From contig CBDCGL010000011.1 of assembly GCA_965216755.1 (NCBI GenBank), positions 2,336,001 to 2,400,000 on the forward strand: a DNA stretch of 64,000 nt. The letters run 5' to 3'. Positions within the stretch are counted from its first letter, which is position 1, and each line of letters starts with the position of its first letter. Positions 1 to 64,000 of the stretch are shown piece after piece. A model generated the notes under the pieces. It was not told where the DNA came from and ran no database searches. It saw only the letters and a program-made list of their open reading frames with translations. The translations under genes were made by a program, and so were the position numbers. Origin of the DNA: Alphaproteobacteria bacterium (GTDB taxonomy: Bacteria; Pseudomonadota; Alphaproteobacteria; UBA7887).

Positions 1-401
1 AGCAGATAGTGGGCGGTCAGACCTTGCAACGTGCAGGCGGCCGCCGTGTCGTTGGACACCGGGTCAGGCACACGGTTGAGACGATCGGCGGCGATCACCA
101 TCATCTCGCTATAGGCGCCCAAGGTCATACAGTGCGAGATCCGATCGCCCACCGCGAGGTCTGCCACACCCGCGCCGATGGCGTCGACCACCCCGGCGGC
201 TTCCATGCCCAGTGTCAATGGCAGGGGCGGCAAGGGATAGGCGCCCTTGCGCTGATTGACGTCAATGAAATTGAGACCGGCGGCCGTGTGCCGCAATCGC
301 ACCTCACCTGGCCCGGGATCGGCGACTTCTGCCGCCTCCCACTTCATCACTTCGGGCCCACCGGTCTCATGAATGCGTATGGCGTATGCGGTCGCTGGCA
401 T
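1..401 (-). CDS. qor: NADPH:quinone oxidoreductase (zeta-crystallin/MDR family), runs off the window edge
   Basis: Not in the ORF track. Manual reverse-strand translation from ATG at 401 gives MPATAYAIRIHETGGPEVMKWEAAEVADPGPGEVRLRHTAAGLNFIDVNQRKGAYP, a typical Qor N-terminus. Confidence 0.9.
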   Translation of the reverse strand, partial: MPATAYAIRIHETGGPEVMKWEAAEVADPGPGEVRLRHTAAGLNFIDVNQRKGAYPLPPLPLTLGMEAAGVVDAIGAGVADLAVGDRISHCMTLGAYSEMMVIAADRLNRVPDPVSNDTAAACTLQGLTAHYL

Positions 402-665
402 GCCTGCTGTCCCTTTGTGCTGACGCATTGTTTGCAGCGCCGGAGCCTAGAAAGATTGGGCTTGCGGAGCAAGCTACCGCCGCGCGCGGCTGGCTTTCGA
501 TTTTGCAATGGCAAGCAAGCCGCCGTGTTGGCCCATTGTGCCTTGGAACCGAAGCAACCGGCGGTCGATTCTGTGGCAATGCAAAAGTGTTTAGCACGAC
601 AATGAATTTGAATCGGGCGGGCCAGACAAAGTGGCGTGCAACGCGCCCAAGCATTATAAAACCCC

Positions 666-1100
666 ATGAACAGCTCACATGAAAACGAACGTACGCTCAC
701 GATCGCGCTGTTGATCTTGCGCGTCACGCTCGGCGTATTCTTGCTGGTTTGGGCGCTGGAGAAGTTTGTGCTGCCCGACCGCACGGTGGGAATCTACGCC
801 AAGTTCTATGGCATCACCATCGACACCGGGCTGTCACCGTTTATCGGTGTCGCCGAAACACTGCTCGCGCTCGCCTTGTTGTGCGGCTTGTGGCGGCGCT
901 GGAGCTATGGTTTGGCGACCCTGATCCATGCCTATTCCGTGGTCTCCACCTGGCGCGAGATCATCGACCCCTGGGGGTTGATCTTTGGCGAGGTCAAGCA
1001 TTTGTTCCTGGCTGCGGTGCCCGTGTTGGGCGGCTTCATCGCGCTCTATCTGCTGCGCCACCATGACATCTGGACCATCGATGGCTGGCGCAAGCGCTAG
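666..1100 (+). CDS. DoxX family membrane protein
   Basis: 144 aa, ~4 hydrophobic segments, LLILRVTLGVFLLVWALEKF N-terminal pattern. Confidence 0.8.
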   Translation: MNSSHENERTLTIALLILRVTLGVFLLVWALEKFVLPDRTVGIYAKFYGITIDTGLSPFIGVAETLLALALLCGLWRRWSYGLATLIHAYSVVSTWREIIDPWGLIFGEVKHLFLAAVPVLGGFIALYLLRHHDIWTIDGWRKR

Positions 1101-1106
1101 CACTTC

Positions 1107-1188
1107 GGTGACAGTTTACTAAATACACCATATCTAGATAAACGAAATGAAGCCACACTGTATATGGTATATTTAGTAAACTGTCACC
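1107..1188. repeat. Palindromic intergenic element, copy 1 (REPIN/MITE-like)
   Basis: GGTGACAGTTTACTAAATA (1107-1125) and its exact reverse complement TATTTAGTAAACTGTCACC (1170-1188); pairing extends further with one mismatch; same ends recur at 15118-15200. Confidence 0.9.
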
Positions 1189-1192
1189 AAAA

Positions 1193-2317
1193 TCAGCGGG
1201 CCGAGAACTCGTCGCGAATGGCGGCGCCGTGCTCGTCGTGGCGCGGCACCGGGCCGTAACGTTCGGTGGCGCCGGCGATGATGCTGGCCGGCGCCAACAG
1301 CTCCACCGGGCCGTTTTCCGTTTGTACGCGAATGAAACGGTTCTGCGGATGCGCGATCAAATCGTCCAAATCCGATAGCCGGCCATAGGCGATACCCGCC
1401 ACCGCCAGCAGTTCGATGTTCGCCTCTCGATCGCGCTGGGCGAAAAAGTCCGCGATCCTGCCATCGACCTGGTCACGCCGCGCCACCCGGTCATTATTGG
1501 TCGCGAAGCCATCGCGGGTCGCCAGCGACGGATCGCCCAGCACATCGGCGCAAAGCCGCCCCCATTCGCGTTCGTTTTGGATGGATATCAACAGCTGCTT
1601 ACCGTCCGCGCAGGTGAACGCACCATAGGGGGCGATCGACGGATGCTTGAGACCGTGGCGGCCCGGCGTCACCCTGCCATAGCGATGCTGTAGATAGGGC
1701 ACATTCATCCAATCGGCCATGGCGTGAAACAGCGACACGTCGATAACCCGCCCCTGGCCCGTGCGTTCGCGCACGTAAAGCCCCTGCAAAATGGCTTGAT
1801 GGGCGGTCATGCCAGCGGCGATGTCGCAAACCGAGACACCGACCCGCGCCGGCCCTTCCGGCGTGCCGTTCACGGCACACAGGCCGCTTTCCGCCTGGAT
1901 TAACAGATCATAGGCCTTTTGATTGCGCCATGGCCCACTGGTGCCATAGCCGGAAATCGAACAGATGACCAGGCGCGGCTGGCGGGCGCGCAGATCTTGG
2001 GGCGCAAAGCCGATCCGATCGATCGCCCCTGGCATGAGGTTCTGGATGAACACGTCGGCCTTGGCGAGCAAGGCGCCGAGCAGGTCGCGATCGGCGTCGG
2101 CCTTCAAATCCAGGCAAATCGACTCTTTGCCGCGATTGAGCCACACGAAATATGCACTGCCGCCGTTGACCAGGCTGTCATACCGACGGGCGAAATCGCC
2201 CTCGGTCCGTTCCACCTTGATGACGCGCGCGCCGGCATCGGCCAAGCGGCTGGACGCATATGGCGCCGCCACCGCCTGTTCAACAGTCACAACCAACAAA
2301 CCTTCGAGATCGTTCAT
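1193..2317 (-). CDS. CaiB/BaiF family III CoA-transferase
   Basis: EQAVAAPYASSRLADAGARVIKVE, LNRGKES and AYDLLIQAESG motifs; ATG at 2317 preceded by GAGAGGG. Confidence 0.92.
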   Translation of the reverse strand: MNDLEGLLVVTVEQAVAAPYASSRLADAGARVIKVERTEGDFARRYDSLVNGGSAYFVWLNRGKESICLDLKADADRDLLGALLAKADVFIQNLMPGAIDRIGFAPQDLRARQPRLVICSISGYGTSGPWRNQKAYDLLIQAESGLCAVNGTPEGPARVGVSVCDIAAGMTAHQAILQGLYVRERTGQGRVIDVSLFHAMADWMNVPYLQHRYGRVTPGRHGLKHPSIAPYGAFTCADGKQLLISIQNEREWGRLCADVLGDPSLATRDGFATNNDRVARRDQVDGRIADFFAQRDREANIELLAVAGIAYGRLSDLDDLIAHPQNRFIRVQTENGPVELLAPASIIAGATERYGPVPRHDEHGAAIRDEFSAR

Positions 2318-2586
2318 GGCGTTCCCTCTCGCGACATCCGCTGCCTTGACCGGCAACAACGTTCGCCCATAACTTGCCGCGTTGTCTCGCCAATGTCATC
2401 GGAAGCAAGCCGTGCGGGCGCTGGGGCGCCGATGGCTGGATAGGCGCGGCCCGAAGCCCGATGCCGGCCAAATGTGGCCGGGCTGCGGATGGCCCGGTCG
2501 CGCCCATCGACGCGTTCGGGCAAATCTGAACCTTGGACGCGCGCGCCAACGCAACTCGGCGTAACACATGGTTTTGGGAGGATTTC

Positions 2587-3887
2587 ATGAAACGAGTTTT
2601 GGCCGTGGCAATGGCCGTGACCAGCTTGGTGTTGTTCGCGTCCCAGCCGACGCCCGCGGCGGAGACGCCGGCGGAACTCAAGATCGGCATTACCGCGTTT
2701 TTGTCCGGCCCGGCCTCGGTGTTCGGCGAGCCCGCCAAAGCCGCCGCCGATATGATAGTTGCCGCGATGAACGAAGCGGGCGGCATCGGTGGCGTGCCGA
2801 TACGGACCTATTTTGTCGACGAAGGCGCCGGCGGCGAGGCGGTGCTGTCCGAGTATCGGCGGCTGGTGCAAGACGTCGAAGTCGATGCCATGTTTGCTTC
2901 GATCTCGTCGGGCAATTGCAACAAGGTCGCTCCGCTTGCCGAAGATCTGAAAGTGCTCAACATCATGTGGGACTGCGGCACCCAGCGGATCTTTGAAGAA
3001 AACAGCTACCGTTATGTGTTTCGCACCCAAGCCAATGCGACACCGGAAATGCTGTCGACGGTTCTTTATCTTCTCAAGACCAAGCCCGACTTCAGAACCA
3101 TCGCGGTGCTCAATCAAGACTATGCCTAGGGGCGCGATAGCTGGGCGATTTTTTCGACCGCCCTCAAGGCACTGAAGCCGATATTGAGGTGGTCGCCGAG
3201 TTTTTTCCCAAGTTCGGCGCGCCCGACTATTCCACGGAAATCTCGCGCCTGCAGGCGATGCGGCCGGACGTGATCTTATCGACCTCGTGGGGCGGCGACT
3301 TGGACACATTTGTCCGCCAGGCCTCGCAACGCGGTCTGACCCGCACCTCAACCTTGGTGTTGCCATTGGCTGAAAGCTCGCTCGAGCGCATGGGCGCCGC
3401 GCTGCCACCGGGGCATATCGTCGGCGCCCGCGGCGATCACTATTTTCTGCATCCGGAGAAAAAGGATGATCCGGCTTTCGCCACTTTTGTCGAAATGTTT
3501 CGGTCGAAGACCGGCGCCTATCCAATCTATCCGGTCTTCCATATGAGCCAGGCCTTGAACGCGCTCAAGGCGGCGTTCGAAAAGGCGATCGCCGACAACA
3601 ACGGCGATTGGCCCGACCGCGAACAAGTCGTCGATGCCATGGCCGGGCTGTCTTTTGCCGGGCTGGGCCGCCCTGTACACGTCCGCGAAGACGGCCAGGG
3701 CGTCGAGGATCAGTTGCTCGGCACAACGGTCATGGCTGACGGCTACGACTTCGCCGTGCTCGACAATATGATGATTTTCGACGGTGCCCAGATCACCACG
3801 CCCGTCGGCGCGGTTTCGATCGATTGGTTGTCGAACCTGCGGCCGGACATGATCGAAAGCTTCCAAGCGGATCACTTTTCGCGCTAA
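2587..3887 (+). pseudogene. LivJ/LivK-type ABC substrate-binding protein, disrupted by an in-frame TAG and a 1-nt frameshift
   Basis: Signal peptide and GGAGGA RBS; reading continues QDYA*GRDSWAIFSTALKALKP (TAG 3127-3129 where Trp is expected), then needs a frame change at ~3180 to give DIEVVAEFFPKFGAPDYSTEIS (ORF 3189-3887). Confidence 0.85.
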
Positions 3888-3953
3888 CCAATTGACCGTG
3901 CGGCCGATTGCGGCCGCGCCCACATTGCAAAGGCTCGACGCGGCAAAACCAAT

Positions 3954-4859
3954 ATGAATAGCCAACTTCTGGCGCTCGCGATTTTCGACGGCATCGCTTA
4001 TGCGGCGCTCGTTTTCGTGGTTGCGGTCGGCCTGACACTCATTTTCGGCGTGTTGCGGATTCTGAACGTCGCGCACGGCTCGTTTTATGCCATCGGCGCC
4101 TACGTCGTGGCGTCGGCGGGCGGCTCCATCTTCGCCGCGGGTTTCTCGCCGTGGCTTGCCTTCCCGCTATTTTTTGTCGCCGCCGCGCTGATCGGTATTG
4201 TTCTGGGTGGTCTGATTGAACGACTGCTGTTGCGCCGGATCTACGCCAAGGAAGAGGCGTTGCAGCTGCTGGTGACGTTCGCGGTATTTATGATCTTGGA
4301 AGACGTGCAGCGACTGGTGTGGGGCGTGCAACCCTATTTCGAGGCGACCGCCCTGCAACAGCTCGGCAATCTTGAGGTGTTCGGGGTCTTTTACACGAAG
4401 TATCAGCTGTTGTTGTTGCCAGCATTCGCCATCGTTGTCCTGGTCAGCCTACGTCTGTTTTTGCGCCGAACATTGTCTGGCAAACTGATTTTGGCGGTCA
4501 CCGAAGACCGTGAAGCCGCGATCGCGATCGGCATCGATGCCGACAAGGTCTATCTGCTGACCTTCATCCTTGGCGCGGCCCTGGCCGCGCTCGGCGGGGC
4601 CTTGGCGTCGGCGACCACCTCGGTCGTGCCCGGCATGGGCGCGGACATGATCGTTTTATCATTCGCGGTTGTCGCGACCGCCGGCCTCGGCCAGATCGAA
4701 GGCGCGGCGGTGGCCGCTCTGCTGATCGGTCTCGGCCGCAGCCTCGCCGTCTATATGATGCCAGAGCTGGAAGTCCTGGTGCCGTATCTGATCATGCTGA
4801 TCGTTCTATTGGTCCGTCCACAGGGCCTGTTCGGCGTGGCCTCGCACCGGAAGATCTAG
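3954..4859 (+). CDS. Branched-chain amino acid ABC permease (LivH-like)
   Basis: GLTLIFGVLRILNVAHGSFYAIGAY and RPQGLFG motifs. Confidence 0.92.
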   Translation: MNSQLLALAIFDGIAYAALVFVVAVGLTLIFGVLRILNVAHGSFYAIGAYVVASAGGSIFAAGFSPWLAFPLFFVAAALIGIVLGGLIERLLLRRIYAKEEALQLLVTFAVFMILEDVQRLVWGVQPYFEATALQQLGNLEVFGVFYTKYQLLLLPAFAIVVLVSLRLFLRRTLSGKLILAVTEDREAAIAIGIDADKVYLLTFILGAALAALGGALASATTSVVPGMGADMIVLSFAVVATAGLGQIEGAAVAALLIGLGRSLAVYMMPELEVLVPYLIMLIVLLVRPQGLFGVASHRKI

Positions 4860-4863
4860 CGCC

Positions 4864-5838
4864 GTGCCGAAACCTTCGCTACGCATCGTCGTGCCGCTGA
4901 TCCTGCTGTCTTTGGTTGCCGGTCTGCCGATCGCCGCGCCATGGCTGCAAGTTGTTTTTACATTGGCCTTGGCTAAAGGGATTGCCGTGCTCGGCATTAT
5001 CGTCCTGCTGCGCGCCGGCCAGGTGTCGTTCGGCCATGCCCTCTATTTCGCCGTGGCGGCGTATGTCGCCGCGTTTCTGGGCCAAACGTTCTCGGGCGGC
5101 GAACTCATCTCAATGATCGGTCTTGGTGTTGCGGTGGCGTTGCTGGTCGGCGTGGCCGTCGGGCTGTTTGTGGTCCGCTATCGCGGCATTTTTTTCGGCA
5201 TGCTGAATCTTGCCTTTTCGATGATCTTCTTCTCGATCTTGGAGAAATTCTACCATGTCACTGGTGGCTCGGACGGCCTTCAGGTCGCCCGGCCGTCGGT
5301 GCTGGGCGCCAGCGTCGGGCGTGACGGGTTCGAGGCGCTGCTATTTTATGGTACACTGATCATTTGTGTACTGGTGGCATGGGGCGTTCATCGGTTTTTG
5401 GGTTCGCCGATCGGCCACATGATGGCCACCGTCAAGACCAACGAAACGCGGCTTGAGTATCTTGGTGTTTCGGCGCGCCGCACGCTGTTGGTTGGTTATG
5501 TCCTGTCGGCGGGTCTGTGCGGCCTTGGCGGCGTACTCATGGCGGTGGCGCAAGGTATCGTGACACCCGAATATGCGTGGTGGATCCGCTCTGGCGAATT
5601 GGTGTTTATCGCCATCCTCGGCGGCGCGGGGTCGGTGACGGGCGCGTTTGTCGGTGCCTTGGTTTATGAGTTGGTGCGCACGTTCGCCGCCGCCTTCGCG
5701 GCCGATGTCTGGCAAATGATCCTGGGTTTGTTTTTGCTCGGTATCATTCTCTATGCCTCGCGCGGCCTGGTCGGCTTCTACGACGACATCTTGACGCGTC
5801 TATCGAAGGCGCCTGTTGGTGCGGAGCCCGCCGAATGA
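4864..5838 (+). CDS. Branched-chain amino acid ABC permease (LivM-like)
   Basis: GQVSFGHALYF, TGGSDGL and ILGGAGS motifs. Confidence 0.92.
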   Translation: MPKPSLRIVVPLILLSLVAGLPIAAPWLQVVFTLALAKGIAVLGIIVLLRAGQVSFGHALYFAVAAYVAAFLGQTFSGGELISMIGLGVAVALLVGVAVGLFVVRYRGIFFGMLNLAFSMIFFSILEKFYHVTGGSDGLQVARPSVLGASVGRDGFEALLFYGTLIICVLVAWGVHRFLGSPIGHMMATVKTNETRLEYLGVSARRTLLVGYVLSAGLCGLGGVLMAVAQGIVTPEYAWWIRSGELVFIAILGGAGSVTGAFVGALVYELVRTFAAAFAADVWQMILGLFLLGIILYASRGLVGFYDDILTRLSKAPVGAEPAE

Positions 5839-6587
5839 CCGGCGCCGCGCTTTTGGAAGCCACGGGGTTGGAAATCCGGTTCGGCGGCGTGGTGGCGGCG
5901 GATGGGGTCGAATTGCAGATCCATGACGGTCGCAATATGGCCATCATCGGGCCGAACGGCGCCGGCAAAACGACGTTTCTCAATATCTGCACCGGTTATC
6001 TGAAGCCGCAAGCTGGGCGCGTGTATTTCGGCGGCCGCGATATCACGGCGTTGTCACCGCGCCAAATCACACGCGCCGGCGTCGCGCGCGCCTTTCAGAT
6101 CCCGCAATTGTTCGCCGAACACACGGCGTTTGAAAATCTGCTGATCGCCGCCGCGGCCCGCGACAAACGTTGGGCGCCATTTGTGAAACTGAGCGATATC
6201 CCCGAGCGGGGCGAAATGGTGCATCTGCTGGACGTGGTCAATTGTGCGGACGCGGCGGCGCGACCCGTCAACACCTTGCCCGAGGGCCAACGCAAATTGA
6301 TCGATATCGCCGTGGCGCTGGCGCTGAAACCAAAACTTCTGCTTTTGGATGAACCGACATCCGGCGTGGCATCGGCCGAGAAATTCGGCGTCATGGACAT
6401 TCTGACGGCCGCCCTTGCCGAAGCCAAGGTGACATGCGTGTTCGTAGAGCACGATATGGGGATCGTTGAAAAATATGCCGACGAAGTCGCTGTATGGTCG
6501 AACGGCACGATCCCACTACGCGGCGCGCCGGCCGAGATACTGGAGCATCCCGACGTCATCAAAGACGTGATTGGCGAGGAAATCTGA
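5835..6587 (+). CDS. ABC ATP-binding protein (LivG-like)
   Basis: Walker A GPNGAGKTT, LLLLDEPTSG, VEHD. Confidence 0.93.
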   Translation: MTGAALLEATGLEIRFGGVVAADGVELQIHDGRNMAIIGPNGAGKTTFLNICTGYLKPQAGRVYFGGRDITALSPRQITRAGVARAFQIPQLFAEHTAFENLLIAAAARDKRWAPFVKLSDIPERGEMVHLLDVVNCADAAARPVNTLPEGQRKLIDIAVALALKPKLLLLDEPTSGVASAEKFGVMDILTAALAEAKVTCVFVEHDMGIVEKYADEVAVWSNGTIPLRGAPAEILEHPDVIKDVIGEEI

Positions 6588-7276
6588 TGCTGGGCTTTGC
6601 CGACGTCGATGTATCCATCGCCAAAGTGCACATCTTGCGCGATGTCAGTTTCACCATTGCCCCGGCCGAAACCGTGGCGCTGATCGGCCGCAATGGCGCC
6701 GGCAAAACGACGACGCTGCGCTCGGTCATGGGATTCACGGCGGTAACCGGCAGAATCACAATTGCCGGCAAAGACATTGCGGCGTTCGCGCCAGCCAAAC
6801 GCCCCGGTCTGGGCATCGGCTACGCCCCGGAAGACCGCCGGTTATTTTCCGCGTTCTCGGTCGAGGAAAACATCACCATGCCGGGCCAAGTGGCCGGGTA
6901 CTCGCGGCCACATTTGCGCGACCGACTCGACCGCGTGTACCACATCTTGCCCGAATTGAAGCAGCTGGCGCCGCGGCCGGCCGGGGCGGTATCCGGCGGC
7001 CAAAGCAAAATGGTCGCGCTTGGCCGCGCTTTGATGATTGGCACGCGTCTGATCATGCTCGACGAGCCATTCCAGGGCCTCGCCCCGGCGCTTGCCCGAC
7101 GCTACGCGGACGCGCTGGCGAGCTTGCGTGACGAGGATCGCCAGGTGACCTTATTGGTCTCCGAATCGAACCCGCGTTTGTTGCGCAAGCTCGCCGACCG
7201 ATTGCTGGTGATCGAGCGCGGCGAAGTGCGCGAGAGCACACTCGAATCAACGACCGCTTCGACAGATACCGGATAG
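6587..7276 (+). CDS. ABC ATP-binding protein (LivF-like)
   Basis: GRNGAGKTT, SGGQ, MLDEPFQGLAP; ATG overlaps the upstream TGA. Confidence 0.92.
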   Translation: MLGFADVDVSIAKVHILRDVSFTIAPAETVALIGRNGAGKTTTLRSVMGFTAVTGRITIAGKDIAAFAPAKRPGLGIGYAPEDRRLFSAFSVEENITMPGQVAGYSRPHLRDRLDRVYHILPELKQLAPRPAGAVSGGQSKMVALGRALMIGTRLIMLDEPFQGLAPALARRYADALASLRDEDRQVTLLVSESNPRLLRKLADRLLVIERGEVRESTLESTTASTDTG

Positions 7277-7282
7277 ACGAGC

Positions 7283-8029
7283 CTACGTGTCGCGCCGCGC
7301 GACGATCAGGAACTCCACATTTCCTTCCGGGCCGGTGATCGGGCTTTGCGTGATGCCCACGACCGACCAGCCCGGCTGCGCGTCAACCCATTCGCGAATT
7401 TCCCCACAAACGCGCTCATGAACCGCGGGATCGCGGACCACGCCGCGCTTGCCGACCTCGCCCCGTCCCGCCTCGAATTGCGGCTTGATCAAAGCGCACA
7501 AGATCGCGCCGCCCCGGGTCAGGGCCAGTGCCGCCGGCAAAACCTTGGTCAGGCTGATGAAGCTTGCATCACACGTCACCAGTGCGATGTCTTCGGGTAC
7601 CTGCGCGCGCGTCAAATAGCGGGCATTGGTGGCCTCCAACACAACCACGGCAGGATCGTTGCGCAGCCGCCAGTCCAACTGGCCACGGCCGACGTCGACG
7701 GCATAGACCCGCGCCGCGCCGCGATGACGCAGGACATCGGTAAACCCCCCGGTTGACGCGCCAATATCCAGGCATATCAATCCCGTCGGATCTATGTCGA
7801 AGGTCGTCAACGCGTGGGCGAGTTTCAGACCGCCACGCGAGACCCAGGCATGGTCAGGGCGCTGCACGTCCAGCGCCGCGTCAAGCGCCGCCAATTGGCC
7901 GGGTTTGTCGATCCGGCGCTCACCGGCGAAGACCTTACCGGCCATTATCAATGCCTGGGCCTGGGCACGGCTTTCCGCCAGGCCACGTTCAACCAACAAA
8001 ACGTCGATGCGTGCTTTGCCTTTAGCCAC
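7283..8029 (-). CDS. tlyA: TlyA family rRNA 2'-O-methyltransferase
   Basis: S4-like N-terminus, VSRGGLKL, DIGASTGGFTD, LIKPQFE, GPEGNVEF. Confidence 0.95.
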   Translation of the reverse strand: MAKGKARIDVLLVERGLAESRAQAQALIMAGKVFAGERRIDKPGQLAALDAALDVQRPDHAWVSRGGLKLAHALTTFDIDPTGLICLDIGASTGGFTDVLRHRGAARVYAVDVGRGQLDWRLRNDPAVVVLEATNARYLTRAQVPEDIALVTCDASFISLTKVLPAALALTRGGAILCALIKPQFEAGRGEVGKRGVVRDPAVHERVCGEIREWVDAQPGWSVVGITQSPITGPEGNVEFLIVARRDT

Positions 8030-8034
8030 AACCT

Positions 8035-8922
8035 TTAGTGATTGCGCGTGACGACGAAATCGGCGACCGCGCGCAAACCATCTGCGGCATCACCAAATAC
8101 AGCCAGGTCGCCGATCGCCTCATCGACCAATCGGCGTGCCTTGGACCGCGCCTGTCCCACGCCAAGCAACGACACAAAGGTCGCCTTGCCGGCGGCCGCG
8201 TCCTTGCCCACCCCCTTGCCGACCGCGGTCGCCTCGCCTTCGACATCGAGCAAATCGTCGGCGATTTGGAACGCCAGTCCCAAGCGTCGCGCATAGGACA
8301 ACAGAGCCGCCATCGCGGTGTCCGACGCGCCTCCTAAAACAGCCCCGGCCTGCGCAGAAAACGCGATCAAGGCACCGGTTTTTAGTGCCTGCAACTCAGT
8401 GATTTGGTCCAGGCTTAGAGTCTGGTTCTCAGCCGCCAGGTCGATCACCTGGCCGCCGACCATGCCGGCCATGCCGGCCGCCGACGCCAAGCCGGAAACC
8501 AAAGTACACCGCACCGTCGGATCAGGATGGGTCTCGGACTCCGCCAGCACTTCGAAGGCCCGCGTCAACAAAGCGTCGCCGACCAAGATCGCTGTCGCTT
8601 CGTCGTAGGCGATGTGGGTGGTCGGCCGGCCGCGCCGCATATCATCGTCATCCATCGCCGGCAGATCATCATGGACCAGCGAGTAGCAATGAATCATTTC
8701 CACCGCCGCCGCCGTGCGCACCGCGTGGTCCGGCGCGACATTGAACAGCCGCGCGCTTTCCATGACCAGGAATGGGCGCAACCGCTTGCCACCGCCGAGA
8801 AGCACATAGCGCATGGCGTCGTGCAGACGAGCGAGCGCGCCGTCACGCCCAGGCACCAACGCGGCCAGTGTTGCGTCCACGTCTGACGCGGCACGGGCCA
8901 TAGCATCGGCGAAGTCGGTCAA
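8035..8922 (-). CDS. ispA: Farnesyl diphosphate synthase
   Basis: GGKRLRP, SLVHDDLPAMDDDDMRRG, FQIADDLLD. Confidence 0.95.
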   Translation of the reverse strand: MTDFADAMARAASDVDATLAALVPGRDGALARLHDAMRYVLLGGGKRLRPFLVMESARLFNVAPDHAVRTAAAVEMIHCYSLVHDDLPAMDDDDMRRGRPTTHIAYDEATAILVGDALLTRAFEVLAESETHPDPTVRCTLVSGLASAAGMAGMVGGQVIDLAAENQTLSLDQITELQALKTGALIAFSAQAGAVLGGASDTAMAALLSYARRLGLAFQIADDLLDVEGEATAVGKGVGKDAAAGKATFVSLLGVGQARSKARRLVDEAIGDLAVFGDAADGLRAVADFVVTRNH

Positions 8923-9188
8923 AACGGGATCTCGTCCTTGTCGGCGTCGGTCGTCTCCGCCGTCGGCGCGCCATCGGCGCCGAGCTTGATCTTGCTGACT
9001 TTCTCTTGGGCTTGGGCGAGCTTGCTCTCACAATGTTGCTTCAGTGCGGCACCGCGCTCATAGGCCGCGATCGCATCATCCAGGCTGACCTTGCCATCTT
9101 CCAGTTGGCGCACGATCGATTCGAGCTCTTCCAGCGCGGCTTCAAAGCTCATTTTGGATATGTCCGTCGACGAATGCCGTTTGGCCAT
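8919..9188 (-). CDS. xseB: Exodeoxyribonuclease VII small subunit
   Basis: SFEAALEELESIVRQLEDGKVSLDDAIAAYERG; lies upstream of ispA. Confidence 0.95.
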   Translation of the reverse strand: MAKRHSSTDISKMSFEAALEELESIVRQLEDGKVSLDDAIAAYERGAALKQHCESKLAQAQEKVSKIKLGADGAPTAETTDADKDEIPF

Positions 9189-9335
9189 GGTGACTATGCC
9201 CTCCCCGATCCGGATCTTACGAAGACCGCTCCAACCGGACAAGCACGGCCAGCCAAAAGCCCGCGGTTAAGGAACTGGTAAAGCTCAACGGCCTATAAGC
9301 AGGTTTGATCGCCTTCTCGGCCCTAGAGAACAGCC

Positions 9336-10571
9336 ATGCAGCACGACCCTGGAGCGCTGAACCAGGAGCATTTCCTGGTCGAAACAGCCCGGCGGCTCAA
9401 AAATGGAGCGGCCGAACGCTGCGCTGTGTTTATCCATTTGTCCAAACTGCACCCCAGCCGCCGCCAACCGTGCCACTTGCGCATCGCCAGCGAAACGGTC
9501 AAGCCGCTCGCAGATAGACATCAAGGCCAGATCTTTGCGCTTGGTAATTTCGATCTGGTTCTGATTTTGCGCAACGCCCCACGGCAAGCGATCGACGAAA
9601 CGCTGACCAAATTGCGGCTTCTGTTTAGCCAAGATCCATTGGCTGACGGCATGCCAGGCGGTGAACCCGGGCAATTGGCGACAAGCTACGACCTCGCGCA
9701 TGACTATGGCGGTTTCGTGGCTACCGCCGAGCGCGCCTTCAAGAACGCGCAAAAAAGGGTTCACGAAGCCACGGGAACATCAGATCCGGCACAGGGTCCG
9801 ACGCCGCTCTCACTCAAAGCCCTTCCGCGCCTGGTCGACGCCATCGGCGGTGCCGATATCAGCGCCATGGTGCGCAGGCAATCGGTCTGCGTCGCCGTTG
9901 ACGCCAATATGCCGTCACCAGTCTTCCAGGAGGCACGGGTGCACATCCCGGAAATTGGGCGACAATTGATGCCGGGCGTGGATCTCGAAGCCGACCCTTG
10001 GCTCGGCCATTTGGTACGGCGCGCCGCAAACAACCGTCTGTTTGCATGGCTGATGCGGTTTGAGTTGTCGCCGGAGATGGATCCGATAAGCGTCGATTGC
10101 TCAACAGACTTGTTGCTCTCGGATGTATTCAGCAGCTTCGATACCTCGATCCCGGCCGCGACAAAAAAGAGAATATTGTTTGAACTCAGTAATTTAGATG
10201 CATTTGCGGACCTCGGCTCAATGATTTTCGCGCGCGAGATGCTGCACGCGCGCGGCTACCGCACTGTCTTGGATGGCCTGACACACAACACATTGCCCTA
10301 TATCGACCGCCATCGTTTGCCGTTTGATTTCCTCAAACTGCGATGGGGCCCGGATTTTGAGAACGATTTGCGCCAATCCGACTTTGATCTCCTCTCAGAG
10401 ACCATTGAAGCCGCCGGCACGTCGCGCGTTATCCTCTACGAATGCGAATCGGCCCGCAGCCTCGATTGCGGCCGCGAACTCGGCATCACCTTGTTCCAAG
10501 GTCCGTATATTGAATCCTTGCGGCGGCGGGCGCCGAAGGCCGCATCTCACAGCGTCGCGCATCCGGCATGA
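9336..10571 (+). CDS. Degenerate EAL-domain protein
   Basis: C-terminal EAL-fold remnants (ILFEL, GYRTVLDG, DFLKL, GITLFQG); no EAL or DDFGTG motif. Confidence 0.65.
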   Translation: MQHDPGALNQEHFLVETARRLKNGAAERCAVFIHLSKLHPSRRQPCHLRIASETVKPLADRHQGQIFALGNFDLVLILRNAPRQAIDETLTKLRLLFSQDPLADGMPGGEPGQLATSYDLAHDYGGFVATAERAFKNAQKRVHEATGTSDPAQGPTPLSLKALPRLVDAIGGADISAMVRRQSVCVAVDANMPSPVFQEARVHIPEIGRQLMPGVDLEADPWLGHLVRRAANNRLFAWLMRFELSPEMDPISVDCSTDLLLSDVFSSFDTSIPAATKKRILFELSNLDAFADLGSMIFAREMLHARGYRTVLDGLTHNTLPYIDRHRLPFDFLKLRWGPDFENDLRQSDFDLLSETIEAAGTSRVILYECESARSLDCGRELGITLFQGPYIESLRRRAPKAASHSVAHPA

Positions 10572-12022
10572 AAGACCACCGGATCACCGGCACGGTCACC
10601 GCCCGTATGGCGCCGCCCGTCGAGCGGGAAGATGTTCCCGAAATGCTCGATTGCCACGTCAAATGGCTCACCAACAAACGTGGCGGGGTCCGGGCTCGGT
10701 TCGGACCGACAAAGCTACACGGCATCGATTTGGCCGGCGCCGACCTGCGCAATGCAGACCTTGACCAAGCTGATCTCAGCCACGCCGATTTGACTGGCAC
10801 CGATTTGTCCTTCGCCAGTTTGGTCGGCACCAACTTGACCGGCGCGTCGCTGCGCCATGCGGTTTTGGCCAGTGCCAACCTGAACGGCGTCGACCTGGCC
10901 GACGCCGACCTCACCCGCGCCGACTTGACCGATGCAAATCTTCGCGATGGCGTCTTGGCTGGCGCCAATTTGTCGGACACCATTTCGCTTCTATCCACGG
11001 ATCTCAGCCGATCGAATTTGCGCGGCGCCACGCTTGTTGACGCCAAGCTGACCCATGCCGATTTCACCCACGCCGATTTGAGTCAATGCGATCTGACCCG
11101 CGCCAATTTGACCGGTGCCAGCCTCGACCATTGCAAGCTCGTCGACGCACGCCTGACGGCGGCGGATCTGAGCGGCGCCAGCTTGCGCGCCGCGAACCTG
11201 AACGGCGCCAGCCTTCGGAGCACAAAGCTCACCGGTACAAATCTGGACGGCGCGGAACTCGCGGGTGCGGATATCAGCGAACCGAAACCGGTGTCAAAAC
11301 GTGAACTTGCCAAAATCGTCGAGGCCCATGGCCGCTGGCTGGCCCAGCAAGGTGGCGCCCGCGCCGTGCTCGCCGGCCGTGACCTGAGCGGCCAGGAACT
11401 GACGGGCATCAATCTCAGCGGCGCGGACCTGTCTGACGCCAAGCTTGACGACGCGGATCTGCGCGGCGCGTTTCTGATCCTCAGCGACCTGCGCGGCGCC
11501 AATTTGAGCCGAACAAATCTGGAAAATGCCCATATCGGCGGCGCGCGTCTGAGCCACAGCTCGCTGCAGGCAGCCAAATTGGATGGCGCCGACCTCGGCC
11601 CGGTGGAACTGGTGGGCGAATTCGCCGATGCAGGCGCCGGCAAGCGCGCGGCCAATCTGAAGGAATGCGATCTCAGCGGCGTCAGCGCACTAGGGACGAA
11701 CTTTGCTGGCGCCAATCTGTCTTATGCGAAACTGACCCGCGCAGATTTGAACAACGCCAACTTGGGGCGAACAAACTTGGTCGGCACCAATCTGGATCAA
11801 GCCAAATTAGACGGCGCCGACCTCACGGCGGCCATAATGATCGGTGCCAATTTCGCCACCGCAAGCTTGGTCGGCGCGGTCCTTGATCGCGCCAATCTCA
11901 CCGGCGCCGACCTTGGCACCGCCAATTTTGAAGGCGCCAAAATCGCCAAAATCGTGCCTAGCGCAGCGGGCGACGATATCACCAAGAAAAACGCCCCACA
12001 GCGCGGCCGCTCGTCAGTCTAG
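10568..12022 (+). CDS. Pentapeptide repeat protein
   Basis: Extensive A(D/N)Lxx repeats in two modules, each led by H-x2-WL-x3/4-GG-x-RA. Confidence 0.92.
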   Translation: MKDHRITGTVTARMAPPVEREDVPEMLDCHVKWLTNKRGGVRARFGPTKLHGIDLAGADLRNADLDQADLSHADLTGTDLSFASLVGTNLTGASLRHAVLASANLNGVDLADADLTRADLTDANLRDGVLAGANLSDTISLLSTDLSRSNLRGATLVDAKLTHADFTHADLSQCDLTRANLTGASLDHCKLVDARLTAADLSGASLRAANLNGASLRSTKLTGTNLDGAELAGADISEPKPVSKRELAKIVEAHGRWLAQQGGARAVLAGRDLSGQELTGINLSGADLSDAKLDDADLRGAFLILSDLRGANLSRTNLENAHIGGARLSHSSLQAAKLDGADLGPVELVGEFADAGAGKRAANLKECDLSGVSALGTNFAGANLSYAKLTRADLNNANLGRTNLVGTNLDQAKLDGADLTAAIMIGANFATASLVGAVLDRANLTGADLGTANFEGAKIAKIVPSAAGDDITKKNAPQRGRSSV

Positions 12023-12843
12023 GCGGCCACCCATCCGTCCGGGCTCTGGCACACAAACAAATCTTCCTCTTTTGTGCTGCCATCGGGCAGTTTGACGATT
12101 TGCCGTATTGTCCGACACTTCTTGGTGCTGGAGACCGGTGCTTGGATCACCTCGCCTTCGGGTTTCGCAGACGCTGTTTTAGTGTCTATATCATCGACCG
12201 AAACCGGTTCTAGCAAGCTCGTGTGGACATATCCCGTGACAACGCCGCCTTGGCTGATCAGATACCACGGTTGGTCCGTCACTTTCCCGGCAACCTGCAC
12301 CTGCTGGCCCCGGCTGAGCTGCCCAACGGTCTTGTAATCGGTCGCGGGGCCACTCCGCACATTGACCGTGGCGCCTGTCGCGCGATAGGGCGCGCCGATC
12401 AGTTCGATCGGCGGAATCAACGCCACATTCTGCTTGGCCACTGGCATTTGCACGGTTTCTTGGCGTGTCGAATTGTCGACCACTTCGGCGCGCCCGGATA
12501 CGTCGGCATCGGGATTGCGCCAAGTCTGGGTTTGCCCGGTGACCGCCGCGGTTTGCGCCGCCTCGGCCGCGCGCTTCTGATCTTGCGCATCCAGATAACC
12601 ACCGATCTGATAGCCGACCCAGGCGCCTACAGCGGCGCCGGCGACCCCGGCGATCAACCGGACCGTGTTCGATTCACCGATCTGCGCGCCAAGCAGACCA
12701 CCGGCGACGCCGCCGACCACGGCACCCACGGTCGCCTTGTCAACCTCACCCAAACCGCCACCTTGTTGACAAGCTTGCAGAGCCAGCACCAAGGCCAGTG
12801 CCGTGCCAATGCGCCAATGACGCCGATCCCACTGCTGCAACAT
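12019..12843 (-). CDS. Lipoprotein with glycine-zipper (17-kDa antigen-like) and bacterial SH3 domains
   Basis: Lipobox LQAC; GAVVGGVAGGLLGAQIG; VNVRSGPATDY...VGQL...WY...GYV. Confidence 0.8.
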   Translation of the reverse strand: MLQQWDRRHWRIGTALALVLALQACQQGGGLGEVDKATVGAVVGGVAGGLLGAQIGESNTVRLIAGVAGAAVGAWVGYQIGGYLDAQDQKRAAEAAQTAAVTGQTQTWRNPDADVSGRAEVVDNSTRQETVQMPVAKQNVALIPPIELIGAPYRATGATVNVRSGPATDYKTVGQLSRGQQVQVAGKVTDQPWYLISQGGVVTGYVHTSLLEPVSVDDIDTKTASAKPEGEVIQAPVSSTKKCRTIRQIVKLPDGSTKEEDLFVCQSPDGWVAA

Positions 12844-12873
12844 CAAGGTTCCTCCCAAATCGATGACGCCGGG

Positions 12874-13800
12874 CTATGCGGCCATAAGCGCCGCCACGTG
12901 CGCGGTTACCGAATGTGCGAGCGCCACCAGGTCATAGCCGCCCTCCAGCGTCGAAACGACGCGGCCGCCGCACACGGCCTCACTGATAGCGACGATCTCG
13001 CCGGTCAGCCAGCCAAAATCGTCTTCATGGAGCATCAATTGGGCCAAGGGGTCGGCGCGATGGCCATCAAAACCGGCTGAAATCAGGATCAACTCGGGCT
13101 CGAAATCCCGTAGGCGCGGTAAGCCGGCCTCGCGCCACACGGCGCGGAACGTCGCGCCGCCCGACATTGGCGACAACGGCATATTGACGATATTGCCAAG
13201 GCCGGTTTCTTCCGCCGCACCCGTGCCAGGATACAGCGGCATCTGATGGCTGCTGGCGAGCAACACGTTGGATTCCTCGGCGAAAATCGCCTGTGTGCCA
13301 TTGCCATGGTGAACATCGAAATCGACAATTGCGACACGGTTGACGCCGTGCGCGGCGCGGGCGTGAGCTGCGCCAATCGCGACGTTGTTGAACAGACAAA
13401 AGCCCATGGCGCGCGCCGGCTCAGCGTGATGGCCCGGCGGTCGGACGGCGCAAAACGCGCGCCGGTGCGTGCCCGTGATGGCACCGTCCACGGCCGCACA
13501 CAGAGCGCCCGCCGCCCGCAATGCTGCCTCGCCTGATCCGGCTGACACAATCGTATCGGAATCCAAGTTAAATCGACCGCTCTCGGGAATGTGATCAAGC
13601 AATCGCGTCCCATAGCCGGCGGCATGGACGCGATCAATCTGCTCCAACGTCGCGGGCGGGGCGTTTAGCCGATCCAAGCCTTCGAATCGGGCGTCTTGAA
13701 GGGCCTGACGCACGGCGTGCAGCCGCCGAGGGCTTTCCGGGTGGTGTTCACCCGGGTCGTGGCGCTCACAAGCAGGATGGCTGTACACCGCGGTCACCAT
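12874..13800 (-). CDS. Histone deacetylase family protein (AcuC/APAH-like)
   Basis: HPESPRRL, RPPGHHA, GFCLFNN, DFDVHHGNGT, SAGFDGH, LEGGY. Confidence 0.95.
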   Translation of the reverse strand: MVTAVYSHPACERHDPGEHHPESPRRLHAVRQALQDARFEGLDRLNAPPATLEQIDRVHAAGYGTRLLDHIPESGRFNLDSDTIVSAGSGEAALRAAGALCAAVDGAITGTHRRAFCAVRPPGHHAEPARAMGFCLFNNVAIGAAHARAAHGVNRVAIVDFDVHHGNGTQAIFAEESNVLLASSHQMPLYPGTGAAEETGLGNIVNMPLSPMSGGATFRAVWREAGLPRLRDFEPELILISAGFDGHRADPLAQLMLHEDDFGWLTGEIVAISEAVCGGRVVSTLEGGYDLVALAHSVTAHVAALMAA

Positions 13801-13932
13801 TAACGTCGCCCCCTCTCGTCTCGGCCCCAACCATGCTATACGCGCGGCCAGCGGTTGCAAGCAAAGCGCTTGCGGCATCTGTGACTTATTCAATAACTTG
13901 CGCAATCAAAAAATAGATGAGGAGCGCCTCAC

Positions 13933-15102
13933 GTGGGCCGTCATATTGTTTCGCTGGCTGGGCAGATAGTCGCGGTGGTGGTTATCGGCATCGCGCTTTA
14001 CTATGGCTGGCAAAATCGCGCAGAACTGCCGCTGGTTGGTGGCTGGTTCGGCGATGCACAGACGGCCGCAGCAGACGGCCCGGCGCGCCCGCCGACGCCC
14101 GTTGACGTGGCGCTCGCCAAGGCGGGCTCGGTGATCGTGACCGTGGAGGCGGTCGGCACGGCCCGCGCCAACGAAGCTGTGACCGTTTCGTCTGAGGTCA
14201 TGGGCATCATTGCCGAGGTGCGCTTTGAAGAAGGCCAAGATGTCGAAGCCGGCGATGTCTTGATTGATTTTGAATCGAGCGTCGAGCGCGCCGAAGTCGA
14301 AGTCCGTCAGGCGGAAGTCGCGGTGCGAAGTGCTGAATTGCAGAACGCCCAGCAATTGTTCGACCGCGCGCGCCAACTGATCGAGACCCAAAATGTACCG
14401 ATGGCGCGCGTTGACGAGCTGGAGGCGGGATTGCAGGCCGCGAAGGCCGCCTTGCGTTCGTCGGAAGCGTCGCTAAAGGCGGCACGTGCGCGCCTGATCA
14501 AGCAACGGGTTGTGGCACCATTCGGCGGCCGTCTTGGCATTCGCCATGTCAGTCAGGGCGCCTTGATCGAACCGGGCGATCCAATCGTTACATTGGACGA
14601 CATCGCGACCGTCAAACTGGATTTCCAGATCCCCGAAAGAAATATAGCCAACATCCGCGTCGGCCAGGAAATCAGCGCGCAATCGCAGGCCTATCCCGGC
14701 AAGGTGTTCTTTGGCGTCGTAAAGTCCATCGATACCCGCGTCGACCCGGTGACCCGGGCCGTGACCGTGCGTGCCGGCATCGATAATCAAGACGACTTGC
14801 TGAAGCCGGGAATGTTCTTGTTGGTCGAGTTGGGTGTAGATACGCGACACGAGGCGGTACTGATCCCTGAAGAAGCGATTGTCGCCGATGGTACGGTCCG
14901 TTTCGTCTATGTGGTGGCCGATGGCGCCGCAATTCGAAAACCGGTGACCTTGGGCCAGCGCCAACCCGGCGAAGTCGAGGTTTTGTCTGGTGTCGCGGCC
15001 GGCGACCAAGTCATCATCGGCGGCATTCAAAAAGTGCGCGACGGTGCACCGGTGGCGGCGCGTACCGCGACCGCGGATCAAGAGGACGATTCGACAAGTT
15101 AG
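13933..15102 (+). CDS. RND efflux periplasmic adaptor (MFP)
   Basis: N-terminal TM, lipoyl-like halves, coiled-coil hairpin, APFGGRLG, LKPGMF. Confidence 0.93.
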   Translation: MGRHIVSLAGQIVAVVVIGIALYYGWQNRAELPLVGGWFGDAQTAAADGPARPPTPVDVALAKAGSVIVTVEAVGTARANEAVTVSSEVMGIIAEVRFEEGQDVEAGDVLIDFESSVERAEVEVRQAEVAVRSAELQNAQQLFDRARQLIETQNVPMARVDELEAGLQAAKAALRSSEASLKAARARLIKQRVVAPFGGRLGIRHVSQGALIEPGDPIVTLDDIATVKLDFQIPERNIANIRVGQEISAQSQAYPGKVFFGVVKSIDTRVDPVTRAVTVRAGIDNQDDLLKPGMFLLVELGVDTRHEAVLIPEEAIVADGTVRFVYVVADGAAIRKPVTLGQRQPGEVEVLSGVAAGDQVIIGGIQKVRDGAPVAARTATADQEDDSTS

Positions 15103-15117
15103 TGTCTTTAGAATTCC

Positions 15118-15200
15118 AGTGACAGTTTACTAAATACACTGCACTTCGTATGGCCCTTCTCAAGAACCGCTTGATATTGCGTATTTAGTAAACTGTCACC
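15118..15200. repeat. Palindromic intergenic element, copy 2
   Basis: (A)GTGACAGTTTACTAAATAC (15118-15137) and GTATTTAGTAAACTGTCACC (15181-15200); same termini as 1107-1188 but a different core. Confidence 0.9.
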
Positions 15201-15229
15201 AGATTGGATTTTGAGGTAAGATTGGCACC

Positions 15230-18200
15230 ATGGTGCTCTCGGACGTATCGATCAAGCGGCCCGTCTTTGCGACGGTTTTGAGTCTGATCTTGGTGATTTT
15301 TGGCCTGTTCGCGTTTCAACGGCTGGCTATTCGCGAATATCCGGACATCGATCCGCCGACCGTATCCGTCGTCACCCTGTACAAGGGGGCGTCGGCGCAG
15401 ATTATCGAAACTCAAGTAACTCAGATCCTTGAGGAAGCGGTCTCGGGCATCGAAGGCGTCAAGCAAATTACGTCGAAAAGCCGCGAAGAGCGGTCGCAAG
15501 TCGATATCGAATTTGTCCTTAATCGTGATGTTGACAGTGCCGCCAACGATGTTCGCGACAAAGTGGCGCGGGTGGTCGGCGAACTGCCGTTGGACGTGGA
15601 AACGCCAATCGTGTCCAAGGTCCAAGCCGATGCCAGCCCGATGTTGTGGATCGCGCTGACCAGCGATGAATGGAACGCCATAGAGCTCAGCGATTACGCT
15701 GATCGGTTTTTGCTCGATCGGTTTTCCATCGTGCCGGGCGTCGCCGCCGCGATCATAGGCGGCGAACGAAAACCGGCCATGCGCATATGGCTGGACCGCC
15801 GGGCGATGGCGGCGCGCGAAATCACCGTCGGCGATATTGAAGCCGCGTTGAGAGCGCAAAATGTCGAGCTGCCCTCGGGACGTATCGAATCGAACCTACG
15901 CGAATTCACGGTGCGCACTGAATCCGGCCTGGTCACGGCGGATGAATTTCGCAATGTGGTGGTCAAGGAAAAGGATGGCTTCCTGCTGCGGCTTGGCGAG
16001 GTGGCGGAGGTCGAGTACGGCACCGAGGAACTGCGCTATGAAGTGCGTGCCAACGGCGAAGCCGCCATCGGTATCGGTATCGCCAAGCAATCGAAAGCCA
16101 ACGAACTGGAGATTGCTCAGGGCATTCACGCGGAAATCGCAAAGGTACGCCCGTCCCTGCCACGCCAGGTCAAAATGGAAGTGGCCTACGACCGGTCGCG
16201 GTTCGTGTCGGCGTCAATCGACGAGGTGTTCCACGCCTTGGGCATTGCATTGTGCCTGGTGATCGCGGTCATCTTTCTGTTCTTGCGCGGCTTGCGCGCA
16301 ACATTGATACCCGCTGTCGCGATCCCGGTGTCGTTGACCGCCTCGTTCATGGTGCTCGCGGCGATGGGCTACTCGATCAATGTGCTGACCTTGCTGGCCT
16401 ATGTGCTGGCGGTCGGCCTGGTCGTCGACGATGCCATCGTTGTATTGGAAAACATCCATCGTCGGATCGAGCTTGGCGAGCCCGTGTTGCTGGCCGCGGT
16501 TCGCGGCGCGCGGCAAATCGGCTTCGCGGTGATCGCGACGACTTTGGCCCTGGTCGCGGTGTTTATCCCGATTTCTTTGATGACCGGCAATACGGGACGA
16601 CTGTTTTCCGAATTCGGCGTTTCCGTTGCCGCCGCGGTAATTTTCTCAGGGCTGGTGGCGCTCACCCTGACGCCGATGATGTGTTCCAAGCTGCTACGCC
16701 CGGCGGAGAACGAAGGCGCCTTCTACAAGGTGACGGAATATTTCTTTGTTGCGCTCAACCGTGGTTATGGCTGGCTTCTCGACCGCGCCTTGTCGCTGCC
16801 GGTGATTATGATCGCGCTCGCCGTCGGCGTGTCGCTGATCGCCAAAGTCTTCTACGACAATATCAATCAGGAGTTTGCGCCGACCGAAGATCGGGGCGTG
16901 TTCCTGGTCGTGCTGAGCGCGCCAGAAGGGGCGACGATCGACTACACCCGCGCCTATCTGATCGAAGCCGAGCAAAAGATGCAGTATTTGCTCGATAGCG
17001 AAGAAGCCACGACCATTTTTGGCGTTGTCGCCCCGGGGTTAAGCCGGCCGAGCCCGGTCAATTTCGCCATCGCCTTTGTCGTTTTGTCGCCATGGGAAGA
17101 GCGCGAGCGCAAACAACAACAGATCGTCGCCGAGTTGTTCCCGCAACTGCTTGGCATTCCAGGCGCCAACGTGTTTGCCATCAACCCGCCCAGTCTGAAC
17201 CAACCGGGCCGCAAGACGCCGGTGCAATTTGTCCTTGGCGGTCCCAGCTATGACATGCTGCGCGACTGGAGTCAGACGATTCTGGAAGGCGCCAGGGAAA
17301 ACCCGAAGCTGCTGAGCCCGGACTCCGATTTCAAGGAAACCAAACCCGAACTTAAGGTTGATATCGATCGCGACCGTGCCGCCGATCTGGGCGTTTCAGT
17401 CCAGAAAATTGGACGGGCCCTGGAAGCGATGCTCGGGTCGCGTGTTGTCGGGACCTTGAACGACCGCGGCGTACAATATGACGTAATCTTGCAGGCCATC
17501 GTGACCGATCGTGCAACGCCACGCGATCTGACCAACATTTATGAGCGTTCAGAGACCAGCGGCCGGCTGGTACCGCTGAGCAATTTGGTCAACGTGACCG
17601 AAACCGCCGGGCCAAAGGAACTCAATCGCGTCGACCGCATGCGCGCCGTCACCATTTCCGCGTCACTTGCGCCCGGACATACCTTGGGCGAAGCGCTGGC
17701 TTATTTGGACAATCTGGCAAAAACCCGCCTGCCGGCCGAAGCGCGCATCAGCTATGGCGGTCAATCGCGAGAATTTCGCGATTCCTCCAGCTCGTTGGCG
17801 CTGACATTCCTGTTGGCGGTGGTCATTATTTTCTTGGTCTTGGGCGCCCAATTTGAAAGCTTTGTGCACCCGTTCATCATTCTCTTGTCGGTGCCGTTGG
17901 CAGTGACCGGGGCGCTCGGCACCTTGCTGCTGACCGGGATCACCCTCAACATCTACAGCCAAATCGGTATGGTGATGCTGATCGGATTGGTGGCGAAGAA
18001 TGCAATTCTGATTGTCGAATTTGCAAACCAATTGCGCGAGCAAGGATTCTCGGTACGCGAAGCGGTGCACAAATCAGCGGTGGCGCGATTGCGGCCGATT
18101 TTGATGACGACGATCGCCACCGTCTTTGGCGCCGTGCCAATCGCCCTTGCGACCGGCGCCGGCGCCGAGAGCCGGTCGTCGATCGGTTGGGTGATCATCG

Positions 18201-18367
18201 GTGGCGTGACCTTTTCGACCGTGTTGTCGCTGTTCGTGGTGCCGGTGCTCTATATGCTTCTGGCGCGATTCACCAAGCCATCCAGTTTTGTCGCCGACCG
18301 CTTGCGGACCCTGGAATCCGAACACGGTACCGCGCCCGGGGAAGCCGCGCCGGCACCAGCAGAGTGA
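15230..18367 (+). CDS. RND efflux permease (AcrB/MdtB family)
   Basis: 1045 aa; IKRPVFA, GLVVDDAIVVLEN, KNAILIVEFA, RLRPILMTT. Confidence 0.96.
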   Translation: MVLSDVSIKRPVFATVLSLILVIFGLFAFQRLAIREYPDIDPPTVSVVTLYKGASAQIIETQVTQILEEAVSGIEGVKQITSKSREERSQVDIEFVLNRDVDSAANDVRDKVARVVGELPLDVETPIVSKVQADASPMLWIALTSDEWNAIELSDYADRFLLDRFSIVPGVAAAIIGGERKPAMRIWLDRRAMAAREITVGDIEAALRAQNVELPSGRIESNLREFTVRTESGLVTADEFRNVVVKEKDGFLLRLGEVAEVEYGTEELRYEVRANGEAAIGIGIAKQSKANELEIAQGIHAEIAKVRPSLPRQVKMEVAYDRSRFVSASIDEVFHALGIALCLVIAVIFLFLRGLRATLIPAVAIPVSLTASFMVLAAMGYSINVLTLLAYVLAVGLVVDDAIVVLENIHRRIELGEPVLLAAVRGARQIGFAVIATTLALVAVFIPISLMTGNTGRLFSEFGVSVAAAVIFSGLVALTLTPMMCSKLLRPAENEGAFYKVTEYFFVALNRGYGWLLDRALSLPVIMIALAVGVSLIAKVFYDNINQEFAPTEDRGVFLVVLSAPEGATIDYTRAYLIEAEQKMQYLLDSEEATTIFGVVAPGLSRPSPVNFAIAFVVLSPWEERERKQQQIVAELFPQLLGIPGANVFAINPPSLNQPGRKTPVQFVLGGPSYDMLRDWSQTILEGARENPKLLSPDSDFKETKPELKVDIDRDRAADLGVSVQKIGRALEAMLGSRVVGTLNDRGVQYDVILQAIVTDRATPRDLTNIYERSETSGRLVPLSNLVNVTETAGPKELNRVDRMRAVTISASLAPGHTLGEALAYLDNLAKTRLPAEARISYGGQSREFRDSSSSLALTFLLAVVIIFLVLGAQFESFVHPFIILLSVPLAVTGALGTLLLTGITLNIYSQIGMVMLIGLVAKNAILIVEFANQLREQGFSVREAVHKSAVARLRPILMTTIATVFGAVPIALATGAGAESRSSIGWVIIGGVTFSTVLSLFVVPVLYMLLARFTKPSSFVADRLRTLESEHGTAPGEAAPAPAE

Positions 18368-18395
18368 CGCGCAAGTCGAACGCGATGAGTGACCG

Positions 18396-19442
18396 GTGAT
18401 CGACGATCGCATCGAGGACAAATGGATCGATGCTTTCGCCGCGGTGTTTGCCGCGTGCAAGGTCGATACCGGAACCACGGTCGCCATCTTATCCGAAACC
18501 CAATCGCGTCCGCTCAATGTGCGTTTGGCGGAACTCGCCTTGCTACGACTGGGCGCCCGCGCCTTTCATGTCGTCGTACCGACGCCCAGGCAATCGGCCC
18601 CGGTGCCCGTGCGATCGACCGGCGCGTCAGCTGCGGTGCAAGGTTTGGCGCCCGTCGTCGGCGCGCTGGGACAAAGTGAACTGGTCGTCGACCTGACCGT
18701 GGAAGGCATGCTGCATGCGCGCGAGCTACCCGAGATATTGAAAGCGGGCGCCCGACTGTTGATGATCAGTAACGAGCACCCGGAGGCGCTGGAACGGTTG
18801 GCGCCGGACCCGGCCTTGGCGGCCAAGGTCAAACACGGCATCGGCCTGCTGAAGGCCGCCAAGACCATGAAGGTCTTGTCCGCGGCAGGCACTGATCTGT
18901 CGATCGATGTTGGCGCCGCACGGGTCGGCGGCGTTTGGGGCACGTGCGAAAAGCCGGGCCAGGTCGCCCATTGGCCGGGTGGCTTGTGTTTGTGTTTCCC
19001 GCCGACCGGGGCGGTCAACGGCAAACTGGTGCTCGATGTCGGCGATGTGAATTTGACCTTCAAGCGCTATCTTGAAAGCCCCATTCGATTGACAATCGAA
19101 TCCGACTATGTGACCGCAATCGACGGCGATGGTTTGGATGCGGCCCTGATGCGCAGCTACTTCGAGGCCTGGAACGATCGCGACGCCTACGCGGTCAGCC
19201 ATGTCGGCTGGGGCATGAACCCGGCGGCGCGCTGGGACGCCATGACCATGTACGACCGGCGCGATATCAACGGCACCGAATTGCGGGCATTTGCCGGCAA
19301 TTTCCTCTATTCCACCGGCGCCAACGAGGTTGCCGGCCGCTACACGCTCGGCCACTTCGATCTGCCCATGCGCCAGTGCACAGTGACCCTCGACGGTGAC
19401 ACCGTCGTCGATCGCGGCCGTCTCGCCGAATCGCTGCGCTAG
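18396..19442 (+). CDS. NicX-like (2,5-dihydroxypyridine 5,6-dioxygenase / peptidase M29 fold) protein
   Basis: HWPGG, SHVGWGMNP, ELRAFAGNFLYSTGANE and GHFDLPM match the NicX family pattern. Confidence 0.75.
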   Translation: MIDDRIEDKWIDAFAAVFAACKVDTGTTVAILSETQSRPLNVRLAELALLRLGARAFHVVVPTPRQSAPVPVRSTGASAAVQGLAPVVGALGQSELVVDLTVEGMLHARELPEILKAGARLLMISNEHPEALERLAPDPALAAKVKHGIGLLKAAKTMKVLSAAGTDLSIDVGAARVGGVWGTCEKPGQVAHWPGGLCLCFPPTGAVNGKLVLDVGDVNLTFKRYLESPIRLTIESDYVTAIDGDGLDAALMRSYFEAWNDRDAYAVSHVGWGMNPAARWDAMTMYDRRDINGTELRAFAGNFLYSTGANEVAGRYTLGHFDLPMRQCTVTLDGDTVVDRGRLAESLR

Positions 19443-19448
19443 CAACCG

Positions 19449-20237
19449 GTGACCGCGCTCGGCGACATCTTGGTGCCCGCCCACCGCATGATAGGCGACG
19501 GCCCTGATACGATACTGTTCCTGCACGGATTGGGCGGTGATCGGACCAGTTGGGACCGGCAGCATGGTGCGTTCGGCACACGCTATCGCACGGTGTCCTG
19601 GGACATGCCTGGTTACGGCGAGTCGGCGGCGTTACCCGACTTGACCTTCGACACCCTGGCCGATGCGGTGTTGCGGTTGATGGACGCCATCGGCGCCGCA
19701 CAGGTCCACCTTGTCGGCCACTCCATGGGCGGCATGATCGCGCAGCGCGTGGCCGCACGCGCGGCCGAGCGGCTGCTGTCGTTGACCCTGTTTGCCACGA
19801 CCGCACGTTTCGGCGGCGACGAATCTTGGCAAGAGCGGTTTCTGGCGCAACGTTTGAGGCCGCTTGATGAGGGCCGGACGCCAGCGGACTTGGCCCCCCT
19901 GGTCGTACAGGACTTGATCGGTGACGCCGCCGATGCGGACGGCGTCGCGGCGGCGATCGCCAGCATGAGCCGGATCAGCGCGCCGGCCTATCGCGCCGCA
20001 CTTCAGTGTCTGGTGACGTTTGACGGCCGTCAGACGCTAGCCAACATTGACGCGCCGACTTTCGTACTGGCCGCGGAGAATGATCGCACAGCACCGGTCA
20101 AGGCCATGCGCCGCTTGGCGAACGCGATTGTAGATAGTCGTTTTGTGGTCCTCCTGGGCGCCGGCCACTTGGCCAATTTGGAACGACCCGATGTGTTCAA
20201 TCGCATACTCGCTGACTTCCTCGCCGAAATCGGCTAA
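19449..20237 (+). CDS. Alpha/beta hydrolase (enol-lactonase/deformylase-like)
   Basis: LHGLGG, DMPGYG, GHSMGG nucleophile, GAGHL. Confidence 0.9.
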   Translation: MTALGDILVPAHRMIGDGPDTILFLHGLGGDRTSWDRQHGAFGTRYRTVSWDMPGYGESAALPDLTFDTLADAVLRLMDAIGAAQVHLVGHSMGGMIAQRVAARAAERLLSLTLFATTARFGGDESWQERFLAQRLRPLDEGRTPADLAPLVVQDLIGDAADADGVAAAIASMSRISAPAYRAALQCLVTFDGRQTLANIDAPTFVLAAENDRTAPVKAMRRLANAIVDSRFVVLLGAGHLANLERPDVFNRILADFLAEIG

Positions 20238-20250
20238 TCAACACCGCATT

Positions 20251-21465
20251 ATGGATTTCGCACAGACGACAAAACAGCAAGAGCTGATCGCGCTGGTCCG
20301 CCGTTTGGGCCGCGAGCGGTTTGTCGAACGAGCCGCGCGCTACGACCAAGACGCGACGTTTCCCTTCGAAAATTATGATGATCTTCGCGACCATGGCTTG
20401 CTGGGCCTGTGCGTGCCGACGGAGTTTGGTGGCCTTGGCGCGGATTTCGAAACCTATTGTCTGGTGTCCGCCGAACTCGGCCGCTATTGCGGCGCCACGG
20501 CGCTGACCTACAATATGCATGCCTGTTCCATGCTGTGGTCCGGGGCCATGACCGATGATCTGGACATGTCATCGGCGCAGCGCGCCGACCATCGGTCGCG
20601 CCAAGCGCTGCATTGTAAGCGGGTGGTCGAAGACGGCGCGATCTATGCCCAACCATTTTCCGAAGGCAACGCGTCGGCGGCTGGCCGTGCGCCGTTCGGC
20701 ACTTTGGCGCGCAAGGTCGATGGCGGTTACATGCTCAATGGCAAGAAGATCTTTGCGTCACTTGCCGGCGCCGCCAGCTACTACGGGATCTTGTGCACCG
20801 AAGATGTCGACGACGCCAGCCGCAAGGACACGATCTATTTGGCCGTGTCGGCCGACGCCGCGGGATTTTCCGTGGTCGGCGATTGGGATCCGCTCGGCAT
20901 GCGCGGTACGGTCTCGCGCACGCTTCTGCTCAAGGATGTGTTCGTTCCGGACGACAATGAGCTGATGCCGCGCGGCATATATTATCAGGCCGCGAACCGA
21001 TGGCCGCACATGTTCATGACACTGGCCCCGACATATGTCGGTATCGCCCAGGCGGCCTATGACTTCACGGTCCAATATCTGCGCGGCGAAGTGCCGGGCA
21101 TGCCGCCGGTCAGGCGACGCATGTTTCCGACCAAGCAATTGACCGTCGCCGAGATGTTCGTGAAGCTGGAGCAGACGCGATCGCTGTTCCACCACGCCAT
21201 CAGCGAAGCGCGCGTCGACCCGCCCAAAGCGGCGCGGATGCGCGCCATGGCCGCTCAATTCACGATTATGGAAAACGCCAACGAACTCTGTCGGCTGGCC
21301 ATACGGACCTGCGGCGGGCAATCGATGTTGAAGTCCCTGCCCTTGGAACGGCTCTACCGCGACAGTCGTTGCGGATCTTTGATGCTACCGTTGACAGCCG
21401 AATTGTGCCTGGATCGGCTCGGGAAAGAGGCCCTGTACGAGCCGGGCGAAACCGATGACCAATGA
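20251..21465 (+). CDS. Acyl-CoA dehydrogenase family flavoprotein
   Basis: GGLGAD, LNGKKIFAS, WDPLGMRGT, LERLYRDSR. Confidence 0.9.
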   Translation: MDFAQTTKQQELIALVRRLGRERFVERAARYDQDATFPFENYDDLRDHGLLGLCVPTEFGGLGADFETYCLVSAELGRYCGATALTYNMHACSMLWSGAMTDDLDMSSAQRADHRSRQALHCKRVVEDGAIYAQPFSEGNASAAGRAPFGTLARKVDGGYMLNGKKIFASLAGAASYYGILCTEDVDDASRKDTIYLAVSADAAGFSVVGDWDPLGMRGTVSRTLLLKDVFVPDDNELMPRGIYYQAANRWPHMFMTLAPTYVGIAQAAYDFTVQYLRGEVPGMPPVRRRMFPTKQLTVAEMFVKLEQTRSLFHHAISEARVDPPKAARMRAMAAQFTIMENANELCRLAIRTCGGQSMLKSLPLERLYRDSRCGSLMLPLTAELCLDRLGKEALYEPGETDDQ

Positions 21466-21509
21466 TGTCGCCGATTTTGTGACGTCGTATCGGCCCAGGG
21501 TTTCCGAAC

Positions 21510-23024
21510 ATGTCGTTGGCGCATTGGATTGACGGATGGGCGGCACATACGCCCGGTAAGGTTGCCGTGCGCTGCGCGGACGCCAAGATCACGTATGCCG
21601 CGCTAGCCGCCGATATACGCCGGCTCGCCGGTGTCCTTGACGGTCCACTCGGGCTCACGGCAGGTGACCGCGTTGCCTTTTTGGGCCTCAACAGCCCGAC
21701 ATTGCTGTCGGTCCTGTTTGCCTGCGTCCGCATCGGCGCGGTGTTCGTGCCGCTCAACTGGCGGCTGACGGCCGAGGAACTTGGCTTCATGTTGGACCAT
21801 TCGGGTGCGGCGGCGGTGTTCGCCGACCAGGCCTTTGTCCCGACACTCGAAACCCTGAAAGATCGGCTCGCGGACCGCGTCTTGATCACAACCGACGGCG
21901 TGGCCAGCTCAGCCGACAGCTTGAATTCACTGAAACGACATGCCAAGGACCTGGATCGTCCGGCCCGCTTACCGGGCGACGCACCGGCATTGATGGCCTA
22001 TACGTCCGGCACTACGGGGGTGCCCAAGGGCGCTATTCTGAGCCGCGAATCGTTCTTGTGGAATGCGGTCAATTGTACCCAAATGCACGACCTTACCGCC
22101 GACGACCATGTCTTAGCGACCATCCCCATGTTTCACGTCGGCGGTATCAACATTCAGTCACTGCCGACGTTGCACGCCGGTGCGACGCTGACCATCCATA
22201 GCCGCTTCGACCCAGGGACCACGCTCGCCACGATTGGCCGAGATCGCCCGACTTTGACCATCCTTGTGCCGACCCAAATGGCGGCGGTGACCGAGCATCC
22301 CGATTGGCCAACCACCGACCTTTCCAGCCTGCGCATGGTCACCACCGGTTCAACCATGGTGCCGGTGTCCTTGATCGAAAGGTTTCACGAACGCGGCGTG
22401 CCGGTTGTGCAGGTTTTCGGCGCCACAGAGACCGGCGGCATCGCCGTCTATCAGCGCCGCGCCGATGCGTGCCGCACATTGGGGTCAACGGGCAAGGCCG
22501 CCATACACTGTCAATTCCGGGTGGTCGACGACAGTGGCCAAGACGTGCGGACCGGCGTCTCAGGCGAAATCTGGGTGCGCGGCCCAACTGTGATGACCGG
22601 CTACTGGCAGGACCCGGCAGCGACAGCGGCCGCGCTTCGCGACGGCTGGTTTCTCACCGGCGACATCGGCCATTGCGACAGCGACGGCAATCTCTTTATC
22701 GACGATCGCAAGAAAGACATGATTATTTCCGGTGGCGAGAACATCTATCCGGCCGAATTGGAGAACATCCTCGCCGACTGCGCCGACATCGCAGAGGCCA
22801 CCGTCGTCGCCGGCGCCGATCCCCATTGGGGCGAGGTGCCGGTCGCCGTTATTGTCGCCAAACCAGACGCATCATTGACCGACGATGCCGTGCGGGCCTT
22901 GTTTGTCGATCGTCTGGCCCGCTATAAGCACCCGCGCCGCATTGTCTTTGCCGACGCGCTGCCGCGCAACGCGATGGGCAAGGTTCGCAAAGACGCCGTT
23001 CGCGATATGATCAGTCAAACTTAG
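21510..23024 (+). CDS. Acyl/aryl-CoA synthetase (AMP-binding)
   Basis: YTSGTTGVPKG, FGATETG, GWFLTGDIG, DRKKDMIISGGENIYP, LPRNAMGK. Confidence 0.93.
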   Translation: MSLAHWIDGWAAHTPGKVAVRCADAKITYAALAADIRRLAGVLDGPLGLTAGDRVAFLGLNSPTLLSVLFACVRIGAVFVPLNWRLTAEELGFMLDHSGAAAVFADQAFVPTLETLKDRLADRVLITTDGVASSADSLNSLKRHAKDLDRPARLPGDAPALMAYTSGTTGVPKGAILSRESFLWNAVNCTQMHDLTADDHVLATIPMFHVGGINIQSLPTLHAGATLTIHSRFDPGTTLATIGRDRPTLTILVPTQMAAVTEHPDWPTTDLSSLRMVTTGSTMVPVSLIERFHERGVPVVQVFGATETGGIAVYQRRADACRTLGSTGKAAIHCQFRVVDDSGQDVRTGVSGEIWVRGPTVMTGYWQDPAATAAALRDGWFLTGDIGHCDSDGNLFIDDRKKDMIISGGENIYPAELENILADCADIAEATVVAGADPHWGEVPVAVIVAKPDASLTDDAVRALFVDRLARYKHPRRIVFADALPRNAMGKVRKDAVRDMISQT

Positions 23025-23061
23025 CTCATACTCACAACGCAGCGCGAAGGTTGATACGATT

Positions 23062-24084
23062 ATGAGACCCCGGACTTTGGCCGCCGCCATGGCGGTTTTC
23101 GTGTTGGCATCGATCCATGGCGCGCCCGCTCTCGGACAAGAAACGCTGCGCCTTTCGAGTTGGGTCCCGCCAAGTCACATTTTGGTTCGCGATGCGCTGA
23201 TCCCCTGGGCCGAAGAGGTTGAAGAGGCGACCGGCGGCAGTCTTAAGATCGATATCCTGAAAACGCCGGTCGGCAAACCACCCGCGCATTTCGATATCGC
23301 GCTGGATGGCCTGGCCGACATCACCTATGGCGTGCACGGCTACACGCCGGGCCGTTTCGTCCTGACCCAAGCTGTCGAACTGCCCTTCCAAAGCGATAGC
23401 GCGGAAGCGCTTTCTGTGGCTTTTTGGCGCGTTCATGAACAGATTTTCGCCACGGCCAATGAGCATCGGGGCGTGCATTTATTGGGCCTGTGGACCCACG
23501 GCCCCGGGCAAATATTCAATGCCCAGCGACCGATCACCAGCGTTACAGATTTCGAGGGCCTGAAGTTCCGGGTCGGCGGCGGCTTGGTGAGCCGCATATC
23601 CGAACTGCTTGGCACCGTGCAAGTCTCGGCGCCCGCCACCAAAGCCTATGAGTTGTTGTCCAACGGCGTCGCCGACGGGATCTTTTTTCCCAGCGAGTCG
23701 ATACCTTTCTTCAATTTGGTCGACCTGGTGCCGCATGCCACGTTGGTCCCCGGCGGCCTTTACAATTCGAGCTTCTTTTTGATCATGAACCAGGCCCGGT
23801 GGGACAGCCTGACGCCGGAGCAGCAAGAGACTGTGACGTCGCTTTCCGGTGAGGCGCTGGCGCGTCGTATCGGGCAGGCTTGGGATGCCGGCGATGTCGA
23901 TGGCCTGAGCACCATGCGCGCCGCTGGATCGCAAGTGATCGGCATGGATGACGCGTTTCTTGCCCAAGTGCGTGACCGACTAGCGCCGCTGGAAGCAGAT
24001 TGGATCGAACGAGCCGTCGGCCGCGAAGTCGACGGGACCGCCGCCCTCGCCGCGCTGCGACGTGAAATTGCCGACGCACGCTAG
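23062..24084 (+). CDS. TRAP transporter substrate-binding protein DctP
   Basis: Signal peptide; SSWVPPSH; GLKFR with the conserved Arg; YELLSNGVADG. Confidence 0.92.
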   Translation: MRPRTLAAAMAVFVLASIHGAPALGQETLRLSSWVPPSHILVRDALIPWAEEVEEATGGSLKIDILKTPVGKPPAHFDIALDGLADITYGVHGYTPGRFVLTQAVELPFQSDSAEALSVAFWRVHEQIFATANEHRGVHLLGLWTHGPGQIFNAQRPITSVTDFEGLKFRVGGGLVSRISELLGTVQVSAPATKAYELLSNGVADGIFFPSESIPFFNLVDLVPHATLVPGGLYNSSFFLIMNQARWDSLTPEQQETVTSLSGEALARRIGQAWDAGDVDGLSTMRAAGSQVIGMDDAFLAQVRDRLAPLEADWIERAVGREVDGTAALAALRREIADAR

Positions 24085-24087
24085 GCC

Positions 24088-24615
24088 ATGTCCGATCCCA
24101 ACCGTCGTGCGGCGGATCTAAACAAGACGCTGCCGGGCACGGCGCTCGTGCGTTGGTTGGGACCAATCGCCGCTGTGTTTCTGTTTGCCATGATGATCGT
24201 TACGGTCATCGACGTCGTTGGTCGCTATCTGTTTGCGCGGCCTTTGCCCGGTGCCTTTGAGTTGACAGAAATCATGATGGCCGTGCTGATTTTTTCCGCG
24301 TTACCGCTGATCAGTGCACGCGATGGCCATATCGCCGTCGGGTTGCTGGATCATCTCACCGGTCCGCGCCTGGCGCAGCTGCGCGATGTCGTCATTGCCG
24401 TGCTCGGCGGCGTTGTGACCGCCACCATCAGCGTGCGCCTGTGGATCTTGGGCGACCGGCTGCGAAGCTATGGCGACGTGTTTGAGTTCGTCGGCCTGGC
24501 GAAATATGTCGTCGCCTATACCTTGTCTGTTTTGGCGATGGTCACGGCCTTGGTCATGGTCGCCAAACTGCGCCGCGCAATACGTGCGCTCTGGACCGCA
24601 CCGAAAGACGCGTAG
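24088..24615 (+). CDS. TRAP small permease DctQ
   Basis: DVVGRYLF..PLPGAFELTE, GHIAV; 4 TM. Confidence 0.9.
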   Translation: MSDPNRRAADLNKTLPGTALVRWLGPIAAVFLFAMMIVTVIDVVGRYLFARPLPGAFELTEIMMAVLIFSALPLISARDGHIAVGLLDHLTGPRLAQLRDVVIAVLGGVVTATISVRLWILGDRLRSYGDVFEFVGLAKYVVAYTLSVLAMVTALVMVAKLRRAIRALWTAPKDA

Positions 24616-24618
24616 GCC

Positions 24619-25911
24619 GTGACCCTGGCGATCGTCGGCATCGGTGCATTGCTGCTCTTGATTCTGCTGCGCGTGCCGATCGCTTTCGCCATGGCGCTGG
24701 TTGGATTCATTGGCATTGCCGGCCTGATCAACAACTCGGCCGCATTGGCCATGGTCGGTCAAGTCACTTTCGATACGGGCCTGTCCTACGAACTGTCGGT
24801 GGTCCCCCTGTTCGTGCTAATGGGCAATTTCGTCGCCCGCGCCGGATTGTCCGACGAATTGTACGAGGCTTCGCACGCCTGGCTTGGCCACCATCGTGGC
24901 GGCCTGGCGATGGCGACCATCGTCGCGTGTGGCGGTTTCAGCGCGATTTGTGGGTCAAGTTTGGCGACCGCGGCAACGATGGCCCGGGTCGCCATGCCGC
25001 CGATGCGCCGCTACGGCTACGCCGATTCGCTGGCAGCCGGCGCGATCGCGGCCGGCGGCACGCTGGGCATTTTGATACCGCCAAGTGTGGTGTTGGTGCT
25101 CTACGGCGTCATGACCGGACAAGATATCGGTCTGCTGTTCGCCGCAGGTCTGATTCCGGGACTGATCGGCATCATTTGCTATGTCGGCGCCGTTGTCGTG
25201 GTCACGCGTCGACACCCTGCTGCCGGGCCGCGCGCCGACCCACAGGCGTTGGCGGCGCGCTGGCGTGCCTTGCGCGCTGTGTGGGGGGTATTGGTCCTGT
25301 TTGTCGTGGTGATGGGCGGGATCTATGGCGGTGTCTTCACACCAACCGAAGCGGCCGGCATCGGGGCCGCGGGCGGGTTCGTGTTTGCCCTGGCGAGGCG
25401 TCGCCTGAACTGGCGCAGCTTGGGTGAGATCCTGGTGCAATCTGCCGAAACCACGGCGATGTTGTTTTTCGTTCTGATCGGCGCGTTGATTTTTGCGGCG
25501 TTCGTCAACCTGGCCGGGCTGCCGAATGCGTTGGCCGACTGGACCGGTGGGCTGGCATTGCCGCCACTCGCGATCATTGCGATTATCTTATTGATTTATC
25601 TGGCACTTGGATGCGTATTGGAAAGCCTGTCCATGGTCCTGCTGACCGTGCCTGTGCTCTATCCCTTGGTGGCCGGCCTCGGCTACGATTTGGTGTGGTT
25701 TGGCATCATCGTCGTTGTCGCGACCGAAATCAGCTTGATCACGCCGCCGGTCGGCTTGAACGTTTTTGTTCTCAAGGACGCGTTGGGTGATGTCTCGACC
25801 GCCACCATTTTTCGCGGCGTCGTGCCGTTTTGGTGTGCGGATATCATACGCTTGGCGCTGATTGTCACAGTCCCTCCCATCGCGTTGTGGCTGCCGCAAT
25901 GGCTCGGCTGA
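24619..25911 (+). CDS. TRAP large permease DctM
   Basis: GSSLATAAT, GGTLGILIPPS, FTPTEAA, ITPPVGLN. Confidence 0.95.
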   Translation: MTLAIVGIGALLLLILLRVPIAFAMALVGFIGIAGLINNSAALAMVGQVTFDTGLSYELSVVPLFVLMGNFVARAGLSDELYEASHAWLGHHRGGLAMATIVACGGFSAICGSSLATAATMARVAMPPMRRYGYADSLAAGAIAAGGTLGILIPPSVVLVLYGVMTGQDIGLLFAAGLIPGLIGIICYVGAVVVVTRRHPAAGPRADPQALAARWRALRAVWGVLVLFVVVMGGIYGGVFTPTEAAGIGAAGGFVFALARRRLNWRSLGEILVQSAETTAMLFFVLIGALIFAAFVNLAGLPNALADWTGGLALPPLAIIAIILLIYLALGCVLESLSMVLLTVPVLYPLVAGLGYDLVWFGIIVVVATEISLITPPVGLNVFVLKDALGDVSTATIFRGVVPFWCADIIRLALIVTVPPIALWLPQWLG

Positions 25912-25983
25912 CGCACCCACACGGCCATCATCTGCTATAACCGCGCCAAAATCCCGCACATCGCATGGGCCAGGAGGATATGA

Positions 25984-26382
25984 ATGTCGTTTCAGAATGT
26001 GCGCAGCGGACTGATCGCCTGTTCGCTGTTCGGCCTGTGTCTGGCCACGCCCGCCGGCGCACAGAGCGATGGCGACACGGCCGCAGGTGAAAAGGCTTTT
26101 AAGACGCTCTGCGGCCTTTGCCACACGGTTGAAAGCGGCGGCCGCAACAAGGTCGGCCCGAATCTGCACGGTTTGATCGGTGCGACCGCAGGCCAATTGG
26201 AAGGTTACGCCTATTCCGCGAGCCATCGCGAATCCGGTTTCGTCTTCGACGAGGCCGGCTTGGACACGTATATCGGAAACCCAAAGGGTACCATCGACGG
26301 AACCAAAAAATCCATTGCTGGCATCGTTGATGCGCAAAAGCGCGCAAATATCATTGCCTTTTTGCGGCAAGCGACTCAGTAG
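25984..26382 (+). CDS. Class I cytochrome c (c2-like) lacking the axial Met
   Basis: Signal peptide, CGLCH heme motif, KVGPNLHG, YAYS; GTKKSIAG where GTKMxFxG is canonical. Confidence 0.88.
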   Translation: MSFQNVRSGLIACSLFGLCLATPAGAQSDGDTAAGEKAFKTLCGLCHTVESGGRNKVGPNLHGLIGATAGQLEGYAYSASHRESGFVFDEAGLDTYIGNPKGTIDGTKKSIAGIVDAQKRANIIAFLRQATQ

Positions 26383-26444
26383 CGGCTGAACGCCGCGACG
26401 CACAAAGTTGACCGGTGACCTTCCCATAAAAGATCGGTTGAGCA

Positions 26445-27593
26445 ATGCCCATGCATGCGGACTTCTTGGTGATTGGCGCCGGCATCGCCGGCGTTTCCGC
26501 CGCCGACACACTCGCGGCCCGCGGCCGTGTGATCGTGCTCGAACGTGAGTCGCAACCCGCCTATCACACGACTGGCCGTTCGGCGTCGTACTTCACGCTG
26601 AACTACGGCAATGACCTGATTCGCGCCCTGACCAAGGCCAGTCAGTCATTCCTGACCACGCCACCGGACGGTTTTAGCGCGCATCCGTTGATGACCCCGC
26701 TCGGCGCCCTGACCATCGCCCGCGCTGATCAACTGTCCAGTTTCGAACAAAACCTTTCTGACGCACAGAAGCTGGTGCCGGAAATCAGCCCCATTACGGT
26801 GACAGAAGCGCGCGCCATGGTCCCTGCGTTGCGGGACGACACTGTCGCCGCCGTTCATTACGAGCCGGATGCGCAATATATGGATGTGGACTTGATCCAC
26901 GGCGGCTTCCTGCGGCGCATGCGGGCGCGTGGCGGTGAGTTGGTGTGCGACGCGGAGGTAAAGGCGCTGCGGCGCGACGGTGGAACGTGGCACGTCGCAA
27001 CCGCGGCCGGTACGTACGACGCGCCGATTGTCGTCAATGCCGCCGGCGCCTGGGCGGATGAAATCGCCGTGCACGCGGGTTTGGCGCCGCTTGGCTTGGT
27101 GCCAAAGCGCCGCACTGTAATTCTCTTTGCAGCGCCGTCCGGAACAACAGTCGCAAGTTGGCCCTTGGTGCTGGATGTCGATGAGGAATTCTACTTCCGA
27201 GGAGATGCCGGCAAGGTGTTGGCCAGCCCGGCCGACGCGACACCGTCGCCCCCTTGCGACAGTCAGCCAGAGGATTTGGACATTGCCGTGACGGTCGATC
27301 GCATCGAAACGGCGACCACCATGACGGTTCCCAGAATTGAACACAAATGGGCCGGATTGCGCAGCTTCTATTCCGACAATACGCCTGTCGTGGGGACGGA
27401 CCCACATACCGAAGGTTTCGTGTGGCTGGCCGGTCAAGGCGGCTATGGCATCATGACATCACCCGCCATGGCCGAGGCCGCATGCGCGTGCGCAACGGGT
27501 GATGCCTGGCCCGAGAGTTTGGCGGCCGTCGGCGTGACCATGGCCGATCTCGCCGCCGATCGTGACACGTTGCGATCGGTCACACGTGACTAG
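26445..27593 (+). CDS. FAD-dependent D-amino acid dehydrogenase (DauA-like)
   Basis: GAGIAG, ERESQPAYHTTGRSA, VNAAGAWAD, WAGLRSF, GQGGYGI. Confidence 0.85.
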   Translation: MPMHADFLVIGAGIAGVSAADTLAARGRVIVLERESQPAYHTTGRSASYFTLNYGNDLIRALTKASQSFLTTPPDGFSAHPLMTPLGALTIARADQLSSFEQNLSDAQKLVPEISPITVTEARAMVPALRDDTVAAVHYEPDAQYMDVDLIHGGFLRRMRARGGELVCDAEVKALRRDGGTWHVATAAGTYDAPIVVNAAGAWADEIAVHAGLAPLGLVPKRRTVILFAAPSGTTVASWPLVLDVDEEFYFRGDAGKVLASPADATPSPPCDSQPEDLDIAVTVDRIETATTMTVPRIEHKWAGLRSFYSDNTPVVGTDPHTEGFVWLAGQGGYGIMTSPAMAEAACACATGDAWPESLAAVGVTMADLAADRDTLRSVTRD

Positions 27594-28327
27594 GGGTATG
27601 CGCAGCGCTGCGCCGAAACAACGACGAATCCATCGGTATCCGCCGGTGTCATGACGAAACGAAACTCGCGGTCCCCAAGAACAACCGAATGACGCAGCGG
27701 CAAGGCGCCTTCCGCGCGGGTGACCTCGCCATCGATCACGGTGAACTCCGCGGTTACGGGCCCACCTGGATCGAAGCGCGCTTCGGCTTGACCGGCATCG
27801 CTGGTCGCCGGGAGGCCCTGTCCCGTCACCGCGATGCGATTGTCGGCGAATGTCACCACATGGTTTTCGCCGCTTGTGTAGGGGGTCTGCACAATGAATC
27901 GCCGACGAACGATCTCTTCGTCACACAACGCCTGATCGGCGGCATTTGCAATGACGAAACTAAGCCGATCGGCCGAGACTCCGTCTTTTAGGCGCGCAAT
28001 AACCGCAGCCACGACATCCTTCGCGACGCCACGCGGCACCTCTTTAGCGTAGCGTTTCTCGGCGTCGGCTCTACCTTCCTCGGCCGCCAGGCGGGCCACG
28101 ATGGCGCGATCCGCTTCCTCGCGCAAGCGCGTGTTTTCGACTCGCAACTGTGCAATTTGTTCGCGCAGGTCTTGATTGTCGGTACCTGAGCGCTGTTGGC
28201 CAAGGCTATAAGACCAATAAGAGATCGCCCCGATCAGAATCAGAAAGATGACAGTTTTGAAGAACCCGGCGCGTGCCCGGCGACGCCGTCGACCATCACG
28301 CCCGCCCAACTCCATGCCTAAGCTCAT
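27590..28327 (-). CDS. Hypothetical membrane-anchored coiled-coil protein
   Basis: Arg-rich N-terminus, one TM, coiled coil, beta-rich C-terminus with two Cys; co-oriented downstream of the MotB-like gene. Confidence 0.7.
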   Translation of the reverse strand: MSLGMELGGRDGRRRRRARAGFFKTVIFLILIGAISYWSYSLGQQRSGTDNQDLREQIAQLRVENTRLREEADRAIVARLAAEEGRADAEKRYAKEVPRGVAKDVVAAVIARLKDGVSADRLSFVIANAADQALCDEEIVRRRFIVQTPYTSGENHVVTFADNRIAVTGQGLPATSDAGQAEARFDPGGPVTAEFTVIDGEVTRAEGALPLRHSVVLGDREFRFVMTPADTDGFVVVSAQRCAYP

Positions 28328-28358
28328 TAGAGCAGTATCCGATAATATCGCGCCACTG

Positions 28359-29510
28359 CTACCGCTCGGTTAACTTGAACTCGATTCGTCTATTGCGCCG
28401 AAATGCATCATCGCTGTCGGCGCGATCAATCGGTTGAAATTCACCGAATCCGGCGGCCGCCAACTTTTCGGGGGGCAAACCTTGGCGTATCAAGAACTTG
28501 GCGACAGCGACAGCGCGCGCGGTTGACAGCTCCCAGTTCGACGGAAATAGCGTCGTCCGGATAGGGCGCCGATCGGTATGGCCATCGATGCGCAGCACCC
28601 ACTCGATATCGTCGGGAATGTCGTCGGCGATCTCCAACAGCAGATCCGCGAGTTTGCTCATTTGCTGCTGACCGGCCAAGCCCAGCTCAGCCGAGCCGGA
28701 ATCAAACAGCACGCCCGACTGCAAAACAAAGCGATCGCCGCGAATGCTCACCTCGCTACGGTTGGCCAACACCTCGCGCAGACGCCCAAAAAACTCGGAT
28801 CTGTATCGCGACAATTCCTCGACCTTGTTGGCCAGCGCAACGTTGAGCCGTTGCCCCAAATTGGCGATTTGAATTTGCTGCTCTTCGATCTTGGAATCAC
28901 GGGCATCCAACGCATCCTGCACAGCTGCCAGCTGAATTCGCAGCGATGCGATTTGCTGGTTCAAGAGGGCAACCTGGCGCCGTGCCGCGGATGAAATTTC
29001 GCGCTCGCGGTCCAATTGCTCGCGCACCGACACCGCCTTGTCGCGTGCTTCGCCGGAGACGGCCCGTTCGGCTTCAAGCATGGCCATGGCGGCAGCCAAT
29101 TGAAGCCGCAATTCCTCTTGATCTTCCTCCAAGGACGACACATCCAGGCCGGCAGCTTCCAAACTGCGCTGTAGACCATCGGTTTCACCCAGCGCGATCG
29201 CCAGTTGACTGGCCAGACTATCGCGCTCAGCGGTTGAGGCTTGGAGTTGCGCGGCCAACTGATTGATGTCTCCACGCATCTGTATGTTGGCACGTTTTTC
29301 GAGCGCCAGCAGATCGGCCAATTCCGCGACTTGCCGATTGAGCCGTTCCAACGCTTCGTCGCGACCGGACAACGCGCGACTCAAGAAGAACTCCGAGATC
29401 ACGAAGACGACCAGCAAAAAAATCAGCACCAGTAGCAATGTCGACAGGGCATCGACAAATCCCGGCCAGATATCGGCACTGCGACCGAGCCGACGACTTC
29501 TTGCCATCAT
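28359..29510 (-). CDS. MotB-like protein with long coiled coil and OmpA peptidoglycan-binding domain
   Basis: WPGFVDALSTLL TM with conserved Asp; GHTD, NWELSTARA, NRRIE. Confidence 0.88.
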   Translation of the reverse strand: MMARSRRLGRSADIWPGFVDALSTLLLVLIFLLVVFVISEFFLSRALSGRDEALERLNRQVAELADLLALEKRANIQMRGDINQLAAQLQASTAERDSLASQLAIALGETDGLQRSLEAAGLDVSSLEEDQEELRLQLAAAMAMLEAERAVSGEARDKAVSVREQLDREREISSAARRQVALLNQQIASLRIQLAAVQDALDARDSKIEEQQIQIANLGQRLNVALANKVEELSRYRSEFFGRLREVLANRSEVSIRGDRFVLQSGVLFDSGSAELGLAGQQQMSKLADLLLEIADDIPDDIEWVLRIDGHTDRRPIRTTLFPSNWELSTARAVAVAKFLIRQGLPPEKLAAAGFGEFQPIDRADSDDAFRRNRRIEFKLTER

Positions 29511-29544
29511 GGCGCTGACAGCAGCTTTGGTGTCAAACGTTGGT

Positions 29545-30744
29545 TCATGAACCGAGACCGGCGGCGCCACCATGGCTGTCGGCCGAGCCCGGTGGCAGGC
29601 CCGGATCACGATAACCCGCCGCCACCGCAATCGTCCTCGCCAAAAGCTTGATTTCGCTACGCAACTCGGAAATCACTTGGTTGCGACCGTTCACGGATTC
29701 TTCCAACAAGCGCATCATGTAAACGTCCAAATTACGGATATGACTGCGCGTTGCTTCGTCGATTGCCGTCCCTTCGCGATCACCGGCGTCGGCCAAGCGC
29801 GCCAAGACCGGTTTCATATCAGCTTGACCCTCGACGAGCTTGACCATCAGGTTCTGTTCGGCACGCATCTGATCGGTCAATGTCGCCAGGCGTTCGGTCA
29901 GCTGGACGATATTCGAACTTGCCAGGCGCCGCTCGTCTTCGCCCCGCGACATGGTTCGTTGCAGGCTTTCCAAGCTCTCGGCCGTTTGCTCCAATAGAGC
30001 TTGCACATAGACCGGGACCGACTGGTCGCCCTCGACAACACCGCCGCCGCCGCCGGTCAATCGTGTCAGGCCCGACAACCACTCTTCCAGGTCGTTGTAA
30101 AAGTTATTCTGCGCCTGACCCGCCTGCAAATCCAGAAAGCCTAGCACCAATGAGCCAGCCAATCCAAACAGCGACGAGGAAAACGCCGTTCCCATCCCGC
30201 CTAGCGGATCTTCCAAGCCAGCCTTTAGCGCGGCAAACGTCTGCACCATATCGCCATCGCCGATCGACAAGCCGGCGATGACATTGCCGACCGAACCAAC
30301 CGTGTCGAGCAGTCCCCAAAAGGTGCCCAACAGACCCAAGAAAATCAGCAAGCCAATCAAATAACGCGAAATTTCGCGCGTCTCCTCGAGCCGTGACCCT
30401 ATCCCATCGAGCAACGAACGCATGGCCAAGGCCGACAGCATGACTTTGCCCTTGCGATCCGCCAACATGCGCGCCATCGGCGACAGCAGGCGCGGCACAC
30501 CTTGCGTGGTAATCCCCGGTTGATTGGTGCGAAACGTCTCGATCCAACGCACTTCCGGGCTGAGGCCGATCACTTGCCGGAAGCAATAGACAATGCCCAA
30601 TACCAGGACGCCCAGAATGAGGCCGTTGAGCGGCGGGTTGGCTTGAAAGGCCTTGATCAACTGATCGAGCAGCACGACGGAGACACCGCACGCCAACACC
30701 AGAAAGATGATCATACGGGTCAGATATCGGCGCGGCTGGGTCAT
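29545..30744 (-). CDS. MotA/TolQ/ExbB-family proton channel protein with C-terminal coiled-coil tail
   Basis: LGLLGTFWGL and TAFSSSLFGL motifs; long helical tail. Confidence 0.85.
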   Translation of the reverse strand: MTQPRRYLTRMIIFLVLACGVSVVLLDQLIKAFQANPPLNGLILGVLVLGIVYCFRQVIGLSPEVRWIETFRTNQPGITTQGVPRLLSPMARMLADRKGKVMLSALAMRSLLDGIGSRLEETREISRYLIGLLIFLGLLGTFWGLLDTVGSVGNVIAGLSIGDGDMVQTFAALKAGLEDPLGGMGTAFSSSLFGLAGSLVLGFLDLQAGQAQNNFYNDLEEWLSGLTRLTGGGGGVVEGDQSVPVYVQALLEQTAESLESLQRTMSRGEDERRLASSNIVQLTERLATLTDQMRAEQNLMVKLVEGQADMKPVLARLADAGDREGTAIDEATRSHIRNLDVYMMRLLEESVNGRNQVISELRSEIKLLARTIAVAAGYRDPGLPPGSADSHGGAAGLGS

Positions 30745-30804
30745 TGTGGTTCCGTTTAAGTGGGGCAGCTGTGCGTCGCGCCGCCCCGGCGGTTGAACCG
30801 ACGA

Positions 30805-32028
30805 CTATCGAAGGGTCACGATGTCGACACGATCAGGTGGACCACTTTCAAATTTTGCGCCCAAAGCGCGGACGTCGATGCGTGTCGACTGCACACCGGC
30901 GTCAATCAGATAGGAACGCACGGCCAAGGCGCGCGACAACGATAGCCGCCGCGCCGCGCTAGCCGACGACCCGTCAGCACTGGCGAAAGCTTTAAGCTGT
31001 AAACGCGCCGCCCCATCACCGCCCATTGAATCCGCCAAGTCGCTCAGTTGGCCCTCTGACTCGCCGGGTAGCGATGCGTCGCCTGCCGGAAATACGATCA
31101 CCAGCTCGTCGCCAATCATGGTCGGTTCCGCGTCCGGCTCTGGCGGCGTTGGTGGCGTGGCGATTGCTGCCGAAACAATTGTCTGTTCCGGTTCGTCTTC
31201 AGCCGAAGTCAAGCCGGCTGCCGCGGTCGCCGACATATCGGTCGCCGTCGCGGCAGCTGATCGTTCGGCCGGCGCAGGCTCAGGCTTACGCTCAGGCGTC
31301 TCGGGTGCCACCACCGCGGCGATATGGTCGGTCGCGACAGCGGGATCCGGTGGCGGCGCAGATGGCAAAGCCCTCTCGCCCTGTGCGGCCGTGGCGGCCG
31401 GTACGACGGTTTGCTCTGTTTGTGTGGTGGGTGGTGCCGGCGGTGCCGGCATCAGCGGCCGTTCGGGGGTATCCAGCCCGGCCAGGGCCTCCACGGCTGG
31501 ACCCGCGCCAACCGGTGGTGCTGCGGCGGCTCCCGGATCCGGCTGTCCGCCCGCAGCAGCCGCTATCTCCGCGGCCGCGCGATCCACCTGCCGATCCAGG
31601 TCGGACGGTCCACGCGATAGCGGGATTTCTCGCCGTTCCACGTTTGGTACCGGGCGCCCACGATCCGCTTGTGCTTCGAACGCCGGCACCGAAACATCCG
31701 CGCTGGGCACCGGCTGCCCAACCGCCACATCGGCCCGGGACGGTGCCGGCACCAGCAACCGCGAGCGCAAACGCCCGCTTGTCTGATCATAAAAGGGCAG
31801 CAAATGGTCGGCAGACGGCAACGCCGTACCCACCGAGGGCTCCTGCGACAGCACCGGCGATGCGGTCGTGCCGGCCGTTTCACTGCTAATCACAACCGGG
31901 CCCTGCGCGCGGGCATCGCGCCACGCGCCCGTTGCCACGATGATAGCCACGCCAGCACATCCACATGCTGCCGCAATGCTTTTAGCCGTCAAAAACCGAG
32001 ACAATGAGATTGTATTAAGGTTCCTCAA
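30805..32028 (-). CDS. Exported Pro/Ala-rich protein with C-terminal OmpA-like domain (start uncertain)
   Basis: Signal-like N-terminus, low-complexity linker, ARRLSLSRALAVRSYLI..GV..RIDVRALG..DRVDI. Confidence 0.75.
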   Translation of the reverse strand: MRNLNTISLSRFLTAKSIAAACGCAGVAIIVATGAWRDARAQGPVVISSETAGTTASPVLSQEPSVGTALPSADHLLPFYDQTSGRLRSRLLVPAPSRADVAVGQPVPSADVSVPAFEAQADRGRPVPNVERREIPLSRGPSDLDRQVDRAAAEIAAAAGGQPDPGAAAAPPVGAGPAVEALAGLDTPERPLMPAPPAPPTTQTEQTVVPAATAAQGERALPSAPPPDPAVATDHIAAVVAPETPERKPEPAPAERSAAATATDMSATAAAGLTSAEDEPEQTIVSAAIATPPTPPEPDAEPTMIGDELVIVFPAGDASLPGESEGQLSDLADSMGGDGAARLQLKAFASADGSSASAARRLSLSRALAVRSYLIDAGVQSTRIDVRALGAKFESGPPDRVDIVTLR

Positions 32029-32110
32029 TACGGTCCGGCGGGTGCCTGCCCCGCCACCTAGAATTCCGCTCCGGCGAACAATAGCCAGCAATACGCCGCC
32101 GAACAAGCAA

Positions 32111-32926
32111 TCAAGCGGCCGATGCCAAACCAGACGCCTGACGTATCAAGCCGCCTAGCTCGGCATGCAAATGATTATTTGCAACAAGTATATTCGCGCT
32201 GGCAAGAAGATCCGCCGCACCATTCAGGTCGGTGGCATAGCCACCCGCCTCGCGGACCAACAAAACACCCGCAGCAACGTCAGCCGGCTCACACCGATCC
32301 CACCAAGCGGCATCTAGTCGTCCTGCTGCAACATAAGCAAGATCCAGCGCAATACAACCCGTCACCCGCAGGTCGCCCAGCCGCTGCCCCAACCAGGTGC
32401 GATCGGGCGTTGGCGGGGCCGATTCAGTTTTCTCGACACCGCCGACACCGCCATCGGCAACCAATGAATCGTTCATGGTGCGGCGCGCCGATACCCGCAG
32501 GCGATAGTCATTGAGGTATGCGCCGGTGCCACGATCGGCCCAAAAAAGCTCATCGCGCAGCGGATCGTAAACGACCGCCGCAGTCACTTCGCTGCCCGAT
32601 ACATGCGCAAGGCTGATCGCAAAATGGGGCATGGCATGCGCAAAGTTTGTGGTCCCGCTAACTGGATCGATCGCCCAGCAATCGGGGCTGCGATATTCCC
32701 ATTGCCGGCGCGTGCCCGACAGCGCCACCGAAAAACGTGGCCGCGCATGCTTGAGCTCCCGCAACAGGGCTTGCTCCACATGTCGAACGGCTTCGCGCGC
32801 AAAGCCGGCAACGCCGCGCGGGCTTGATTGGAGATTGTCAAGCTCGCCAAAATCGCGCACCAGGCCACGTGTCGCCTTGCGCGCGGCAGCGGCCATAACG
32901 TTCACATCTGCCGAGCGAACCGCCAC
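32111..32926 (-). CDS. suhB: SuhB/inositol monophosphatase family protein with degenerate catalytic motifs
   Basis: RDFGELDNLQ, WAIDPVSGTTNF, ALDLAYVAAGR, DVAAGVLLVREAGG; directly downstream of efp; GTG start with GGAGG RBS. Confidence 0.85.
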   Translation of the reverse strand: MAVRSADVNVMAAAARKATRGLVRDFGELDNLQSSPRGVAGFAREAVRHVEQALLRELKHARPRFSVALSGTRRQWEYRSPDCWAIDPVSGTTNFAHAMPHFAISLAHVSGSEVTAAVVYDPLRDELFWADRGTGAYLNDYRLRVSARRTMNDSLVADGGVGGVEKTESAPPTPDRTWLGQRLGDLRVTGCIALDLAYVAAGRLDAAWWDRCEPADVAAGVLLVREAGGYATDLNGAADLLASANILVANNHLHAELGGLIRQASGLASAA

Positions 32927-32988
32927 GGCATACCCTCCAAAAATTCGTACCGGTGTCGCGCCGCGATCGGCCGACGCCAATTCAGGTC

Positions 32989-33555
32989 CTAGTCCTTGGC
33001 CCGCTCCACATACGCGCCATCGGCCGTCGATACCACGACCCGCGTTCCGGTATCGATATGTGGCGGCACCATTGTCCGCACGCCGTTCTCCAACACGGCC
33101 GGCTTGAAACTGGACGCCGCCGTCTGCCCCTTGACCACTGGTTCGGTCTCGGTCACTGCAAGGGTCACGCTATCTGGCAAGACCACACTGAGCGGCTGTC
33201 CTTCGTGGGATTGTACCTGAACTTCCATGCCATCCTGCAAAAATCGGCGACTATCGCCCAGCAACTGGCCATCCAACGTGATCTGCTCGAAGGTTTCGCC
33301 GTCCATGAAAGTAAGTTGGTCGCCGTCGGCGTATAAAAACTGATAGCTATGCTCATCGAGCCGCACGCGCTCAACATTTTCCGCCGCGCGAAAGCGCTCG
33401 TTGAGTTTGGTGCCGTCATGCAAATTGCGCAGTTCCACCTGGTTGTACGCGCCGCCTTTGCCGGGTTGGGTCTGCTGGATCTTTACGGCACGCCAAAGCG
33501 CGCCGCGGTGCTCGATGACCATGCCCGGACGGATTGCGTTGCCATTAATTCTCAT
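32989..33555 (-). CDS. efp: Elongation factor P
   Basis: PGKGGA loop, [12 protein letters not shown]. Confidence 0.97.
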
Positions 33556-33669
33556 GGGTCATCCTGATCGCTGGTGAATGCGGCGCCGAACGAGCCCGCG
33601 ACCGCGATGCGAAGCGGCGCGGAACCTATCAGGCCGGTGGCGGCAAGGCAACGGCGCGGCCGAAACCGA

Positions 33670-34344
33670 TCAGGCACCCTGGCGACCAGGCGCCAGGGCG
33701 ACTTGTTCGTTCAAGGCCGCCACTGCCGCGGCCGGTCCGCGCTCGTTATTCCAGACACTGCTGATGACGGCCAAAAAATCCGCGCCCGCGGTCACCAGAG
33801 ATTGGCAATTTTCCGCCGTAATGCCACCAATGGCAACACAAGGTACTGTGGTCATCGTCTGCCACCAAGTCAGGACGTCGGGTGTCGCACGGGTTGGCGG
33901 GTCTTTCGTTTGGGTCGGGAAAAAGGCGCCGAAAGCAACATAATCAGCGCCCGCGTCGGCCGCCACAATTGCACGATGCCGCGAGTCGTAGCAACTGACC
34001 CCGACAATGGCGGAGTCGCCGACGCGTTGACGTGCGTCCGCGTACGCCATGTCTTCGGTCCCGATATGGACGCCGTCGGCGCCCACTTCGGCCGCGATAT
34101 CGGGGTCGTCATTCACCAAGAATGCCACGTCTTGGGCATGACAGATCGGCATAAGGACCCGTGCGGCCCGAACCACCTCGGCTCGATCGGCGTCTTTCAG
34201 CCGCAACTGCAAACAGGCGACGTCACCGCCCGTCAGCGCCGCCGCCAAATCATCCGAGAACGCCTCTGGTTCCAGCGCCGGCGGCGTAATCAGATACAGC
34301 CGGCAGCGGGCCCGACCAGGCTGACACGGCGCACAATCGCCCAT
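33670..34344 (-). CDS. thiE: Thiamine phosphate synthase
   Basis: QLRLK, VNDD, DGVHIG, GVSCY, FPTQTK, AIGGI. Confidence 0.93.
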
Positions 34345-35265
34345 TCACGCAGCGTCGAGATAAATATTGATAATTTGGTCGAGCAGCTTGAGGGCGTCGT
34401 CGCGCGGTCGCTGGAACGTGTTTCGACCGATGATCGAGCCATTGCCGCCACCGTCGCGGATGGCGCGCACTTCGTCCAGCAAGCCATCGATGTCCTTTGC
34501 CGCACCACCCGAAAACACAACGATGCGCCGGCCGTTGAAGGCGGCTTGCACGATGTGATTGATGCGCGCGCTGAGCGTTGCGACGTCAATATCCTGCGCC
34601 CGATAAACTTTTGCGGCCTCATCAAGCCCCAATGCGTCCGTCGGTGGTTTGACCTTGATGATATGGGCGCCCAGAAGGGCCGCCATGTGCGCCGCATAGG
34701 CACAGATGTCGACCGCCGTTTCACCGGCCTTGGTGAGATTGCCGCCGCGCGGATAAGACCACACCACCACTGCAAGCCCATAGGCCTTGGCTTCCTCGGC
34801 CAGCTCGCGAATTTCTTCCATCATTTCAAATTGATGGTCGGATCCGGGATAAATCGTGAAGCCGATCGCGGCGCAGCCGAGCCGCAGGGCGTCGTGGATC
34901 GATGCCGTGACCGCCTGATCCTTGGAGGTCGCCAGGGAATTGGCGCTATTCATCTTTAAGATCGTCGGAATCTGACCGGCAAAACTGTCGGCGCCAGCTT
35001 CCAACATGCCGAGCGGCGCCGCATAGGCGTTGAGACCGGCGTCGACAGCCAGCTGGTAATGATAGTGGGGATCGTAGGCGGGCGGATTGGGCGCGAAACT
35101 GCGCGCCGGACCATGCTCAAATCCCTGGTCAACGGGCAAAATGACCAGTCGGCCCGTGCCACCCAGGCGCCCTTGCATCAGAATGCGCGCCAGATTGCCC
35201 TTGGTTCCCGGACAATCGCTCTCAAACCCTGCCAATATCTCCTTCACCCGTGGCGTGACTTGCAT
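34345..35265 (-). CDS. fbaB: Class I fructose-bisphosphate aldolase (DhnA/FbaB type)
   Basis: LPVDQGFEHGP, WSYPRG, IIKVKPP Schiff-base Lys, GRNTFQR. Confidence 0.93.
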   Translation of the reverse strand: MQVTPRVKEILAGFESDCPGTKGNLARILMQGRLGGTGRLVILPVDQGFEHGPARSFAPNPPAYDPHYHYQLAVDAGLNAYAAPLGMLEAGADSFAGQIPTILKMNSANSLATSKDQAVTASIHDALRLGCAAIGFTIYPGSDHQFEMMEEIRELAEEAKAYGLAVVVWSYPRGGNLTKAGETAVDICAYAAHMAALLGAHIIKVKPPTDALGLDEAAKVYRAQDIDVATLSARINHIVQAAFNGRRIVVFSGGAAKDIDGLLDEVRAIRDGGGNGSIIGRNTFQRPRDDALKLLDQIINIYLDAA

Positions 35266-35370
35266 AATTGAACCCTCCCAAAGCAAATCCATTCCTATCC
35301 ATCGATGTACCGCGTTGCGCCGTTTGCGCAAGAGCCGGCGACGCGAATCCCGCTATTTGGCGACCGCGCA

Positions 35371-35784
35371 CTAAGCATCTGTTTGCAGCCAGGCGCGGCA
35401 AGCCGCGTGCGGATCATCCGTCGCGGCCAGATCCAAGGCCGGCCCCGTGGGCATAGGCACAATCCGAGCACCTTGTTTGCGCGCCATATCGGCAAGCTTG
35501 GCAAAAACCGTATCCCGCCCGGAAAAGGCGATGGCCCGCCAGCCGCTGCGCAAGGCCGCCAGTGCGATGGCCGGATCGTCGCCCGCATCCAGAACGACCG
35601 CCACATCCGCGGGCCCACACGCCGCGTGTGCCATTTCGACCGCCTTCAGCAGAAAAAGAACGCCTGCATGGGCGGCCGCATCCGGCCCCGTCACAGCCAC
35701 AACCCGCCGGTTCAGCGCCCGTGCCCCGGCAAACACGATCCTCAAATCTTCCAGGTCGCGGACAATGACCGGCCCGCGGGCCAT
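35371..35784 (-). CDS. Small hypothetical protein (aldolase-like fragment) between pgk and fba
   Basis: ATG 2 nt after the pgk stop; VVLDAGDDPAIALAALRSG motif. Confidence 0.65.
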   Translation of the reverse strand: MARGPVIVRDLEDLRIVFAGARALNRRVVAVTGPDAAAHAGVLFLLKAVEMAHAACGPADVAVVLDAGDDPAIALAALRSGWRAIAFSGRDTVFAKLADMARKQGARIVPMPTGPALDLAATDDPHAACRAWLQTDA

Positions 35785-35786
35785 TG

Positions 35787-36992
35787 TTAAGCTGCTTTCA
35801 AGGCCTCGACGCCCGGTAGCGGCTTGCCTTCCATCCATTCCAAGAACGCGCCGCCCGCCGTCGAAATATAACTGAACCCGGCGCTCGCCCCGGCATGTTC
35901 CAACGCCGCGACCGTATCGCCGCCGCCAGCAACGCTGATCAGCCCGCCGGCCTTGGTCATACGTGCTGTGGTCCGCGCCAACATTACGGTCGACGTATCG
36001 AACGGCGGCGTTTCAAACAACCCGACCGGGCCGTTCCACACAACCGTGCGACAAATCGGAATTTTGTTGCCGATCAGGTCGGCCGATTCCGGTCCAATGT
36101 CCAGGATCTTGGCATCGGCCGGGACCGCCTCAACACGGACCACGGCCGGCGCCGCGGCACTCTCGGCCCCCATCAAGACCACGGCATCGTGCGGCAATAT
36201 GATTTCGCACCCGGCGGCGGCCGCAGCCGCCATAATCTCGCGGGCCTGGTCGGCCATGTCGGCCTCGCACAAGGATTGGCCGACACCGTGACCTTGGGCG
36301 TACAGAAACGTATTCGCCATGCCGCCGCCGATCGCCAAAATGTCGACCTTGTGGATCAGATTACCCAGCAACGCCAACTTGGTCGAGACTTTGGCGCCGC
36401 CGACAATTGCCATAACCGGCCGTGCCGGGTTGCCGAGTGCCCGATCCAAGGCTTCGAGTTCGGCCTGCATGAGCCGCCCCGCCGCGTGCGGCAGCCGGGC
36501 CGGCAAACCGACCACCGAAGCATGGGCGCGATGCGAGGCCGAAAAGGCGTCGTTGACATAAGCATCGCCCAACGCCGCCAACGCGCCGGCGAATGCACCG
36601 TCGTTGGCTTCTTCGCCGGCGTGAAATCGCAAATTTTCCAGCAGCGCGAAATGTCCGGGCCGCAATTCGTCAACCACGGTCTGGACGCCCCTACCAATAC
36701 AGTCTTGGACCATTTGTACATCGGCGCCGCCCAATGCCTTTGAAAGCGGCAAGGCCAAAAAGGTCAGCGACAAATCGTCAACGCGCTTGCCTTTCGGCCG
36801 TCCAAAATGAGACAGGATCACCGTGCGCGCGCCGCGTTCCGCCAACTCAATCAATGTCGGCAGCAACCGGTCGATCCGCGTCGTGTCGGTGATTTCCCGC
36901 TCATTGTTGACCGGTACGTTCAAATCGGCGCGTAGTAGGACGCGACAGCCGCCAACATCCAGATCGTCTAGCGTCTTAAAGTTGGTACTCAT
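35787..36992 (-). CDS. pgk: Phosphoglycerate kinase
   Basis: RADLNVP, SHFGRP, LLENLRF, GGAKVSTK, WNGPVG, STAGGAFLE. Confidence 0.97.
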   Translation of the reverse strand: MSTNFKTLDDLDVGGCRVLLRADLNVPVNNEREITDTTRIDRLLPTLIELAERGARTVILSHFGRPKGKRVDDLSLTFLALPLSKALGGADVQMVQDCIGRGVQTVVDELRPGHFALLENLRFHAGEEANDGAFAGALAALGDAYVNDAFSASHRAHASVVGLPARLPHAAGRLMQAELEALDRALGNPARPVMAIVGGAKVSTKLALLGNLIHKVDILAIGGGMANTFLYAQGHGVGQSLCEADMADQAREIMAAAAAAGCEIILPHDAVVLMGAESAAAPAVVRVEAVPADAKILDIGPESADLIGNKIPICRTVVWNGPVGLFETPPFDTSTVMLARTTARMTKAGGLISVAGGGDTVAALEHAGASAGFSYISTAGGAFLEWMEGKPLPGVEALKAA

Positions 36993-37780
36993 TCGCGCGG
37001 AAATTTAGGTGGTCGCTTGGCAAAGAACGCTGAGATCCCCTCGCGCCCTTCATCGCCACGCAATGCGTCGGCAATGGCGCGGCTTTCAAATTCCATTTGA
37101 GTTTCCAGGCTTGCGGCACTGCCATCCAGAATCAGGCGCTTGGCATTTCCGAATGCGCCCAATGGCCCATCGACCAGGGCTTGCGCCATCGCCAATGCTT
37201 CCGGCAAGACGCGATCCGGCGCCACGACGCGATTGACAAGCCCCCAATCCAACGCCTCTTGCGCCGACAACACGCGATTCAACAACGTCATCTCGTGGGC
37301 CCGTCTCAGCCCGACAATCCGGGCGAGGAAAAATGTCGAACTGCCGTCGGGTGTCAGACCGGCGCGGGTATAGGCCATGGTGAATCTGGCGTTGTCGGCG
37401 GCAATGGCCAAGTCGCAGCCGCAGGCGAGGCTCAGACCGCCGCCGGCGGCCGTGCCATTCAACGCGGCAATGACTGGCGCATTCATGCGCGCAAACCGCG
37501 ACACCGCGGCATGTAAGTTGGTGGTCATCTCCTTGACCATCGCCGGCGCATCAGCGCCGGCCGCCACGAACGATGCCAAATCACCGCCGGCGCAGAACAT
37601 CTTATCCCCGGCCCCGGTCAGCACTACGGCCCGCACCTTGGGATCTTCATCGCATGCGATGGCGGCCCGCATCAATTCGACGGTCACCTGAAGGTTCAGA
37701 GCGTTGGCCGCGTCGGGACGATTGAGCGTGATTGTCGTGACACCGTCCGCGTGCGCGACCTTAAGCGTTTCGTAATTCAT
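36989..37780 (-). CDS. Enoyl-CoA hydratase/isomerase (PaaG-like)
   Basis: LNRPDAANAL, FCAGGDL, AAGGG, GLTPDG. Confidence 0.9.
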   Translation of the reverse strand: MNYETLKVAHADGVTTITLNRPDAANALNLQVTVELMRAAIACDEDPKVRAVVLTGAGDKMFCAGGDLASFVAAGADAPAMVKEMTTNLHAAVSRFARMNAPVIAALNGTAAGGGLSLACGCDLAIAADNARFTMAYTRAGLTPDGSSTFFLARIVGLRRAHEMTLLNRVLSAQEALDWGLVNRVVAPDRVLPEALAMAQALVDGPLGAFGNAKRLILDGSAASLETQMEFESRAIADALRGDEGREGISAFFAKRPPKFPRE

Positions 37781-37822
37781 CGGGCCCTCCCTCACTGCAG
37801 GCGCAACCTTGCGCGGCGGCGC

Positions 37823-38827
37823 CTATAGGCCGCCAAGCAAAGCGGCGACGTCGTTCATCCGATTCGAGAACCCCCATTCATTGTCATACCATGACAAGAC
37901 GCGCACGAAACGGCCGTCAACCACTTGGGTTTGTGTCAGATCAAAAACCGAGCTGGCTTGGTTGTGGTTGAAATCGCAAGACACGAGCGGCATGTCGTTG
38001 GTCGCCAAAACACCGCTCATCGGTCCCGCCGCGGCAACGTTGATTGCGTCATTGATTTCCTCGACCGTGGTATCGCGCCCCGCCGTAAAGGTCAGGTCGA
38101 CCAGAGAAACGTTGGGCGTCGGTACGCGGATCGCGGTGCCATCGAGTTTGCCGGCAAGTTCGGGCAGCACCAAACCGACCGCACGCGCCGCGCCAGTCGA
38201 CGTGGGAATCAACGACATGGCCGCGCCCCGGGCCCGGTGCAAGTCCTTGTGCAGCGTGTCGAGCACCGGTTGATCGCCGGTGTACGAATGCACGGTGGTC
38301 ATGAAACCCCGTTCGATTCCCAGTGTGTCGTTCAACACCTTGGCCACCGGCGCCAGGCAATTGGTCGTGCAAGACGCGTTGGAAACAACTTCGTGCTCGG
38401 ACCCCAGCTGATCATGGTTGACGCCGAAAACCACGGTCAGGTCGACGCCAGTTGCCGGCGCCGATATCAGGACTTTGCGCGCGCCCGCCTCCAGATGCTT
38501 CGCCGCCGCATCACGTTTGGTAAAAATGCCGGTGCATTCCAGGGCAACGTCGATGCCGAGTGCTTTCCACGGCAAATTCGCCGGGTCACGCTCGGCGGTG
38601 ACCTTGATGCTTCCTTGGCCGACGTCGAGCTGATCGCCATTCACTTTGATATCGCCGGCAAATCGGCCGTGCACCGAGTCAAAGCGCAGCAGATGCGCAT
38701 TGGTTTCCACCGGTCCCAAATCGTTGATGCCGACCACTTGCACGTCGTTGCGACCGGCTTCCAGCGCGCTGCGCATAACCAAGCGTCCAATGCGGCCGAA
38801 ACCGTTGATCGCCAAACGAACCGCCAT
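37823..38827 (-). CDS. gap: Glyceraldehyde-3-phosphate dehydrogenase type I
   Basis: [23 protein letters not shown]. Confidence 0.98.
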
Positions 38828-38876
38828 AAACCTTTCCCTCCTTGATCGCAGTATCTGGAGCGCCCCTAACGGGCGG

Positions 38877-40883
38877 CTATAATTTCGCGCTTACGGCCGC
38901 ACTGACGGCATCCGCCGTCAAACCGAAATGGGCGTAAACATCCTTGTACGGGCCGGACACGCCAAATCCGTCAATACCAAAGAACAGGCCGTCCGCGCCG
39001 ATCCAGCGATCCCAGCCCAATCGGGCCGCGGCTTCGATGCCGACGCGCAACGTACCAACACCGAGGACTTTGCAGCGTTCCGCGGCTGGCCGTTGGGCAA
39101 ATAGCTCCCAGCACGGCATGGACACGACTCGTGCGGCGACACCACTATTTTGCAGTAAACGTTGAACCTCAACCGCCAGTGATACTTCCGATCCCGTGGC
39201 AAGTAGGCTGACTTGCGCGCTGCCCGACGCCGCCGCGATTTCATAGGCGCCGGCAGTGCAGCGGTTGCCATCGCCGCCATCGCGGCGAACCGCCGGCACG
39301 GTTTGGCGCGTCAGCGCGATCACCGTCGGACCGTCGCGGCGACGCAAGGCGATATCCCAGCATTCGGCGGTCTCGACCGCATCCGCTGGTCGCAAGACAA
39401 GCATATTCGGGATTGCGCGCAAGCTCGCCAGATGCTCGGCCGGTTGATGGGTCGGACCATCTTCGCCAAGCCCGATCGAATCGTGGGTCATCACGTAAAT
39501 GACTCGCTGGCCCATCAATGCCGACAATCGCATCGCCGGTCGCGCATAGTCACTGAACACCAGGAAGGTGCCGCCATAGGGGATAAAGCCCTTGTGTAAG
39601 GCAATACCGTTCATAGCCGCCGCCATGGCATGCTCGCGCACGCCGTAATAGATGTAGCGGCCGGTGAAATCGTCGGCCGAAACCGGCACCATGGCGTCGG
39701 TTTTGGTATTGTTCGAGCCGGTCAGATCGGCAGAGCCGCCGACCGTCATATTGAGCACGCTATTGACGTGGCCGAGCACATGCTGCGAGGCCTTGCGGGT
39801 CGCCATCGCCGGCGCCTTCGCCGTCAGCGTACGAACAAAATCCGCCAAATCGGCGGACCATGTTGGCGGCAGCGCGCCGGTTAGCGCGGTTTCAAACGCG
39901 TCACGCGTTTTCGCGGGTGCCGCCGCTTTGCGCGCCTCCCATGCGCGGCGCGCGCTGCCACCCCGCGCGCCGATTGCGCGCCAGCTGTCCAAAATGGCCG
40001 GCGGAATCTCGAACGGCGGTAAATTCCAGCCAAGCGCTTGGCGGGTGCCGGCAACCTCTTCCGCGCCAAGCGGAGCCCCGTGGGTCGCGGCAGAGCCGGC
40101 CTTGGTCGGCGCGCCAAAACCGATTGTGGTGTGGCAGGCGATCAACGACGGACGCGGATCGCGCTGGGCCGCACCAATTGCGGCCGCGATAGCATCAGGA
40201 TCGTGGCCGTCCGCCGACAGCACATGCCAACCTAGGGATTCGAAACGCATCAGTTGGTCGTCGGACACGGTCAGTGACGTTGGACCATCGATGGAAATGC
40301 CGTTGTCGTCGAACAGCACGATCAGTCGGTCGAGCTTTAGGTGCCCCGCCAGCGATGCGGCTTCGTGGCTGATGCCTTCCATCAGACAACCGTCACCCAC
40401 CAAAACGTAGGTATGATGGTCGACCAAGTCGGCCCCGAACCGCGCCGCCATCATCCGTTCCGCCAATGCCATGCCGACGGCGGTTGCCAAACCTTGCCCC
40501 AGCGGCCCAGTGGTTGTCTCAATTCCACCGACATGGCCGAATTCGGGATGCCCGGCGGTGACACTGCCGAGCTTGCGAAAATCGCGCAACGCCTGCAAAT
40601 CGACGCCCGAATAACCAGTCAAATAGAGCAATGCGTATAGCAGCATCGACCCATGACCGGCCGACAGCACAAATCGATCACGATCGGGCCACGTCGGATC
40701 CGCAGCATCGAATTTCAGAAAACGCGTTGCGAGTACAGTGGCGACGTCGGCCATACCCATTGGCATGCCGGGATGGCCTGATTGGGCCGCTTCCACGGCG
40801 TCCATTGCCAAAACCCGAATGGTGTTGGCCAACTCGCGGTGAGATAAGTCACCGTGACCTGGCCCAGGATCTATCGCTTGCAT
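38877..40883 (-). CDS. tkt: Transketolase
   Basis: [32 protein letters not shown]. Confidence 0.98.
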
Positions 40884-41222
40884 CGAAGGTTACAACGTAA
40901 TCGCGGGCGTTTTCTGGTTTATGAGCGGTGCAACATGAACGCCCTTGTCGCCGCCGTCAACAAGGGCGTCCCCGCCGCCCCGACCGACGATGGCGGCGGC
41001 CAAACCATGCCGATCGTCGCATCGGCTTCTGGTAGCGCCGCCAAGTCTTGGCATCGCCGATCGACCGCGCATGTGCAGCCCGGTTGACGTCTTTATGTAG
41101 CGGGATTTATTTTTCGAAATTCGAGTACTCTGTGAACGCGAAAGACGTATAACCATTGAACCAACCGCGCTCGCGTGTATGACACGGCCGTGGGATACGG
41201 ACCGGCCGGAATCGGGGTTGTC

Positions 41223-41510
41223 TTGGAGTCATTGGATAGCGCACATATTCGACTAGAGCAGGCATTGGACCGCCTAGAAGCCGCCGCTGAACGCGCCATC
41301 TTCTCCGCCGGGCAGGCGCAACGGGCGGCGGACGCAACGACCGAGGCAATTGGCGAAGAGTTGGCGCAATTGCGCGAAGACCGCGATCGGCTGAACAACA
41401 CGCTGTTGAGCACCAAGAAGAAGTATGACGATATCCGCGCCGTTTCGGAATCGCTTGCGGGCCGGCTGGAACGGGTGATCGGTCGGCTCAGGACGCTTCT
41501 CGAAGCATGA
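41223..41510 (+). CDS. DUF4164/ZauP-like coiled-coil protein (start uncertain)
   Basis: Short coiled coil (RLEQALDRLE...LAGRLERVIGRLRTLLE) directly upstream of zapA. Confidence 0.75.
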   Translation: MESLDSAHIRLEQALDRLEAAAERAIFSAGQAQRAADATTEAIGEELAQLREDRDRLNNTLLSTKKKYDDIRAVSESLAGRLERVIGRLRTLLEA

Positions 41511-41569
41511 CAAACAGAACATCGAAGCATAGGCGATGACGGCGCCGCGTCTGGAATTGGTGACGTGAA

Positions 41570-41944
41570 ATGGGTCAGGTAACGGTTCAGATCAACGGTC
41601 GCGGCTATCCGATCTCGTGCGAGGATGGTCAAGAGGATCATCTGTCACGCTTGGCAAGCTATCTGAACGTGCGAGTCGAAGACCTGGCGAAGCGCGTCGG
41701 CCAAATCGGCGATGCACATTTGATGGTGATCGCCAGCCTGATGGTTGCCGATGAGCTTTCCGACGCTTACGACCAGATCGAATCACTGCAACAGCAGGAT
41801 CAAAGCGGCGGCGCGAATGACGGCACCGAAGCCGCGAACGCGGCCGCCGCCGCCGCCGCCGACCAAGAAGCCCGAATCGCCTCGGTTTTGAGCGCTATCG
41901 CCGATCGGGTCGAGCATATTGCTTCTCGGCTGGAGAGTGCCTAG
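41570..41944 (+). CDS. zapA: Cell division protein ZapA
   Basis: MGQVTVQINGRGYPISCEDGQEDHL, IASLMVADEL. Confidence 0.93.
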   Translation: MGQVTVQINGRGYPISCEDGQEDHLSRLASYLNVRVEDLAKRVGQIGDAHLMVIASLMVADELSDAYDQIESLQQQDQSGGANDGTEAANAAAAAAADQEARIASVLSAIADRVEHIASRLESA

Positions 41945-41954
41945 CTTAGACATT

Positions 41955-42114
41955 GGGCGGGCACTGCGGGTCGCGTTAGGCAGCATTAATCTCTGGGCCA
42001 ATACCGTCCACTCGGGAGCTGTTCCTGCCGGCGGTGTGCCGCCGGTACACGGCGCCCACCTGTACATACAGGTCTCAGTGGATTAACCCGCCGACGGTCA
42101 CCGTGGTCCCACCC
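41955..42114 (+). ncRNA. ssrS: 6S RNA
   Basis: Canonical zapA-ssrS-5-FCL position; 5' GGGCGGGCACTGCGG pairs with 3' CCGTGGTCCCACCC; internal GGGAGCTGTTCCTG and GGCGCCCACCT are typical of alphaproteobacterial 6S. Ends approximate. Confidence 0.85.
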
Positions 42115-42175
42115 GACGGATAGACAACGTGGTCCCACCCGACGGATAGACAACGTAGTCCCACCCGACGGCAGA
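42102..42175 (+). repeat. 26-bp tandem repeat (~2.8 copies) starting inside the 6S RNA 3' end
   Basis: CGTGGTCCCACCCGACGGATAGACAA at 42102-42127 and 42128-42153 (identical); diverged partial CGTAGTCCCACCCGACGGCAGA at 42154-42175. Confidence 0.95.
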
Positions 42176-42235
42176 TGAACGGGCGCGCACCTGGCGCCAA
42201 CAGGACCGATACAAGTAAGCGAGACCATCGCCACC

Positions 42236-42814
42236 ATGTCGTCGGAAAAACACGCCTTGCGTGCACGATATAGATCGCTCAGAGCAAATCGCCACGATCG
42301 CGGCAGCGACGACGACGGGCGTCGGCTCGCCGAGCAGGTTTTGGCGCACGTGGCGTTGGCGCCGGGCGCGGCGATTGCCGGCTACTGGCCAATCCAATCC
42401 GAGATCGATGTTGTGCCGCTGCTCGTCACTTTGCACGAGCGCGGCCATCACATCGCCCTGCCGACAATTGCCAAAAAGAACGAACCATTGATCTTTCGCG
42501 CCTGGACACCGGGTGACGCATTGGCCACGGCAAGCTTCGGCACGCGTGAACCACACGCTGACAAAGCTCCAATTGTTCCCGATATTATGATCATCCCCGG
42601 CCTCGCGTTCGATCGCAGTCGCTATCGCTTAGGTTATGGTGGCGGATATTATGACCGCACCCTGGCTGCCCTGGCGCCACGTCGCGTCTTGGCGCTTGGG
42701 GTTGGGTATCACGAACAGATTGTTGAGACGTTGCCGCGCGAACCTCACGACCAACCCTTGGACATGGTCATCACGGAATCCGGCCCGGCGGCGCCGGTTG
42801 GTCGCCGGTCATGA
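42236..42814 (+). CDS. ygfA: 5-formyltetrahydrofolate cyclo-ligase
   Basis: YWPIQSEID, PGLAFD, RLGYGGGYYDRTL, EPHD. Confidence 0.95.
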   Translation: MSSEKHALRARYRSLRANRHDRGSDDDGRRLAEQVLAHVALAPGAAIAGYWPIQSEIDVVPLLVTLHERGHHIALPTIAKKNEPLIFRAWTPGDALATASFGTREPHADKAPIVPDIMIIPGLAFDRSRYRLGYGGGYYDRTLAALAPRRVLALGVGYHEQIVETLPREPHDQPLDMVITESGPAAPVGRRS

Positions 42815-43629
42815 GAGTTTTGATGTGCGGCGATGTGGTCGGTCGTTCGGGCCGCCATGTTCTGTACGACGAGCTGCCGCGTCTCCGCCGTGAATGGGCG
42901 CTCGATTTTGTTGTCGTCAATGGTGAGAACGCCGCCGGCGGTTTTGGCATCACCGCGGCCTTGTGCGGCGAATTCTACGAGGCCGGCGTCGACGTGATCA
43001 CCACCGGCAACCACGTCTGGGACCAGCGCGAGATTATTCCGTATATCGGCCGTGACACGCGCTTGCTGCGGCCGCAAAACTACCCATCTACCGCACCCGG
43101 GACAGGCACATGTGTCGCCACGACCCAGCGCGACCAACGGGTGCTGGTGATCAACGTCATGGGCCGTTTGTTCATGGAGCCGCTCGACGACCCGTTTGCC
43201 GCGCTTGATGCCGCGCTCGACGGCCACGAGCTGGGTACCACGGTGGATGCCATCATCGTCGACGTGCACGGCGAGGCGACCAGCGAAAAACAGGCGATTG
43301 GACACTATCTAGACGGTCGGGTGTCGTTGGTCGCGGGCACACACACCCATGCGCCAACCGCCGATACCTGTGTGTTGGACGGCGGTACGGGCTTTCAAAC
43401 CGACATCGGCATGTGCGGTGACTATAACTCGGTGATCGGCAGCGATCGGACGCTGTGGATTACACGCATGCGCTCAAAAATGCCGGTGGGGCGGATCCCG
43501 CCATCAGAAGGACCGGGCACATTGTCCGGCCTGTTTGCCGAGCTGCTGCCGCGCACCGGCTTGCCGAAACGGGTGGCACCTGTGATTGTCGGCGCACGGC
43601 TCGCCCAGCGACATCCGGATGCGATCTAG
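42811..43629 (+). CDS. ymdB: YmdB/TIGR00282 metallophosphoesterase
   Basis: GDVVG, NGENAAGG, TGNHVWD, HGEATSEK, GTHTH, TDIGMCG. Confidence 0.93.
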   Translation: MRVLMCGDVVGRSGRHVLYDELPRLRREWALDFVVVNGENAAGGFGITAALCGEFYEAGVDVITTGNHVWDQREIIPYIGRDTRLLRPQNYPSTAPGTGTCVATTQRDQRVLVINVMGRLFMEPLDDPFAALDAALDGHELGTTVDAIIVDVHGEATSEKQAIGHYLDGRVSLVAGTHTHAPTADTCVLDGGTGFQTDIGMCGDYNSVIGSDRTLWITRMRSKMPVGRIPPSEGPGTLSGLFAELLPRTGLPKRVAPVIVGARLAQRHPDAI

Positions 43630-43642
43630 GGGAGGACGCAAC

Positions 43643-45361
43643 GTGCAGCACGAGGTTGTCATTCGTAATGCCACCGTGGTCGATGGCACGGGCGCGCCGG
43701 CCCGGCGTGCCGATGTCGCGGTCGACGGTGGGCAATTCACCGCGATCATGGCCGATGCCGGTCTCGGTCGGCGCGAAATCGATGCCGAGGGCTTGCTGCT
43801 GACGCCGGGCTGGGTCGACATTCACACCCATTATGACGCCCAAGCCTTATGGGACCCCGATCTGACGCCGTCGTCATGGCACGGCGTCACAACGGCGGTC
43901 TTCGGTAATTGCGGGGTCGGGTTCGCGCCCGTGCGACCCGGGGCCGCGCGCGATCTGATCAACTTGATGGAAGGTGTCGAGGACATTCCGGAATCTGTCC
44001 TCAGCGCCGGCTTGTCGTTCGATTGGGAGAGTTTCCCGGACTACATGGACGCACTGGACGCCGCGCACAAGATCATGGATATCGGTGCCCAGGTGCCACA
44101 TGCGGCGCTCCGGGTCTACGCGATGGGCGCGCGCGGCATGGACCATGCCGAAACGCCGCGGGACGAAGAAATCGCCACGATGGGACAATTGCTGCGCGAG
44201 GCTTTGTGCGCCGGCGCGCTTGGTTTCACGACGTCGCGTACCAAGAAACATCGTGCCCATGACGGCCGACCAACGCCCAGTCTGAGTGCCGGGGACGCGG
44301 AATTGGCCGGTTTGGCGGACGGCATGAAAGCCGCGGGACGCGGCGTGATCGAGGTGAATTCAGATTTTGGCGCGGGAGAGTTTGCGCGCATGCGCGCCAT
44401 GGCGGAACGCGCCGGGCGGCCTTTGTCGGTCCTTCTGGTGCAAGTCGATAACGCGCCAAATCTGTGGCGCCAGACCTTGGCCGGGGTCGCCGAAGCCCAC
44501 GCCGCCGGTCTGGACGCGACCGCCCAAGTCGGCAGTCGGGCGATCGGCGTGATGATGGGTTTCGAGACCACGATCCACCCGTTCGTGACCCATCCGGCCT
44601 GGACGGATCTGAAGGATTTGTCGCCGGCGGATCGCTACGCGCGCCTGATCAATGACCCGGATTTGCGTCACACGCTGGTCCACAAGCGTCCTAATGACCA
44701 TCACACGACTTGGATGACGACCGCGCTAGAACGCACGTTCGCGTTGACCGACCCGCTCGACTATGAGCCGGATCCGGCGACCAGTGTCGCGGCGCGGGCC
44801 CGCGCCATGGGCCGCGACCCGTTTGATCTGTCGCTGGAGCTGCTGATGGTCGACGAAGGCCGCGCTTTGTTGCAACATCCGTTTGAAAACTACAACGCCG
44901 GTGATCTGGGCGTTGTCCATGCCATGCTGACCGACCCCAACAGTGTCGCCGGCGTCGCCGATGCGGGTGCCCATGTCGGCGTCTTGTGCGATGCCGGATC
45001 GCCCACCAGTTTGCTGACCCATTGGGTACGCGATCGCCGTCGGGGCCCACGCCTACCGTTGGAATTCGCGGTCAAGAAACAAACCTTCGACACGGCGCGG
45101 GTCTATGGCCTGCACGATCGCGGGCGGATCGCGCCCGGTTACCGCGCTGATTTCAATTTGATCGACTTCGATGGACTGCGGTTGCGCAAACCGCAAATGG
45201 TCTATGACTTACCGGCCGGTGGACGCCGCTTAATTCAGCGCGCCGACGGCTATCGCCATACCTTCGTCGCCGGCCGCGAAGTTATGCGCGATGGCGCGGC
45301 CACGGGCGAGCGGCCCGGCCAACTGATTCGCGGCGAAACAGCACCACCCAAGTTGCAATAA
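43643..45361 (+). CDS. N-acyl-D-amino-acid deacylase family amidohydrolase
   Basis: DIHTHYDAQ, GNCGVGFAP, DAGAH, GRRLIQRADGY; GTG start with GGAGG RBS. Confidence 0.88.
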   Translation: MQHEVVIRNATVVDGTGAPARRADVAVDGGQFTAIMADAGLGRREIDAEGLLLTPGWVDIHTHYDAQALWDPDLTPSSWHGVTTAVFGNCGVGFAPVRPGAARDLINLMEGVEDIPESVLSAGLSFDWESFPDYMDALDAAHKIMDIGAQVPHAALRVYAMGARGMDHAETPRDEEIATMGQLLREALCAGALGFTTSRTKKHRAHDGRPTPSLSAGDAELAGLADGMKAAGRGVIEVNSDFGAGEFARMRAMAERAGRPLSVLLVQVDNAPNLWRQTLAGVAEAHAAGLDATAQVGSRAIGVMMGFETTIHPFVTHPAWTDLKDLSPADRYARLINDPDLRHTLVHKRPNDHHTTWMTTALERTFALTDPLDYEPDPATSVAARARAMGRDPFDLSLELLMVDEGRALLQHPFENYNAGDLGVVHAMLTDPNSVAGVADAGAHVGVLCDAGSPTSLLTHWVRDRRRGPRLPLEFAVKKQTFDTARVYGLHDRGRIAPGYRADFNLIDFDGLRLRKPQMVYDLPAGGRRLIQRADGYRHTFVAGREVMRDGAATGERPGQLIRGETAPPKLQ

Positions 45362-45506
45362 CGCCACAGTCAAAAAATCGCCACAAAGTCACGTTATGTG
45401 ACACTCGGCGAGGCCGCGAAACACCGCTATACAGATGCGGCTCCGGGGCGAGACCTGTTCTTATTTGCGCCGACTCCCAACACAAATTGCAGGTGATAGG
45501 TGCGGC

Positions 45507-46256
45507 ATGGCCGGCCATTCTCAATTCAAGAACATTATGTACCGGAAAGGCGCGCAAGACGCGAAGCGCGCCAAAATGTTCGCCAAACTTGGCCGAGAGC
45601 TGACGGTCGCGGCGCGCAGCGGGACGCCCGATCCGGCCATGAATCCCCGGCTGCGGACAGCGATCGCCGCAGCTCGTTCGGCCAACATGCCCAAGGATAA
45701 TATTGAGCGGGCAATCAAAAAAGGCGCCGGCGGCGAGGCCGACGCCAATTACGACGAAATTCGTTATGAAGGCTATGGCGTCGGCGGCGTGGCGGTTATC
45801 GTCGAGGCCCTAACAGACAATCGCAATCGCACCGCCGCGGAGGTTCGAGCCGCGTTTACCAAACATGGCGGCAATCTTGGAGAAACCGGCAGCGTCTCAT
45901 TTTCATTTCAGCGCGTCGGTGTCGTCCACCTTTCGAAGGATCGCGCCAGCGACGACGATGTCTTTGAGGCCGCCCTGGAAATCGGCGCGGACAATGTCGA
46001 ATCCGGCGACGACGGCCACCACATCAGCTGTCCGGCCGCAGCGTTTAACGATGTCCGTGAAGCGCTGGAGGCGCGCTTTGGCGCGCCCGAAAGTGCCGCG
46101 CTCGACTGGCTGCCGCAAAACACCGTGCCGATCGACGAGGATCAAGCGCGCACCCTGATGAAGATGATCGATACGCTGGAAGACAACGACGACGTGCAAA
46201 CCGTGTCGGCAAACTATGAGATCTCCGACGACATACTGGAAAAACTGAGTGCATGA
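45507..46256 (+). CDS. yebC: YebC/PmpR family protein
   Basis: [33 protein letters not shown]. Confidence 0.96.
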
Positions 46257-46275
46257 TTGACCGAACGACCGACGT

Positions 46276-46794
46276 ATGAGATTGCTCGGCCTTGATCCTG
46301 GCCTCAGACAAACCGGCTGGGGCATTGTCGACCATGACGGGTTCCGACTGCGCTACGTCGCCTGCGGCACGGTGCGGCCAAATCCTCAAACGCCGATCGC
46401 GACGCGTTTGGCTGATTTGTACGAAGCCCTGGCGGATGTCATTTCTAACTGGCAACCTCAATCGGCCGCGGTCGAGGAAACATTCGTCAACAAGAACGCG
46501 TCGTCGACGTTGAAACTGGGCTTGGCACGGGGGGTAGTCTTGCTGGTACCAGCGCTATCCGGATTGGATGTGGTCGAATACCACAACCGGTCCGTCAAAC
46601 GCACCGTGGTTGGGACCGGCCGCGCGGCCAAGGAACAGATCGCGATGATGGTGCGCAAACTATTGCCGGGCTGCGATCCGGACAGCGATGACGCGGCGGA
46701 CGCCTTGGCGGTGGCCATTTGCCATGCGCATCATCAAGGGGCACGTGCGGCGATCGCCCAGGGCACGCGCAATGCCGCCACCGTGGCGTCATGA
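46276..46794 (+). CDS. ruvC: Holliday junction resolvase
   Basis: LGLDPGL, VEETF, GTGRAAKEQ, DAADALAVAICH. Confidence 0.96.
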   Translation: MRLLGLDPGLRQTGWGIVDHDGFRLRYVACGTVRPNPQTPIATRLADLYEALADVISNWQPQSAAVEETFVNKNASSTLKLGLARGVVLLVPALSGLDVVEYHNRSVKRTVVGTGRAAKEQIAMMVRKLLPGCDPDSDDAADALAVAICHAHHQGARAAIAQGTRNAATVAS

Positions 46795-47387
46795 TCGCCA
46801 AACTGGCGGGCCGGCTGGATTCGTACGGCGAGGATTACGCCGTGATCGACGTTGGCGGCGTTGGCTATTTGGTATCATGCTCAACGCGTACCTTGCGCGG
46901 TTTGCCGGATATCGGCGACGCGGTGGCCGTGTTAACCGAGACGCACATGCGCGAAGACCATATCCAGCTGTTTGGCTTTCGCGACAGCGAAGAGCGCCGC
47001 TGGTTTCGCTTGCTACAGAATGTGCAGGGCGTTGGCGCCCGTATGGCACTGAGCATCTTGTCGGTATTTGAACCTGACGCATTGGCGGCTGCGATTGTGG
47101 CCCAAGATCAAGCGGCCTTGGTTCGGGCGAATGGTGTCGGCCCGAAGCTTGCCCGGCGCATACTTGGTGAACTTAAGGACAAAGTCGCGACGCCGGTGAC
47201 TGAGATGTCGGCGTCGCCGTCAGTCGACGCTGGCGGCATGTCCGAAGAAGCGATTTCGGCCCTGATCAATCTCGGTTATGGGCGCAGTGAAGCGTTTACG
47301 GCGGTCAATGCGGCCGCCCGCGGTTTGGGGCCCTCGGTCGGGGTCACCGATCTGATCCGGGCCGGGCTTAAGGAATTGGCCCCGTGA
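46791..47387 (+). CDS. ruvA: Holliday junction branch migration protein
   Basis: MIAKLAG, DVGGVGY, QGVGAR, GVGPKLA, ALINLGY. Confidence 0.96.
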
Positions 47388-48493
47388 CCATTGCCACGCC
47401 TGACGCGGCCGACGCGTCCGCGCGCTTGGTGACCGGCGACGCCCGCGCCGAGGACATCGGCGAAGCCAGCGTGCGGCCGCTGAGCTTGGACGCCTTCGTC
47501 GGGCAAAACCAGGTGCGCGACAATTTGCGCGTCTTCATCCGTGCCGCGCGACAGCGCGCCGACGCCCTGGACCATGTCTTATTTTTCGGCCCGCCCGGCC
47601 TCGGCAAGACCACGCTGGCACAGATTGTCGCGCGTGAAATGGGGGTCGGGTTTCGTGCCACGTCCGGGCCGGTGATCGCCCGCCCCGGTGATCTTGCCGC
47701 GCTGCTGACCAATCTTGAAGCCCGCGATGTCTTGTTTATTGACGAGATCCATCGGCTAAATCCACAAGTCGAGGAGATCCTCTATCCGGCCATGGAGGAT
47801 TTTCAGCTTGATTTGATTATTGGCGAGGGTCCAGCCGCCCGTTCGGTGCGCTTGGACCTGATGCCGTTTACTCTGGTCGGTGCAACCACGCGCTCGGGTT
47901 TGATCGGTACGCCTTTGCGCGACCGTTTCGGGATCCCGGCGCGGCTCAACTTTTACAATAACGACGAATTGGAGGCGATCGTCACACGCGCCGGTCGCGT
48001 TCTCGGTATTGGCCTAACTGCCGACGGCGCCCAGGAAATCGCCCGCCGTGCCAGGGGCACACCACGCGTGGCGGTGCGTTTGTTGCGGCGCGTGCGCGAT
48101 TTCGCCGCGGTCGCCGGCAAAGACCTGGTTGACGTACGTGTCGCGGATAACGCGCTCGGTCGGCTCGATGTCGACCATCGCGGATTAGATGCCATGGACC
48201 GGCGCTATCTCAATTGCATCGCCACCCACTATGGCGGTGGTCCGGTCGGCGTCGAGACGCTGGCGGCCGCGTTGTCTGAGGAACGCGATGCCATCGAAGA
48301 TGTGATCGAACCATATCTACTGCAGCAGGGCCTGCTCCAGCGCAGCGCGCGCGGGCGCCTTCTAACCCAGGCCGCGTACGACCACATTAATCTCGACTTC
48401 CCCAACAACCAGGCGGCTCGATCGACGTCGGCCCAAATCGCCGATCCCGTGTCGCCGGAACTGTTCGGCGCGGACACAGCGCCCGATGGCTAG
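47384..48493 (+). CDS. ruvB: Holliday junction helicase
   Basis: [27 protein letters not shown]. Confidence 0.97.
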
Positions 48494-48932
48494 GAGGCGC
48501 CGCGATGATGACCGTGACGCACATATTCTGCCGGTGCGGGTCTACTACGAAGATACAGACGCCGCCGGATTCGTTTATCATGCCAATTATCTACGTTTCG
48601 CCGAGCGCGCGCGAACCGAGATGTTGCGTGCGGTCGGCATCGACCAGGGCAAATTGCGCGTCGGCGCGGGTGTGACGTTTGTGGTCAAGTCCTGCCATAT
48701 CGACTATGTGGCGCCGGCCCGGCTTGACGATGTGTTGCATGTCCACAGTGTCATTGCCGGAATCAGCGGCGCGCGCATCCATGCGGGCCAGACTGTGACG
48801 CGCGACGACGAGACCCTGGCACATCTGTCGCTCCAGATTGCTTGCGTGCGGGCCGACGGGCGCCCGACGCGGTTACCATCCAGCGTACGAACTGCGCTGA
48901 GTCAATATCATCACGCAGGGGGCAAAGCGTAG
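48486..48932 (+). CDS. ybgC: Tol-Pal-associated acyl-CoA thioesterase
   Basis: [24 protein letters not shown]. Confidence 0.95.
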
Positions 48933-48935
48933 TCT

Positions 48936-49667
48936 ATGGAAACGGTGGACATGGTCAGCGCCCAAGGTCTCGGCATGGCAACCGACATGTCGATCATTGG
49001 GCTCGTGAGCCAAGCCGACATCATTGTCAAAATCGTGCTTGTGGTCTTGATTTTGGCGTCAATTTGGTGTTGGGCAATTATTATCGACAAAACCAGGCGA
49101 TTTCGCCGTTTGCGCGAACAAGCCGACCGTTTTGAGGAAGCGTTCTGGTCCGGCGGCCCGCTTGAGGAGCTCTATGAGCGGGTTGGCGGCGCGCCCGATC
49201 ATCCCTTGGCGATGCTGTTCGCGGTCGCCATGCGCGAATGGACGCTCTCGACCCAGCGCGCACGCAGCGCGGAAGACCAATTTCAAAGCAGTACGCTGCA
49301 AGCGCGTATCGAACGCGTTATGTCGGTGGCGTTGACCCGCGAAATGGAGGGCTTGGAAAAACATATGGGTTTCCTTGCCACGGTCGGCTCAACAGCGCCG
49401 TTTATCGGGTTGTTTGGCACCGTGTGGGGAATCATGAACAGTTTTCAGTCGATCGCCCTGACAAAGAATACTTCCCTGGCCGTGGTCGCTCCGGGCATCG
49501 CCGAGGCGCTGTTGGCGACTGCACTTGGGCTAATCGCGGCAATTCCGGCTGTTGTCGCTTACAATAAGCTGAGTAATGACCTGGGCCGCTATGCCGGCCG
49601 CCTGGAAACTTTCGCCGGCGAGTTTATTGCGTTGCTGTCCCGACAGTTATCCGGTGGTCGGTCATGA
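48936..49667 (+). CDS. tolQ: TolQ
   Basis: APFIGLFGTVWGIM, VAPGIAEAL, AIPAV. Confidence 0.96.
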   Translation: METVDMVSAQGLGMATDMSIIGLVSQADIIVKIVLVVLILASIWCWAIIIDKTRRFRRLREQADRFEEAFWSGGPLEELYERVGGAPDHPLAMLFAVAMREWTLSTQRARSAEDQFQSSTLQARIERVMSVALTREMEGLEKHMGFLATVGSTAPFIGLFGTVWGIMNSFQSIALTKNTSLAVVAPGIAEALLATALGLIAAIPAVVAYNKLSNDLGRYAGRLETFAGEFIALLSRQLSGGRS

Positions 49668-50116
49668 TGAATACATCAAACGGCAGGTTTGGACAGGCCA
49701 AGCGCGCGCCACGATATCGGCCTATGGCCGAGATCAACGTAACACCGTTCGTCGATGTGATGTTGGTGCTGCTGGTTGTGTTCATGGTCACGGCCCCGCT
49801 GCTGACCGTCGGCGTACAGGTTGACCTTCCCGAGTCGAGTGCCGACATCATACCGGGCAACGATGAACCATTGACCGTAACGATCAACAGTGAGGGTGCA
49901 ATTTTTCTTCAAGAGAACCAAATACCGCTCGACGAATTGGTGCCCAAATTGGTTGCGATTACCGGGCAGAACCCGGAAACGCGGATTTTCGTCCGTGGCG
50001 ACAAGTCGGTCCCCTATGGGATGGTCATGGAAGTGATGGGCACGGTCAACGCAGCTGGTTTCACCAAGGTCGCCCTGATCACCGAAATGCCTTTGGAGCC
50101 GCGTCCGGCGGGGTAG
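49664..50116 (+). CDS. tolR: TolR
   Basis: EINVTPFVDVMLVLL, RGDK. Confidence 0.96.
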   Translation: MMNTSNGRFGQAKRAPRYRPMAEINVTPFVDVMLVLLVVFMVTAPLLTVGVQVDLPESSADIIPGNDEPLTVTINSEGAIFLQENQIPLDELVPKLVAITGQNPETRIFVRGDKSVPYGMVMEVMGTVNAAGFTKVALITEMPLEPRPAG

Positions 50117-50120
50117 CAAA

Positions 50121-51167
50121 GTGACCCGGGCGACCATTTTCTCAAGCCTTTTTCACGCGATCGCCATCGCGCTCGCCTATATTGGCCTGCCGTCTTTTTT
50201 TAGTGCCGACCTCGCGGCCGATCGGGTGGTGGTGGTCGAGTTGGTGCCGGTGGCGGCCGAGCGCAATTTGCCACCGGATATCCCAGACAAACCGGAACCC
50301 CGGGACGAACCGCAAGAAATCCAAGCCGACGCCGAGGCCGAACCAGCGCCGCAGACGCGCGAACCGCGACCGAAACCAACGGCCGCGTTGCCGGCACCAC
50401 CGGTCGTGACCGATGTGCCCCCTGCGCCTGCGCCGGAAAGCCGCCCCGAACCATCCGAACCCGCGCCGGCCGCCGTCGTGCGCCAGGTCCAACGACCGGT
50501 GGCGACCCAACGACCGGCAGCCCCCATCGAAGCCGCAGCGTCGGAGCCCGAACCCGAGCCCGAGATTGCGCCGGAGCCAGCCGCGGAGCTTGTCGAATCC
50601 GTCGATCGACCATCGTCAAAACCACCACGTCCTGAGCCGCAAGCCGACTTTGAGCCGGAGCCCGAGCCCGAACCCAAACCAGAGCCAAAGGTGGATCCCT
50701 TTGCCTCGGTGCTGAAGAGCGTCGAAGCGCTGGAGCAACAACAAGAACGCGAACGACAACAGCAAGAGACCCAAAAACCGACCACGGCCGAGTCCAGTTT
50801 CGACCCGATCGAACAGGTTCTGGCGCAGTCGAACTCTCGATTTCAGGCGGACCTGCCGCTCAGCATGTCGGAGATCGACAACATCCGGTATCAAATTCAG
50901 AAAAATTGGAATGTGCCGGCGGGCGCGCGGGATGCGCAGGACATGATCGTGACTTTGCGGATTCAGCTTGCGCAGGACGGCACGGTTCGCAACGTTTCGG
51001 TTGTCAATTCGACCCGCATGGGCTCGGATCCATTCTTCCGAAGCATGGCCGAAAGCGCGGTTCGCGCGGTCAACGTGACAGGCCGGATCCGGAATCTATC
51101 GCCGGACAAGTATCACATTTGGCGTGATATGCAGATCAACTTCGACCCAAGGGAAATGTTTGGATAA
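50121..51167 (+). CDS. tolA: TolA (TonB-like energy transducer)
   Basis: N-terminal TM with S..H motif, EP-rich linker, C-terminal [15 protein letters not shown]; position in tol operon. Confidence 0.88.
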
Positions 51168-52528
51168 TGAACGGCAAATCGCAGTTTGCGGCCACGGGCT
51201 CTGGTTCACGCGCAAGTCTGACCTATTGGCTTTTCGGGCTGCTTTTTTTGCTGGACGTGGGTCCGGTTCAGGCCGTCACAGAAATCGATATCACGCAGGG
51301 TGTGGTTGAACCGCTGCCCATTGCTGTTTTGGATTTGGCCGGTAACAACGACAACGAGAACCGCCTGGGCGCCGACATCGCCGGCGTGGTCGGGGAAGAC
51401 TTGCGTGGATCAAGTCTTTTCAAGCCTCTCGACAAAAGAGCGTTTCTCCAACGTCCATCAGATCTGCGCAATGCGGTGCCACGGTTCGCAGATTGGCGCC
51501 AGATCAATGCACAAGCACTGATTAGCGGTAATGTCACGGTGCGCCCCGACGGTCAAATCCAGGTCGAGTTCCGACTGTGGGACGTGTTTGGTGAATCGCA
51601 AATGGTCGGCCTGGCATTGTCGACACCCGCGGACAATTGGCGCCGAATTGCTCACTTGATGTCGGACGCTGTCTACAAACGGATCACCGGCGAAGACGGC
51701 TATTTCGACACACGCATCGTTTACGTCGCGGAATCGGGCCCGCCCGATGCGCGGGTCAAGCGCTTGGCGATCATGGATCAAGATGGTGCGAACCACAGCT
51801 ATTTGACCGACGGTCGGCATTTGGTGTTGACGCCGCGTTTTTCCCCGACTCTGCAGGAAATCACCTATTTGTCCTATTTTAACGACAATCCGCGCGTCTA
51901 TGTGTACGACATCGATACGGGCAAACAAGAACTGCTTGGCGACTTCCCGGGCATGACTTTTGCGCCGCGATTTTCGCCCGACGGCAACAAGGTGATCATG
52001 TCACTGGCGAAAGACGGCAACTCCGATATTTATGTCATGGATCTGCGAACACGCCTGATCGAACAACTGACCAGGCATCCGGCCATTGAAACATCGCCGT
52101 CATATTCCCCCGACGCGTCGGAAGTTACGTTTGAATCCGATCGGTCCGGTCGCCAGCAAATTTACATCATGGATGGCGACGGCGGCCCGGCGCAGCGAAT
52201 CAGTTTTGGCGAAGGGCGCTACGCGACTCCGGTCTGGTCACCGCGCGGCGACTGGATCGCATTCACCAAATTGAACGGTGGGCGTTTCTACATCGGTGTC
52301 ATGCGGCCGGACGGATCGGGGGAACGGCTCTTGGCGGAAGGTTTTTTGGTCGAAGGTCCGACCTGGGCGCCAAATGGCCGGGTGTTGATGTTTTTTCGCG
52401 AAACACCGGGGGCTGGACAGGCCAATCGCGTGCGTCTTTTTTCTGTTGACATCACGGGCACCAATGAACGTGAAATGGCAACCCCGGGTGACGGTTCTGA
52501 CCCGGCGTGGTCCCCCTTGATTCCCTAG
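51167..52528 (+). CDS. tolB: TolB beta-propeller protein
   Basis: [17 protein letters not shown], repeated PRFSPD/PVWSP. Confidence 0.96.
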
Positions 52529-52670
52529 GAATCACAAATTACTATCTCGGCCACCGTTCGCCAGCGTCAGACATCGCCGGGACAAAGGTACGGCAATAGA
52601 ATGAGCGCGTGGAAGCGTGTCGCCGGGCGTCTGGACGGTTCTGCGAAAATCGGGAGAAAGGGTACACCAA

Positions 52671-53213
52671 ATGCGGACGAAATTCGTTGTCCTGTGCGGT
52701 ATGCTGTTGCTTATTTCGGCTTGTGAATCGACCCCAGAAGAATCGGCTAACACCGCGGGTGCCGGAACGCAGCTGAGTACGCCGCCACCGCCGGCGCAGG
52801 CTGGAGAGATTTCGGGCCCGGCCAGCGTTGAATCAGCGGCAGTCCAGCCCCAAAGAACATTGCAAGACATGCTGATTCAAGAAGTCGGTGACCGGGTGTT
52901 TTTTGACTTTGACCGCTCTTCCATTCGTGCCGACGGCGAAGCGACGTTGCGCCGTCAGGCCGAATTTCTCAAACAAAACCCGGGTGTCACGATTTCGGTG
53001 CAAGGGCATTGCGACGAGCGCGGGACCCGCGAATACAACTTGGCTTTGGGCGAACGACGGGCGACCGCGGCCAAGAATTATTTGGTATCACTCGGCGTCA
53101 ATCCGAACCGCATCAAGACGATTTCGTATGGCAAGGAAAGACCGATCGTGCTGGGCAGCAATGAGTCCGCATGGGCACAAAATCGTGTTGCGGTGACCGT
53201 GTTGGAGGGCTGA
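52671..53213 (+). CDS. pal: Peptidoglycan-associated lipoprotein
   Basis: Lipobox ISAC; GHCDERGTREYNLALGERRA; SYGKERP. Confidence 0.96.
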   Translation: MRTKFVVLCGMLLLISACESTPEESANTAGAGTQLSTPPPPAQAGEISGPASVESAAVQPQRTLQDMLIQEVGDRVFFDFDRSSIRADGEATLRRQAEFLKQNPGVTISVQGHCDERGTREYNLALGERRATAAKNYLVSLGVNPNRIKTISYGKERPIVLGSNESAWAQNRVAVTVLEG

Positions 53214-53254
53214 CCGTCCGCGCGCCTGATCGGCAGGCGAGTACCGTATACATC

Positions 53255-53301
53255 CCCCGGGGGTTCACCAATTTGCGAAACCGGTGAACCTCCGGGGTTT
53301 T
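53255..53301 (+). terminator. Probable intrinsic terminator after pal
   Basis: CCCCGGGGGTTCACC...GGTGAACCTCCGGGG stem followed by TTTT. Confidence 0.7.
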
Positions 53302-53406
53302 ATCGTTTGCGTAAAATGCCTACATGGCCTTAAGGGTCATAGACCAAGGATTCGGACGCTGATAGCAGACCAGCCCCTTTGACAAGAAAACGCAGGGCCA
53401 ATCGCC

Positions 53407-54486
53407 ATGAACTTTCGATCGCCCATGACGACCGCGACACCGCTGCTTGCGCTTGCGATGATCGCGCTGACGACGTTGCCGGCTCGTGGCCAAGATGCAA
53501 CACTTCAATCTTTGGCGGATCGGCTAAACCGACAGGAACAAGAACTGCGTGCGCTGCAACAGAACGTTTATCGCGGTGACGGCAGCGGCGCGGAGGGTTC
53601 GGCAGTCGGCGTGGGGGGGGCGGCTTATACGCCGCAGATCGAACGGCGGCTGAGCCAGCTTGAAGAGCAGCTACAAGTTCTGACCGGCCAACTCGAAGAA
53701 GCACAATATCGACTGCGCCGGTTCAATGACGATCTTGATCGGCGTCTGGGCGACCTTGAATATCGCATGGCCGGTTTGGAAGGTGGCGGCGGGCCCGGAC
53801 CAACCCAGGGTGCCCCGCTCACATCGGGCACGAATGATCAACCATACTTGACCGAGCCCCAGCCGGGCTTGGGTGAGGTGGCGGCCGAACCCGATCTGGA
53901 TCCGACAAGCGCGTCGACGCGGGTGGAACAAGACGCAAACGCGGATCAGTATGAGACGATGGGCGTGCTTGGTACCATTGACAACGAGGCGGCGGCCCCT
54001 CCGCCCGCCGGCACGGCGCGCGCCGAAGAACTGGATGCAGACACCGATACGCCGCAAGACTCGCAAGTCGTCGCCGCGCGATCGCCGTCAAACGGTGATG
54101 GAGATGCTCGTTCAACCTATGAAGCCGCCTACCAACTGCTGCGACAAGCGGATTATGACCAAGCGACGGTCGCACTTCAGACATTCATCGATCAGTATCC
54201 ACAACATGAGCTGTCGGGGAACGCCCACTATTGGCTGGGTGAAACCTATTTCGTGCGCAGCGCCTATGATCAGGCAGCCGTGGCTTTCGCGCGCGGTTAC
54301 AAGTCATTCCCGAATGGCGAAAAAGCGCCGGACAACTTGTTGAAGTTGGGGATGACGTTTGTCGCGATGGGCAAGAATCCGGAAGCGTGCGCCACATTTA
54401 GCAAGCTTGAGGCGGATCACCCCGAGATTTCCGGCGTAACCCGCGAACGGCTCGCTTACCAGCAGCAAAAGGCCCAGTGCCCCTAA
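53407..54486 (+). CDS. cpoB: Cell division coordinator CpoB/YbgF
   Basis: Signal peptide, coiled coil, TPR (NAHYWLGE, KAPDNLLKLG, EACATF). Confidence 0.92.
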   Translation: MNFRSPMTTATPLLALAMIALTTLPARGQDATLQSLADRLNRQEQELRALQQNVYRGDGSGAEGSAVGVGGAAYTPQIERRLSQLEEQLQVLTGQLEEAQYRLRRFNDDLDRRLGDLEYRMAGLEGGGGPGPTQGAPLTSGTNDQPYLTEPQPGLGEVAAEPDLDPTSASTRVEQDANADQYETMGVLGTIDNEAAAPPPAGTARAEELDADTDTPQDSQVVAARSPSNGDGDARSTYEAAYQLLRQADYDQATVALQTFIDQYPQHELSGNAHYWLGETYFVRSAYDQAAVAFARGYKSFPNGEKAPDNLLKLGMTFVAMGKNPEACATFSKLEADHPEISGVTRERLAYQQQKAQCP

Positions 54487-54532
54487 GCGGGTGGGCGATT
54501 GACCAGGTATCGCAGGCTCCGGCTACGGCGCC

Positions 54533-55885
54533 ATGGATGGCATCACGTTTACCGCGGCCATGGTGCGTTTGGGGCCGTTTGAGACCCGACCCGATGTGGC
54601 GGTGGCCGTGTCCGGCGGCGCCGACAGCGTCGCCCTCACCTTGTTGACCGCCGATTGGGCCCGGCGACGCGGCGGCCATGCGATTGCTTTGACAGTAGAT
54701 CATGGGTTGCGCGCGGAATCCGCCCGCGAAGCACAATGTGTCGGCGCATGGATGACCACTCGCGGCATCGTCCATCACACGCTTCATTGGCGCGGCCCCA
54801 AGGCGAAGACAAATGTGCAGGCGCGTGCACGCGATGCACGATACCGCTTGTTGACCGACTGGTGTCGCAAGGCCGGAATTTTGCATTTGGCGACAGCCCA
54901 CACGCGCGACGATCAAGCGGAAACCGTATTGATGCGTTTGGCGCGCGGCAGCGGCGATGACGGCGGCGCCGGCATAGCGGCCATTGTCGAGCGCCAGGGC
55001 GTACGACTCATCAGACCGCTATTGTCCGCCGACAAAAATGGTCTGCGCGCTTATTTGCGCGGTCTCGGCCAACAATGGCTGGAAGACCCATCGAATCGTG
55101 ACCCGACCTATGACCGTACCCATACACGCGCCATCTTTGGCGGCGGGCGCGCACCAAACGATGGGGTGCGGCGTATTGCCGACGCTGCTGACGGATTTGC
55201 CGCCGCGCGGATTGCGATTGAACCTGTTGTCGCCACCCTTCTCGCAAAGGCGGTTCGCCTCTCCCCGGGCGGATATGCGCTGGTCGACCCTGGATGTCTC
55301 GAAGCCGCGCCAAGGCCCATTGCCGAGCGCGCATTGGCGCGCATTCTGACCACCGTGGGCGGTCGCCACTATGGCCCCCGCGGCGCTCGTCTCGCGCGGA
55401 CGTTCGACACCATCTTCGGTTCGTCGCCGCACGCGTGCACACTTGGCGGCTGTCGTCTGACCCCTTTCCGCGGCCGGCTTTTGGTGTCGCGTGAGTTGGC
55501 GGCGGTCGGTGCGGACGTCACCTTGTCGGCCGGCGTGTCAAGACGCTGGGATGACCGATTCGTGATCTCGATTACAGACCCGTCGGCGGTATTGAAAACC
55601 GCTGCGCGCCATTCACCGCGACCGCAAACGCAGCACGTCACAATCGCAGCCCTCGGCGCTCGTGGCCCAGCCGCGATGTACGCACAAGTGCCGCGCCGGG
55701 CATTGGCGAGGATTCCAGCACCCGCTCGCGCGTCGCTACCAGCACTCTGGGACCTTGACGGCCTTGTCGCACTGCCCCACCTATCTTATTGGCGGGATTG
55801 TTATGTGGGGTGGCGAAATGCACCGTTTACCGCGCGGTTTCGTCCGCCACATGCGCTCGCTGGTCCGGTCTTTGGCGGCCATTAG
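54533..55885 (+). CDS. tilS: tRNA(Ile)-lysidine synthetase
   Basis: AVSGGADS, DHGLR, ARDARY, HTRDDQAET, EDPSN. Confidence 0.95.
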   Translation: MDGITFTAAMVRLGPFETRPDVAVAVSGGADSVALTLLTADWARRRGGHAIALTVDHGLRAESAREAQCVGAWMTTRGIVHHTLHWRGPKAKTNVQARARDARYRLLTDWCRKAGILHLATAHTRDDQAETVLMRLARGSGDDGGAGIAAIVERQGVRLIRPLLSADKNGLRAYLRGLGQQWLEDPSNRDPTYDRTHTRAIFGGGRAPNDGVRRIADAADGFAAARIAIEPVVATLLAKAVRLSPGGYALVDPGCLEAAPRPIAERALARILTTVGGRHYGPRGARLARTFDTIFGSSPHACTLGGCRLTPFRGRLLVSRELAAVGADVTLSAGVSRRWDDRFVISITDPSAVLKTAARHSPRPQTQHVTIAALGARGPAAMYAQVPRRALARIPAPARASLPALWDLDGLVALPHLSYWRDCYVGWRNAPFTARFRPPHALAGPVFGGH

Positions 55886-56120
55886 GTGATAATTTTGTGC
55901 ACGCTTGCGATCGTGGCGCGAATCGCGCCACAATCAGCTTGAAATTCAGTTCGGAATGGCAGCGGTGTTTGGCGAAATCGTTCCCAGGCCGAGCGAGTGC
56001 GTCGATATCGGATAAACTCGGCACCATGCGCCCACATTGACGGGTGCAAAGTGTCTAAAGGGAAGGCCTATCTTGGATGCGTCGGTTCGTGCGACGCGCC
56101 ACCACGAAGGAACAGACTAC

Positions 56121-58049
<1,929 letters not shown>

Positions 58050-58080
58050 GGCGGCCTCGGCGGCCGGCTGGTCGACGCCA

Positions 58081-59205
58081 TTGCAAATCGAAACGCGCGC
58101 AACGCTGCCGAACCAAATCACGTCGGCAGCGCGCGTTTACGTGCGGCCTTCGGGATTTGTCATCGGACCGGTGGCGCGCGAGCTGATCGCTGCGCGGCGC
58201 GCCTTACCGCTGACCGGGCGCGAACGTCACGGTTTTTTGGCGTTGACGCTCTTTGTGCGCAGCGGTGATCGCGCCTGTGCGACAACCGTCAATGTGCCCG
58301 AATATCTCGCATGGGCCGCCAATCAGGCGGCAGCCACCACTGAGAGTGTACGCCGTGTGGTCGACCGCCTGAGCGCGCCGCGGGCCACGTTTGCCGGTTA
58401 CCACGCCGACCAGCCCGTAATCATGGGCGTCCTCAACGTCACCCCCGACAGCTTTTCGGATGGCGGTCAGTTTCTTGATGCTGCGGCGGCTATCGATCAC
58501 GCACGGGCGATGGCGGCCGCGGGCGCCTCGATCATCGATATTGGCGGGGAATCGACGCGGCCGGGAGCCGAACCCATCACAATCGAGGATGAATTGACGC
58601 GCGTGCTGCCGGTGTTGCGCGCGCTGCGCGACGATCCGATGACCATGTCGATCGACACGCGCAACGCCGTCACCATGTCGGCCGCGTTGGAATGCGGCGC
58701 GGCGATGGTCAATGACGTCACAGCGCTGACCCACGACCCCGCCAGCGCCGTCACTGTGGCGCAAGCCGATGCGCCGGTAATCCTGATGCACAGCCGCGGC
58801 GACCCACGCACTATGCAAGACGATCCCGTATATGCCCATGCGGCGCTGGACGTATACGACGCCCTGGCAACCCGAATTGCCCGGGCCGAGGCGGCCGGTA
58901 TTTCGCGTGCACGCATGATCGTCGACCCCGGAATCGGATTTGGCAAGACGTTGGCGCATAATCTACAGATCCTTGATGGTATCGGTTTGTTCCATGGGCT
59001 CGGCTGCCCCGTGTTGTTGGGTGCATCACGCAAGAGCTTCATCGGCCGGCTCGGATATGGCAAAGAAGCCGCCAAACGGGTCCCGGGATCGTTGGCCACC
59101 GTACTCGCCGCATTGCAGCAGGGTGTCCATATCGTTCGTGTCCACGATGTTGCGGCGACGGCGCAGGCCATTGCCGTTTGGCGTGCCATCCACGACCCGA
59201 CTTGA
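58081..59205 (+). CDS. folP: Dihydropteroate synthase with N-terminal extension
   Basis: GVLNVTPDSFSDGG, GGESTRPG, DPGIGFGK, SRKSFI, RVHDV. Confidence 0.95.
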   Translation: MQIETRATLPNQITSAARVYVRPSGFVIGPVARELIAARRALPLTGRERHGFLALTLFVRSGDRACATTVNVPEYLAWAANQAAATTESVRRVVDRLSAPRATFAGYHADQPVIMGVLNVTPDSFSDGGQFLDAAAAIDHARAMAAAGASIIDIGGESTRPGAEPITIEDELTRVLPVLRALRDDPMTMSIDTRNAVTMSAALECGAAMVNDVTALTHDPASAVTVAQADAPVILMHSRGDPRTMQDDPVYAHAALDVYDALATRIARAEAAGISRARMIVDPGIGFGKTLAHNLQILDGIGLFHGLGCPVLLGASRKSFIGRLGYGKEAAKRVPGSLATVLAALQQGVHIVRVHDVAATAQAIAVWRAIHDPT

Positions 59206-59321
59206 TGTCACGGCGTCTGTCGGACCGTGCGCGGTGTCAGGAATGGGCATTGCCGTCGGCGCGACACTGGCTTAAGTAGGCAGACATATGACCGCATCGC
59301 ACATCAGAATCCGGGGCGCAT

Positions 59322-60707
59322 ATGACGCGTAGCTTGTTCGGCACAGACGGCATTCGCGGGCGCGCGAACGCCGAACCCATGACAGCGCAAACGGCGCTCA
59401 AAGTTGGCATGGCCGCGGGGCGATTTTTCACCCGCGGCGAGCATCGGCACAGTGTCGTAATTGGCAAGGACACCCGTCTGTCGGGTTACATGATCGAGCC
59501 GGCACTGACCGCGGGGTTTACCTCGATGGGCATGAACGTCGTGCTGATCGGCCCCATGCCAACCCCGGCCGTCGCTATGCTGACCCGGTCGCTGCGCGCC
59601 GATTTGGGCGTCATGATCTCGGCGTCCCACAATCCCTATCAGGACAATGGCATAAAGTTGTTCGGTCCTGACGGATTTAAGCTTTCTGACCAGGCGGAAG
59701 CGACGATCGAATCCTTCATGGCCAATGGCGTCGAGGCACATTTGACAGTGCCTGACGCGCTCGGCCGGGCGATGCGGCTCGATGACGCGCAGGGCCGCTA
59801 CATCGAATTTGCCAAACACACATTCCCAAAGGGCCAGCGGCTCGATGGGCTGAAGGTCGTCATCGATTGTGCCCATGGCGCCGCATACAAAGTCGCGCCG
59901 ACAGTTTTGTGGGAACTAGGCGCGACGGTGGTACCGATCGGTGTTGACCCTGACGGTTTCAACATCAATCGCGGCTGTGGGTCGACCGAACCCGACCAGT
60001 TGTGTCAGCTGGTGCGAGAGCATGGCGCTGACGTCGGCGTGGCGCTTGATGGCGATGCCGACCGTGTGATTATGGTCGACGAGAATGGCGCCTTGCTCGA
60101 CGGCGACCAATTGATGGCGCTCGTGGTTGAGCACTTCCACGCTGCCGGCCATTTGCGCGGCAATGGATTGGTGGCGACACAAATGTCAAACCTCGGATTG
60201 GAACGTCATCTTGCCGCGCAGGGTTTGGAGCTTGTTCGCACCCGCGTTGGCGACCGCTATGTGGTCGAGCACATGCGCACGCACGGCTACAATGTTGGCG
60301 GCGAACAATCGGGGCATATTATCTTGAGCGACTACACAACGACCGGCGATGGCCTCTTGGCAGCGTTACAAGTCCTGGCCGCCGCGGTCGCGGCCGGTCG
60401 ACCGATCAGTGACGTCGCGCGCCGGTTCGAACCGCTGCCCCAGGTGCTGCGCAGCGTGCCGTGCGGTCAGCCGGAAGTATTGGATGACAAAGCGGTTCGC
60501 GATGCCATCGAAGCCGGCGAAAGTCAGCTGGCTGGAAATGGCCGGGTGTTGATTCGAAAATCGGGCACCGAACCGAAAGTGCGGGTGATGGCCGAGGGCG
60601 AGGACGAAGCGGTGGTCGCCAAGGTGGTCGACGACATTGCCACAACCATCGCCGCGCGAGCCGGCAGCGCGGCGCGACTACAGGGCGGCAACGGCAACGT
60701 CATATGA
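59322..60707 (+). CDS. glmM: Phosphoglucosamine mutase
   Basis: [33 protein letters not shown]. Confidence 0.97.
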
Positions 60708-61507
60708 AAGGGCGTGTTCTGAGCATAGCCGGATCGGATTCCGGCGGCGGCGCGGGCATTCAAGCCGACATCAAGACCGTGACCATGCTCGACGGCTTTG
60801 CCGCCAGCGCGATCACGGCCTTGACCGCCCAAAACACGCAGGGCGTATTTGCGATCCAAGACGTCCCGACGGAATTCATCAGCCAACAAATACGGGTCGT
60901 GCTCGAGGATATTGGCGCCGACTGTGTCAAGACTGGCATGTTGCATACAGCCGCGGTGATTGAGGTCGTTGTTGACACCTACATGCGCCACGCACCAAAC
61001 GTGCCTTTGGTTGTCGATCCGGTCATGATCGCCAAGGGTGGCGCCGCCTTGCTGGCACCGGACGCGCACCAAGCCTTGGTCGAGCGCCTCGTGCCGTTCG
61101 CCACGGTATTGACCCCCAACCTGCCCGAAGCCGAAAGCCTGCTCGGCGAAAAGATCGTTGACGCGCACGCCATGTCGGACGCTGCACTGGCGTTGCGCGG
61201 CCTGGGCCCAAAGGCAGTCTTGCTCAAAGGCGGCCATTTGCCTGGCGACAGCGTCGTCGATGTTTTGGTCGCCGATGGTGTCCGCGAGACGTTTCGCGCA
61301 CCGCGTATCGACAGTCGTCACACCCACGGAACGGGATGTACCATGGCTTCGGCGATCGCGACCGGACTTGCTCAGGGTATGGATCTTGTCGCCACAGTCG
61401 AGCGGGCGCGGCGCTATGTTCGCGCCGCCATCGAAACTGCGCCCGAATTGGGCACTGGCCATGGTCCGTTGAATCACGCCCACCCACTCGAGGACGGCCG
61501 CCGATGA
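60704..61507 (+). CDS. thiD: Hydroxymethylpyrimidine/phosphomethylpyrimidine kinase
   Basis: [32 protein letters not shown]. Confidence 0.96.
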
Positions 61508-62160
61508 CCCTGGATGTCGACTTATATTGGTCTTTTCGCAGCCCCTACTCCTACTTGGTCACCGGCCGTCTGACACGCCTGGAGCGTGACCATGACCTGA
61601 AAGTCGCCGCGCGCGTGGTCCTGCCATTGGCAGTGCGAGACCCGACCTTTTTCACCCGTGTTGATCCATTGTTTGCGCGCTATGTGCCGCGCGACGCGCG
61701 TCGTTACGCGGAAATGCTTGGCGTTCCGTTCCGCTGGCCGCGCCCAGACCCTGTCGTCCAGGATATGGAGACTCGCGAAATAGCCGCGGACCAACCCTAT
61801 ATTTGGCGCATCAGCCGGTTGGGCATCGAAGCTGAACGGCGCGGCGCCGGTTTGGCTTTCTTGGATCGCGTTTCGCGCGTCATCTGGGATGGCAGTGTCG
61901 AAGATTGGCACAAGGGCGACCATTTGGCTCGCGCGGCCGATGCCGCCGGGCTTGAACTGGCCGCCATGGACGCAACGATCAGCGCGTCAGATGCCGACCA
62001 TGACCAGGTTTTGGACGCCAACATGGCGGCGTTGCGCGCCGCCGGTCATTGGGGCGTGCCCACCATGGTCTTTGATGGCGAGCCGTTTTTTGGTCAAGAC
62101 CGGTTCGAGCTGCTGGTTTGGCGGCTAAAACAAAAGGGGCTAGAGGCGCGCCGACGATAG
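61504..62160 (+). CDS. 2-hydroxychromene-2-carboxylate isomerase / DsbA-GST kappa family
   Basis: YWSFRSPYSYL, HWGVPT, FFGQDR. Confidence 0.88.
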   Translation: MTLDVDLYWSFRSPYSYLVTGRLTRLERDHDLKVAARVVLPLAVRDPTFFTRVDPLFARYVPRDARRYAEMLGVPFRWPRPDPVVQDMETREIAADQPYIWRISRLGIEAERRGAGLAFLDRVSRVIWDGSVEDWHKGDHLARAADAAGLELAAMDATISASDADHDQVLDANMAALRAAGHWGVPTMVFDGEPFFGQDRFELLVWRLKQKGLEARRR

Positions 62161-62177
62161 CACACGGCGCAGACGGC

Positions 62178-62206
62178 TTGACTTTGGCGCCGATCGCTCC
62201 TACCAC
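62178..62206 (+). promoter_or_regulatory. Putative sigma70 promoter for serC
   Basis: TTGACT-N17-TACCAC immediately before the serC leader. Confidence 0.5.
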
Positions 62207-62217
62207 ACCATCAAAAT

Positions 62218-62269
62218 CGCGGATGCCCTTGGGTATCGCGAAGGTCGCTTTGGCGACGCAGCCCTCACA
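62218..62269 (+). ncRNA. serC leader cis-regulatory RNA motif
   Basis: GCGGATGCCC-TT-GGGTATCGC hairpin, GAAG, GTCGC-TTTG-GCGAC hairpin, then GCAGCCCTCACA, directly upstream of serC-serA; matches my recollection of the alphaproteobacterial serC motif layout. Confidence 0.75.
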
Positions 62270-62290
62270 CCTTGAAAAACTTGTTTGCCG

Positions 62291-63445
62291 ATGACTTTGC
62301 AGAAACCGAGCCTGCGCCCGGCTTGCGCGAACTTTTCTTCAGGACCGTGCGCGAAACGACCAGGATGGTCTTTGGCCACGTTAGACGACGCATTGGTCGG
62401 ACGGTCGCATCGGTCAAAACCCGGCAAGACCAAGCTCGCCGAAGTGCTGGCCCTGAGCCGCGCGTTGCTGGAGCTGCCGCAGGACTACAGGATTGGCATT
62501 GTTCCGGCATCAGACACCGGCGCTTTCGAAATGGCGATGTGGTCACTGCTCGGCGCGCGCCCGGTTGATATTCTCGCCTGGGAAAGCTTTGGCAGTGGCT
62601 GGCTGACGGATATCACCAAGCAATTGCGGCTCGACTCCGCGCGCACGCTGACCGCGCCCTATGGCGAGATTGTAGACCTGGCCGGCGTCAACTGTGATCA
62701 TGACGTGGTTTTCACCTGGAACGGCACAACGTCGGGCGTTTGTGTGCCAAATGGCGACTGGATCGCGGCAAATCGCGGCGGTCTCACGCTCTGTGATGCC
62801 ACGTCGGCGGCTTTTGCCATGGCCTTGCCGTGGCATAAATTGGACGTTGTTACCTACTCCTGGCAAAAAGTTTTGGGTGGTGAGGCGCAGCACGGCGTCT
62901 TAATTCTGAGCCCGCGCGCGGTGGAGCGTTTGGAAACATTTCGTCCGCCCCGGCCATTGCCGAAGATCTTTCGCATGACCAAAGGCGGCAAGTTGATCGA
63001 GGGGATCTTTCACGGCGAAACGATCAACACGCCGTCGATGCTTTGCGTCGAGGATGCTCTGGATGGGCTCAATTGGGCGCAATCGATCGGTGGGTTGACG
63101 AGTCTGATAGCCCGCTCCAAGGGCAATCTCGCCGCGATTGAGAGTTGGGTGGATCGGACACCATGGATCGATTTCTTAGCCTCCGATCCGGCGATAAGGT
63201 CATCGACCTCAGTTTGCCTTAGAATCGTCGATCGGTGGTTTCAAGCTCTGGACGACGATGCCCAGGCCGCGGCAGCCAAGCGGATTGGTGCGCTGTTGGA
63301 CGAAGAAGCGGTCGCGCATGATATTAATGCCTACCGCGACGCGCCGCCGGGTTTGCGTGTCTGGGCCGGCGCGACGGTGGAACAAAGCGATTTAGAGGCG
63401 CTGTTTCCGTGGCTCGAATGGGCCTACGCCACCGTTCGGTCCTAA
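62291..63445 (+). CDS. serC: Phosphoserine aminotransferase (alphaproteobacterial/Methanosarcina type)
   Basis: [37 protein letters not shown]. Confidence 0.96.
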
Positions 63446-63514
63446 ATCGCCAACCGCGCGTTAGCCAAGCGTATTAATGAGACGGTGCGCAATACAAGCG
63501 AGCAGAACCAAACG

Positions 63515-64000
63515 ATGCCCAAAGTCCTGATATCCGACCAAATGAGCCCATTGGCCGCAGAATGCCTTAAGCGGCGCGGCGTCCAGGCGGATGTGAACAC
63601 GGGCCTATCGGCCGATGAACTGGTTGGCGTGGTCGCGGCCTATGACGGGCTGGCGATCCGCTCCGCCACCAAAGTCACACCGGCCGTGTTCGAAGCCGCC
63701 AACAATTTGCGCGTGGTGGGGCGGGCCGGCATTGGCGTCGATAATGTCGATCTGGCGGCGGCAACCGCCCACGGCGTCGTGGTGATGAATACGCCGTTCG
63801 GCAATTCGGTGACCACGGCCGAACATACGATTGCCATGATTTTGGCCTTGGCGCGGCGCATTCCCCAGGCCGACCGGTCGACCCACGCGGGACTGTGGGA
63901 AAAATCGAAATTCATGGGCGTCGAGGTGACCGGCAAGACATTGGGACTCATTGGTTGCGGCAATATCGGTTCGATCGTCGCCGACCGCGCGCATGGCCTG
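63515..64000 (+). CDS. serA: D-3-phosphoglycerate dehydrogenase, truncated by window end
   Basis: Manual translation: MPKVLISDQMS...AIRSATKVT...GRAGIGVDNVD...NTPFGNS.TTAEH...GCGNIG. Confidence 0.96.
   Translation, partial: MPKVLISDQMSPLAAECLKRRGVQADVNTGLSADELVGVVAAYDGLAIRSATKVTPAVFEAANNLRVVGRAGIGVDNVDLAAATAHGVVVMNTPFGNSVTTAEHTIAMILALARRIPQADRSTHAGLWEKSKFMGVEVTGKTLGLIGCGNIGSIVADRAHGL

Follow-up and report, generated by a model that had tools for sequence, protein, structure and literature searches.

Lysine at the axial-methionine position of a predicted exported class I cytochrome c: a rare conserved group and a probable natural His/Lys haem

The stretch of DNA analysed here (64,000 nucleotides, hereafter the window) encodes a small cytochrome c, P0001 or the query, in which lysine takes the place of the methionine that usually serves as axial haem ligand. 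The protein belongs, by its motif and its position in a tree, to a rare conserved Lys-type group, and it is encoded in addition to a canonical c2. We consider it probable, with moderate confidence, that the query is a functional periplasmic class I cytochrome c with a His/Lys haem, in which Lys109 would be the sixth ligand, the potential would lie much below that of a c2 and the ligand may be labile. We infer the coordination of iron by lysine from the position of Lys109 in the Met80 column. Low potential, ligand lability and a physiological role in either low-potential electron transfer or small-ligand chemistry would follow from it.

The gene and its relevant parts are listed below.

25984..26382, + strand: coding sequence of the cytochrome c precursor (P0001), 132 aa, TAG included; from the list of open reading frames and the translation
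25972..25978, + strand: ribosome-binding site AGGAGGA, read from the sequence; spacing to the ATG 5 nt
25984..26061, + strand: putative Sec signal peptide (residues 1-26) that would be cleaved behind AGA, leaving Gln27 as the first mature residue; translation inspected by eye
26110..26124, + strand: CGLCH haem-attachment motif with Cys43, Cys46 and the proximal His47; invariant across all alignments made
26224..26226, + strand: His81 (CAT), equivalent of position 52 of mitochondrial cytochrome c
26245..26247, + strand: Phe88 (TTC) for the near-invariant Trp59
26296..26325, + strand: distal-loop motif DGTKKSIAGI, residues 105-114, for the usual PGTKMxFxG
26308..26310, + strand: Lys109 codon AAA at the axial-Met (Met80) position

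A preliminary description of this DNA had called the product a c2-type cytochrome with an intact frame, ribosome-binding site, CxxCH motif and signal peptide, a lysine codon AAA at 26308-26310 and a mature chain free of methionine, and all of these statements held. The query passed the threshold of Pfam family PF00034 (Cytochrom_C; 35.9 bits, cut-off 21.3, E 1.9e-08) and matched cytochromes c of the PDB down to E 3e-28 (best match 2yk3_A); its gapless alignment to mitochondrial cytochrome c and its predicted fold, described below, also assign it to the c2 type. The segment NPKGTIDGTKKSIAGI is present in P0001 with AAA as codon 109, and the mature domain contains 0 Met and has a pI near 6.8. 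By inspection, the N-terminus, MSFQNVRSGLIACSLFGLCLATPAGA followed by Q, is a putative Sec signal peptide; the AlphaFold2 pLDDT is low (55-66) over residues 1-30. We set aside a lipoprotein reading of LIAC (residues 10-13): the hydrophobic core runs on beyond it, and there is no Cys at this place in the relatives P0002 and P0271, the two N-termini checked in what we call group A below. GC3 of the gene is 0.67 vs 0.65-0.76 in adjacent genes. We conclude that P0001 is an intact class I (c2/mitochondrial-type) cytochrome c, predicted by inspection to be exported.

An AlphaFold2 model of P0001, built from 42 sequences, reached a pLDDT of 85.8, with 83-98 in the mature domain. This haem-free model superposed on human cytochrome c (3nwv_A) with an rmsd of 0.9 Å over 102 columns and a TM score of 0.95. 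Residues 30-131 of the query aligned without gaps to residues 1-102 of human cytochrome c (1j3s_A; offset 29). Lys109 falls into the column of Met80, Phe88 into that of Trp59, His81 into that of Asn52, Asp105 into that of Pro76 and Ile111 into that of Phe82; Tyr96 corresponds to the conserved Tyr67. Opposite the 'gtkk' of the query, each of the four PDB targets shown in the alignment has 'gtkm'. At the sites that are characteristic of the class I family, the query has Lys109 in place of the axial Met of a GTKM-type motif, and Phe88 and Ile111 in place of the conserved Trp59 and Phe82, which are kept in 75/76 and 71/76 Met-type relatives, respectively. The exchange of the conserved Trp for Phe, already read from the letters in the preliminary description, is located in the Trp59 column by the gapless alignment. 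Two histidines had also been described as extra. One of them, in NLHG, is ordinary, being the His33-equivalent found in 58/76 Met-bearing relatives, whereas the other, His81, is indeed unusual and occurs in 0/329 Met-bearing relatives. Asp at the Pro76 position is peculiar to the query (1/120, among the best 120 of 159 matches).

Lysine at the axial position proved to be rare. Among the best 120 of 159 matches passing E 1e-5 in the first search, 117 had Met and 3 had Lys in the axial column. Further Lys-type proteins were added by a profile search and from a representative library, where the best 150 matches were nearly all multi-domain and P0230 alone was informative. The single-domain relatives fetched, which had all been retrieved by Lys-type queries and are a biased sample for that reason, carried Lys in 10/339 and Met in 329/339 cases. 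A scan of species-representative genomes with patterns of the N-terminal half, which may omit records of the window's own genome, gave 137 stretches at 47 loci with a best identity of 46% and found group A in no named genome. Among the loci L002-L082, every one that fitted the motif pattern had Met, and the protein atlas contained generic cytochrome c clusters only.

The closest Lys-type relatives of the query are the metagenomic proteins P0002, P0271, P0273, P0230 and P0275 (42-53% identical to it), which together with the query constitute group A. GTKKSI[SA]GI is invariant in 6/6 members, and Lys at the axial site is conserved over proteins that are 40-60% identical. Because Lys at this site was the selection criterion for group members, its invariance among the chosen proteins is no independent test. 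The twelve columns of the motif region (query residues 104-115) were left out of a careful maximum-likelihood tree, and group A was a clade in it with support 99/85, which upholds the idea of the preliminary description that GTKK may mark a clade. In the same tree, group A joined with P0279 (PGTLKGFSG, His52, Trp59) with support 98/84. The terminal branch of the query is long (0.57-0.65). The query has the GTKKSI[SA]GI motif, a residue other than Trp at position 59 and the clade support of group A, and these features place it in a rare conserved Lys-type group.

A metagenome scan yielded a second Lys group of 18 soil-metagenome loci, 41-47% identical to the query, whereas contigs encoding the group A homologues were not among its results. 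The scan pattern contained GTKKSI, and Lys is therefore present in these loci by construction. The soil group reads PGTKKSISGI, retains Trp59 and Asn52 and has two additional Cys. Its median dN/dS was 0.127 (range 0.056-0.40; 66 pairs, 12 equal-length genes), indicating that the Lys-type protein is maintained by selection there. In a 401-genome class-wide sample, the soil-group query found Met-bearing relatives only, at no more than 51% identity, and seven of these, from the same class, were added to the tree. The soil group then fell with the Met-bearing c2 relatives across a 100/99 branch, apart from group A, and the Lys label amounted to three changes on the tree.

The independence of the two bacterial groups is favoured by this topology, not proven, because the AU test did not reject the alternative and codon identity is raised in the motif. 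A single bacterial Lys clade had a log-likelihood 20.3 worse (p 0.133), and with the earlier row set, which lacked the seven Met-bearing relatives, the single-clade tree was the better one (p 0.678). Where the amino acids of the query and the soil genes agree, codon identity was 0.69 in the motif (n=104) vs 0.42 elsewhere (n=397). The codon of Lys80 is AAA in the query and in 18/18 soil loci; for the neighbouring Lys79, the soil loci have AAA in 11 cases and AAG in 7, and the five other Lys codons of the query are all AAG. The shared motif codons could stem from a transfer of this segment or from a constraint on the nucleotide sequence.

Lys-type proteins were also found in the fungal family Mortierellaceae, namely P0019 of Podila epigama and P0434 of Linnemannia zychae (a cluster of 4), both named 'iso-1-cytochrome c' by the source. 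They read PGTKKSF, have His at position 52 and lie inside eukaryotic cytochrome c; L. zychae also carries the Met-type P0387. By sequence, the Mortierellaceae paralogues clearly represent a separate third Lys lineage. Lysine at the axial site thus apparently recurs in at least three lineages: the group of the query, the soil group and the Mortierellaceae paralogues.

The lysine is accompanied by other changes (positions in mitochondrial numbering). When group A is set against 76 Met-type relatives, its residue at position 59 is Phe (5/6) or Leu (1/6), and it tends to lose Arg38 (Ala in 4/6; Ala67 in the query) and Pro71 (Tyr in 5/6, the query excepted). Ile82 is found in 6/6 group A and 13/13 soil-group proteins. 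Several surface lysines are lost from group A, with Leu at position 13 in 6/6 and Asp at position 87 in 5/6; we take lysines at positions such as these to form the usual docking ring. Arg38, Trp59 and Asn52 are grouped around haem propionate-7 and the water molecule buried beside Met80, and the titles of PDB entries 1crg, 1crh, 1cri and 1irw agree that residue 52 is part of that water network. Since these residues border the propionate and the water, the changes of group A look like a remodelled propionate and distal pocket.

Two positions co-varied with the lysine among the 339 single-domain relatives. His at position 52 was found in 7/10 Lys-type vs 0/329 Met-type proteins and Ser at position 81 in 8/10 vs 28/329, in counts whose members are kin and not independent, which include one Lys-type protein with an odd Cys-rich loop (P0422, possibly a gene-model artefact) and from which the soil proteins (Asn52, Ser81) are excluded; the pattern spans bacteria and fungi. 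Within group A, His52 is present in 4/6 proteins and replaced by Pro or Phe in the other 2/6, and 13/13 soil proteins have Asn. The role of His81 is uncertain because only 4/6 group A proteins have it and the soil group has Asn.

We propose the following mechanism. After export to the periplasm, the Ccm system would attach haem c at Cys43 and Cys46, with His47 as proximal ligand. The distal loop that usually presents Met80 would offer Lys109, whose amine would take over from the sulphur of methionine. Such a haem would be low-spin and His/Lys ligated, with a potential some hundreds of millivolts under that of the organism's ordinary c2 and with a distal ligand that would be more readily displaced, above all in the ferrous state. 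Ser110, Ile111 (for Phe82), His81, Phe88 (for Trp59) and Ala67 (for Arg38) may adapt the distal loop and the propionate pocket to lysine. Ser110 and Ile111 may give space to the longer lysine side chain, and His81 may form a hydrogen bond or serve as a proton partner, taking up or relaying the proton that lysine sheds on binding.

Engineered and natural haems provide the basis for the predicted potential. The Met100Lys variant of cytochrome c-550 is described as lysine-histidine ligated (Ubbink 1994, as cited in PMC6879331 and PMC8840924), and its midpoint was shifted by -329 mV (PMC8840924). Haem 2 of TsdA from Allochromatium vinosum is naturally His/Lys ligated and has potentials of -129/-171 mV; the purpose of this ligation is left open in PMC6879331, where lability of the lysine is described as common to the few known His/Lys haems. 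By analogy with the shift of Met100Lys c-550 and the potential of TsdA haem 2, a much lower potential is the expected outcome for the query.

A wider reading would treat the Lys-type proteins as a recurrent invention. At least three lineages would independently have fixed Lys80 and Ser81, often with His52 and in bacteria with Ile82, and so have arrived at a His/Lys haem that resembles the alkaline state but forms constitutively at neutral pH. The lysine would then be a switch gated by redox state or by ligand, with His52 as its proton partner, and the proteins would have a non-respiratory job, either low-potential electron delivery or NO, O2 or peroxide chemistry. We put this forward tentatively, as a possible account and not as the probable one.

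The strongest competitor of lysine ligation is a haem that is five-coordinate, water- or hydroxide-bound or weakly Lys-bound, with Lys109 and His81 as distal polar residues, which would serve small-molecule binding (NO, O2, CO, peroxide) or catalysis and would carry no electrons. The loss of the docking-ring lysines from group A is consistent with such a function, and the Asp that the query alone has for Pro76 in the ligand loop could loosen this loop. The lability of lysine in the few known His/Lys haems (PMC6879331) points the same way, as does Plasmodium cytochrome c-2, which is reported to be high-spin with one axial protein ligand and to bind imidazole and peroxide (PMC10175771). However, the Met-to-Lys variant of c-550 was reported to be lysine-histidine ligated without any other adaptation (Ubbink 1994, as cited in PMC6879331 and PMC8840924). 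The model of the query also keeps the native loop geometry, with a pLDDT of 91-96 over residues 91-120, and it is strictly Lys, not any polar residue, that is conserved, which fits a ligand role. We therefore regard an open or weakly ligated haem as rather unlikely, although it deserves serious consideration.

A bis-His haem of low potential was a further suggestion of the preliminary description. The sixth ligand would be His81 or His62, and Lys109 would be a bystander. His81 is confined to Lys-type proteins (7/10 vs 0/329), and a His placed at position 71 of yeast cytochrome c is reported to ligate ferric haem (PMC3210782). As a property of the family, ligation by His81 is unlikely nevertheless: the residue is Pro or Phe in 2/6 group A proteins and Asn in all 13 soil-group proteins aligned. 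His62 fares no better, with Tyr in 2/6 group A and Asn in 13/13 soil proteins. The model shows no departure from native cytochrome c, and position 52 presumably lies on the helix beneath the haem, from where ligation would require refolding. Taken together, these findings make bis-His ligation highly improbable and leave His/Lys ligation as the preferred reading.

The genome (5.0 Mb, 99.8% complete) supplies both a partner for haem attachment and a canonical counterpart of the query. It contains CcmE of the System I haem attachment pathway (PF03100, 123 bits), a membrane-anchored dihaem cytochrome c with two GTKM motifs, and a Met-bearing c2 paralogue of 136 aa (KNKMAFPG; L002 1462-1872) located 52 kb upstream of the window. 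P0001 is an extra paralogue, and the respiratory carrier has not been replaced.

The cytochrome gene is part of a same-strand run of genes for an alpha/beta hydrolase, an acyl-CoA dehydrogenase-like protein, an acyl-CoA ligase, TRAP DctPQM, the cytochrome c and a DAO-family FAD oxidoreductase. Its two direct neighbours, given as context only, are listed below.

24619..25911, + strand: dctM, TRAP transporter large permease, upstream neighbour (PF06808, E 1e-94)
26445..27593, + strand: DAO-family FAD-dependent oxidoreductase without a signal peptide, downstream neighbour (PF01266, E 1.5e-50)

Orthologues of the oxidoreductase (55-63% identity) were present in 15/22 genomes of the same family, and the oxidoreductase gene forms a conserved block with genes for a 245-aa protein and an OmpA-like protein. 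The dctM orthologue and the oxidoreductase gene are ~12 bp or less apart in relatives G002 and G009 and are immediate neighbours in G004; five other relatives have an RND pump gene before the oxidoreductase. The Lys-type cytochrome was absent from the 40 relatives searched, where the best matches were at most 45% identical and of the Met type. In our genome, the cytochrome gene fills a slot of ~530 bp that is empty in the relatives searched. Because this slot between dctM and the oxidoreductase is empty there, the arrangement is most simply read as a gene gain in this lineage, with loss elsewhere also possible.

We rejected a function based on an operon of TRAP transporter, CoA ligase and FAD oxidoreductase: relatives have dctM abutting the oxidoreductase and no cytochrome, and the oxidoreductase has no export signal. 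As dctM and the oxidoreductase directly adjoin in relatives, the neighbours say little on the function of the cytochrome. The conserved neighbours of the soil group are different ones, namely a divergent small cytochrome c (PF13442), an FAA-hydrolase-like gene and an alpha/beta hydrolase. No notable direct or inverted repeats flank the gene of the query. Promoter-like sites numbered 4 vs 2.1 expected, with none in the 72-nt upstream gap, and the terminator scan found no + strand terminator after the gene.

The same observations raise the question of a decaying or functionless paralogue whose axial ligand was lost after duplication or transfer. Such a fate would fit the lack of an orthologue in the 40 relatives searched, the location between genes that are adjacent in relatives and the long terminal branch. 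Yet the frame, the ribosome-binding site, the signal peptide and the haem site are intact, and the same 9-residue motif is kept at only 42-53% identity. The dN/dS of ~0.13 in the soil group, the confident model and the recurrence of the same substitution set in fungi also speak against it. We consider decay very improbable and a functional Lys-type protein the better reading of the gene.

The lysine codon itself is neither an error nor a one-off. The gene is spanned, with 0 differences, by Logan contigs from two samples of one study (X1 record 1; X3 record 9, depth 13.4; X4 records 17 and 24); these are contigs and not raw reads, and the source sample may be among them. The preliminary description had noted that ATG to AAA takes two base changes, which is correct; an exchange of Met for Lys needs only one, however (ATG to AAG), and the two-base distance rules out a single miscall but not a single mutation. 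Methionine in close homologues would have argued against the reading, and the five homologues of the closest group carry Lys. That AAA is a sequencing or assembly artefact for ATG can practically be dismissed: although the support comes from contigs only, those of the two samples agree with 0 differences at a depth of up to 13.4, AAA is two bases away from ATG, and homologues of other sources have Lys plus the same surrounding changes.

How does the query compare with known systems? In the alkaline conformer of mitochondrial cytochrome c, the ligand is Lys73 or Lys79. The conformer has the same fold as the window's protein and a Lys for Met80 as sixth ligand (PMC8840924), the latter feature being predicted from sequence in our case. 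It forms when a neighbouring loop lysine displaces Met after pH-driven refolding, whereas the window's protein has Lys at position 80 itself and no Met to return; its Lys-ligated state would be constitutive at neutral pH. Met100Lys c-550 of Paracoccus (Thiobacillus) versutus is likewise a class I cytochrome of the c2 type in which Lys replaces the axial Met. It is a laboratory point mutant without co-adapted changes, whereas the window's protein occurs naturally as a member of a conserved clade and has Ser81, Ile82, His52, Phe59 and Ala38 (mitochondrial numbering). We propose, by analogy, that the window's protein works most like these two, yet as a natural, constitutive and co-adapted version.

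Other systems share fewer features. In TsdA, the methionine to which the haem can switch is the residue neighbouring the lysine ligand. The likeness of TsdA haem 2 to the query would lie in a natural low-potential His/Lys c-type haem, but TsdA is a dihaem enzyme whose haem can change from lysine to methionine ligation (PMC6879331), and the window's protein is a stand-alone monohaem of the carrier type without Met. The canonical c2/c-550 type, represented by the paralogue in the same genome, shares fold, length, position of CXXCH and signal peptide with the query and is 43% identical to it; it has Met in KNKMAFPG, whereas the query is without Met80, Trp59 and Phe82. Against the CycA equivalog NCBIfam NF043008, the query scored 82 bits, below the cut-off of 240. 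Cytochrome c-2 of Plasmodium falciparum is a divergent natural mitochondrial-type protein that is reported to have no stable ferric His/Met ligation and to be dispensable for respiration (PMC10175771). It retains Met80 and has a high-spin open site, with no Lys replacement, and shows that mitochondrial-type cytochromes can evolve toward a ligand-binding haem. The truncated haemoglobin THB1 of Chlamydomonas has a natural His/Lys haem with a displaceable lysine (PMC8840924, PMC6879331), but it has a globin fold and a b-type haem and is unrelated in sequence to the window's protein.

Alkaline cytochrome c and THB1 are the only natural Lys-coordinated haems listed in a 2021 review (PMC8840924). 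A full-text literature search, which covered papers other than subscription-only ones, turned up no account of a class I cytochrome c that naturally carries Lys in place of its axial Met. The Lys-type group is thus apparently undescribed. To our knowledge, the His/Met pair of cytochrome c is among the most conserved metal sites, and decades of work on lysine ligation have dealt with it only as a state induced by pH, created by mutation or related to apoptosis. A Lys-for-Met family that is natural, conserved and apparently recurrent would place the chemistry of lysine ligation in a physiological setting; its second-sphere changes are built in, and the same cell encodes a Met-bearing paralogue with which it can be compared. 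A Lys-type cytochrome would be a ready natural model of the alkaline conformer and would offer testable predictions on how Ser81, Ile82 and His52 stabilise Lys-Fe coordination at neutral pH. More widely, our findings point to an unannotated class of low-potential or ligand-reactive cytochromes, periplasmic in bacteria and mitochondrial in fungi, which databases label simply 'cytochrome c'.

A second group of Lys-type cytochromes c, with Lys at the axial position 80, was found on soil metagenome contigs (18 loci, L083-L100; for example, the genes at 1600-1941 of L088 and 7548-7874 of L091). The distal motif of these proteins reads PGTKKSISGI, and Trp59 and Asn52 are retained. Two additional Cys residues, one within GRKCG and the other within NKDCAF, could form a disulphide. 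The median dN/dS of the soil group was 0.127. Its loci share a conserved gene neighbourhood: a cytochrome c gene (PF13442) transcribed divergently, a gene for an FAA-hydrolase-like protein, and one for an alpha/beta hydrolase.

Lys80 is encoded by AAA both in the window (26305-26310 for the codons of Lys79 and Lys80) and in all 18 soil loci, despite dS values of 0.6-1.7 for many soil pairs. For the adjoining Lys79, the soil loci use AAA (11) or AAG (7), and the other Lys codons of the 132-aa query cytochrome are AAG in five of five cases. Within the motif, codon identity between the query and the soil genes reached 0.69, against 0.42 outside it.

A further Lys-type variant, the metagenomic protein P0279 (120 aa), reads PGTLKGFSG and retains His52 and Trp59. 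Its combination of Leu79 with Lys80 shows that the constant residue is Lys80 and not Lys79. At position 76, Asp (window 26296-26298) was seen in the query only, in one of 120 proteins compared; Pro76 is retained in the other five members of group A (the query and its metagenomic relatives with GTKKSI[SA]GI) and in all soil proteins. Other residues also occur at the axial site. In the dihaem c2-like proteins P0147, P0172, P0272 and P0274 (about 238 aa), the axial Met of the second domain is replaced by Ala (e.g. KGTKARFPG), and P0264 has Ser (PGTKSEFPG). These second domains and P0264 are further natural class I domains without Met.

The window also contains the following genes:

10568-12019, plus strand: pentapeptide-repeat protein of 484 aa with 12 Pfam repeats
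13933-18364, plus strand: RND efflux pair (adaptor and permease), downstream of the pentapeptide-repeat gene
27593-28327, minus strand: protein of 245 aa, unmatched in Pfam and NCBIfam
28362-29630, minus strand: OmpA/MotB-like 'peptidoglycan-binding protein'

The latter two form one block with the FAD oxidoreductase gene directly downstream of the query, and this block is conserved in the family relatives whose loci were compared. In both relatives from genus g2, the oxidoreductase orthologue contains one in-frame TAA (G001:C35:105956-107080; G008:C1:13183-14304). The two genomes could share a pseudogene, the gene could be split, or the stop could be a feature of the assembly. The pentapeptide-repeat protein gave HetL- and Qnr-like matches below the cut-off.

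Lys at position 80 was also found in two fungal proteins of the Mortierellaceae, P0019 (Podila epigama) and P0434 (Linnemannia zychae). Both are named 'iso-1-cytochrome c' in the source, read PGTKKSF with Ser81, and have His52. L. zychae encodes a normal Met-type protein (P0387) in addition to P0434. The type represented by P0019 and P0434 would be a Lys-for-Met cytochrome c paralogue of eukaryotes.
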